Assembly: GCA_964016885.1 (NCBI GenBank)
Contig: OZ024742.1
Span: 229,338,001 to 229,402,000, forward strand
Source: Eledone cirrhosa
Lineage: Eukaryota
Length of the DNA: 64,000 nt
Direction of reading: 5' to 3'
Within the stretch, counting starts at the first letter, position 1. Every line of letters starts with the position of its first letter. The translations under genes were made by a program, and so were the position numbers. The notes beneath the pieces are model-generated. The model did no database searches. It saw only the letters and a program-made list of their open reading frames with translations, and had not been told where the DNA came from. Positions 1 to 64,000 of this stretch are shown here, in pieces.

Positions 1-204
1 TGTGTGTGTGTGTAATAAATCCCATATAACAAAACTAATCTCCATCATAATTTTACCTCGTAGTTGATTAGAAGTACATCCACACCTCTACCACACATCT
101 ACAATGTTATGACAGCAACAGTTGGTAGACTGCAAAAATAAACATACGTATGTAACTAATTAGATATCAATCACACATTATATATGTCTCTACATATATA
201 TGTA

Positions 205-220
205 TGTATTTATCTATTTG

Positions 221-293
<73 letters not shown>

Positions 294-372
294 ATATATT
301 ATCTATCTATCTATCTCTCTATCTATCTATTTAACGTCTATCTATCTATCAACCTACCTATCTATCTATCTA
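205..372. repeat. (TATC)n microsatellite
   Basis: Direct TCTA/TATC tandem run. It explains the YLSI-repeat ORFs in the track. Confidence 0.95.
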
Positions 373-1033
373 TTTATCGATCAATCTAACTCTGTATACA
401 TACAAACACTCGCACACAAACACCGACACACACACGCACGCACGCACACATACACGCTTGTACACATACACATACACATACACATATACATTTATATAGA
501 CGTACATAAATACATACGTAAAAATATCTACATACATATTGTTTCTGGTGAGTGAAACATATGGCACGTGTCTTGAACTGTAAAAGAAACTGAAATTTAA
601 TGAAATATGATTAATGATAAAATTATAGATGAAAAACAGAAAAATTATCTTTAATAATCGATAATAAATGGCAAATGATTTAAAAAGAAAATTAACGCTA
701 GTAGATCACGTTACTTCTGGGGATACAAAAAAAATGCACATATATTCAAATAGATTTGGTAATAGTCCTATATATATTTAACCTATAGCGTAAACATTTG
801 TATTTACTTTAAGTAGTATAGAGTAATGGAAGTAGACCGCACGCGAGCACACTCACACACATACACACACACAGAGACACACACAGACACACATACACAC
901 ACACACATATCTATATTATATACATTATATCATATATGTATATATATATAATATATAATATATATATATATATATTTATTAAAATAATTTTAGTCTTCAA
1001 ATTTATTATTATTACTACATATATATTATTACA

Positions 1034-1084
<51 letters not shown>

Positions 1085-1131
1085 AATGTATATATATATA
1101 TAAATGTATATATATATAATTGTATATATGT

Positions 1132-1246
<115 letters not shown>

Positions 1247-1799
1247 TAACAGAATAGACCAAGAAACCAGGACTATCCATCATCAGTGATCTTCTGACTA
1301 TCATCGGTATTTCTTCGCTTTAAAGACCACATACCACAAGCCAGCGCGAACAATGACTAAAATAAGTTATTGGGATAAAAAGAATTGGGTGGATAAAGAG
1401 AGACAGGTAAATAAACAAAAATGGTAAGGCAACGTAAAGAGAGGAAAATGAGAAAACAAGTCAGTGATACATGTGAACTTAAGTTCTAGCAAATCATTGA
1501 CCAGACGACCAAGGACGCGTCCGAACCCTGCGAAATGTAAGCGAGAAAAGGATTTCACACAGGTCAGACGGGGGGAAGTGAGAGAGGGGAGTAGCAGAGA
1601 GTGAAAGTGTGAGGAAGATGTCAGCCGAGAGAGGGCGAACAGCAGTGGGCGTGAATGAAAGTAAGAGGTACAAGGAGAGAGAAGGGGGGGAGAGGATAGC
1701 AGTAAGGGAATAGAAAAAGACAGGTCACAGTGAGGGGAAAAAATATAGGAATGAAAAATGGCGCGCTGCGTTGTTGAATTAAAAAATAGAGCAAGAAAT

Positions 1800-1865
<66 letters not shown>

Positions 1866-1867
<2 letters not shown>

Positions 1868-2523
1868 GGTGCTGTTGGCTTTTCGCTGCAGTGTTTTCTA
1901 TACCTTTCATTTATATATTTATACTCGGATTTTTTTCCTAGATTGCTTAAATTATTTGTGAGTAATCCCGGTTTTTTTTTATAAAAAAACTGCGATAATA
2001 TTGCTTTTTGCTGAACTCCTTATTGTAGAGTTTTTTTCGGAATGTTTTTGACTGTTATTTCTTGTAAACAAACATTCGTCTCATTCTGACGTCACTAGCC
2101 ATGTCTTTCCTCATGTGCGTTTTTCATAATCGCGCATGATGGTGAACTAGCCTGTTTTAAAATTCCCTTTTCGGCATATTAAATCTGTGAGAATCCTGGT
2201 TATCGAGTTGAGCTCTGCTGAGGATTGAATTCCAACCATGACCATCTCCACTGAAAGTTTTCATGAAATAGTCTTTAAGACTATACAGAGCATTTGAAGT
2301 TTTCCAAATTGAAAGATGAGTATTTTAAACTTTATTTTATCATGAGTTTTCCCTGGATTTCACTAAATTCTGTGGATGAATTTATATCCTCATTCTCTTT
2401 GAGATGAGTTTGAATTATTTTCCCCACATCTTACGTTAACTATTTTTCCCATTTTGACGCTATAGTCACTTATATATTATGGAGTGCTGTTGGCTTTTCG
2501 CTGCAGTGTTTTCTATACCTTTC

Positions 2524-2530
<7 letters not shown>
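1866..2530 (+). mobile_element. Non-coding hammerhead-bearing retroelement, ~615-bp monomer plus ~50-bp terminal redundancy (family also at 59306-60940)
   Basis: GTGCTGTTGGCTTTTCGCTGCAGTGTTTTCTATACCTTTCATTTATA occurs at 1869 and again at 2484. The body is colinear with 60265-60940 and is flanked by (TA)n on both sides. Confidence 0.85.
2212..2291 (+). ncRNA. Type I hammerhead ribozyme
   Basis: Stem I GCTCTG/CAGAGC; CTGAGGA; stem II T-TGAA...TTCA-T; GAAA; stem III TAGTC-TTTAA-GACTA; cleavage triplet ATA. Confidence 0.85.
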
Positions 2531-2564
<34 letters not shown>

Positions 2565-2597
2565 CTATTACATTATGTATGTATTATGTAGTAGATA

Positions 2598-2664
<67 letters not shown>

Positions 2665-2745
2665 AAAAGAAAGAGAGTGTGTGTGCGCGCTTGGTCTACT
2701 TTCATTATATGTATACACACACACACACTCACACACACACACACA

Positions 2746-2828
<83 letters not shown>

Positions 2829-2829
2829 T

Positions 2830-2901
<72 letters not shown>

Positions 2902-3495
2902 CACATATTTCATTGAGTGGGGACATTTACATTTGTTTCATCTGGTGATGAAATACTCTGACGATTTCATCACTGAATGAAAAAGAAACAGGACTAATTC
3001 TGTAAAAGTTGCCACTCAATGAAGAAAAATAAATTATGCATTCTACGTTATGTATTAACTAAGTGCATCAAACAAAATTCCGTGTTTAAATAGGAAAGGC
3101 AGAAGCTGGCTCAAATATGAATATTGACTCAAACATGAGAGCTGGTTCAAACAGGAGACCCGGTTCAAGCATGAGGCCTGCAATAGGGTGGACTCACTCA
3201 AAGGTAGGCAAGGGCAAGATAGTAATGTTAAAGAGGGTTATAGCAAAGTTTACCATTATGATCCTGGAATTTGAACTCAGAACTCTACAAGTACTATCTG
3301 AGAGGGGCAAAAGCGAACACTGTGTAGTGTAATAGAACAAACGGTCACACAGCCACCACTAACAAACGGGATCTTTGTTATCATAACAGTGTCTTTATTT
3401 ATTCTTTACTGCAGTATTTTATAAATTACTGTGTATAATATCTAGTGGGGTCAATAATGGCTGAAGGCCAATATGTTAGTTTCATTATTATGAGC

Positions 3496-3686
3496 GGTGG
3501 ATTGGCAGTATCGGTAGAGGGTCGGATGCCATGATCTGCAGCATAAAGTTACAGCCCTTTATGATCTGAGTTCAAATCCCGCTGAAGTTAACTTTGCCTT
3601 TCATTCTTACGGGGTCAATAAAATAAAGTACCAGTAATACACTGGGGTAATTGCTGGCCTTGTGCCAAAGATAGAAACAATTATTA
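3496..3686 (+). mobile_element. tRNA-derived SINE (main family in window)
   Basis: A-box-like TGGCAGTATCGG, B-box GAGTTCAAATCCC, conserved core TTAACTTTGCCTTTCATCCTTACGGGGTCGATAAAATAAAGTACCAG. More than 10 copies in the window. Confidence 0.85.
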
Positions 3687-3699
3687 TGATTCGATTCCA

Positions 3700-3985
3700 C
3701 CGCGTGATAGCTTAGGTAAGTATTACAATAACTTCGGGTAGCGGCAAGCCATTGCAAGAGAAAGTTCGTCGAGGGAAACTATATGGAAGACCGTCGGAGG
3801 GATTGTACCCGTAGTTCAAAAGTATAGCCATGTGTCATCTTGCGTCAAAAACGTTTCTGCCTGAGAATTACATTATGGTTACACGTGTCTATGAATTATT
3901 CAACCACTTACACATTAATTCATGTGTTTGACATTCAGTTGGTCGAGCAACTAGATGCTCATCACCGAAATCGACGGAGGATATT
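3700..3985 (+). mobile_element. Second SINE-like family, degenerate body
   Basis: Similar by eye to 26260-26545 (+) and 26595-26880 (-). Confidence 0.5.
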
Positions 3986-4525
3986 AACTTAGTGTCTGAT
4001 ATAATCTTGTGAAAGAGTTAAACTAACATAAGTGGATGTTAAAATGTTAGAAACATTTTACTAGTTTCTTATTCTTCCAATGAATGCATATAATGTCTGC
4101 TATTCACTTGTCCAGGGCTTAATCAGAGATAAAGCTATTCATCCATGCATGGACACCTAATTCTTACTAGAATCATGTGGGCGCCGCTGTGACAGGCGGT
4201 ATTGTAAGTCTGCTGGAGTCCTTTGCACTCCAAGTCTGAAGACAATGAATATTTCCAGAGAGTAAGAGGGTGTGAAAAAGAAAGGGAGGGACATATAAAA
4301 GAAAGGAAGAGACATACAGAGGAAGAAGAGACCTCAACAATGGACTGGTACTGTTCTTTTACCGACCATAAAAGGAGGAAAGACAACGTTGACTTCAACT
4401 TATAACCGGAACGTATATCACAAAGAATTCTATCCGACATCCTAATGACTTTGCTACTACGCCCCTTACATGAACAGGCTGTAAAAAGGTCAGGGTTTCT
4501 GTTGCAATTGTCTATTTGTACAAAA

Positions 4526-4708
4526 TAGTTGTTTCTACTATTGGCACAAGGCTAGTAATCACCCTAGTGCATCACTGGTACTTTATTTTATCGACCCCGT
4601 AAGGATGAAAGGCAAAGTTAACCTCGGAGGGATTTGAACTCAGAATGACAAGGGCCGTAAATCTATGTTGCAAAGCATGGCGTCCGACCCTCTACCGATA
4701 CTGCCAAT
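4526..4708 (-). mobile_element. tRNA-derived SINE copy
   Basis: Reverse complement of the 3496-3686 family. Confidence 0.85.
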
Positions 4709-5245
4709 AGTATAATATTACTGCCAATAGTATAATATTAAATACCAAGTTGTAAAATGAATAAAATATTATAAATAGATATAAAAATACAAGCATCTCT
4801 ATTGCTATCATCTGTTCTCTTCAAATTACTGCGTATATTATTTAACATCCAGCAGTGAAACGGTTAAAGATACATGAATAGCTGTAAAAATATAATCGTA
4901 TCATTTATTGCGATGAATGTATTAATTTGGTAGCAAAAAAAAAAAAGAAAAGCAGGAAAAGAGTCGTCTTCAACATGAATGTAAACATTTCTCTGCTAAT
5001 GATACGAGAGAGAATAATGTCTGTGATTCTATGTTTACTGACGAAGATTGTTTTTATCGCTCTTTATAGCAATTCTCTCTCTTCATATTGTCTTGTAAGT
5101 TGTTGCTTTTCTCAAATTATTTAATTTCCATAAAAGCATCATTTACATAGCTCAGACAAAAACCCAATAAAAGGGTGTGCAAAAAGAAACGTATACCAAC
5201 GTTAGGCGCGTATATATATATATGTATATATGAGCATACATATTT

Positions 5246-5312
<67 letters not shown>

Positions 5313-5373
5313 TAAATGTACTATACATGGATATATATATATATATATTTATGTATATGCGTTTGCATACATA

Positions 5374-5432
<59 letters not shown>

Positions 5433-6011
5433 ACTTACATACGTGTATATGTAATATAAACATGCGTACATAGACTATATATGGCGTGGAGGAGGAGTAA
5501 TTTGGGAAGTAATCCCATTAGTAAAAGCAATAATGTATCCATTAAAAGACGTTTGCTTATGTGTTTTCCACAAACAATCGTGTAACCGTATAACCCGGAG
5601 GAGTAAATTCATCAAATCTTGAAAGTTTTTATATTACAATCTAGTTATTATTGATTAACCATAAATATCAAAGTAATGGAAATGTGAGTAAAAATTGTAT
5701 ATACTTTCTATATTCTTCGCTTTGACACATTATCTCAATAGATGTCACAGACAAAAGCAGGTTATTGTAGTTATAAACCTATATGCTTAAAAACAGACAT
5801 CACAGCACAAACATACGCTTACATTTATCTGTCTGTCTGTCTCTGACTCTCTCACACTTAATAGTCTCTCTCTCTCTCTCTCGCGCTCTCTCTCTTTCTC
5901 TCTCTCTCTCTAGATATATATATATAAATATATATATATATATGTATATATATGTGTGTCTGTGTGTGTACAGGGTGCGGACGGTATATGAGGACACATG
6001 TATTTTTAGTC

Positions 6012-6197
6012 GTGGATTGACAGTATCGGTAGAGAGTCGGACACCATGCTTTGCAGCAAAGAGTTACGGCCCTTTATGGTCTGAGTTCACATCCCGCCGA
6101 GGTTAACTTTGCCATTCATCCTTACGGGGTCGATAAAATAAAGTACCAGTGATGTACTGGGTAATTGCTGGCCTTGTGCCAAAAGTAGAAACAATTA
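6012..6197 (+). mobile_element. SINE nested inside the mariner element
   Basis: Full SINE consensus immediately inside the left TIR. Confidence 0.85.
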
Positions 6198-6265
6198 TTT
6201 TATTTGACTAATGTTTATTGAACATCCATTTCAGAAAATAACAATGAACATAACTATGCTTACTA

Positions 6266-7232
6266 ATGAAAAGGCATGTTGTGATTGTGGTTTTGAATTT
6301 GAAGGCTAAGCATGATGATTTAAACATTTCTCGTTTTCTGGAAGTTGCAAGATATGTCCACAAGATCTGTCCACAAGATCTGTCCACAAGATTCGGTGTT
6401 TTCGAGAGAGATGAAGGAAGCGTATTACCTGTATCAAACGTGAAAAACATTCCAAACGTTCTGATTCCATCAGTACACCTGAATTTATTCAGAAAGTTAA
6501 GCAAAACATTGATGACAATCCAGGAAAATCAATGAGGTCAATTGCAAAAAATGTGGATGTGTCAGAAAAAACAATCAGAAATGTTATGCATGAAGACATC
6601 AGATAAAAATCTTACGTGATGTGGAGAGGTCAATTCATGTCAGAAAAATCAAAAGAAAACCGTTTAATCAGATTCAAAAGACTTGTAAATAAACTTAAAA
6701 ATCCATCAGAAGATGGTGTGATTTGGTTTTTCTCAGATGAGAAAAACCTTGACCAGGACCACAAAACTAACAGAAGAAATGCAAGTGTCATAGTTTTGGC
6801 TGTTGTTAACAATGAAGGATGTGTGATGCCTCCTCACTTTTTCCACAAGGCCTTAAGGTGAATGCTGCTGCATATATTGAGGTTCTGGATAAAGTTGTTA
6901 AGCCTTTGATCAACAGTGTAATGCAATGGAAGGCCTTATGTCTTTCAACAAGGCTCAAATGACACAAGAATGGATGGCTGACAATTTGCATGATCACGTC
7001 AACCCCAACATTTGGCCTCCTAATTCTCCAGAGCTCAATCCACTGGATTACTTACTATGTATGGAGCATCGTTGAGAAAAATGTCAATGAACAAACCCCA
7101 TAGCACCAAAGATTCTTTGAAAGCCACCATAATTTGAGTCATATCCGATATGAACAAGGACCACTTAATCCGAGCTTGCAAACAATTTCGACCCATGTAG
7201 AGGCAGTTATTGAACTTATGGTGATTTTATTG
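6266..7232 (+). pseudogene. DD37D/maT-type transposase pseudogene
   Basis: Frameshifted motifs NPGKSMRSIAK, WFFSDEKN, VVNNEGCVMPPHFF, GRPYVFQQ, WPPNSPELNPLDY. Confidence 0.85.
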
Positions 7233-7359
7233 AATGGAATTATTAAATATATAATTTAGCTTTATGTTTATGTTATTTTTATAAGAATACATTTTTTTCC
7301 TGTTATTATATAAACGTTTTTTTAAAACCATAAATCTGTCCTCAAATACCGTCCGCGTA

Positions 7360-7401
<42 letters not shown>

Positions 7402-7434
7402 TATATATCGATTGTGTCGTTATTTCTGTTTACC

Positions 7435-7508
<74 letters not shown>

Positions 7509-8236
7509 GAATTAAAAGTGACAAAGGCGCTGTGTGGTTACTAATAAATATTATTTAGAAAACGTAAGAGAAACACAAACATAAGGACAATTCCCGCTGT
7601 TCGGCTGTCTGCTGAGGGCCGCTGATGTTTCCACGCATTAAATACAGTATATCTCACCATAGTGAGTTGATAAATAAGAGGAATAATTATGAGGGAAGAA
7701 CCCCCTCGAAAGGAGCCTTTGTCACTTTTAATTCATATTAATTGCTGTGAGCTCCGTTCCATCTTCTCCATCTCACTTGTTGTTAATTCTGGTTTTGAAC
7801 TTATGTTCTTCCATTGTGGATTACATTTTTTCTTTCCTCCTTTCTCTCTCTTTGCCACTCACATATCCCCCCCTCTCTCTCCCACTCACTTATTCTCTTT
7901 CTCTCTTACCATCCGTCTCTTTTCTCTCCCCTCTCTCTGCTCCCTTACCCCCCTTCACTTCTGTTTTCCTTCGTCTCTCCCTCTTTGCGTCTGTTCTCGC
8001 TATGACCAAACGGTTTTCTCTTCGCTCTCCCTCGTGCTGTTAATATGGATCTAGGACTTACGTTCGGGCTCCTTTTAACTTCTTCCTCTCTCCAATTGGT
8101 TACAGAAATTTACATGTACTACTGTCTCGTGTTTCCTCCTCTCTATCGGTATGTTTTTCTTTTGTTTATTTTCTTTTTCTGTCGTTCTCTTTGCTATCGT
8201 CTCTATTTTTTTTTTGTTTTCTTCCCTGATTAATTA

Positions 8237-10193
8237 CACTGGTGAACAAAAAAATATTCATTTCATGGTTCTGGTATAATTTAGTATGATTCTAGGGTAA
8301 CCAAGTGTGCAGAATCTGAATATGACAACGGTTAAGCTATATCGGGTCTAGTTTTCAAGAACCAGCATATCCATGTTTATGACCCATAGCTATGTGGCTC
8401 ATATTACTTCATCCAATTGTATCCACTATATTTAGTTGTTAACTAATTTATATTTACTGCTTTTGTTTTAGATCACAGAATTGTAACTATCCTCAGCTAT
8501 TCTTGGATAATTCACAACAACTTTGACTAGTGGGAGAGATGGAACGCCGGAAATGTGTAAATGACCCGGACCGATTTTGCTATATTTGTGGACTCTTTAC
8601 CCCAGAAAGCATAAAGAAACCAATCACAAAAGCAGTTCGAGTAAACTACAAATGCTACTTCAAATGTCCATTAGGAGACCAGGACAAGAAATGGGCGCTT
8701 CATATAGCGTGTAGGTCATGTGTTAATCACCTAAGTGAATGGAAGAATGGGAAACGAAGCTCTGGTTTGCCATTTGCCATACCAATGGTGTGGCGAGAAC
8801 CAAAAGACCACAATAACGATTGCTACGTCTGCCATATAAACATCCAAGGAATAACTGTGAAGACACGAACTACACTTCAATACCCCGATATCTCGTCAGC
8901 AATCCGACCAGCACCTCACAGTGACGAATTACCTGTTCCAGTTCCACCTGCTGAACACGAGCTAATCTCTGATTCTGATTCCAGTAGCACCCCTATTGAT
9001 GATGACTATCAAGACGAACATGAGACAAGTGAACCCATACCATTTAACCAGGAAGCTCTTCACGATCTCATTAAAGACCTACATTTGTCTAAAGAAAAGG
9101 CAGAGCTCCTGGGATCAAGACTGAAGCAACAAAACCAGCTAGAACCTGGCGTCGGCATTACAACCGCTCGTCATCGTCATAAACAACTTAATTAGTCTAC
9201 TTCTCGGTCTTCAGACTGGTTACACAAAGCATATGTGTATTCTATGTTTGTGGAATAGTAGAGCAGATGCGGAGCACTACAGGAAGAAGGATTGGCCAAC
9301 AAGACCAAAGGATGCACCCGGTAGATCCAACTGTTTGTACAAACCTTTCGTGGATCCAGAAAAAGTATTCCTCCCTCCATTACATCTCAAATTAGGCTTG
9401 GCCAAAAACTTTATTAAAAGCATGGATCATACAGGTAATGGGTTTCAGTACTTATGTAAGAAATTGGGTAGAGTGGTATCTGAAGCAAAGTTAAAAGCAG
9501 GGGTTTTGAATGGTCCTTAGATTCGTATGCTGGTTAATGATAGTGAGTTTACGAAAACACTAAACCCTTTGGAGACTAATGCATGGAAATCATTTGTAGA
9601 TGTGACACAGAACCTTCTTGGAAACCACCGTGCAGACAACTATAAAGAAATTGTTGAAACCATGATACAAAATTATCGCGCTCTGGGTTCACGAATGTCG
9701 TTGAAGCTTCATTTCTAGGAGACATCAGTGATGAACATGGAGAGAGAGGTTTGACCAGGTTTCATAGTGCAGAGTAGGTATCAGGGTCGGTTCAATCCCA
9801 ACATGATGGGCGACTACTGTTGGACACTGCAACGTGAGGAGAGTCAGAAAAACAACCGTAAAAGCAAAATCCAGAAATTTGTTTAGAAATGTTTTGAAAT
9901 ATTTTGCTATGTTCAGAATGTTGTTCAGAAATGTTTTGTTAATATACTAAGTGTTAAAAAAATAAATAAAAATATGTTTATATATTTTTATTAATAAGTT
10001 AATATGTTTATATCTAAGTCATCATATGTTACACAATGGATAAATAATGCAATACGAGGAACATATTTTCGATCTCATATTAAGGTATTCTAGTCCGATA
10101 GCAAAACATGAATATCAAAACTGAATTTAGTGCTATGAAATTAGTAAGATGCACATATTCACATGTAAGAACCATTTTGGCTGTTGACGAGTG
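8237..10193 (+). mobile_element. Chapaev3 (CMC superfamily) DNA transposon, internally deleted
   Basis: CAC...GTG termini (CACTGGTGAACA / CACTCGTCAACA), 3-bp TTA target duplication at 8234-8236 and 10194-10196, and transposase motifs. Confidence 0.8.
8539..9886 (+). pseudogene. Chapaev3-type transposase pseudogene
   Basis: CVNDPDRFCYICG, PFAIPMVWREPKDHNNDCYVC, LLGLQTGYTKHMCILCLW, LPPLHLKLGL, MSLKLHF, DISDEHGER. There is a deletion near 9190 and in-frame stops. Confidence 0.85.
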
Positions 10194-10359
10194 TTATCAA
10201 TACACTGTGGTGAGATGAACTGTCTTTAATGCATCGAAACATCAGCGACCTACAGCAGACAGCCGAAGAACGGGAATTGTCCTTATATTTGTGTTTCTCT
10301 TATGTTTTCTAATGTCAAACACACACACTTACACACACACACACACACACACACACAAC

Positions 10360-11110
10360 CCCTAATCCTGTTTCAATTACCAGACACATGGGATTTGCAA
10401 AATTTCAGCTCAATCGGATAACGTTTAGGTGACTCTCAAACGCCTTGAAGTTGGAACATAGTATACGGAACGATTAATTCTGTTCAAAAGCGGTATACTG
10501 TTCCCTTATCTCGACCATTTTCTTTTTTCTTCTTAGAAAAATTTATGTGGACACATCCAGGCAACCCAGCAAATGTTTAAAAACGTTCTGAATCAAATTT
10601 ACCAATAGTTAATTTGAAAAATTCCCGAAATAACTTAAGAAATATTAGGTTTTCTTAATAGGAGAAACGCAAGTTATTTACAACAATAATTTCTATAGAA
10701 TCAAAAACATAATGTAAACACTGAATATTGAACATTATTTTTGCATAAGAGAGGATTTAGTAGCAGTTACGGTTTTCGGTAACGATCTGTAAAACAAATT
10801 GTTTCTCAGTTTCATCTTTTGTGAGAATGTTTTTGTAATCCTGAATGAGTTGACATCTCTTTCTGCAACAACTGTCTTCTCAAGTTTTTCAACTCCACTT
10901 TTGTAACCAGGATCACCCTTCCAAGTTGAAGAGCCTTTGTCGAGTAAATCGGTGCTGATAGAAAATCTCGTGAAGAAAGTTTTCGTACCAGGAGTTACAA
11001 AAGACGAAAACTCGATGTTTGTAAAGGAAGAAAAGTCATAATGGTGCAGAATGGACCTCTTCAGTTGATTTTTTTCACCTTTGTCTGCTTGGAGCATCAC
11101 TTTAGCAATA
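10360..11110 (-). mobile_element. 3' remnant of a DNA transposon (possibly Sola2-like) with transposase C-terminal fragment
   Basis: Minus ORF has FFTRFSISTDLL..STWKGDPGY..VVAERDV, resembling the VVNDxAERxV C-terminal motif. Superfamily assignment is from memory only. Confidence 0.4.
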
Positions 11111-12170
11111 TTTGTCCTAATATCTCCTTGCTCTCTTTGGTCTCCTTTTCTCATTGTCCTCCTTTCATCCTCGCTCTCCTTTTCTCACTGCTCCCCTTGC
11201 TCTCCTTTTCTCGTAACTCTCCTTGCTCTCCTTTTATCGTCACTCTCCTTGCTCTCCTTTTCTCTTTCCTCTCATTGCTCTCCTTTTCCTCCTTCTCTCC
11301 TTGCTCTCCTTTTCTCATCACTCTCATTGCTCTCCTTTTCTCTTATATCTCCTTGCTCTCCTTTTCTCATTGCTCTCCTTGCTCTCCTTTTCTCCTTCCT
11401 CTTCTTTTCTCTTTGCTCTCCTTTTCTCATTTCTCTCCTTGCTCTCCCTTTCTCCTCCCTCTCATTTCTCATTGTTCTCCTTTCATCCTCGCTCTTCTTT
11501 TCTCCATCTTCTTGCTCTCATTTTCCCCTTGCCCGCCTTGCTCTCCTTTTCTTCTTGCTCTCCTAGCTCTCCTTTCTCTCTTTTCTCTCCTTTTGTCCTT
11601 GCTGTCCTTGCTCTCATTTTCTCCTTCATCTTCTTGCCACCCTTTTCCCCTTGCTCTCCTTACTCCCCCTTATCTTCTTACTCTCCTTGCTTTCCTTTTC
11701 TCGTTGCTCTCCTTTTCTCCTTCCTCTCCGTGATCCCCTTTTCTCACCACGCTCCTTGATCTCCTTTTCTCCTTGCTCTCGTTTTCTCATCATTCTCCTT
11801 GCTCTCCTTTTCTCATTGCTCTCATTGCTCTCCTTTTCTCCTTCCTCTCCTTGCTCTCCTTTTCTCCTTACTCTCCCTTTATCCTTGCTCTCCCTTTCTC
11901 CTTGTATCTATGTATAGAAAAGGGGAGCAAGGAGTGGACGGAAAAAAGAAGAGCAATGATAAAAGGAGAGCAAGGAGAGTGGGGGAGAAAAGGAGAGCAA
12001 GGACACAATGAGAGCAATGAGAAAAGGAGAGGAAGGAGAAAAGGAGAACAAGAAGATGGAGAAAAGGAGAACAATGAGAAAAGAAGAGCGAGGGTGAAAG
12101 GAGAGCAATGAGAAAATACAGTGAGAAAAGGGGAGCAAGGAAAAATAGGAAACCAAGAATAGTAAGAAGA
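11110..12170. repeat. Degenerate CTCCTTGCTCTCCTTTT minisatellite with a strand switch at ~11910
   Basis: Pyrimidine-rich array 11110-11905, followed by the same unit inverted (AAAAGGAGAGCAA) at 11915-12170. Confidence 0.9.
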
Positions 12171-12202
<32 letters not shown>

Positions 12203-12242
12203 TGTAAACAAGTGCTATTATGCCTCATATCATGTTACCTTA

Positions 12243-12308
12243 TTTTATCTGATGAGAACACAATTTTTGTCCCAGGATGATTTTGTATTCGAAATGCGCA
12301 TAATAAAA
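12243..12308 (+). ncRNA. Minimal (Penelope-type) hammerhead ribozyme
   Basis: TTTTAT-CTGATGA-GAACACAA...TTGTATTC-GAAA-TGCGCA-TA-ATAAAA, with a palindromic loop 3, in a short island between (TA)n tracts. Confidence 0.85.
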
Positions 12309-12349
12309 TATATGGAACTCTTTTAACCATCTTTTAATTTCTTCTTTAT

Positions 12350-12409
<60 letters not shown>

Positions 12410-12468
12410 CTCAATACCGAGTACTCATTTATCTCAGCTGCAAATTACATACGGATATATGTATATTA

Positions 12469-12853
12469 GGGTGGCCCTTAGCAATAGGTAATTTTCCAAA
12501 AGTTAAATTCTGCTGCTCCCACAGCGGTAAATAGGTGTTAGACCTATACCATCGTTCGGTCTCCAGCTTTGCAAGTTGCCTTCCCCATTATATTTATTGT
12601 CACTTATCCTTCTAATACCAAGCATAAGTCTGAACAAGTTTTTAATTTAAAAGAAAATTATATAAGAGATAAAAAGTTTTTATCTGAAAAAATGAGTTAC
12701 CGGGTGAAAACTTCAAATTTTCATGGTCGATGAGGGCCACCTTGTATTGGTCCGCTTGAGCTGGAGCTTTGGATAGGTTGGTTGTTTGGGATCTGGAATA
12801 AGATAGCGCGGTGGGAGCTAAACTTTTAGTAAGTTGAAAAATACGGGCCACCC
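12469..12853. mobile_element. MITE-like element with GGGTGGCCC terminal inverted repeats
   Basis: AGGGTGGCCC at left and GGGCCACCCT at right; no ORF; no clear TSD. Confidence 0.45.
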
Positions 12854-12855
12854 TC

Positions 12856-12892
<37 letters not shown>

Positions 12893-12893
<1 letters not shown>

Positions 12894-13356
12894 TGGCTGC
12901 CAACTCGTTTTCGAGTACGGCCACTACTTTATATCCATGTAGGAGAACCCCTACCGATGCGCTGAACGAGTGTGACTTTTTAGTCCAGCCAGCGACTTGA
13001 AAACTCTGGCACAAACACTACACTTGTGACAATTATTGACACATAGTGCTGGGCCCATGGTACCATGTGATGACAAGTGCAGAGAGATCTCCAGATATAA
13101 AGCAATGCCTGTGCCGTGAAGCTTTTTGTAGTGAGCAAAGGCACTGCACAAAGCCAGTCCCACTCTCTTAACCAAGATGATATTTACCAAAAAGAAGAAC
13201 AAGTCAACATCATTGGATACCAGCAGGGTTGCAGGTGTTATATCAGAGTTTTCCTTCTCCTAGAATTCTGCCTTGACAAAGGCTAAGGGGTCATCTCTCC
13301 AGGTGATTTTGGATGGCCATTGACTCTTAAGAGCTCCTTTGCCCTTTGACAGGTTT
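12893..13356 (-). mobile_element. Non-autonomous RTE-derived retroposon (5'-truncated copy)
   Basis: Closely matches 42880-43343 in inverted orientation and carries the C-terminal zinc finger [23 protein letters not shown]. Confidence 0.75.
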
Positions 13357-13479
13357 TGTTTTTATATATATATATGTATGTATATATACATATATATATA
13401 CATACTTATATATTTATATATATATATATAAACACACACACACATATATATACTACATATATACATATGCATACATATA

Positions 13480-13933
13480 CACGATGGAAGCAGTAGAGTG
13501 GGGAGACCCAAGAGCATCTGGGATGAGGTGATAAAGGCCGACCGTAACCAATTGCACCTCTCAAGAGCAATGACACACGACCGTGACCTCTGGCGTCACG
13601 CAGTAATACAGAAGACCCGACCCCCCACAGGAACAAGCCGAAGCTGAAGCATATAGACAATAATCCCCCACACCCTCCCACTGCAAAGTGGTCGTGGAGG
13701 TGCCACGGCAAAAAAGTACCCAGCCCACACTGTAAAGTGGACGTGTCGGCGCCGCAGAAAAAAGCACCCAGCACTCACTATAAATGAGGTTGGTGCTAGG
13801 AAGAGCATCCAGCTGTAGAAATCAAGCCAGAATCAGTTGCTGTATGAGCAAGACCATGTCAGCCGACTGGACACTGCCTACAACAGGCAACCCGTCCAAC
13901 CCACGCCAACGTGGAAGAACGGACGTAAAACGA
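13480..13933 (+). mobile_element. Retroposon fragment (LINE 3' end / SINE tail)
   Basis: GC-richer island with duplicated AAAAAGYACCCAGC..CACT.TAAA motif, AGGAAGAGCATCCAGCTGTAGAAA, and ACGGACGTAAAACGAT terminus into (TA)n. Confidence 0.55.
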
Positions 13934-13944
13934 TATATATATAC

Positions 13945-13976
<32 letters not shown>

Positions 13977-13978
13977 CC

Positions 13979-14029
<51 letters not shown>

Positions 14030-15482
14030 GACTTCGACAAAATTCTACGGATAATAATATAACCTGTATTGTATTGACTGAATTCTCTACTTCAGGGTCT
14101 TTGTGATTCACACTGTATTCTGAGACTCGAACATACACCAGGTATCACCTTAACCATTCCATCTCTTCCATCCTCTATATCTATATGTATTATCTAACTG
14201 CAACTTGATCTGTATTTCCCCTGTGTTTTGATATCTCCGATATGTTCTTATATACTTCCCTTTTACTCCATCACCACCCTAGCTATGACGGCGTTTTATT
14301 TATGTATTTTTACTTTATTAATGTATTTTATCAATGTATTTTTATCTTTGTATTCTGCTTTTATCTATTTATGTATTTTTGCTTATTGTTCCTTTTATTT
14401 AGGTTTTTACTCGCTTACTCTCATTATGTACTTATCATTGTACTCATTAGCACACGACACTAGAATATTACTCTCTGTACCCTTATATCTCTCCCTAGCC
14501 ACCAAAGAACAACACTACCCGGAATAACAGGGACTTAAATATAGTCAATTTGCGCATTTCATCGGGTTTTACCACTTTCAACCTCACATCACTGGTGTGA
14601 ATACATAATAATCGCTTTGTTACACGCGATGATCCGACTGATGTGGTGGCTTTCCCGGCTGCGTGCCTGGCGCTCTGGTGCATTAACCTTCCTTGAGTGC
14701 TTGGAAAAATAATGTTCCCCTTCTTTCGGTAAATGAAATTACTCGGAGCGGATGGCTTCGCCCTTTGGGCCCTCCGCGCCGCCGGTTTTTGACCGCCATA
14801 TAGTACCTTTAAATTCTAGGCCTAACCATAACTATTAGCTGTATCCTGCCTCCCTCTACTGGCACGTAAATAAATCCCCCTTCTGTGTGAATTAATAGTA
14901 TTCGTTTGGTATAACGATGGCTTGACGGCGATGGCAGACTTCCCGCTGGCACACCCGAAGCCTAAGACAGCTACATTCCTGGAGAACTCGGAGAAATTAA
15001 TTTACATCTCTTTCGCTAGACGATATCAGAAATTACCTTCGCTTTTTTTCCCGTTCATTGCCAGGGAGAGTCCTGACAAACCAAAGTATCGTCTTCCTGT
15101 TTTGTTTCAGTTGCAATGTTTTTCGAAATATTTACTTCTGCATCCACAGGATGATTTTTTAGTTTCAGAAGATCCCGTTATGGGCGAAGGCAGCGATTCT
15201 TTGCTTACACTTTAACTATTCTTCCTAGCGTTAGAATATTAGATATGTGTGTGATTATATATCGATCTATATAAATAGATGTAACCGTATATGCATTAAC
15301 TAGTATATAGGTGTAACCGTGTATCTATTAACCGTGATATTTTAACTAGTGGAGATATATATATATATAAATATATACAATCATAGAGATATACGCGTAT
15401 ATACGGTTACATCTATTTATATATGGAATAGAATGAAACGAAATTTCATTTCTCACTCTTAGTACGGCACTTACTTAAATGT

Positions 15483-15532
15483 AAGTATGTATGTATACGT
15501 ACATACATATATGAATACAGACGTACAGTAGC

Positions 15533-15589
<57 letters not shown>

Positions 15590-15971
15590 CAGGCACACAT
15601 ATATATATGCACGTATCAGTTTACCGAACATTTATTATAATGTTCGCTTTGTTCGTTTGTAAACAAACGAACAGCCTGATTTACGCCGTACAGTGTTCAG
15701 GCAACCACGTCACCTTTTTGTTCAACACTGACACAGGAACGATGTACTAGTTTCAAGCTTGTTAACTATCGTCAGCACCGTATACCTTTCTGCCAGATGG
15801 TTGAACGTCCGAAAGTATATACTTTCCTTATGAAAATTAACGGCTGAGCAGCCTAATTTGCATATCGAGTGAGTTCAGTCGACCAGGCGCACCGAAAACG
15901 CTAAACGAACAAAGCGAACATTATAATAAATGTTCGGTAAACTGATACGTGCATATATATATGTGTGCCTG

Positions 15972-16038
<67 letters not shown>

Positions 16039-16092
16039 GCTACTGTACGTCTGTATACATATATGTATGTACGTAGTATACATACATACTTA
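15483..16092. repeat. Long inverted repeat (~180-bp arms, ~240-bp spacer)
   Basis: 15483-15659 is the reverse complement of 15903-16092, including unique sequence ACGTATCAGTTTACCGAACATTTATTATAATGTTCGCTTTGTTCGTTT. Confidence 0.85.
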
Positions 16093-16333
16093 CATCTATT
16101 TATATAGATCGATATATATATATACACACATATCTTATATTCTAATGCTAGGAAGAATAGTTATATTGGTCATATAAAATATTGTTAGAGGGTAATATAT
16201 CATACTATATATGTATATATGGTTAAATATATGTATATAACTTATAATCTAATTTTATGAATAAATTTAGCAACATTTATGGATATATTATTTATATCGA
16301 TCTATATAAATACGCGTATATTTCTATGATTGT

Positions 16334-16810
<477 letters not shown>

Positions 16811-16813
<3 letters not shown>

Positions 16814-19288
16814 TGGGTCCTCGATATACGGTAGTTCTTTATCCGGTAAATTCATAGATACGGTCTTGGGTAATTACTACCATCAATTCTATTTACGGTA
16901 AAAAAAATTCACAGAAACGGTTTTTCGTCGTGTTTTGTTTATATTGTAAAGTAGCGCCACCTGTAGTAAGCAATAAATTCCACATTGAATTCGTGGAAAC
17001 TGACTTCTATTCGAATTCTAGGAAAATTGTGTTACTACTGCTATCGTACTAACTGACCTGACAGAGAAACTGGCCAATCACGAGCGAGTTCAGATATCGG
17101 TCGATGACGTCATAACTCATAACTGATCACTTTAGTTCGGCAAACTAGCCTGTCCTCTCAGCGAGAGAATTTTTGCCGAACTGAAGTGATCAGTTAAGAG
17201 TTATGACGTCATTCAAAGTAAGAGAAAACCCGACGGCGTGTTTTTGGAGCATAATTATCACGGCATATTTTATAACCCCATATCTCATGGCCCCAAAACG
17301 TCCTGCGAATATTGCTGATGCAGACGCATGAGGAAGAGCCTGACTTTGGAGATAAAGCTGGAAATTTTGAAAAGGAAGGAACAGGGCAAGGTACGTCCGC
17401 CATAAGTCGTAACTTAGGCCAAGCGCAGTTCACAGTCTGGACTGTTTTAAAAAATAGTGAGGCTATCCAAAAGGCTGGGGGGAATGCTACGAGTCTACAG
17501 AGTAAATTGTTGACCAAACATGGTGAGCCGATTATGGATAGGACGGAAAGATTGCTCAAAATTTGGATCGACGACCAAAATCGTAAAAATATGCCTCTGT
17601 CTTTAAATGTAATCAGTGAGAAAGCATTGTCCATTATTGACAGGCTCAAGACTGAAATGGGGGTGGAGGACCTTGTATTCATGGCAAGCAAAGGCTGGTT
17701 TGATAAGTTCAAACGACGTTCGAGTCTTCACAACATAAATGTTACAGGTGAGGCTGCCAGTTCCGACAAAATTCAAGGCAGTATTAGAGAAATGCATTGC
17801 AGAGAAGGGGTACAGCAAAAAACAGGTTACTAATTATGATGAAACAGGACTTTATTGGAAAAAGATGAACAGTAATAATTATATTGAGAAGGAGGAGAAA
17901 AGTGTGAAGGGGTTCAAAGCCTGAAAGGACCGCGTTACTCTGTTACTTGGAGGGAATGCAGAAGGAGATTTAAAGCTAAAGCCACTCATTATCTACCATT
18001 CTGAAACTCCAAGAGCACTCAAGGGGTTACTTAAGCAATACCTAACAGTGATATGGAAGTCTAATAAGAAGGCATGACTGATCACTTCAATTCACCAGGA
18101 TCTTTTCACCTCATATCTGTCACCAACACTTAAGGAATATGCATTAGCTAACAACGTTGCCAACCGTTTTCTGCTATTAGTAGACAACGCTCCCAGCCAC
18201 CCACAGGCAATGGAAGACTGGTCAGAAAATATTGAGGTTTTGTTTCTCCCCCCAAACACCACAGCTCTCATTCAGCCGATGGATCGAACAGTCATCAAAA
18301 CATTTAAGGCATACTACCAGCGAGAACCACACAGAAGCTGATAAAGGGCACAGATGGGCCTGACAAGCCCACGATCAGGGAATGATGGAAATTGTACAAC
18401 ATCAAGCACGGCTTAGACAACATCAAGGCATCTTGGGAAGAAGTGAAGCAGTCTACCATGAACTTGGCCTGGAATAAATTATGGCCAGCATGTGTGAATG
18501 ACTTCCAAGGCTTTGCTGAGGACATTGGTGCGATAAAAAAAAGATATTGTAAATCTCTGCCATAGAGCTGGCTTCGATGGTGTTAATGATGAGGATGTGC
18601 AAAACCTTTTGGAAAGCCACGCTGAACCACTCTCCAATGATGAACTCATAGAACTAGACAAGGCGGTACAGGAGACAGAAAAAGAAGAAGAGGTGGAAGA
18701 AGAACATGTGCGTGGCTTGGACATAAACACTCTAAGAGAATGTCTCCGGAGTATCGAAACAATCTTAGAAACCCTGAAGAGCGTGACCCCAACTCTGCTA
18801 GGAGCAGCAAAGTGGCTCAAGACGTCGAGAAAAGCGTCAAGATTTACCAAGAAATGTATGAAGCCAAAAGAAACTCTGCCAAAATCCTCCATCTACTCTT
18901 TCTTCAAGCCAGTCACACCTGCCAACCGTGCTACAGCTGGCCCTTCAACATCTACTGGAGTCAACGAGTTTGTTGGTTTTTAGTCTCCCACATCACCCTC
19001 ATCCTCCCCTGCCAACTCAGCCCAAGATGAGTAAGGGCTGAAACCCATACCGTCCCTTAGCCTCGGGAGGGACAAATGAAGAGGCACATCATCTGATGGA
19101 CTACACGGCATGTATAAGGTACGGTAAATAAAAAAAAAAACATTATTTCTTTTCAGGATGGATGACTTTTTCGATGTACTGGAACGCATCCCTATCTATT
19201 TCATGTTATAATGAGTTCTTTATACGGTAATTCGATATACGGTAAGGGTTTCTGGAACGCATATATACCGTATATCGAGCACTCACTG
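16811..19288 (+). mobile_element. Tigger/pogo DNA transposon, full length but decayed
   Basis: TA TSD; 23-bp TIRs CAGTGGGTCCTCGATATACGGTA / CAGTGAGTGCTCGATATACGGTA; about 2.5 kb. Confidence 0.92.
17287..18983 (+). pseudogene. Tigger/CENP-B-like transposase pseudogene
   Basis: MAPKRP start, FMASKGWFDKFKRR, NYDETGLYWKKM, KDRVTLLLGGNAEGDLKLKP, LLVDNAPSHP, FLPPNTTALIQPMD; several frameshifts and stops. Confidence 0.92.
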
Positions 19289-19297
19289 TATACATAC

Positions 19298-19336
<39 letters not shown>

Positions 19337-19337
19337 C

Positions 19338-19441
<104 letters not shown>

Positions 19442-19777
19442 AAGGAAGTGTGGTAAGGGACCAGGTGGACCGTAACACACCAGAGTACTCAATACTTAGG
19501 GTAGTAGAGTGTGTAACAGGTAATTTTTAGCGTGGTAATAAATAGCCTAATAGGATATTTATTACCACGCTAAAAATCTAATTTAGTCCAGAAATAGACG
19601 TCGAAACGGCTTGAGCTCTGCCGTCGGGGTATTGAACATTTTCCTATATATAAATATATATATGTGTAAGTATATATATGAGAATATATATATGTTTATG
19701 CATATATACATATACATGCATATATAGGTATATATATATATAAACAGAGAGAGGGAGAGAGAGAAAAGGAGAGAAAG

Positions 19778-19851
<74 letters not shown>

Positions 19852-19879
19852 GAGATAGATATACATAGGTAGATACATT

Positions 19880-20115
19880 TCTTTATTAGCCACAAGGGCA
19901 CAAAAGAAGGGGACAAATACAGATGGGGAGTTTACATACAAGTATATGAAAATAAAACTATTAATAAAATAACAAATAACAATTGAAATCCCCAAATAGA
20001 GGGGATGCGTTGCACAGGATTTGTACACGCTCCGAAAAAATGTACAACCCTCATCTCCAGGAGCACCAAGAGTGAGTACTCCCCTCCTCTCTTCCTTCTT
20101 TTTCCCCAACCTACA
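19880..20115 (-). mobile_element. Tx1/L1-like LINE 3' UTR fragment
   Basis: Inverted homologue of 20910-21182. Confidence 0.6.
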
Positions 20116-20659
20116 GGCTTATATAGAGAGAAGGCCCAACCACTTGGGCCATCTTTGCTACATTCACCCACCTTTTATAAAATTTACTGGGGTACAGCAC
20201 CTCTCTCTTCATCCTGATTCTTCTTCCAAAATAGATATACATAGATAGATAAATAGAGAGGAAGAGAGAGAGTTCACCTGAATGACATGCGCAACAGTTT
20301 AGTCACAGTTCACATCTCCAGTCATCTTGACAGGAGAAGTAATCAAAAGAATCTAGCGAAGTATTGCGGATTCTACAGTCAGTTGTATTTATTTAACCCA
20401 TGTGTTATTATACTGTCCAAAACGTCTCTGGTTCTATGAAACAAAACCACCTGTTTTAAAATATTGATATAAGAATCATATATTAAGTTACAAACTTAAT
20501 AAAGAAACAATATATCATTTTAGTAAATAACTTCAATATCTCCATTGGTTTATATATTCAGGCAAGACAGGGATAATTGATTGGCTACAAATCTGTCCAA
20601 AATCGCACGTTTTAAATGGTTTTTATTTAAATTTATATCTTATATCCTCCCCTCTTCAA

Positions 20660-21182
20660 AAACGAAGGAAGGGCGGTGTTTCTGTGCGTAAAAGCCATGG
20701 TGAAAGAAGTTGTATGGTGGACGCGTCTGAAAGGACTGAGGTCAGACACCTTTCTCTCTGGCCAACAACTGGTCCGTGTCTTCCGATATTATTTCGGAAG
20801 AAGGATCAGGATGGAGAGAGAGGTGCTGCATTCCAGCCGTTTTTATGAAAGATGGCTGAAAGTGGCGAGAATGGCCCGTGTGAATGGGCTTTCACTCTAC
20901 ATCAGACTATAGGTGAGAAAGATGAAAGATCAAAGGAGCACCCTCTCTCTGTGCTCCTGAGGAGAAGGGTTGCACACTTTTTTCGGGGATGTGTGCGACC
21001 CCACCCAAGGCGCCTCCTCCCTATTGAGGATTTTATTATTCAATTTATTTTTGTTATATTTTATATTTTTATATTTTTATATTTTGTTATTGCCTCCTCC
21101 TTATTGAGGACGCCTTTTTATGTAAACTCCCCCCCTTTGTACTTGTCCCACTCTTTGATGCCCTGGTGGCAAATAAAAAGAA
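20660..21182 (+). mobile_element. Tx1/L1-like LINE 3' end (ORF2 C-terminus + 3' UTR)
   Basis: ORF 20676-20912 (KEVVWWTRLKGL..FRYY..IRMERE..FYERW) resembles L1/Tx1 ORF2 C-termini. It ends in AATAAA followed by an A-rich tail. Confidence 0.6.
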
Positions 21183-21943
21183 AGTTATCTTATATCAATA
21201 CGACCTTAGTAATGAAATAATTAATCATATGTACGATTCCAGGCGCTGTGTTGTGTTCTTGAACAAGATACTTCATTTCAGGTTGTTATCATTTAAACAC
21301 CCAAGAAACCAGCTATACGATGCAAACTCTAAAGAGACCAGCTAAACGTGCATAGGTGTGAACTGTAACAGACGCACACACATACGCACACACACACGCG
21401 CGCGCATACACACACACGCACACACACACACACATACACACACATGCACACACACACACACATATATATATATAATGTTAGAAGGTAAACGGGAAGTAAA
21501 CAAGAGAAGAAAAGTATCCCTTCATTTACCTCTAACACTTCCTTTTCAGTAACCACACAGGCTGCCTCTTCACCTATACACACATATATATATATAAATA
21601 TATATATATATAATTTGTGGTCTCTTCCATAATTAGTGTTTACTAAGACATTGTACACCTGCGCCTCACCTATGCACAGATGATTCAGATTTCATTATTT
21701 CTTGTATACCACAGAGAATAAACTGCGAAGGAAATATATTGAGGTCATCTTGAGAAGATAAAAGATGATAAATGAAAATAGATAGATCGATAGCGAGGGC
21801 AAGCTCTTGTTATTTTAAACTTAATATTCTGTTTTATTAAATAATAACCATTCACATGGTGATACGAAAACTGATTAAACAAACTTCCTAATTACACGAG
21901 AGAGGGAGAGAAAGATAGATAGATAGATAGATAGATAGGGAGA

Positions 21944-22036
<93 letters not shown>

Positions 22037-22789
22037 GTCGCGACAGAATTTAATTTATTCTCTTCAACTTTATTCCAAACGACTCTTTGTATTTTTTTTA
22101 ACTTGAACTGACGAAACACTAAAGAACAAAGAATTACAAAAGAGAAAAACGAACACTAAAAAAAAAAAAAATCTATTTAACTCACTCACTCTCGGTAACA
22201 ATTAGTAAAGTATTCAAGAATGGTATTCTGTTGATTGTCAAAGGCTCACCTGCCAACATCATACAACAAGTATTCTAAACAAAATTCCCAAAGATTTCTT
22301 TTTTCTTTTCAGTTTTTTTTTTTTTGCAGAGATAGAAAACAAAAGGTATTAATTAGAAACATGAAAAATGAACAAACTTTCTGTTCTAATTAAGACACCT
22401 ACTTTGTATACTTAGTAAATTGTTCTGTAAAACTGAATACAAAAGCATAATTTCAAGCAAATATCGGTGTTTTATTAACCAGCTGGATAATTGATGGTGT
22501 GCAGAATTTCCGTATCATATATATATGTAAATAGGGTGACACAAAGCAGGCTTTGTTTACAAACGGCTAGCGAATTTGAAAATTAGGTAGTAACATGTGC
22601 TTACGCCGTATTTGACTAAATAGAATTAGTCTGTTAGTTGGGATTTAAAAAAAAAACTCTCTGAATGGAAAAAAAGGTGAGTATTGACGTACATGGGACA
22701 CGAACCCACATCTTTGTTTTGCCGTCAATACTCATGCTTTTGTTCATTCAGATGGTTTTTATTGAAATTCCATCTAACAGAGGAAGAAT

Positions 22790-22945
22790 CGATCCCGGTA
22801 CTGGACTGGTAATTATTCTATCGACCTCGAAAAGATGAAAGGCAAAGTTGACCACAGCGGGATTTGAACTCAGAGCGCACAATGAGGTGGGACGAATACC
22901 GTAAAACATTCTATCCGACGTCTTAACGAATCTGCCAATTCGCCG
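22790..22945 (-). mobile_element. tRNA-derived SINE copy (diverged)
   Basis: GATGAAAGGCAAAGTTGACC and GGATTTGAACTCAG motifs. Confidence 0.75.
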
Positions 22946-23522
22946 CCTGGCATTACCAACAATCAAAGAACCGCCATATTCTTCAGGTGTGTTAGATTCT
23001 TCAAGTCTAAGAGAAATGAAATAATATATCATACAGTTTCCAAAGCCGAGGCAGCAGGAAATATAAATAACGTGTAGTAATACGTTCTCAAATCTCCTAA
23101 GATATTATGACTGCATGGCATACTTATAATGTCGCTAGAAATAGCAGAATAAAAACCGTCTGGGACAGCTCGACAAATTTCGGAGCAGTTTAATATTAAG
23201 GAAAGGTTAATTAGTCCCTAATACCCAAACATCTCAATGAAAGAAACTTCTCAGAGAAGCAATATTACATATTAAAATTAAATGAGAAAAAACTCTAATT
23301 ACGGGAGTATAGACAAAGTAGACGGAAATTTGTTTTTCCTCTAACTTCACTTATATATAGGACTCCCTACCATGGTTTCGTAATTATGATGTCAAAATCG
23401 TCAGTAAACATTGTCTTAAAACATACATTACAACTTTTACATGAACAATTCAAGTGAAATTAATTTGTTTGTTAAAAGGTCCAGACAGTAAAACTCTCAT
23501 TGCCAAAATGACGCACATTTAA

Positions 23523-24315
23523 TCTATATCTATAAACGAAAATGTCTCTCTGTCTGCAGGCAGTCTGTGCATTTCCACAGTTTCCATCTGATTTTGATCA
23601 GATTTGATACATTGCCGGAACATGTGAGCATATAGCTTAAATCTTACTCTCCACTAAAATAGCGGGTTTATTTAAAGACGGTCTTCATTGACAGTGGCGA
23701 CAGTGGAGAACAAGAGAGAAAGAGAGTCAGAGAGATTGAGAGAGAGAGAGAATGAAACAGTGGGAGTAGTAACTAAAGCCATAGTAGGAGTAGCTATATA
23801 AAAGCGGTGGTGTTGGTGGGAGTGAGCCGTGGTAGTAGTAAGAGTACAGAAAACAGTGACAGTAGAAGTAAGGTGTGTGACGTCATAAGATAGACGCTGC
23901 ACAAATGTTCAGTTAAGTTTGATTTATTTCTGTCAGATTAATGGCAGATTTATGATATCATTTAAGAACATGTTGCAAATGGAATCTCTATATTTTATTT
24001 TCTCTCGCTTGGAAAACTATTACCATGTGAAAAAAAAAGGTTTAATTTGTCGTCTGCTTTGCAGGGTCTTCATTGAGAGTGGCGAGGGTGGAAGAAGACA
24101 GATGTGGTAGCAGTGTTTGTAGAAAAATACAGACGGGGTGAGGCAGGTCTTCCATGTCAACATAATCTTGATGAATTTGAATATAGTTTGAATCTTGCTC
24201 TTATCTAAAATAGCAGAGTTTTGGGGGCTATTTAAAGACGGTTTCGTTGAGGAGAGAGGGGGTTTAATTTACAGTGGCGAAAGATGTGCCCAGCAACGAC
24301 GGGCTCTGTTGCTAG
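23523..24315 (+). mobile_element. Non-autonomous Helitron
   Basis: 5' A^TCTATATCTATAAA; 3' hairpin GCCCAGCAACGACGGGC about 11 nt before CTAG^T; inserted between A and T with no TSD. Confidence 0.8.
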
Positions 24316-24564
24316 TATACAATATAAAAACTACGCGCTTTTAGAATTGGACATCGTACAGTGTGACTTAAAATGCCAGAGGTTATTTGGAAAGCCTGTA
24401 ATAGGTTACTAAATTCTCTAATATGAACAACTCAATCTAGATTAATTAAATTAATTAAAGTGAGTAGCAATAATATGGATATAGAATAATATATAATTAT
24501 TTCAGTCATATTACACCATAAACAATAACTCAATACAATTGTATATACAATTATATATATATAT

Positions 24565-24760
24565 ATTTATAAAAATAACAGATTAAAGTTTAAGCAAAGA
24601 AACGCTGCTTTCACCCTTAACGGGATCTTCTGAACGGTGAAAGCAGCGATTCTTTGCTTAAACTTTAATCTGTTATTTTAATAAATATTTGCTCTAGGGT
24701 TCTTATATATTTATCCTTATCGAGCTCTCTTTGGATTTTAGTCTCCACATTTATTCTTAT
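24565..24760. repeat. Fold-back Penelope-like terminal fragment (~55-bp arms); family also at ~15165-15215 and 26160-26217
   Basis: AAATAACAGATTAAAGTTTAAGCAAAGA..CGCTGCTTTCACC and its reverse complement around a 20-nt loop; flanked by (TA)n. Confidence 0.75.
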
Positions 24761-24763
24761 TAC

Positions 24764-24805
<42 letters not shown>

Positions 24806-24806
24806 C

Positions 24807-24861
<55 letters not shown>

Positions 24862-24862
24862 A

Positions 24863-24900
<38 letters not shown>

Positions 24901-25993
24901 AGATTAAAAAATATGGTGATCTTACATAAATCGTTTATTGATTATAATTATTTCAACGGTTTCCCATGCAATCAAGATGCATTTGTTGCTGTTATGAGAA
25001 ACGGTATCCTTAGATGAAATTCGAAAAAAAAACACACGTCCTTCAGCTCGTGCGTCCACCAGACATATGTATATATATATAATTTGTATCTTTGTGTCTA
25101 AGTTAGAAATCAGTGCATATTTCCATTCTTTCATCCATCCATTCATCCATCCGAAACCTCGGTTGAAGTCGTTGGCATGTAAACCTGGCGGAATCCTTCC
25201 CTCTACATATCGGGACACAACTTTTCTTTCGGTGTAGAGTGGAGATTCCACCGAGAAAGAGACATAGAAGACAAATCTAGCCTAGTATTAGACAGGTACT
25301 TTATCTCGTGACTTGGAAGGGATGAAAGCCTAAAACAATATCGGCAGGACTACAACGAATAACGTTAAGCCTTTTATCTAACGTTTAAAAGCTCTGCCAA
25401 TTCACCGACATCTATATACTACTAAAACTTTGTAATTGCTTGCTTGCTTGTCTGTAATGTAGTACAGACAAAAGGGCGCATAATGGGAAATTACTTTGAA
25501 AGCAAGTTGACCCTGAAATGGGGATACAAATGGAATAAAACAAGTTTCGCGTAAATCCGAGCACTGGTTCCCGAGATATGGGGTTTTCCGAGTACTTTCA
25601 TAAACAGAGAGAGAGAAAGAAAGAGAGAAAGTTAGAGAAAAAGAGATAGTGGTAGTGAGAGTAAATTGAAAGAGAAACATAGAAAGAGGGAGAGGAGAAA
25701 TAGAAGGAGAATGGAAGAGAGCGAGAGAGGTGGTGGTGTTGTGTATATATATATGTGAGTGTGTGTGTATGTGTGTGCGTGTATTTTAAAAAATAAGGTG
25801 TGGCACCCCATTCTGAACTTGTTTATAGAATTCTTTCTGCCTTTGTCACTCTAAATATAAATTATAGCCTTAAATAATTAGCTTTTAATGAATTCCCTTT
25901 TCTTTCAACCACTGACCACCACCCATCCCACTCCCCACCCTCTCCTACCACCTGAAAAGATATAAATACCACAACATTTAGTTTTGGAAAGCC

Positions 25994-26044
25994 AGATTCC
26001 TGAAGATTTCTAAAGAATGAAACAGTTCTAGTCCTCTAGAATCT
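25994..26044 (+). ncRNA. Type I hammerhead ribozyme (one stem III mismatch)
   Basis: AGATTC-CTGAAGA-TTTC TAAA GAAT-GAAA-CAG TTCTAGTC CTC-TA-GAATCT. Confidence 0.7.
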
Positions 26045-26046
26045 CA

Positions 26047-26144
<98 letters not shown>

Positions 26145-26594
26145 ATATATATATATTTATTAAAATAACAGATTAAAGTTTAAGCAAAGAATCGCTGCTT
26201 TCACCCTTAACGGGATCTATATATATATACTAGACTGTGGATGCTACTATGAATAAATTAATAGGAAGTTCGCAGCGCAATCGTCCGGGTCCAGGTTCAA
26301 CCCAACTGCCTGATATGTTTAACAAGTGTCATTTTCCATAGCTTCACGTAAAACCACCCTTTATCAGAGAAATTGATTTACATGGAAGCCATTTGGAATC
26401 CTGTCACGAAGAATTACCCTGAGAATTCCGTTAGAGTAACACGAATCTATTGAAATTTCACTCATTTACCCGTTAATTTCACGCATATGCTGTTCCGTTG
26501 ATCGAACAACTGAAACGCTGCTCATTGAAACCGACGGATGTCCTTCAAATTCCATACTAGATTAATGACAATCTAAATATCAGTGAGTGTTGTA

Positions 26595-26880
26595 CCTCCA
26601 TCGGTCGCGACGATAAGTGTTCTGGTTGTTAAAACAACGGATCAGTCTGCTCGTGAAACTGACATACATTCCATAGACTTGTGCACACTTAATGTTAAGC
26701 GGGTGCAGCGTGACACAATGTAGAATAGGTCTAGACCTTTTTACTATAGGCAGAACTAATTTTTGCCAGCAACGTGAAATAAAGTGTCTTGCTCAAAGAC
26801 AAAAAGCACCGTTGGTAATTAAACTGGCAACATTTCGATTGCGAACCAAACACACTAAACGCTAAGCTATGCGTCTTCAC
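26595..26880 (-). mobile_element. tRNA-derived SINE, second family
   Basis: GAAATAAAGTGTCTTGCTCAA core shared with 46725-46750 and, inverted, with 21255-21280. Confidence 0.65.
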
Positions 26881-27649
26881 AAGTAAAACATTGAACAGCA
26901 ACATTGAATTTATAGTGGTCATGTGCATTTAATTACTTTTAAAACTCTGTATACAAGTTTGAATCACGAATCTTTTAAGAAACCAATTGTCTCGATGCTA
27001 GACATCTTTAGTTTTGTAATATGTCTGACAGGTGATCTACGAGTGTCCAACTTTTTAGTGACCGAAGGCTAGCTGTCAGTATTGATGTTAGAAAATACAT
27101 AATGCGTTAATGAAGGCATATAAATCTCCTACTCAATATGGTTGCCGTCAGCAAACATTGCTTTAGTTTTAATATATATATTTTTTTTCGTTTTTGGCTG
27201 TTACTTTAAATAGTTCGTGCAACTCACTTTATGGATGACATTTTGGCAAGTTTTGCTCGTCATCTAGCCTGGAATATTGACGTCTCAGGTTATGGAAAGC
27301 TAAATAGAAATAAAACTAAGACAAAATAAAATGTGGTGATATATATGCACAACTATCTTCCTTAGAAAAATCTGACTCACTGTTAAAAGTGTCTGCGAAT
27401 GCAGTAAGTGGAGGTGAAGAGATTCACTTGAAAATATGTCTTTGTACGCGATGAATTGAAGAGATTTCTGGAGATAAGATGGCGTGTCAGTTGATAATCT
27501 TTCGTTTCTCATTAAATACTAAATTTTGCGTCTGTACAGAAACAGTAAAACAGTACAGGATTTAATGGAATCTACGTATGTAAACATTTAAACATGTCTT
27601 ATCTAAGTATTTAATATATAATTACTACAGTACCAATAGAGTGTGGGCG

Positions 27650-28437
<788 letters not shown>

Positions 28438-28670
28438 ATATATCGCCCACACTCTATTGGTACTTTAGTAATTATATATTAAATTCTTAGATAAGACATG
28501 TTTAAATGTATGTGTGTGTATGTGTGTGTTAGAGAGTCGGTGTTTGGCCGGTGATCTCTTGTCGTTTCGACAGCTAATTTCAGCTGTCGAATCTTAAAAG
28601 CTCAGCCGTCAGACTATGCTGAATAAGGGATTTACTAATTTAAAACCGGTAAAATCTCTCTCTCACCTTC

Positions 28671-28738
<68 letters not shown>

Positions 28739-28908
28739 TAGATAGATAGATAAATATACACGGGTGTGTATGATTGTGTATAGAAGATTATATTAATAAA
28801 AGGAATTCCAACTTTGTCTGATTTACTCGTTTTATTTACAATCCTTTAAAATTTATAATGGTATTATAATGAAATAGTATGGTAGAATATTAAATGTTAA
28901 GTGTTTAT

Positions 28909-28947
28909 TGAACAAGTACTTTCATGCTTTCGCAATCTTCAGGTTCA
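28909..28947 (-). ncRNA. Minimal hammerhead ribozyme
   Basis: Minus strand: TGAAC-CTGAAGA-TTGC GAAA GCAT-GAAA-GTAC-TT-GTTCA; GNRA loop 2 and palindromic loop 3. Confidence 0.8.
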
Positions 28948-29010
28948 TAATGTGTGGTGACAGTCAAGTTTGCAATTTTCAAATATATATATATAGTTTT
29001 AATATAGATG

Positions 29011-29061
29011 AGATTCTACAGGACTAGAACTGTTTCATTCTTGGGAAATCATCAGGAATCT
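29011..29061 (-). ncRNA. Type I hammerhead ribozyme
   Basis: Minus strand: AGATTC-CTGATGA-TTTC CCAA GAAT-GAAA-CAG TTCTAGTC CTG-TA-GAATCT; same family as 25994 and 50565. Confidence 0.85.
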
Positions 29062-29782
29062 CAGATTCGAGCTCTAAATTGTTGAGTTAATAAATTCGAA
29101 TGGTTGGGCTGCGTTCTCTAGCATCTTCCCCAATTCATGAGAACCGTCATTTGATGCAAATAACACGTGTTTTCGCACTGTAGAATCTCATATATATTAA
29201 AACTATATAAGTAAGGTACTCAATACATAGCAGAGTATAAAAGTTTTAATATAGATGAGATTCTACAGGACTAGAACTGTATTGAGTACCTTACTTACTG
29301 TGGTTTACCTCCGATTCAACCCGGAATAACTTACCTAAATATATATATATATGTATATATCGAATCAAGTAAAAATTGTTTCCATTAGTCTGTCTATCTC
29401 TGGTACTCTCTGCTGGTTGGTAGCAAAGCATAAGAGCAGGGACCTGATTTGAACGCCCCCCCCCCCCCCCTCCAGATTCCACAGAACATCATATACCGTA
29501 AAGCCTCCCATCCGTCTCTTTAACTAATCCGCCAATGCATCGCTCCCGGATTGGTACTTTATTTAACCATCCTAAAAGTATGCAATTCAAAGTTGAGCTC
29601 GGTGAACAACACCAAATAGCCAGGTATTTGATCCGACACCTTAACGATTCTACAAATCTGCCGATTGAAGGCTACTTATGAAAATGTAATCAACTATGTG
29701 CTTCAAACGACCAATAATTCTATGACCATTTATCTTTCTGTATAGATATGTATCTCGCTTCATACCATCGTCGTTGGTGGCA

Positions 29783-29882
29783 TCAATTCGTGCAACAGCT
29801 CTTTGCTTTCATACGAATACTATTCGATTCCTGGGCAGGTCTGCACGTTATATTCTTCAGCAAGTGTCTCCATATCATATAC
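29783..29882 (-). CDS. Candidate last coding exon of an unidentified host gene
   Basis: Acceptor ttactttttcttag|G; phase-2 start matches the upstream exon; reads (R)YMIWRHLLKNITCRPAQESNSIRMKAKSCCTN*. Confidence 0.4.
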
Positions 29883-30471
29883 CTAAGAAAAAGTAATATT
29901 TTCATGATACAACGTGGGTCAGCGTCATTAATATAATCGAGAAACCTCCTATAAGATGCATCTTATACGAGGCCAGCTAAATCTACATAGATGTGAGCTG
30001 TAACAAAACTTAATAGTAGCAGGGCGTTAACCCTAGCAATGAACTGGTGTCCGGTCAAGTGGGTGGGATTTCTCATGATACGACTGGGAGATACTTTCAT
30101 TAAAACACCCGTTAAATCTCATATCCAATGCAACGTAGCTCAACTTATATAGAGTATAATTTGTAAGGACAACAACAAAAATAGTTGGATGTCATATAGG
30201 CAGAAACTGATTCCTTTGCAATGTTCAACACTGTACAACAAATTCGTTTATGTGCTAGAGCAGGGGTAGGGAAATATTTAATATCGGAAGGCTATATTGA
30301 AATTATTGATAACTAACGAGGTCACGCTTTGAAGAAATATTCACTTGCTACTACTCATCAGATGTTTTATAAGATATATTTATAAATATAAATAAAGAAA
30401 TATAAGTCGGTTTTTCTTAGAGTGAGCAATAGTTAGAGAGAAGTTACACTTATTATTTCAGTAGGTGAGGG

Positions 30472-30672
30472 TGGTGATGGCAGTAGAGGGTCGAACGCCA
30501 TGCTTTGTAGCATAGAGTTACGGCCATTTATGATCTGAGTTCAAATCCCGCCGAGGTTAACTTTGCCTTCTATCCTTAAGAGGTCGATAAAATAAAGTAC
30601 CACTGGGGTCGATTTCATCGACTTTCCCTTCCCTCAAAATTGCTGGCCTTGTGCCTATATAAGAAACCATTA
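30472..30672 (+). mobile_element. tRNA-derived SINE copy
   Basis: Family consensus motifs. Confidence 0.85.
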
Positions 30673-30840
30673 TTTCAGGAGGCGTCACATAGTCTTTCAG
30701 AAGACCACACTTAGTCTTTCAGAAGAACATGGTCTTTTAGAAGGCCACACAATCGTTCAGAAGGATACACGTACTCTCCCAGTAGGTCATACTTCATTTT
30801 TCAGAAGGTCGAATGTAATCATTCAGAAGGCTGAAGATTG
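30673..30840. repeat. Degenerate ~20-bp minisatellite (TTTCAGAAGGCCACAC..)
   Basis: About 8 imperfect TCAGAAG units. Confidence 0.7.
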
Positions 30841-31219
30841 CTCACACACTCACTCCAAACAATCTCGATATATTTCTCACATTCAAACCCCAAATCTACT
30901 GAATCCTAACTGCTCTCGCTACACCTATATGCACCCACGAACATTGCTTTTTTGCGACTATCCTACACACACACCTACATACAAGGCAACGCGCCTCACC
31001 ATTAAGCTTTCGAATTCTCCAAAGAAATAGGGTGTTTAGTTGTTTGCTATTTTCCATTCTTCAACAGGGAAAAAAATGATGAAAACAACAACAACAACAA
31101 CAACATAATATCGAAGTCCTATTTGAACAAAAATATAGAAATACACGTGAAATCTGTTCATTGCTTTATGTACACACGCATATATATATATTATAGGTAC
31201 ATATATATCTATATCTATC

Positions 31220-31281
<62 letters not shown>

Positions 31282-31313
31282 TATAGATATATTTTATAGG
31301 TACATAATAGATA

Positions 31314-31344
<31 letters not shown>

Positions 31345-31506
31345 ATATATATATATATATATAGATATATATATATATATATATTTTATAGGTACATAAT
31401 ATGTGTACACAGACATAGGATATGCATAGATGCATCCTCACTTAACGAACGAACAGAAAACACCACAGTGTAATTTTATATATTTAAAATCTGGTTATTC
31501 AATTAC

Positions 31507-31611
31507 CTTCTTCTTTTCTTATCTGCTATGCAGTTGTTATCTATGTTCTTCTTGTATCTTTTGAGCTCTGTGAAGCCAAATTCCAATATATTTACTACAC
31601 TATTGTAAAAT
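31507..31611 (-). CDS. Candidate internal exon (105 nt, phase 2-2) of an unidentified host gene
   Basis: tacttttgtcag|...AAG|gtaatt; open frame FYNSVVNILEFGFTELKRYKKNIDNNCIADKKRR. Confidence 0.55.
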
Positions 31612-32140
31612 CTGACAAAAGTATATTCAATTGTAAACTTTTTTTTCTTTAAAATATATCTCTGTCTTCTGGGGAATCACTTACGAAGGATAACGGAGAT
31701 ATGTAATACAGCTTTTCTGTGTAAGGCAGGATCTTTTCAAAATATTCTATTACACTTATTCGTAACATTAACGGTAAATGTTTTACGTATATTGTACCTC
31801 TGAGAAACGCATCGTATCTGTTTTATATGAAGTGACTACGGCTTCATATGATTTATATGACGTATATAATACATGGTTGTTTCACATAGAACCATATATA
31901 CAGGTATATTATTTTCATCAATTTTTTTCTTTTTAGCCGGATTCATATTTTTGAAAAAATAGATTAACATACAACAGGCCTGTATAGGGATATATGTAAG
32001 AAAATATGTATAAGTATTTTGTTTTACATAGAAAACCCCCCCAGCTAACTGTATGTTTGTATATGCATGTATAATTATGTATGTGATATGATATATATAA
32101 ATATATATAGCGAATAACATATCATACAATCACCCCCACT

Positions 32141-32204
<64 letters not shown>

Positions 32205-32647
32205 CATAAATGGGTATATTTATATATACACTTAGATGTAATCCATAAACGCATACATACATGCACACATGCCTACATGCATGCAAACATACACACTCAT
32301 ACACACGCACACACATACACACTCATACACACGCACACACATATACACACATACACACTTACATGTTACATATATATATATATATATATATACATGTATA
32401 ATACATACACATGTTCTTATATACATACTTACATACATACATATTCAGTATACAGGCTTACATATATATTTGCATACATACTTGCATACATACACAAACA
32501 CAAACACATACATAAATACATAGATATACATACACACACATACATATATAAATAGATATACATACTCACATACATACATGCATACACACATACATAAGCA
32601 CATACATACATATATGGATCAATAAAAGCAGTAAAATATTAACTCAC

Positions 32648-32716
32648 CTTGCATATTCAAAGCCATAAAAACCGGTGTTTCGTATTTTTCTCTTAAATTC
32701 CTTTTGTGTCAGAGAT
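32648..32716 (-). CDS. Candidate internal exon (69 nt, phase 2-2) of an unidentified host gene
   Basis: tatctccag|...AAG|gtgagt; the only open frame is SLTQKEFKRKIRNTGFYGFEYA, which splices in frame to 31507-31611. Confidence 0.55.
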
Positions 32717-32779
32717 CTGGAGATATATTTAGCTTGGAGATGGCAACTAACTATCATTTCTGAAGCTCGTGTAGCAGTA

Positions 32780-32810
<31 letters not shown>

Positions 32811-32955
32811 ACACTTACATACACATATACATACATTCAAAGACACACTCACACGCACTCTAACACTCATACATGCATATATATATTTGTGCACATTTTT
32901 CTATATGTACAAACATGTACGTGTATATGTGCGTGTTCATGTGTGTGTACGGATT

Positions 32956-32998
<43 letters not shown>

Positions 32999-33015
32999 GT
33001 GTGTGTGTATGTATA

Positions 33016-33052
<37 letters not shown>

Positions 33053-33284
33053 CATTATATACATATATATATGTGCGTGTGTATGTATATATATATATAT
33101 ATATATACATTATATACATATATATATATATATATATTCATATACACTCACCCAAACTCATCGCATATATGCATGTATGTATGTATATATGTATGCGTGC
33201 ATACATATTTATACTTATCCCACGTTTGCGACGCAGAAAACTGGCATGTACCTACTGTACAGAGACCGCGTACACGCACATGCA

Positions 33285-33340
<56 letters not shown>

Positions 33341-33397
33341 CATATACATACACCCATAGACGCAAATAACACGCACACACATACACACATACACACA

Positions 33398-33506
<109 letters not shown>

Positions 33507-33904
33507 ACACACACATATATATATATATATGACCCTCCCATTCAGATACACTTTATCGATAGATGAATGGGTCAGCATGGCTCATATTATTAATTCATAT
33601 TGGCATCTATCTCTTAAAATATGAAGATATAACGCACAAAATTGCTCATTAAATCCGTGATGTGAACTATCCCGCTTATTGATATTACTTCTTTATGGAA
33701 TTTTCGTTAGAGAGCGGGGAAAAAACATCTAAAAAGATGACACTAAAAAAATGTATTTTTAGTGTTTAAGTGTTTCAGGGAAGAAAACCAAAACGAAAAC
33801 AAAAAACTTTCCATCATTGATCTTGTCAACATCAAACCTTATGTAAATGACTGGCTGTAATCCCAACCAATATTCTCATAAAAGTATTCAGCTGTTATCA
33901 AGAA

Positions 33905-34440
33905 TTTGCTAACAAAATTTTTCCGAGATTGACTATCAGAATCTTCCTGCCCAAACTTTCGTTCATCAAAAGGTGTGTATTTTATTTTATTTTCTCTTAG
34001 TATAAAATATTAAATATAAAACGAAATTATCCATATATTATTGACCGTAGTGTATCACTGGTGTGGAAAACCTCATCATACATTTATATCATGTCTTTCA
34101 TCATTTTACCCCCGCCTATTTATGCTGATATGGTTCGGAAGTCAGTAATTTATCGGGTGACCATGTCTCACGCAAGTACGTTTCATTTTCCCAAGCAGAT
34201 ACTTTTCCTAAAGCTAACCAGTGTTTTCAAAGAAGCATTCAAGTGCTTGCAAGTATTTTCTAACAAATCTTACCGAGATTGACTAATAAAATCTTAGAGT
34301 AATAAATTTCGTTCATTATGATGGCCTCTACATTCAATTTAATTTTCGCGTAGTATAAAATACTAAATATAAAACTAAATGAAAGTATGAGTATAATATT
34401 GACTGTAGAGTATCACTGATTTATAAAACTTTATCATTCA
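33905..34440. repeat. Diverged local duplication (~350-bp period)
   Basis: CTAACAAA..CCGAGATTGACTA..TAGTATAAAATA.TAAATATAAAAC..TATTGAC.GTAG.GTATCACTG at ~33909-34060 and ~34260-34420. Confidence 0.75.
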
Positions 34441-36528
34441 ACCATATACTGTCGTTGTTAAATGTAAAGAGCGCGCCTTCATACATGTATTAGTAGAATA
34501 TATATATGTCATATGTTTTTGTTGTTTTACGCAGATCTGCTGAACCAAATATTTGAACACATAATTGCTGTGATCTGCACTCCAGAGATATTTCGGGTCT
34601 TACAATATACACCATCATTCCGGAGTCCAGATTAAGCCTCTCATTCTAGTTAGCTAAGGCACAAAGCATCAAAACTGGAACAAATAACACAAAATATATT
34701 GCCTAATACTCTAACTATTCCATCAGTCTATCGTTTTCTAGTAATACTTTATTAAAACAACCACGGAAAGATGAAAAGCAATGACCTCAATGGTATGTAT
34801 ACTCAGTCATCAATGAGCCGGCATAAACAATGCATTCGTTTCAACCGGCACTCTAAAGTTTCAGATATATTGCGTCGGTAAAAGTATATATTTGTAGAGG
34901 TGATCGACTTTGGTATTGATATGTAGCCCCATGACAGACACAATAAAGTTGAGCTATGTTTAAAAATATTTCAAACAGACCATCTCATTTTTTTTCTCAT
35001 AAGCAAAAGCCATAGTTTCCCTACGAGTGTGATTTAACGGAATTTGACAGCTATTTCTAGTAGGTCGATTAATCACGAAGGTGATCCATCCTTTACTCGA
35101 TATTCTAGTTGTTAATATATGAATGAATAAACTTATGATCAAAAACAATTCGGTTAGACAGAGTATACTTGGAACTGTAGCCAAAATGTTTTTCAGGCGT
35201 GATTTGAGCAGGAATTTGCTGCTATTCTTAGTATGTTGAGTGACAGCAAAGATAGTCCTTCGATAGTGAATACCTGTATAAGAATCAGGTGTGGAATATG
35301 GAATACTATCTAGAATACGAGAAATATCTATATTTGTATCATCTATTATGAATATATAAATTAAGGGATGGACACAAGAATTTAAGGTATTTTGTTCGGC
35401 CTTTTTATCTCCTGGGGTCAAATCTCACCAACTTTAACATTGCCTTTCAGCCTCACTAAAATCATACATCAACCAGGTATTCAGTTTGATTAAATCAACC
35501 ATTCCTTCATCCACAACGAGCGACCTTGTTTCTAAAATCAATATTAGCTACTTTAAATGTGTGTCACATCCAGTGAAGATGCTATCATTTATGCATATAA
35601 TTGTTAGTAAATGTGCAGCTAAGCATCGGGAGCGGAATGTGGATTCCCAGCTCGAATTTGAGAAATATATTTCATTTTATCATCCACTGAGAATATATAA
35701 GCGACGAGATTGAGATTAAAAAATATTATTATAGCTATCGAGAGATGATATTTATGTTTTAATATGCATACGTTTATTATATATACTATATCCGATGTAA
35801 GCAAACTTAGCAGAAACAAACGAATAGATAAAAAGAACGCATTCACACAAACACAAACACACTCACGCACACACCCATAGCAACTATACACTCACCCCCA
35901 AGCACGCATACACACATACACACATACATACACACATATATATATAGAGAGATGATATATAACATATAATAAATAATATAGAGGTAAAGTTGCATCATAT
36001 CTCTACTACTTTTATAAATGCTCTGGATAAAGATATATCGGATTTTATAGTATATCGAATTTTAGGTTCAGGGGAAATCCTTTTTTTATATTTGACAACT
36101 ATAAAGGATTATAAAATAGCGATCGCCATAAAAGAACCTTTTACTCCAAGTATTTTCCAGTATAATGATTTAATTTTCAATCTTTAGAATCTCTCATGAA
36201 ACCCAATGCAAATTTGAAAACTGCATTTAAATCCGATCCAATATTAGAAAGGAGAGAAAAAAAAAAACAACTGCAACATCAACAACAATAAATTGCCAGA
36301 TATTTCTGAATACAACTGGAAGAAGAAATAAGAGGGTAAAAAGCATGGCTATAAAAGAAATTAGAAAAAGAAATACTTAATTACTTTTACAGTAGCTTAG
36401 AAGTATTTAAAGCAAACGATTAGTGACAAAGATAACAAATATATACGAAAAGATATTCATAGAAAACTCAAGGATAATGTATTCGAAATTTGCGTTTACA
36501 GGTGTGGATGTTTTGTGTGTACCATCAG

Positions 36529-36626
<98 letters not shown>

Positions 36627-36649
36627 TTATATATATGTATATGTATATA

Positions 36650-36740
<91 letters not shown>

Positions 36741-36751
36741 ATGTATATATG

Positions 36752-36818
<67 letters not shown>

Positions 36819-37039
36819 CTACCATTGAGTGGTAGATTTATCTGTATCTATGTATATGTATATGTATATAATGGTTTCATTTTTACTAGACTTAGTAGAG
36901 ATTTAATGGGAATTAAACGAGCTTGATCCTATCATTAAAAAGAATTTGTAACAAACTGCGAGAAAGGGACCTGGGCTGATACAATTAATTAATTATATGC
37001 ATGATGATGATGATGATAATGATGATGATGATGATAATA

Positions 37040-37780
37040 ATAATGAAAAAGGATTTGGGAATGTCACGAGATGCAGGTCGCGTCGATGATCATAGGAGCA
37101 CTAGATACTATCTCAAAGAGTTTTCAAGGATGGTTAAAAACATTAATCCAGTCCCTCTTTTTTGGAACACTTCAGAAGGTTGGGAACAGCAAGAACCCTC
37201 TCATATGTCCTGAATATCTGAAGCAGCAGGTAGCGCCTTGAAGTTAATTTGAACAAACTTTCCAGTTAAATAACATCAATGACTGAGACTCAAAGAACAA
37301 CAACAACAACAACAATACAGGCTGGTCTGTACCTTTACTGGTATTTTCCGATACTTGTATCAGAATGCTCCAGAAATGTTCCTGTGTTGGCAGAGCCATA
37401 TCCAATATTCTCAGGGTCTTCACTATCAAAATGGACCAGAAACAGGAATATAAAAGACCTGATAATGTAGTTATGCTCAGAAATAGGCGTGAATGGCAAA
37501 TTATCTACATCATCCTCCTGGGACACAACAGAGCTTTCAGAGAAATTGACAAAAAACAAAACAAAAAACAAATTGACTTGAAGATTGAAATTGCACGAAT
37601 ATTGCCAATATTCTCTAACAACATCAAGATAATTCCAGTTGTCATTGGAGCACTGAGAGGGTTTCTTAAGAAAATAGACCTTGAATAACAAATTGTTCTA
37701 TAAAACGCTGCCCTATTGAACACTGTGCATATATTCAGTAAAATACTGTCTGTCTAATGTCAGTGTTGAGACTGAACACA
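37040..37780 (+). mobile_element. R4/Dong-like non-LTR retrotransposon 3' fragments (restriction-like endonuclease domain), two pieces
   Basis: KRPDNVV...DLKIEIARI...IIPVVIGAL at 37365-37688, and a second IIGALDTISK..LGTART piece at 37060-37215. Confidence 0.7.
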
Positions 37781-39257
37781 AATTACGGTTTTGCAAAAGG
37801 AACTCGTTTATCACACAGCCATGCTTGCGCGTTTATATTGAATTATATTTACCACTGTCCTTTTTATATCATTTTGTCAGGTTAATGCATTAAGGAGGCG
37901 AATTAGTATATTCAGTGAGGCATCGGATTAAAAATGTTTCGGTATTTGTTCCGACTTATTGCGCTCTGAGTTAAAATCACGCCGAATTCAAATTTGCCTT
38001 TCTCAATAAAGTTGATAAATAAAATTTCTATCCAGTACTGGGCTTGGCTATGTCTCTTTTTCTCCATCTACCTTTCCCTAGAAGAAATAGGTTGTTTCAG
38101 ACCTTGAGGGAGTAATGATCTCCACAGGGTATAGTACACCGTATAAGTTCGCGCCGTGTGTCATGAAGGTATGTTTCCATAAAAAATGTAGGGCCATTTT
38201 CTTTGTTTATAGGTAGGAGGGTAGTGTCTAAAGCCTTTTCATAAACCTCAAAATGTGGTGATGGGGAAGGAGTGTGGAGAAAGAAAAAGATATATTTAAA
38301 CCTGAGGGCCAGACAGAATGCATATAACCACTCGGATTTTCCCAATGTACCAATGTAAACTTGAGAAGAACTTCTTACGTTGACTATTTTTCCTTGCGAC
38401 TTTATTTCCGTTCACATAAAGGAGTGGATTCGATTCCGTCTCTTGAAATCTGTTATTTGAAATGCTATATGATAAAACAGTCATGTTTATATTATATATT
38501 TCCCGGGCTTTCTTTGTAGACAGCTAAGCAATATAACACTGTTAAGAAAACAATGTTAGTGTTACAAAGTTGTATAAAGATTTGCAAACCAACAGCAGCT
38601 GTCCAGCAAATGAAAGTGTGATTTGTCTTTGTGCAATAGAGCAGAGAATTACCTCATCAACTGTAACATTATGCATCAGTTAAGACGTAATATTATTTTA
38701 GTTCCAACAAATGACAGATATACATCCAAGGCTCGTTTTTCTATACACGACGTAGCATTAAATTGCTGAATGTGTGTAAGTTCTTTGACAAATTTAAAGT
38801 TCTAAGCGCGAATATTTTGTCGAAGCAAAATACCAGACAGCATCACTCAGTGTGAAACACATGATGCAACTAAAGATATTACAGTTAACAAGACAGCGGC
38901 AATACGTAGAAATAATATTCAATAGTGTAACCTGTTAGTTCTTCAAAGAGACATTTCACAAAGGGAACATTAACGAAACGACATCAAACCGCGATGATAA
39001 AAACGTCACATAAAATATGACTGACTGTGCAAACTTTCTAGCTCGCATGCTCACAAGTCCACAACAACCCTTCAGTCTCTTACCCAACACATACATACAG
39101 ATAATTGTAATTCAGATATGAATATATTCATGTATATATAACATAGAGACGAATGATGACTGTATATTCATCTTATATATATGCATGCTCACAAAAAACC
39201 GCCGCACATGTGTATGGGCAGCTAGAATCAACTATTGTCTCCATCTAATTTCGTGCT

Positions 39258-39314
<57 letters not shown>

Positions 39315-40304
39315 CATACATACATACACATATATATATATACATATATATGTGTGTGTGTGTCTGTTCATATGATCGACCGTGTGTGTGTAGTAATATC
39401 TATTATATATAAATCCGAAGCGACCAATCAACGATATTTATAACTATGCACAAATACACTTACACACGAATTATTATGGTTATATATATACTACACTCTC
39501 CCATATATTTATATAATGCGTATCTGTATATGTGGGCGAGTGTGTCGTGTGTAAAAGTGTGCGTGCGTGTGTATTTGCGTGTTGAATGATAAGTATGACG
39601 ACTTATTGAAGTGTGTGTAGCTGACTAAAGTAGTTTAAAAAATGTCATCCATGTAATTAAATATTACATGAAATAACCATCGTTAGTAGAGTTTACTCGG
39701 CACAAATTTCATTTGTTACGTTTCAGTGAGTCTGCCATTTTTTCTCTCTAATGTCATTTCTTTGCGCAAATATTGACTGATTGCTAAATGTATGTAAGCC
39801 ACTAGAGTGTGACACGAAATAAATTATGGTGGTTAGCTTCGTTCATCACATACCCCCCACGCCGCTGTGTTCGCATTGTATACTTGTATCCTCTGGGTAT
39901 AGTGTATAAATATGAACACACACACACACATTCACGCGCATATATATGTATATATATATATACATATATATATATATTATATTATATATTTATGGGGGGG
40001 GGGGGTTGTGTATGCATACATACACACACCTACATATATTTTGGCGTATGTGTGTCTAACTATATATATAATTAGTTGTAAAGACGAGAGTAAGAATACA
40101 AAGTAGAATCCATATTTTTTTTGTTCCAAGCCTTATTATTAACCCTCTAGCCACGGAAGTTTCTGGATATATGACTTTGCCATTATTCAGTTTGCAGGGA
40201 GATGAATCCTTTTTTGTCGCATGAACTGAATACTTAATGAGAAACAATGTGTAGAAACGAAATAAATTATTAATTTCGACCGAATATATATATATGTATG
40301 TATG

Positions 40305-40369
<65 letters not shown>

Positions 40370-40416
40370 AATGAATAATAACAGGTAGACATCATAAAAA
40401 GGTAGTTTATTCCGTG

Positions 40417-40528
40417 TGCTTACAAGTGTTTCCACGGTGGTGCTGCAGCCTAGTTCCGCTACGTGCAAATTCACAAGTATTTGCAGAACTCGAATATCCA
40501 ATGCTGTGACCACTGTTTCCTCAGAGCA
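40417..40528 (-). ncRNA. Minimal hammerhead ribozyme with extended stem II
   Basis: Minus strand: TGCT-CTGAGGA-AACAGTGGT...ACCACCGTG-GAAA-CACTTG-TA-AGCA. Confidence 0.7.
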
Positions 40529-41019
40529 GAATGGTAAATATACAATGTAAAAACCCTTAAGTGGGGTTGTTGGGGAGGATAGAGTGGAACAGGAAGAGAG
40601 AAAAGTAGGGAAGAAGGAGAGCGAAGGAAAGATATGCAGGGGTTGGAGAAGTAGGAGAGAGTGGCTTGTAGATATCTTAATCAAAATGTTATGGTAGGGG
40701 TTTTATTAGTTACTTTTGGAGAGATGCGTAGATAGTTGAGGTCGGAATTATTTATTGCCCCAGAGGGCAGGTTCATAAATGTTGAGAGGGAGGTAGGTCA
40801 AAGGTGAGAGAGAGAGAGTGTAATGGATGTAGAGAGAGATATATAGGTAGAGAGGGGACAGATAAATATGTGTGGTGAGTGAACTTTTGGTTTTGTAGTA
40901 GTAATCAAGGAATTGTACTGAGTTACCATGTATAGTGATAAGCAGTGTATTGTCTTGTAGTGTGGGGGGAAGAGAAGGTTGTTAGCTAGAAAGTGGTATT
41001 GTAGTTACGGGTTCGAATG

Positions 41020-42024
41020 TTAAGTTATTTTATAGTGAGAGAATTTAGCTTTTAGTTTGTGGTTGCAGTATAATGATCGTTCAATTCTATCGTTAAGTAG
41101 TTTGTTTTTGGATTTTAGTATGTAAAATAGCTCAAGGTTACATAACCTGCAGTACTTCAAACCACTCCGATATGCATTTGCGCTGGAGAGTATATCCCAT
41201 TTTAAGGTGAACTGTTGGTTGTGTTCACGGAGTTGCCAGGTCTTGTTGGCGAGCGTGGTCACAAAACGGTGATTCTGATGTTTGATTGAGAATCGATGAC
41301 GGTACCAGCGAGATTTAAACGATGTGGTGGTAGATCCGATATAATACCATTTCTGGTCGTCCGATTCAACCGTGCATTGGTAAACAATGTTGGACTTTAG
41401 GCATTCATTCTGCAATGAATTCACCGCTTCCAATTCCAATTTAGTGGGTTCTTTACTGACTCTAGTGTTGTATGGTCTGTCACTCACATTAAGGCTGTGT
41501 ATCTCTTGAAACATATCGTTCCATATCACTTGTAGGGTTCCCACAAGTTTTTGGTGCTCTGTTTGTTCAGTAGAGTCATGAATTGCAGCCTCGTTGTTGA
41601 TGTGGTGACAATTACTACTAGAGTCAGCTGACCTTTCTCGCTGTTCTTCAGTGGAAGTGGGATGGATTTCAGCAAAATTGTTGGTGAGCTGTTCACTGTT
41701 AGATTTAGCTGGCCATTCTCTTTGTCTGTCAGTGGAGGTGGGGTCGTTGTCTACAAGGGCTGTATTTGTAGTATCACTCGATTCCGTTAGATGTATCAGT
41801 TTACATCTAATGATACGTTTTGCCTGTTCATTTAGATGCTTTGGAGAAAAGTCTAATTCTGGGTGTTTGGAGTTCCATAAAGTTTTTAGCCTTTGCATAA
41901 AACCGAACTTTTGGGGTTCAGATTGTTTGTATACTTCATATAATTCTTTGTTAAGCTCGTAGCTCCACTGTATACAACGGTTGTAATTGCGATTTGGTCG
42001 AAGGAGACTTGTACTTTTTGCCAT
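41020..42024 (-). CDS. Intact 334-aa ORF: R4/Dong-like N-terminal domain fused to Naiad-type GIY-YIG endonuclease; no RT
   Basis: C-terminal IVYQCTV..YYIGST..FKSRWYRH..LKWDIL..CRLCNLE..LLNDR..CNHK aligns with the GIY-YIG at 56000-56400. N-terminal WSYELNKELY..SEPQKFGFMQRLKTLW..HP..LNEQAKRI resembles R4-clade N-termini. Confidence 0.75.
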   Translation of the reverse strand: MAKSTSLLRPNRNYNRCIQWSYELNKELYEVYKQSEPQKFGFMQRLKTLWNSKHPELDFSPKHLNEQAKRIIRCKLIHLTESSDTTNTALVDNDPTSTDRQREWPAKSNSEQLTNNFAEIHPTSTEEQRERSADSSSNCHHINNEAAIHDSTEQTEHQKLVGTLQVIWNDMFQEIHSLNVSDRPYNTRVSKEPTKLELEAVNSLQNECLKSNIVYQCTVESDDQKWYYIGSTTTSFKSRWYRHRFSIKHQNHRFVTTLANKTWQLREHNQQFTLKWDILSSANAYRSGLKYCRLCNLELFYILKSKNKLLNDRIERSLYCNHKLKAKFSHYKIT

Positions 42025-42736
42025 GATGAGTTCGTCTATTCACTAATATTTTGTATTTATTTTTTTTAAATAGTCGATGATCTTCTTTAAAAGTTACGAC
42101 AAAGTTCTGTCAGAATCAAATTTAAAGTTATTCACAGCTTGGGTAATATTTCTTTTCAGTTAGTTTTTAATTCTACAACTGTGTTTTAAACGTTGTTCTT
42201 GAATCGTTTGAATCGAGAACAAAAAGAACCGTTACTTAGTATATTCCTTTACGAATGTAATATAATATAACAACGCTGTATTTATATGTTAAAGTTTATG
42301 TATCATTCATATAAATAGGTGTTCTACAACATATTCACAACATTCACAGTTCAAACACTTATATTTTTGTTTCTGAATCGAAAACGTTACTTTTATATTT
42401 CTTTATAAATGTAATATAACAACGTTGCATTTATATGTTAAAGTATATGTATCGTTCATATATCATAAGTGTATGTATCGTTCATATAAATAGGTGTTTT
42501 ACAACACACTTACAGTTCAAACACTTATGTAGAATTATTGTATGTAATCTTACCGCGTAATGTAGCTCAACTTTTTCCAATATATGGTATGTTGCCTTCA
42601 TGTAAGCCGTAATTACACACGTCCGATTATCGGACACTGACCACAACGGTCGCCATATGTATGTATGTATATATGTAGTATGTATGTATGTATGTATGTA
42701 TGTATGTATGTATGTATGTATGTATGTATGTATTAT

Positions 42737-43343
42737 GTCAGGTCACCAGTTGGTGCTACTGGTAACATGTATCCCAGTACAACCTGTCTCATGGTCAGGT
42801 CTTGGCGACTAAACTGGCAACCCCAACCAAGGTTTCCTGGTGAGAAGGGTGACTTTGGACATCCTGCAGGACTAAAAACAAAACCTGTCAAAGCGCAAAG
42901 GAGCTCTTAAGAGTCAATGGCCATCCAAAATCACCGGGAGAGATGACCTCTTAGCCTTTGTCAAGGCAGAATTCTAGGAGAAGGAAAACTCTGATATAAC
43001 ACCTGCAACCCTGATGGTATCCAATGATGTTGACTTGTTCTTCTTTTTGGTAAATATCATCTTGGTTAAGAGAGTGGGACTGGCTTTGTGCAGTGCTTTT
43101 GCTCACTTTAAAAGCTTCACAGCACAGGCATTGCTTGATATCTGGAGATCTCTCTGCACTTGTCGTCACCTGGTACCATTGGCCCAGCACTATGTGTCAA
43201 TAATTGTCACAAGTGTAGTGTTTGTACCAGAGTTTTCAAGTCGCTGTCTGGACTAAAAAGTCACACTCGTTCAGCGCATCGGTAGGGGTTCTCCTACATG
43301 GATATAAGGTAGTGGCCGTACTCGAAAACGAGTTGGCAGCCAC
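42737..43343 (+). mobile_element. Non-autonomous bipartite RTE-derived retroposon (~600 bp)
   Basis: RTE-like 5' leader (CTTGGCGACTAAA, AAAACCTG) joined to a 3' zinc-finger remnant; second copy at 12893-13356; flanked by microsatellites. Confidence 0.7.
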
Positions 43344-43397
43344 TATATATGTATGTATGTATGTATATATATATATGTGTGTGTGTGTTTGTGTGAG

Positions 43398-43438
<41 letters not shown>

Positions 43439-43446
43439 TTGTGTGA

Positions 43447-43605
<159 letters not shown>

Positions 43606-44960
43606 AGTGTGTGTGTGTGTATGTGCGTGTGTGTGTGTGTGTGTGTGATTATAGTGGATATTATCTTAGGTATGGTGAGAGAAGCTCTATGCACAGTACA
43701 ATCCTCGGTTGTAAGTCATCGACAGTTAAGGTTCTCGTTGAGATTATAGGTAGCAGAGCATTATTATTCAATATTACAAAAAAACATTCATTCTTTATTT
43801 ATACGTCTGTTTCAATACGTTAATAATGCTACATGCATTTGCAGAACAACTGTATATGATTAGTTATCAATTATATACGCCATATATGATACCTATAACT
43901 CGCATATCCCCAGGAAAATGAAAAAGTATAAAGTTTACCAATTTCGAATGGTTTAAAGATTAATACAATATCAAAACTCTGACCGTTGAGCAGACAGTTA
44001 GATTAAAAAAACATACTTTGTACATGAAGTTTTTCGACCGGGAAAAGTTACAATTCTTACGTCATTACAATTAACAAAGTTATTATTAGTTACTTTTCCC
44101 GTACAGTTAGAGTGATATCTGTTGTGTGACATTGCAGGAGTGGAAAATTATGTAATAGATGGCAGGAAGAAAGTTTAAATACGAGGCATTACTTATCTAT
44201 TATTTATTTAGTATGTTGTTGTTATTAATTTTCTTTATAAAGATGGAATAAAATTTGTTATTAGATTTGCAGGAATGGAAAACATTTTAAGAAGCAGTAG
44301 CGGGTACAGCCAAGGTGTTAGCGTTTTACATAGAGAATGAATATATACAAAAATATATATAAACATACGCAGCACAAGCGAAATTACCATTTTTATCAGT
44401 CCAGTTTAAGCATAACACACTCTTTATTTTTTCCTTTTTAAATTAATAAAAATATCTGTCTTTACGTTGTTAATTTAATTTTAGTCGATCGGTGTTTTTA
44501 TATTCTAGCGGTGTTCGTTCCGTTAATGCCGCCTGTTAAAAAAATGTCGTTATCTGCAATGTAGTTAATTGTTCTTACAATTTTCTCTAATACCATTTTT
44601 TTTATTATATGCTTATTTTTCTTTGTTTCTATTGTGGAGTGTCATAAGTGTAAATTAATGCTTCGAATGAACTTACGTATACCTATACCAAGAGATCCAC
44701 ATCGATGCGTGTATATATAAATATATCAACACCTGCCTTCATACACACTTATATATATATATACATTTAAATATATATAATTACAGACGTATCAGAGTAT
44801 ATATACTCATACACATGCATGTGTCCCCATATCACATTATCTAATATACATTATATAATAGACTGCAACCTAGTATGACGTCTCACATAGTAAAATAATA
44901 CAATATAGTATAACAATATGTACCACAATACGTTACTATATATCACCTAACATTATATTA

Positions 44961-45340
44961 GTGGATTGGCAGTATCGGTAGAGAGTCGGACGCCATGCTT
45001 TCCAGCATAGTTACGTCCCTTTACAATCTGAGTTCAAATCCCGCCGAGGTTGACTTTGTCTTTCATCCTTACGGGGTCGATAAAATAAAGTACCAGTAAT
45101 GCACTGGGTATTTGCTGGCCTTCTGCCTAAAGTAGAAACAATTATATTAGTGGATTGGCAGCATTGGTAGAGGATCGGACGCCATGCTTTGCAGCAAAGA
45201 GTTACGTCCCTTTATGGTCTGAGTTCAAATCTCGCCGAGGTTAACTTTGCCTTTCATCCTCACGGGGTCGATAAAATAAAGTACCAGTAATGCACTGGAT
45301 AATTGCTGGCCTTGTGCCAAAAGTAGAAACAATTATATTA
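44961..45340 (+). mobile_element. Head-to-tail SINE dimer
   Basis: Two full SINE units starting at 44961 and 45150; ATTATATTA before, between and after. Confidence 0.9.
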
Positions 45341-46599
45341 TCTCTATTCCACTCCTCATTATTCTCTTTTACGATTATATAGTTAACATTAGGCCTTTAT
45401 ATTTCCTATGATTCTCTTTTACAAGTACATAACTAACATTAGGCCATATAAAGCATTGCTTTAGTTGATACATAGTATACATTTAGGTCAGTTCGCTACT
45501 TTGAATTGTATAAGTATAAAGTTGTTAGTTTAAGTTAGCTTATGTTCGATTATAGTTATTTATATTTAGAATATTTTTAATAATTATTTTTGGTAAGGAT
45601 TATCATAAGTACATTTAAAGCTCCCAATAAACCATATGTTTGTATGCACACAAATATATACCTACGCATATATAATATATATATATATATACACATTTAT
45701 CTATTTCAGTACTCGTATATATAATTTTTACGGACACATACGCCCGTATGCGCACGTATCTATGTATCACACAATATATTATACAACATTTATTATAACT
45801 TGGCGCTATATATGATCTATAATAGAAAATAGAATATAACACAATCTTGTAAGACATCTCATATATCAAAATGTTATATAACATAATAGTATACGACACA
45901 ACATTATACACTTTCTTATATCAGTCAAAGTTATATTCTTCAATTCTATATGTAAATACTTGGTCGTATAAAACTATAGTACAACTAATATGGGGGTTGC
46001 ATATCGAATTCTATTAATAAAGACTTCTGTTTAAAATCAGATTCTAATGGCATTCGGTCTGACCTCTGTACTTTCAGAATGTATAGAGAAAGAGAAAAAG
46101 TATCTTCCCGTGTTGTTCAGAAAGGGTATTAATCATAATTACATATGCCTTCTAGTATATAATCATATATATAGCTAGATATCATATGGTCATAATCACA
46201 CTAACATAGCAGGATTCACCCACAGGTCTGTACTCCCACCCATCAATATACGCTCAAATATATCTACTCCTAGGTACCTTAAGATATGTAAGTGCATATT
46301 AAATTATGTGGACAAAATACATGTTGGGTGGAGAAGTAATTTCTAGCTTCTATTTGAAGGAATGAATAGAAGAAATATTTATCCTGCAGAGGGTTCATTA
46401 ATTGTTGTATTCAAGTCTTCGGGTTAGAATCTGAGGATTTTACTGTGAGAAATATTGGTTCATGCTATTGTGTTATAGTTATACTTAATTTTATTCATTT
46501 AAAATGGAAAAAGTGAAGTGTGATGAATGATCCAAATCAACTCTTGACAAATGCTTTGTATTAGAACCAGACTGATAAAAACGGTAACTTCGCGTGTGC

Positions 46600-46835
46600 T
46601 TCATCTGTTTATATATCGATAGTCGATCGACTTTCGTCAATTGGACCGAGGAAACAATGTTTCCGCTGGTCTTTCCAATTGCTAATACTATCTATCGGTC
46701 ACACCTCCAGGTAGAAGGAGCAACGGGAAATAAAGTGTCTTGCTCAAGGACATAATCCATCGCCCGGACCAGGAATCGAACTCACAACCTCACGATTGCG
46801 AATTCAATTCTCTATCCACTCAGCCTCGCACATTC
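46600..46835 (-). mobile_element. tRNA-derived SINE, second family
   Basis: B-box GAGTTCGATTCC on the minus strand followed by TGTCCTTGAGCAAGACACTTTATTTC. Confidence 0.75.
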
Positions 46836-47872
46836 ACTGTTTATATATATCTTTTATATATTCATTCTTTATGTAAAGCGTTAACCTCTTGTCTGCGTCT
46901 GCAACTGCTTCTTTAACATATTTCAATTTCGATTTACAATTAAGGGTGAAATTAAAATAGTAGATTTGGCGTCACCTGTCTATGTAATAACACTGGCCTT
47001 TGCAACCGCTATATTTTCTGAATTGTAGGGATTGCTGTTTCTACACGATTTACGATGGTGTATTCGTGGTGCATTCGTCCTTGTTCTGTGGTGTTTCTGA
47101 AATTGGTAATGATGCTGTTGAGCATCCTTAATATTAAGAATATAATTTATTCTCTCCTCATAACCGCCATTGCGTAGTGTCGCACTGTAATAATCAGCAG
47201 TGCATTAAACATATCTATGTATCTGGAGATCATAAGTGATCCAGCCTTGGTGATGGAGTTTATTATGGATTTACGGTGATTGGACTATCGTCTGATTCTG
47301 TCACTTCTATCTTTTTCAAATAGCCAGTTTTATTACAGAGACAAATGGCGCAAAATCTACTATTTTAATTTCCTCATTATCTGTAACTCTAAAGCTAATA
47401 CTTCTAATATTGAAGAGATTTACGGCCTTGATATTTTTTTTTACAATAGTTGCCATTCCTAAAACTTATACGATCCCTTTTGGTCTATAGATTAATTATT
47501 TTTCAATTAATAACATGACAAATTTATGTAGCACCAAACATTGCTGGAAGCCCATAGGTTAACTTATCAATACTTCCTCTTTACATTCGATACTATTACA
47601 CAGATTCTAAAGATTGTATTCATTTTCTGCAGATGTGTTGAGTTGTGAGGTACTGTGGGAGAATGAGTGGAAATATTAATATCTCTAGACAGCCCTCGTA
47701 GACCCTGACATAACTCAATAATGAAACACATGGTAACATGTATAATTAAATAAGATTTTCTAATCACGCCTTCTCTCTTTTTCCTCATAATTTACCTTAT
47801 ACATGCTCAGTGAATTACTGGAAGCTGAAAAATATGTGGATTAACGCCTATCGGGTAAGTTGTTACTTCATT

Positions 47873-47970
47873 AATTGTTTCTACTATTGGCAAAAGGCAA
47901 GCAATTACCCTGTGTATTACTGGTACTTTATTTTATCGACCCCGTAAGGATGAAAGGCAAAGTTAACTCA
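47873..47970 (-). mobile_element. Truncated SINE copy
   Basis: 3' half of the main SINE family. Confidence 0.8.
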
Positions 47971-48477
47971 TTAATAGTTGCAGAACAACTTCACAAGTTC
48001 GATTTTACGAACAAAAAGTAAAAACTACCTCATCTTCTAACACACACACGCGAACACGCATATATATATATATATATCTTGCGTAAGTTTCTAGCTACAT
48101 TTACAGACAGTTCACCTATCTAAGCAGTCGGTGTTGTTCCAAGATCCGTCTCGTGTTGGGTTGTATTCCAGAATTAAGGCCGCTCTAATGTGCAGAGTGT
48201 AAATAAATGTAAGTGGGATCGAGTCACAGCTGCCTATTCTTAGCGGTTCGGGAGCGCTAGCTTGATAAGGACCAGAGTCAGAAATGATGACGTCATCATT
48301 GCTAGCTGCCCGCTCTCAGCTTCTGTTGGAACAGTTTTCAAATTCTTCAGTTTTCAAATTCTTCAGTTTTCAAATTCTTAGCTGATGGATTTCAAACTAT
48401 TTATTTATAAATATACCGTATATCGCCAAATATACAAATTCAGGCATTTCATATACAATGTTAGAGTTGAAGCTCTT

Positions 48478-48596
<119 letters not shown>

Positions 48597-48936
48597 TACA
48601 TATATATACATACATATATATATATACCTATATATATATACATATATATACATATATATATATACACACATATATATACATATATATATATACACACATA
48701 TATATACATATACATACATACATATACATATACATATATATATACATACATATATATATACATATATATATATACACATATATATATACATATATATACA
48801 TACATACATATACATATATATACATACATACATATACATATATATATACATACATACAGATAGATATACATACATACATACATATATATATACATACATA
48901 CATACATATATATATACATACATATATATATATATA

Positions 48937-49069
48937 TATTGTTATACTTTGGGAGGGTCATGCTGCCAATAAAAACACACACAGCTGTTGATTTTCACTT
49001 CAATTTATTATAAGTTTCCTGCTGCTTGTGTTTTATTGGCAGCATGAGCCTCCCAAAGTATAACAATAT
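48937..49069. repeat. Fold-back repeat (~42-bp arms)
   Basis: TATTGTTATACTTTGGGAGG.TCATGCTGCCAATAAAA and its reverse complement. Confidence 0.8.
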
Positions 49070-49114
49070 CTGTTTCAACACACGTTATCAGATGAGAAAT
49101 CTTGCAAAACAAAT

Positions 49115-49667
49115 TCAAAAACGAATCCGAGCTCAGAAGAACATTCTCTATTCTTCTTTGAGCTAATATTATTATTATTATTACTGTGAACTGCGGAATA
49201 CTCTTAATTCCGATCCTTGTACTTAACGAGGTCCAAATTGTTGAGCTAATAAATTTGAATTGTTGGGCTGCTCTCTCTAGCATTTTCCCCAATCCATGAG
49301 AACCGTTATTTGGTGCAAATAACACGTGATTTCGCCCTTCCCTGGGCAGTGTGTATATTAGCTTTCTCTCTATCCATGAGGCTAGATGTGTAGTAAACAG
49401 AATCCACATTTGCTGACTGAATAACCTGTGGCTGTTAAACTGCACATTTCTGTAGCGAAACGAACTTAATTCGTATCAGCAAACTTATAGTTATAAGGTT
49501 AGTAATTTAAAACTCTACTTCAGTAATTTGATTCTGTCTTAGGTTTTTTTCTATTTAATTGCTAAACTGTAGATATTTTCTTCTATACAGTAACGGTAAA
49601 CATCACTTGTAATAATCCTTTACACACATTTCACTGTAACACACTTCTATTTGTGTAATATATTTGT
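49115..49667 (+). mobile_element. Second copy of the 27860-28370 hammerhead element (core mutated)
   Basis: Colinear homology; hammerhead at 49409-49483 has CTGAATA instead of CTGANGA. Confidence 0.8.
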
Positions 49668-49701
49668 ATATATATATATATATATGTGTGTGTTTGTGTG
49701 T

Positions 49702-49784
<83 letters not shown>

Positions 49785-50442
49785 TGTGTGTATATTAGTA
49801 CGGAGTAAACTTCTAATCTCTACTAATAATAAATATTTGCACCTTCGGTTTATATATACTTATATATACCGTCCTTTCCGAGGCCTTTCCGAGGCCTCTC
49901 CGGATTTTCATCATGAAAAATACGTTTCGGGATGCTTCATATTGAGTCGTTCGTAGGGAGGATTCACCTATATAGAAGAATCAGATGGATAACAATAAAA
50001 GAAATTTAAGAATTCTAACAGTTAAATTAAGAAAGATTTAGGATACCTACAAATCTACATCACCTAATCCAGAATATTATGCTTGACCAAAACATTTATG
50101 TTGACAAAAAAATATTCGGGTTACGGCCGCTGAAACAAATTTGCCAACCAGCAGTATCTAAAATCAATTTTGGCTAAAATAGTAGTAGGGGCACTTTTAA
50201 ACAGGGTTCCTATTGACAGTCAGTATTTTCTAGTCTACACAGAAGTAAGTATCTGCAACAGCTATCGACTGATATTTGACAATAAAATGTCTGCCGGGTG
50301 CATGGCTTCTGGATGCTAAATATATCAGCAGCTGCCAGGCCAACCAAAAGTAACTACATTCGCCAAGTCATGGTGCCGAGAGACAATTATAAATATAGAG
50401 ACATAAGATCGATTTAATAGCAGAGGCGCAATAGCCAACGCA

Positions 50443-50545
<103 letters not shown>

Positions 50546-50728
50546 CAAGTTTAATACAGAAATGGCTTCTATAAATCTAGAACTGTTTCATTCAAAAGAA
50601 GTCATCAGAATTAAACAGTTCTAGTCCTCTAGAAGTTATCAAACTTGATGTTTACACTCTACCAATGTATTGAGTACCTTACTAACTGTCGGTACTTCCG
50701 ATTCAACACGGGACTCACATATATTCAT

Positions 50729-50773
<45 letters not shown>

Positions 50774-51864
50774 ACCCATAATGCAGCCTGCCAGATCCAC
50801 AGATAGGTTGCATCAGTTGGTTCTGCTACGAGGGTCTTCAGTACTGTCGTATACGCCAGGGGATATTTCAATTATAGGGCGTATTGATCATGGAGAAGAA
50901 TTAGGAGAGTTTTTAGTTGCTGGCAATATTGGCTCCACCGACTGGCTGTGTTGGTGGTCCTGTGACTGGATGACGGCAAAGTCTGAAGCAAATCTTGTGA
51001 GTCATCATCTATCTAATCCACTTCATACTCTGGTGCATATATGTATATGTACGTATTTATGTTAGTATTTATGTACATATATTTACTTGAAACCTGCGGT
51101 GTTTTAATCTCTGATATTCTTGGATTATTTTTACTCGTTGCTAGATTAACGTCTTCAACCATTTAAAGAATGAATCTCGTACAGCACAAAGCTACAAATA
51201 TTTGCCACGATAAAATATGATACGAGGCAATGTTTACGCCTATAATTTTACTCACACAATCTTCACCCCGCACAAGTAATGGATTTCTTGGAACACAGAT
51301 ATTGCAGTAATCGGAGTATCACATTCGTCTGTGATACGTCACTACTTCCATAGTTTTGGTACACAGTTGATGGAGTATAGGCGGGAGTGGTTGAAGTTAT
51401 TCAGTCATGGATGCTGCCTCTCTTGACTGAATTACTGTTCGTTGCCTTTGAACTGCTGTCTTTGGACATTATTACCATCAGTACCCCATCGCTACCGCCA
51501 CCGCCACCATCACCACAAATACACCCTCCACCACCAACAACAACTAAACAAACCTACCATCACTATTACCAAAACGATGACAACTAACCCTCCTATCTCC
51601 TCCTGCAACAACTTCAACTACTTCAAGAGAATCACTAACATCCATGAAGTGGTGTATAGTGTAGAATGAATTAGTTAACCAGTATTGGAAGAAGGTTTCA
51701 AATAAGTCTATAAACACCAATCAATAAATCAATAATTTATACATTAAAAAATATTGCTTTTCTGCTGATATTTGGTTATTGATGTCGTTTGCATTTCAAT
51801 TTATCATTATCATTATTATTATCACAAACATTCCAGGGTCGATGAAATAAAATTCCAGTTAAGT

Positions 51865-52045
51865 AATAATTGTTTCTACTTTTGGCACAAGGCCAGCAAT
51901 AACCAGTGTATTACTGGTACTTTATTTTATCCACCCCGTAAGGATGAAAGGCAAAGTTAACCGCGGCGGGATTTGAACTCAGACCGTAAAGGGACGTAAC
52001 TCTATGCTTCAAAGCATGGTGTCCGACTCTCTACCGATACTGCCT
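51865..52045 (-). mobile_element. tRNA-derived SINE copy
   Basis: Family consensus, reverse strand. Confidence 0.85.
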
Positions 52046-52381
52046 TAAGTAATAATGTCAAATTTCCCTTTCCCCCAACTTGTGGTCTTGCGCCTAAATC
52101 AGAAACCATAATTATTAACATTATCAAGGTCCGTGGATTATCAGTATCTGTAGAGCGTCGAATAGCCGTTTCCAATTGATCCGACAGGATCCCCAAGTGA
52201 CATCAGCCAAGCGCATGGATTTTATTCAACCATTTTACTCAGGATCTACTCCTGGGTCTCCAGCCGCTTGATTTTGCGCGTAAAATATGTCCAGCGATTC
52301 TTTCCCGAGACATACTATCTACATTCCCATAGTATCAGAGCAGTGATTACTCACTCTCTCTCTTTCTCTCTCTCTCTCTCT

Positions 52382-52454
<73 letters not shown>

Positions 52455-52970
52455 GCTCCCTGGATCAAAATGGTTATATGTTAATATGGTGATCCTAACA
52501 ATTCATCAGGTGTTTTGGGATCGGTGACCATTATGAAATTTTGTACATTTACATTTAAGAATATTGTATATATCATATACCATTAGAAGAAGAGTTGTTC
52601 CTAAGTATTTGCACTAATACGAATATTAAAATCAATTACTGTCAACAATGCCATCGCTAAGTTACCTCAACTTATATTTTTTCTATCGCAAGTCTGGAGA
52701 ATAATTTTGACTAGAATTATTGCAATTGTGGTATTTAGCGTTGATAATATTTTTGTTGCAACGTAAATTAGATATTATATGAGATAGAGCGTCTGTTTTT
52801 TCCACTTAAATATAATAATATTATTAATATCCGAAAAGTAGTTGTATCAGTAATGTTTCAAAAGTTATAATCTCTGCATTACATTAGACCCGAGCAACTC
52901 AAGTAAACATAATCAGACCATATAAACTAATCAAATTAATTATACATAACAATCTCTTTCACACATCTGT

Positions 52971-53057
<87 letters not shown>

Positions 53058-53100
53058 AATTCAAATATTAATAAAATAGATGTTCTTGTGATCAATTAGA

Positions 53101-53164
53101 TTTTATTATACATATTTCAGAGGTAATTGAATCAAGTTCAATAGTACGTCCTCATCAGATAAAA
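53101..53164 (-). ncRNA. Minimal hammerhead ribozyme in the inverted pLTR
   Basis: Reverse complement of 57803-57866 with one substitution in stem II. Confidence 0.8.
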
Positions 53165-54633
53165 TAAAATGATACATGACATACCCTGACATGTTAAATG
53201 GTTAAGATTTAATCGAGGTAGTGATTAAATTGTGAGAAAACTCAATATTTATACCCTACAAATGAGAACATCCGAAAACGTAATAGAATCAATAGAGAGG
53301 GTGTGAGTAAGAAAAAGATTGATATAATATAACAGTTATAGAGTTATTAATGTTTGAAATACTACTGTAGGACTATAGAGGAAGACTATAGATATCTGGA
53401 GTTATAATTTTTTTAGTTTTTAGTTTGAGAATGCAACTGATAGATAATTAAAGAGAGAGAGATAAAGGCGAGTAATTTATGCACAAATATTCTTCAGAGA
53501 CATATAAACATATATAGCCTTGGCGGTTAAGTTTCAAAATATTTAATTTATGTTATTTTAGGGTAACGAATCAAAATTATAGGTTTTAAAAGTTGATGGT
53601 TATAAATTTTATATATTTTATAAATGTGTTAAATTTCTAAAATTCAAAGTTTTATTAAATCAAATTTAAAGGATTTATTAGGCCCGCGAAAGAAAAATAT
53701 ATACTGTTCAATATTAACGCAAAGGTAATCTTTAACAATATTACTTGTAACAGTGTCAATACTTTCCATATGTATAGTTTATGAAGTATTTACAGTTATA
53801 ATTATCAAGGAATTAATTGTTAAATAGTTATAGTGTCTAAGGTATAACAATTAAACCAAAGTTTTCAGCAGTAAATATATATATATGTGTGCATTGATCT
53901 TAATAAGAGGACAATAAATTATTATTTGTATTATCTATTCATATATTAAATATTAGATCATTACATTAGTTCAGCCTTCTAGGAAAGAACCGAACTCTAA
54001 TTGTGATTATGTCAATATACAATATAAATATATATATATTTGGACAAACTATATATAGAGTTATACCGAACAAAAATTATGATTGTGTTATTATACATTA
54101 TAAACGTATTTGCACAAAACTATGTACAGAGATATACCGAACTATAGTTATGATTATGTTATTATAAAATATAAACATATTTGCACCAACTACGTATAGA
54201 GAGATTACTAAGTATTAATGAGACAGTATACATTTAGTAAAAGATAACGGTTATAAACTTAGATAAAAGATTCATACATGCATAACTATAAAATACATAG
54301 ATATATATAAAAATGTAAACGCATTTCGAAAATAAAGATGCTGATAGAAAAACCAACAGCAATCATTTCGAATCTTTATTTAAATCAAGAAAGAATCCTC
54401 CATACATCCTGGATGATTTTGAAACCGAAATGCTTGGCTTACTTTAAAAAATTAAATTTAGGAAAAACCCATATATAGGTCACAAATACCTAAACAAATT
54501 AAATTTAGGAAAAACCCATATACCTTAGAACTCTAAAATACCTTAGAACTCTAAAAGAAAAAATCACAGAAATAAAAAAAGTTAACAAAATATTGTTTAA
54601 ATCGGGCAAAACAAATGATAAGAATATAATAAC

Positions 54634-56400
54634 TTGATTTTAAAGGAACTTAGGAAAAATTATAAAAAAGCCCCGGCTGAAGATCTTACAGAAATTAATG
54701 AGGATGCATATGAATTAATTACCAATTTAGGAATAGAAGGAAGAACTGAGCCACTTATACCTAGGCAGCCGCGGATTAACTTAAAAGATCACAAAAGAAA
54801 CTTCGAGGAAGACCTGCCAGTTAGACTGATTGCTCCATCCAAATCAGATATTGGAGTAAGCAGTAAAAACATTATCGATAGAATTCTACCTGCTCTTAAA
54901 TTGAGATCTAAATTGAGCTTGTTGAAAGATACAAATGAAGTCATAGAATGGTATAAGAATATAGATGATAAGAAAAACCATAAATTCATCCAGATGGACA
55001 TAACAAACTACTATTCTTGCATAACGCCCAACCTACTAAATAAGGCTCTATCATACGCTTATAAGCATACTGATCTAACCACAGATGAAATTGATATCGT
55101 ACTAACAGCTAGAAGATCTCTTATTAACTTCAACAACGAATATTGGACCCGCTCAGATAGAAATAGAAACTTTGATATCACTATGGGGGCACCTGATTCA
55201 GATCTTCTGGGGATTTTCTGGGGATTTTCATATTAAATATGATAAATAGAAAACTGCCGGAGATTACCGGTGGTTTATATAGGAACGACATTTTATTTAC
55301 GGTGGTCAAACACAACAATATTGAACTAAATAGAGTAAAGAAAAGTATAATAGATATCTTTAAAATGTATGACCTTAAGTTAGAAGTAGAAACTGGTACC
55401 AAAATAGTTAATTTTATTGATGTTACGTATAACTTAAACTCTGGCTTCTATTACCCTTTTCATAAGCCCGATGAAAACTTAAATTATGTTAGTTATTATT
55501 CCAATCACCCTAAGTCAGTAAAAAAAGCAATTGTAAAGAGTGTGCAAAAACGCATTAATAGAATATCTGCCAATAAAGCAATATTTGATGAAAATGCAGG
55601 ATATTATGAAGCGCTAAAAAGAGCAAGTTATGAGAATAATATAGAGTATGTAGATAATAATAATCCAAGTCTTAATCCTGATAAAAATAACGGCATATAT
55701 AAACGAAATTATAATAATTATAATTCAAACACCTATACGGTGAACAAATCGAGGAAAAGAACCAGAACTAAATTAGTTATATGGTTTGCCCCCCTTCTTT
55801 AAAGCTTTGGACAGCTCTTTCCCTAGTCAACATAAATACCATTCCATCTTTAATAGACACAATTATTATATCACATCTTATTCTACAACTATGAATATGG
55901 TCCAAAACATTGCTAAAATAAACAGTAAAATTCTAAAGCAGAATCAGCATAATAATTTTAATAATAGTGTTAACATAAATAATAATAAATCAAAATGTAA
56001 TTGTAGAATTAAACCAGATTGCCCTCTACAAAATAATTGTTTGGACAGTAATTTGGTGTATAAATGCACCGTAAAAACTGATTACAACATATACAACTAC
56101 ATAGGATCGACTTCTTCTACATTTGCGAATCATAAATGCTCATTTTCGAATTCTAATAGGAAATCATCGACTTCTTTATCACAGCTTATATGGTCATTAA
56201 AAGACAAAAAATTAAAATACTCTATCTTTTGGACGAAACTTTGTAATAGTGGAGTTTACCGCAGCTCAAAGTTTATCATGTAACTGCGCTCTGTGTACAA
56301 TGGAGACCCTATTGATAATTAATAATTATGAAAACTTAATTAACAAACAAGTGAATTATTCTCAAACTGCCTTCATAAAGCTTTGTCTACATTCCAAGCC
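54634..56400 (+). pseudogene. Naiad-type PLE reverse transcriptase + GIY-YIG endonuclease pseudogene
   Basis: LKDHKRNF..RLIAPSKSDIG, FIQMDITNYYSCI, FDITMGAPD, GGLYRND (YRDD decayed), VNFIDVT, SNHP, CNCRIKPDCPLQNNC, LVY..YIGST, CALCTME; at least three frameshifts. Confidence 0.9.
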
Positions 56401-57802
56401 TCGCATAAGGTCAAGTAAAAACAGTAACCAACCAAGCCTGGGTTTTAGACGTACATCATCAATTGTTGAAAATATAAATCATAATGGCCTATAAAACTTT
56501 AATAATGCTTTATCTTCTAATCATTTATAATGGAAATAATGTTTGGATGAATGACACTTGTTTAAGAACATGTTGGCATAACCTATGGCTTTTTGATATT
56601 ATTAACTTTGATCCAGACCTTTATTTTTCTATCTCTGTTTTAAATATAGTTTTGATATCTAACCTGTAAATTTTTACTGACCTTATTTTGAACTGTGGAC
56701 GTTTACATTTTTATATATCTATGTATTTTATAGTTATGCATGTATGAATCTTTTATCTAAGATTATAACCGTTATCCTTTACTAAATGTATACTGTCTCA
56801 TTAATACTTAGTATATCTCTCTATATGTAGTTGGTGCAAATATGTTTATATTTTATAACTATAGTTCGGTATGTCTCTGTGTAAATACGTTTATAATATA
56901 TAATAACACAATCATAATTTTTGTTCTGTATAACTCTATATATAGCTTGTCCAAATATATATATATTTATATTATATATTGACATAATCATAATTAGAGT
57001 TCGCTTCTTCCCTAGAAGGCTGAACTAATGTAATGATCTAATATTTAATATATGAATAGATAATAAAATTAATAATGTATAGTCCTCTTATTAAGATTAA
57101 TGCACACATATATATATATTTGCAGCTGAAAACTCTGGTTTAATTGTTATACCTTCGACACTATAACTATTTAACAATTAATTCCTTGATAATTATAGCT
57201 GTAAACTATACGAGTAATATTGTTAAAGATTACCTTTGCGTGAATATTGAACAGTATATATTTCTCTTTCGCGGGCCTAGTAAATCCTTTAAATTTGATT
57301 TCATAAAACTTTGAATTTTAGAAATTTAACACATTTATGAAATTTATAAAATTTATAACACAAATAACCATGAACTTTTAAAACCTATACTTTTGATTAG
57401 TTACCCTAAAATAACATAAATTAAATATTTTGAAATTTAACCGACAAGGCTATACAAGTTTATATGTGTCTGAAGAATATTTGTGCATAAATTACTCGCC
57501 TTTATCTCTCTCTCTTTAATTATCTATCAGTTGCATTCTCAAACTAAAAACTAAAAAAATTATACCTCCAGATATCTATAGTTTTCTTCTATAGTCCTAC
57601 AGTAGTATTTCAAACTTTAATAACTCTCTAACTGTTACATTAAAGCAATCTTTTTCTTACTCACACCCTCTCTATTGATTCTATTACGTTTTCGGATGTT
57701 CTCATTTGTAGGGTATACATATTGAGTTTTCTCACAAGTTAATCACTACCTTGATTAAATCTTAACCATTTAACATGTCAGGGTATGTCATGTATCATTT
57801 TA

Positions 57803-57866
57803 TTTTATCTGATGAGGACGTACTATTGAACTTGATTCAAGTACCTCTGAAATATGTATAATAAAA
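57803..57866 (+). ncRNA. Minimal hammerhead ribozyme in the 3' pLTR
   Basis: TTTTAT-CTGATGA-GGACGTAC..TTGAA CTTGA TTCAA GTACCTCT-GAAA-TATGTA-TA-ATAAAA. Confidence 0.85.
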
Positions 57867-58007
57867 TTTAATTGATCACAAGAACATCTATTCTATTAAT
57901 ATTTGAATTTTATATTACTAACTCTGGAAAATATTTTGCTGTAGAGTGCTTTCAATCTACTGTAAAACACATTCTTTGATGAACTCATTGAATCTTGTTT
58001 AACTCTT

Positions 58008-58078
<71 letters not shown>

Positions 58079-58379
58079 ATGTTAGCTGTAATATAGCTGT
58101 ATATATGAGATACGGGAATTTGTATATCTGGCGATATACGGAGTGTTTATAAATAGAAAACACATTTTGAAAGCCTGAATTAAAAAAACTCTTGGCGTAT
58201 CGTCATCTAGCAGATTCTAGCAGAAGCTGACGATGGGTAATTTGCGACAACAACGTCGTCGTATCTGACTCTCGCTGTTATCGAGTTAGCGCTCCTTACC
58301 TCGCTCGCTGCTGGAACTCACTATAGGCGAAAACATATATTTTAGACGACTATTTACATGGGCTGATTAGCCTCGTTTG

Positions 58380-58488
<109 letters not shown>

Positions 58489-58658
58489 CTAATCAGCCAC
58501 TCTCCCAACCTTTGCCGAAAATATAAGCAAGTGACATAGTCACTACTTTAAAACTGATAGCGAATGGTCTTCTAAATGTTTTTAATTAAACATACGGTAT
58601 ATTGCCAAATATACTATACATATATTCATGTATACATCGCTATTTCAGAGCACCAATC

Positions 58659-58753
<95 letters not shown>

Positions 58754-58754
58754 G

Positions 58755-58838
<84 letters not shown>

Positions 58839-58964
58839 TACCAAAAATATAGGGTAGTGTCCGTATGAAGAACTCAATGTAACCAAATATCATGAAAAGA
58901 GAAGATGTATTCAAAAGTTTTTTCGATGAAAGTCACAGGAAAACAGAGTCAAGATAAATTAATA

Positions 58965-59282
58965 AAAACAATGAATAACAACAAAGAAACAGTTCCTTAT
59001 ATTAAAAAATTCATCATTTTGCGATCGTTTCTAGGATATATATATGTGTGTGTTGGTATGTATATCATATAGATCTATGTAAAAATTTTACAAACAATCA
59101 GAGGGAATATACATATCTACACATATATATGCTGTCTTCAGAAATAAATATATGTGTAGGTATGTATTACATATATCTATATGATATACATACCAATACA
59201 CACATATATATCCTAGAAACGATCGTAAAATGATGAATTTTTTAATATAAGGAACTGTTTCTTTGTTTTTATTCATTGTTTC
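58965..59282. repeat. Fold-back pLTR fragment (~115-bp arms) carrying a degenerate hammerhead
   Basis: 58967-59082 is inverted at 59167-59281; GAAA-CGATCG-YA-AAAT in both arms. Confidence 0.8.
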
Positions 59283-59865
59283 TCTTAATTTATATATAAA
59301 TATATATCAGCAGAGCTCAACAGAAAACCAGGGCTCTCACAGTAATATAATCCGAAAAAGGGAATTCTAAAACTGGCTAGTTCGCCTTCATGTGTATTTA
59401 TGAAAAAGCACATGAGGAAAAAACGGGGCTAGTGACGTCAGGATGGAAGTGAATGTTTATTTACAAGAAATAGCAGTCAAATACATTCTGAAAAAAAAAC
59501 TCTACAAAGGAGTTCAGCAAAATAGCAATAATTATCACAGTTTTTATGAAAAAAACCGGGATTAGTCACAGATAGTTTAAGCACTCTAGGAAAAGAATCC
59601 GAGTATAAATATAAATGAGAGGTATAGAGATTGTTTTAGCAAGAAGCTAACGGCATTCTATAACATATATGCGACTATAACGTCAAGATGGGAAAAGTAG
59701 TTAACGAAAGATTTAGGAAAAATAACTCAAACTCATCTCAAAAGAGAATCAGGATATAAATTCATCCACAGAATTTAGTAAAATCCAGGGAAAATCTATA
59801 GACCTTTAACTCATGATAAAATAAAGTTTGAAACACTTATCCTTCAATTTGGAATAACATCAAAT

Positions 59866-59947
59866 GCTCTGTATAGTCTTAAAAGACTATTTCATGAAAA
59901 CTTTCAGTGGAGATGGTCACGGTTGGAATTTCAATCATCAGCAGAGC
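59866..59947 (-). ncRNA. Type I hammerhead ribozyme
   Basis: Reverse complement of 60604-60685. Confidence 0.88.
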
Positions 59948-60603
59948 TCAACAGAAAACCAGGGCTCTCACAGTAATATAATCCGAATGAAATTCCAACC
60001 GTGACCATCTCCAGTGAAAGTTTTCATGAAATAGTCTTTTAAGACTATACAGAGCATTTGATGTTATTCCAAATTGAAGGATAAGTGTTTCAAACTTTAT
60101 TTTATCATGAGTTAAAGGTCTATAGATTTTCCCTGGATTTTACTAAATTCTGTGGATGAATTTATATCCTGATTCTCTTTTGAGATGAGTTTGAGTTATT
60201 TTTCCTAAATCTTTCGTTAACTACTTTTCCCATCTTGACGTTATAGTCGCATATATGTTATAGAATGCCGTTAGCTTCTTGCTAAAACAATCTCTATACC
60301 TCTCATTTATATTTATACTCGGATTCTTTTCCTAGAGTGCTTAAACTATCTGTGACTAATCCCGGTTTTTTTCATAAAAACTGTGATAATTATTGCTATT
60401 TTGCTGAACTCCTTTGTAGAGTTTTTTTTCAGAATGTATTTGACTGCTATTTCTTGTAAATAAACATTCACTTCCATCCTGACGTCATTAGCCCCGTTTT
60501 TTCCTCATGTGCTTTTTCATAAATACACATGAAGGCGAACTAGCCAGTTTTAGAATTCCCTTTTTCGGATTATATTACTGTGAGAGCCCTGGTTTTCTGT
60601 TGA

Positions 60604-60685
60604 GCTCTGCTGATGATTGAAATTCCAACCGTGACCATCTCCACTGAAAGTTTTCATGAAATAGTCTTTTAAGACTATACAGAGC
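60604..60685 (+). ncRNA. Type I hammerhead ribozyme
   Basis: GCTCTG-CTGATGA-TTGAAA...TTTCAT-GAAA-TAGTC TTTTAA GACTA-TA-CAGAGC; predicted cleavage after 60679. Confidence 0.9.
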
Positions 60686-60999
60686 ATTTGATGTTATTCC
60701 AAATTGAAGGATAAGTGTTTCAAACTTTATTTTATCATGAGTTAAAGGTCTATAGATTTTCCCTGGATTTTACTAAATTCTGTGGATGAATTTATATCCT
60801 GATTCTCTTTTGAGATGAGTTTGAGTTATTTTTCCTAAATCTTTCGTTAACTACTTTTCCCATCTTGACGTTATAGTCGCATATATGTTATAGAATGCCG
60901 TTAGTTTCTTGCTAAAACAATCTCTATACCTCTCATTTATAAATATATATATATATTTAAACAAAATTTGCTATTCATCAATTTTATATCGAATAATAA

Positions 61000-61197
61000 T
61001 GATTTCTAGTATAGGCACAAGGCCAGTAATTTTGGGGAGGGGAAAATCGATTAAATCGACCCCAGTACGTTACTGGTGTTTATTTTATCGGCCCCGTAAG
61101 GATGAAAGGCAAAGTTAATCTCGGCGTGATTTGAACTCAGATCGTAAAGGGCCGTAACTCTATGCTGCAAAGCATTGTGTCCGACTCTCTACCGACA
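61000..61197 (-). mobile_element. tRNA-derived SINE copy
   Basis: Family consensus, reverse strand. Confidence 0.85.
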
Positions 61198-61224
61198 CAA
61201 TTCACCGCCCTTTTTTTATATCGT

Positions 61225-61472
61225 ATTCATTTGGTTTGCAAGCTAACAGCCTCATAACCCTATGTTTTAGATTACCATCGCCATCCTTTTGTTCTAGCGT
61301 TGGGAGAAAGAAACAATCTAGTTCTAGTGTGTGGCAGGAAAAGAGAGTTGCACAAACTTGAAAAAATGAAATAACCCTGAAACAATTGTCGTTTGTTTCT
61401 CTCTGCCACCGCTAGAACAAATGGATGACGATAGTCATGTAAAACACACGTTTGCTTGCAAACGAAGCGAAT
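61225..61472. repeat. MITE-like imperfect palindrome
   Basis: TTTGCAAGC/GCTTGCAAA and CATCC.TTTGTTCTAGCG..GAGA.AGAAACAA arms. Confidence 0.6.
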
Positions 61473-61486
61473 ATCATTATTATTCG

Positions 61487-61877
61487 GTGGATTGGCAGCA
61501 TTAGTAGAGGGTCGGACGCCATGCTTTCTAGGATAGAGTTACGTCCCTTTATTGTCTGAGTTCAAATCCCGCTGAGGTTTACTTTGCCTTTCATCCTTAC
61601 GGGGTCGATAAAATAAAGTACCAGTAATACACTGGAATAATAGCTGCCCATGTGCCAATAGTAGAAACAATTATTATTCGGTGGATTGGGAGCATCGTTA
61701 GAGAGTCAGACGCCATACTTTCTAGCATAGAGTTACATCCGTTTATGTTCTGAGTTCAAATCCCGTCGAGGTTAACTTTGCCTTTCATCATTACGGACTC
61801 GATGAAATAAAGTACCAGTAATACAGTGGGATAATTGCTGGCCTTGTCCCAAAAGTAGAAACAATTATTATTATTCG
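61487..61877 (+). mobile_element. Head-to-tail SINE dimer
   Basis: Units start at 61487 and 61681; TTATTATTCG before, between and after. Confidence 0.9.
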
Positions 61878-61894
61878 ATAGAAAAACTCACGAA

Positions 61895-61943
<49 letters not shown>

Positions 61944-62675
61944 TTAAAATAGCAGTGCACTCAAAACATTGATACACTAACTGAATGACCACTCGACGTG
62001 TAAGTATTTTGTAATTGTTTTTATTTGCCCGCGGAAAATTAAACATATGTACTGCGGGAATTGCAAATTCGTTACCTCGGATAGAGGAACTTGAACTCGC
62101 GGGATTCACCCTTCCAGGTAGCTAACTCCGTCTGAATCGCAGTAAATAGGGAGGCGATTCTGAGATCCAGGATGCCACAAGATTCCACCACGATAGTTTC
62201 AAAGATAAGCCTTTAAAAGAACATGACTTACTTCAAAACTTGAGGTCACCAACCTGTCTGGCTATGAGGATTTGGGTTGTCTCTGAATTCACGAAGTAGA
62301 AAGTATCGCTACATGTCGGACACCACACAACGGACTAAGCAGCACAGAATTGAACGATTGTACGGAAATATGACCTATTCCCTTCCTCTGATCTAACCAA
62401 ACACTGATACAGCTACAATAAAAAAGGCAGCTACCTCCAAGCCGCACGTAACGACATCAGTATGATCGTGGCACGAATGCAACAGGCGTCAGATATACGT
62501 GGTCTCAGAGGGCAAATGTTAACACACGCTTCAAATCGTCAACTCATGCCAGGCGACCGGCATAGGGCTAGCTAGACAGCGATATACGCACATATATATA
62601 TATATACACACACATACACACACACACAAACACACATTCACACTCAGACACACAAATATATGTGTATATGTATGC

Positions 62676-62784
<109 letters not shown>

Positions 62785-63073
62785 AAAGAATCAGAGTTGC
62801 ATCATATACATATTTAATTACATATTACGTATGTTTCCCTGCCGATCAGCTCGAGGAACGATCTAGTTATGATCGAACCTGACTCTGTAATCGGAAGCGC
62901 CTCGGAGACTCACTCTCAGACATGAGTCTACATGTTAAAACATATCTCAGGAGCTTCCCAATCCAGAGTCAGGTACGATCATTAATAGATCGTTCTTCAA
63001 GTGGATCGATTGTAATATGCAATTAAACATGTAATATCAAATTAAATATGTATATGATGCAACACTGATTCTT
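62785..63073. repeat. Imperfect palindrome (~120-bp arms)
   Basis: AAAGAATCAG.GTTGCATCATATACATATTTAATT and GAACGATCTA.T.ATGATCG.ACCTGACTCTG are both mirrored. Confidence 0.75.
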
Positions 63074-63166
63074 TATTCCCTTATATATTAATTATTGATA
63101 CTCTGCTCCCCAAGAGCATCCAATGCTCATTCGGCATACTGCCTATGGACGAAATTAACTTCCACC

Positions 63167-63267
<101 letters not shown>

Positions 63268-63782
63268 AATTGAGGTTGGTAATGGCACATGGAATATATA
63301 AGAGACAGAATACTTTTTTGTGAAAAAACATATAATTTTATAAGGTAAGGAAATAATAAAGGGTATAAAAAATGACCGGTTTCGATGGGCCTGCAAAAGC
63401 CATCTTTTCAAATGTTGATTAATATTAAGAAAAATTAATAATAAGAAGAGTTAAAATTTGAGATTTGAAAATTCAAGTATAAAATTCATTGTGGGATTTC
63501 ATAGTAGTTTTCATCTTGGTAGCAGCTCGTTGACTGCTGTGTGCCTTTCTGGTAGTGAATGAGATGTTATTTGGGGGTGTGGGTTATTTTATAAAGGTCA
63601 AATTTAGCAATGGCCAGATGGCCAGCTGCTGGTCAGTGAGGGGGTGGAAGCAATATACATACATATATCTTCCTGTGCTCGGTAGGAGAGGGGAGATTTA
63701 TAGAAACGGATTTAGTGCACTTACACCTATATATACACACATACCTTCATCCACACATACATACATATACAGATACATACAC

Positions 63783-63821
<39 letters not shown>

Positions 63822-63950
63822 CACACATACATACACACACACATACATATACATACACACATACACACACACATATATGTACATACACACACATATATAC
63901 ACACACACACATATATATACATACACATACATCCAGATGCACACATACAT

Positions 63951-63982
<32 letters not shown>

Positions 63983-64000
63983 GTGTACATACACATATAT

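What the first reader, a model, noticed from the sequence alone, without database searches (positions are those of the whole stretch)
40366..42655. Intact RT-less chimera: R4/Dong-like N-terminus fused in frame to a Naiad GIY-YIG nuclease, followed by a hammerhead pLTR
Seen: a 334-aa uninterrupted ORF, whereas every other TE ORF in the window is broken. The junction is near ...LEAVNS|LQNECLKSNIVY, where similarity to the 56020 Naiad protein (PLQNNCLDSNLVY) begins. The GIY/YIG strands, the conserved Arg, CxxCxxE, LLN and CxH motifs are retained, and there is no RT. The 3' region has a hammerhead and ends in (TA)n. Known: PLE GIY-YIG normally follows RT, while R4-clade elements use a restriction-like endonuclease. 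Inference: a cross-order template-switch product that may be an endonuclease-only mobile unit or a nascent gene. The N-terminal assignment is from motif memory.
Basis: partly seen in the sequence, partly recalled or inferred. Interest (0 to 1): 0.75.

Follow-up and report, generated by a model that had tools for sequence, protein, structure and literature searches.

The report
One-off join of two retrotransposons
At one place in this genome the front third of a young jumping gene is joined in frame to the nuclease end of an unrelated one, likely an ordinary insertion-and-deletion accident rather than a new mobile element or gene.

Summary
The fusion is real but looks like a single accident. 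Window 42655-40366 (minus strand) is the first 1236 nt of a young R4/Dong-like LINE, two extra bases, then the last 1052 nt of a young Penelope-like element (PLE). The 334-aa ORF is a Myb-like domain, a disordered linker and a GIY-YIG nuclease. The donor is not a Naiad: its nuclease is C-terminal and it carries RWK, DKT, CxCX5C and a hammerhead motif, the Hydra-clade features. The fused junction occurs once in 3 Gb, against 575 and 179 parental junctions. None of 269 retrieved proteins has both domains. The open frame is unremarkable: the nuclease stretch is intact in 48 of 59 sibling copies, the LINE part in 19 of 40. The 5' flank is the LINE's (TACA)n target and the 3' flank the PLE's (TA)n target. 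This favours two insertions joined by a deletion (about 0.6) over template switching (about 0.28). The PLE's putative targeting zinc finger is lost. Nothing shows mobility or selection; expression was not testable.

The parts
42656..42738 (.). (TACA)n/(TATG)n tract, 5' flank; the LINE family's usual target
   Evidence: 40 of 47 scorable LINE 5' flanks and 0 of 59 PLE 5' flanks are of this type
42025..42655 (-). Complete 5' end and 631-nt 5' UTR of the R4/Dong-like LINE
   Evidence: same first base as 29 of 29 best copies, 99.4-99.7% identical; ATG at element position 632
41420..42024 (-). LINE ORF codons 1-202: predicted three-helix Myb/SANT-like domain (about 16-80), disordered linker (82-147), helix 152-178
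   Evidence: model; weak fold matches, Z about 5, to Zeste, ISWI and TRF1
41418..41419 (-). Two extra bases (TT), no microhomology; they keep the frame and create a GAATTC site
   Evidence: parent comparison
41020..41417 (-). Hydra-type GIY-YIG nuclease, residues 204-334 plus stop, cut just after the CxCX5C linker, which is lost
   Evidence: 131 of 131 aa identical to the parent ORF in L070; motifs; fold
40366..41019 (-). PLE 3' UTR (pLTR region) ending at the family's usual 3' end
   Evidence: 1910 exact 3' ends of this kind in the genome
40417..40528 (-). Type I hammerhead motif: 4-bp stem I, 85-nt stem II region, predicted cut after 40421
   Evidence: activity untested
40284..40365 (.). (TA)n followed by a short (CATA)4 and (TA)n, 3' flank; the PLE family's usual target
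   Evidence: 56 of 59 PLE 3' flanks and 4 of 48 LINE 3' flanks are TA-rich

Best explanation
This is a single-copy junction between the 5' 1236 nt of a young R4/Dong-like LINE and the 3' 1052 nt of a young Hydra-like Penelope element, likely made at the DNA level and likely without function. Inferred steps: a full-length LINE first inserted into a (TACA)n tract. A 5'-truncated PLE then inserted at a (TA)n run just downstream. Its 5' end was joined inside the LINE, removing the LINE's last 2975 nt, either during insertion or by a later deletion. Two extra bases left the join in frame by chance. If it were transcribed from the LINE 5' UTR, it would give a Myb-like domain tethered to a nuclease that lacks its own zinc-finger linker and any RT. 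It could not move by itself and has not been copied.
For: Single copy: 1 exact match, 1 with up to 2 mismatches, 1 full-length hit among 40 scored of 1606 candidates, against 575 LINE and 179 PLE parental junctions. Each end has its own parent's target: 5' (TACA)n in 40 of 47 LINE and 0 of 59 PLE copies; 3' (TA)n in 56 of 59 PLE and 4 of 48 LINE copies. Deletion-type ends are common in both families: 3 of 48 LINE copies are clearly 3'-truncated, and 12 of 59 PLE arrays lack a long 5' (TA)n, several joining other repeats. An open frame is expected fairly often: 48/59 x 19/40 x 1/3 is about 0.13 (my arithmetic). No protein among 269 retrieved has both domains. Retrotransposition-linked target deletions of up to thousands of bases with 5'-truncated inserts are known for L1 (PMC10760644, passages).
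Against: The needed precursor is rare: no PLE in 77 LINE loci, and one LINE in 101 PLE loci (some overlap), 1.65 kb away and in the opposite orientation. Both halves are equally young (4 private differences in 1236 nt, 5 in 1052), and the LINE half lies at the young end of its family (median identity of 39 other copies 96.1%), as a one-step RNA event would predict. Extra bases without microhomology fit RT non-templated addition as well as end-joining. Private coding changes are 3 synonymous and 2 non-synonymous, leaning slightly towards constraint (about p 0.1 if 75% non-synonymous is expected; my arithmetic). No ancestral allele was seen, so the order of events is inferred.
Confidence: 0.6

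Rival explanations
1. One-step cross-order template switch: an RT began on PLE RNA, copied 1052 nt, added two bases, jumped to a broken LINE RNA and copied it to its 5' end. The product is still a dead single copy.
For: The LINE part reaches its exact 5' end, both halves are equally young, and there is no microhomology. Both families have intact full ORFs (LINE 9 of 48 loci; PLE L070, L071). Adjacent young copies are rare. Template jumping with non-templated addition is reported for non-LTR RTs (PMC8857657, search listing only). U6/L1 chimeras are the precedent (title in a reference list; mechanism recalled).
Against: PLE-driven insertion should leave (TA)n on the 5' side: 47 of 59 do and 0 of 59 show (TACA)n. 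LINE-driven insertion would need priming on a foreign RNA end, and no PLE copy has (TACA)n flanks.
Confidence: 0.28
2. A functional unit: an endonuclease-only non-autonomous element, or a nascent host gene encoding a microsatellite-directed nuclease.
For: Open frame, LINE 5' UTR retained, both domains predicted to fold (pLDDT about 96), conserved nuclease residues kept, a slight synonymous excess among 5 private coding changes.
Against: One copy; about 0.4% private divergence, so too young to show retention; intact frames are common in siblings; CxCX5C linker lost; no protein with both domains among 269 retrieved.
Confidence: 0.05
3. Assembly or chimeric-read artefact joining two unrelated repeat copies.
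For: The junction is known from this one assembly only.
Against: The parents share no homology at the join that could mislead an overlap assembler, and two extra bases are present. Both halves carry private differences of similar density.
Confidence: 0.05

Closest known systems
Hydra-clade Penelope-like elements (Craig et al. 2021, PMC8557442)
   Same: The donor family has a C-terminal GIY-YIG, RWK, DKT, CxCX5C, CxxC and CxH around the conserved E and N, a hammerhead motif, (TA)n targets and tandem/inverted arrays.
   Different: The chimera keeps only the last 1052 nt and has lost the RT and CxCX5C. The parent unit is about 3.2 kb, slightly above the '<3 kb' described.
R4/Dong non-LTR retrotransposons (N-terminal Myb/SANT-like domain: PMC7998251)
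   Same: The parent has one 1169-aa ORF with RT and a C-terminal zinc-finger/nuclease region, a three-helix N-terminal domain and a microsatellite target.
   Different: The target is (TACA)n rather than the usual (TAA)n. The chimera lacks the RT and restriction-like nuclease.
Retrotransposition-mediated target-site deletion (L1; PMC10760644)
   Same: A 5'-truncated insert joined to upstream DNA with loss of the sequence between.
   Different: Here the insert is a PLE, the upstream DNA is another retroelement, and the join is in frame. The deletion is inferred, not observed.
Template-switch chimeras such as U6/L1 (recalled; title seen)
   Same: The 5' part of one element reaching its first base, fused to the 3' end of another.
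   Different: The two ends here show two different target signatures, and there is one copy only.
Naiad PLEs (PMC8557442)
   Same: GIY-YIG nuclease and (TA)n preference.
   Different: Naiads have an N-terminal nuclease and DKA and lack canonical hammerheads; the donor differs on all three.

Membership tests
Naiad PLE (donor) | GIY-YIG N-terminal to RT | tested here: not met
   The parent ORF has the RT motif first and the nuclease at the C-terminus.
Naiad PLE (donor) | DKG modified to DKA; CX2-5CxxC linker | tested here: not met
   The parent has DKT and CxCX5C (definitions).
Naiad PLE (donor) | No canonical hammerhead | tested here: not met
   A type I motif with both cores and stems is present, with a long stem II region.
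Hydra PLE (donor) | Single ORF, RT then C-terminal GIY-YIG | tested here: met
   779-aa ORF in L070 and L071.
Hydra PLE (donor) | RWK and DKT motifs | tested here: met
   Both are in the parent translation.
Hydra PLE (donor) | [quoted passage not shown] | tested here: met
   The parent has all of them; the chimera keeps CxxC and CxH but not CxCX5C.
Hydra PLE (donor) | Hammerhead and (TA)n insertion | tested here: met
   cleavage activity untested.
Hydra PLE (donor) | Placement with named Hydra RTs in a tree | not tested
   No named Hydra sequences were fetched; the paper's supplements were not opened.
R4/Dong LINE (donor) | Single ORF with RT and C-terminal CCHC plus restriction-like nuclease | tested here: met
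   RVT_1 E 3e-24, zf-RVT below cut-off; all six solved-structure hits are RTs, the best being R2 proteins; the PD..E nuclease motif was read by eye and its label is recalled.
R4/Dong LINE (donor) | N-terminal diverged Myb/SANT-like domain without zinc fingers | tested here: inconclusive
   Three confident helices, conserved in 53 of 269 retrieved proteins; fold matches to Myb/SANT domains reach only Z about 5.
R4/Dong LINE (donor) | Insertion into rDNA or microsatellites | tested here: met
   (TACA)n at 40 of 47 scorable 5' flanks.
R4/Dong LINE (donor) | RT phylogeny inside the R4 clade | not tested
   No named R4/Dong references were available among the hits.
Non-autonomous mobile element (the chimera) | Several dispersed copies sharing ends and junction | tested here: not met
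   One copy.
Domesticated transposon gene (the chimera) | Retained across species under purifying selection | tested here: inconclusive
   No protein with both domains among 269 retrieved; 5 private coding changes are too few to test.
Domesticated transposon gene (the chimera) | Transcribed and translated | not testable with these tools
   Needs RNA reads or ribosome profiles across the junction.

The most novel reading that the evidence does not exclude
A cross-order template switch put an R4/Dong Myb-like DNA-binding domain, under its own promoter, in place of a Penelope nuclease's zinc-finger linker. The product is an expressed natural re-targeted nuclease that nicks at (TACA)n, caught at birth and able to seed a new element or gene.
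Probability: 0.04. Interest if true: 0.7.

Novelty: new member of a known kind. Interest (0 to 1): 0.22.

Why it matters
As it stands it is a clean snapshot of how unrelated retroelements in microsatellite-rich genomes get spliced into in-frame domain shuffles, nearly all of which go nowhere. It would matter more if an allele comparison proved a LINE-to-Penelope template switch, a route for nuclease exchange between retroelement orders, or if the fusion protein were expressed and re-targeted. The more usable by-product is a young Hydra-like family with intact ORFs and 1910 exact 3' ends, a candidate for studying this little-known clade.

Tried and rejected
Simple internal deletion of one PLE: rejected, the N-terminus belongs to a separate LINE family. 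Homologous recombination between the parents: rejected, no shared sequence at the join. Rest of the LINE displaced nearby: not found in the window. Second haplotype or duplicate of the locus: the 3' flank search gave only microsatellite matches. Public runs: no RNA holder was listed, which says nothing about expression. Seven runs were laid (X1, X3, X4, X6 as contigs; X13-X15 as RAD reads). They showed the two parental continuations, and no listed piece bridged the junction. These are filtered contigs, reduced-representation reads and possibly other individuals or species, so the gap proves nothing. Rfam found no hammerhead at either threshold. The word-indexed protein search of the whole ORF found nothing at E<=0.001 among 437 candidates. 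Foldseek gave no match at E<=0.001. A genome-wide list of LINE-5'/PLE-3' pairs could not be made; only sampled loci were cross-checked. No Atlas result was obtained. Earlier scan notes: none. Literature searches listed no title or abstract describing a Dong-Penelope fusion; the library is partial.

Full report
Observation. The ORF is there: 334 codons, 42024-41020 on the minus strand. The element runs from 42655 to 40366 between a (TATG)n tract and a (TA)n tract. Pfam sees only a weak GIY-YIG match at residues 219-264 (E 3e-4, below cut-off).

Two parents. A search of the own genome gave, besides the window itself, 39 places matching exactly element positions 1-1236 at about 99% (40 scored of 3615 candidates). 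All 29 fetched copies continue with the same other sequence. That parent is a 4.2-kb LINE with a 1169-aa ORF, intact in 5 of 8 extended loci, with RVT_1 and a weak zf-RVT and R2 proteins as best solved relatives. The other half matches a second family at 98-99%, whose intact members encode 779 aa with RT first and GIY-YIG last. The join is LINE to 41420, two extra bases, PLE from 41417, with no microhomology and no shared sequence between the parents there; 2975 nt of the LINE are missing. Residues 1-202 are LINE, 203 is made at the join, and 204-334 are identical to the PLE parent.

The donor is not a Naiad. In PMC8557442 (abstract, outline and passages) Naiads have an N-terminal nuclease and DKA and lack canonical hammerheads. 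Hydra elements have a C-terminal nuclease, RWK, DKT, CxCX5C, CxxC and CxH around the conserved E and N, hammerheads and (TA)n targets. The parent shows the Hydra set. The chimera starts just after CxCX5C and so lacks it; that paper associates the linker with (TA)n targeting. A type I hammerhead motif lies 55 nt from the 3' end, and 0 of 1000 shuffles gave one. Rfam did not find it, probably because of the 85-nt stem II region (inference). The paper's supplements, which hold the Hydra sequences, were not opened, and no tree was built. For the LINE, PMC7998251 (passages) describes a diverged N-terminal Myb/SANT-like domain and microsatellite targets in R4/Dong. The model shows three confident helices at 22-74, disorder at 82-147 and a nuclease fold. 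The nuclease matches I-TevI at Z 10.4; the helical domain matches Myb/SANT domains only at Z about 5.

Copy number. The fused junction occurs once, exactly or with up to 2 mismatches, and once among 40 scored hits of a 161-nt query. The parental junctions occur 575 and 179 times, and the PLE 3' end 1910 times. A search of 1.84 billion proteins gave 2912 hits, of which the best 150 were seen; each best stretch lies in one half or runs only into the linker. Of 269 proteins match the N-terminal domain, 139 the nuclease and none both.

Is intactness a signal? No. The broken elements elsewhere in the window are older families. Among copies picked by the parental junction patterns, the same 131 aa are intact in 48 of 59 PLE copies, and the LINE frame up to the junction in 19 of 40 (two 5'-truncated copies whose frame runs into flank were not counted). 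These samples lean young because they needed an exact match. The chimera has 4 private differences in the LINE half and 5 in the PLE half. Taking 0.09 distance as 25 million years from an octopus study (PMC13282606, passages), that is roughly one million years at most. That the host is an octopod is my inference from the Argonauta hit and the repeat content. The five private coding changes are 3 synonymous and 2 non-synonymous, too few to test.

Mechanism. The ends are the best evidence. The 5' flank is (TACA)n, as in 40 of 47 scorable LINE copies and 0 of 59 PLE arrays. The 3' flank is (TA)n, as in 56 of 59 PLE arrays and 4 of 48 LINE copies (60 PLE regions were fetched, one lay upstream of a copy and was not scored). 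Each end therefore looks made by its own element, which points to two insertions and loss of the DNA between. Such losses are routine here: 3 of 48 LINE copies are clearly 3'-truncated, and 12 of 59 PLE arrays lack a long 5' (TA)n, some joining other repeats, including the 5' part of a Tx1-like LINE in L074 (the Tx1 label is recalled). L1 is known to delete target DNA in this way (PMC10760644, passages). Against this, close neighbours of the two young families are rare (0 of 77 and 1 of 101 loci), both halves are equally young, and extra bases also fit RT template jumping. I put the DNA-level route at 0.6, a template switch at 0.28, function at 0.05 and artefact at 0.05. Shown: the parts, the join, the copy numbers and the flanks. 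Inferred: the order of events, the deletion and the lack of function.

Novelty and verdict. The listed searches showed no report of this particular fusion, but the kind of event, a chance join between repeats, is known. It is a real, single, young chimera with a correctable label. Interest 0.22.

Noticed in passing
G000, e.g. L070:4008-6359, L071, L079, L088, L108: A young Hydra-like PLE family with intact 775-779-aa ORFs, tandem/inverted arrays, an optional 142-nt extension and 1910 exact 3' ends. PMC8557442 describes few Hydra families outside cnidarians.
   Followed up: partly
It has a C-terminal nuclease, CxCX5C at 55996 and a hammerhead motif at 57809, so it is Hydra-like too; 31-50% identical to the young donor.
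   Followed up: partly
window 42739-43290 (+) and 12946-13364 (-): A short element, 96% alike in its two window copies, resembling an RTE 5' part fused to an RTE 3' end (label recalled). Pieces occur in 26 of 40 LINE loci and 6 of 59 PLE loci, so it shares the (TACA)n target.
   Followed up: partly
L074:4260-6490 (also L040, L041): The same PLE family joined to the 5' part of a Tx1-like LINE, within a stretch duplicated at 99.75% over at least 4 kb about 1.2 Mb away.
   Followed up: partly
L175: A copy of this LINE runs directly into the RT end of a different R4/Dong-like family.
   Followed up: no
L134:404-2725 and 4381-6001: A young LINE and a young PLE 1.65 kb apart, head to head, across a long (TA)n/(TACA)n tract.
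   Followed up: partly
window 37287-37688 (+): A fragment resembling the restriction-like nuclease end of an older R4-like LINE (by eye; no Pfam hit).
   Followed up: no
window 8527-9520 and 17276-19030 (+): Broken frames resembling DNA-transposon proteins (by eye, labels recalled).
   Followed up: no
window 44952-45340 and 61476-61872: Two head-to-tail pairs of a related 191-194-nt unit.
   Followed up: no
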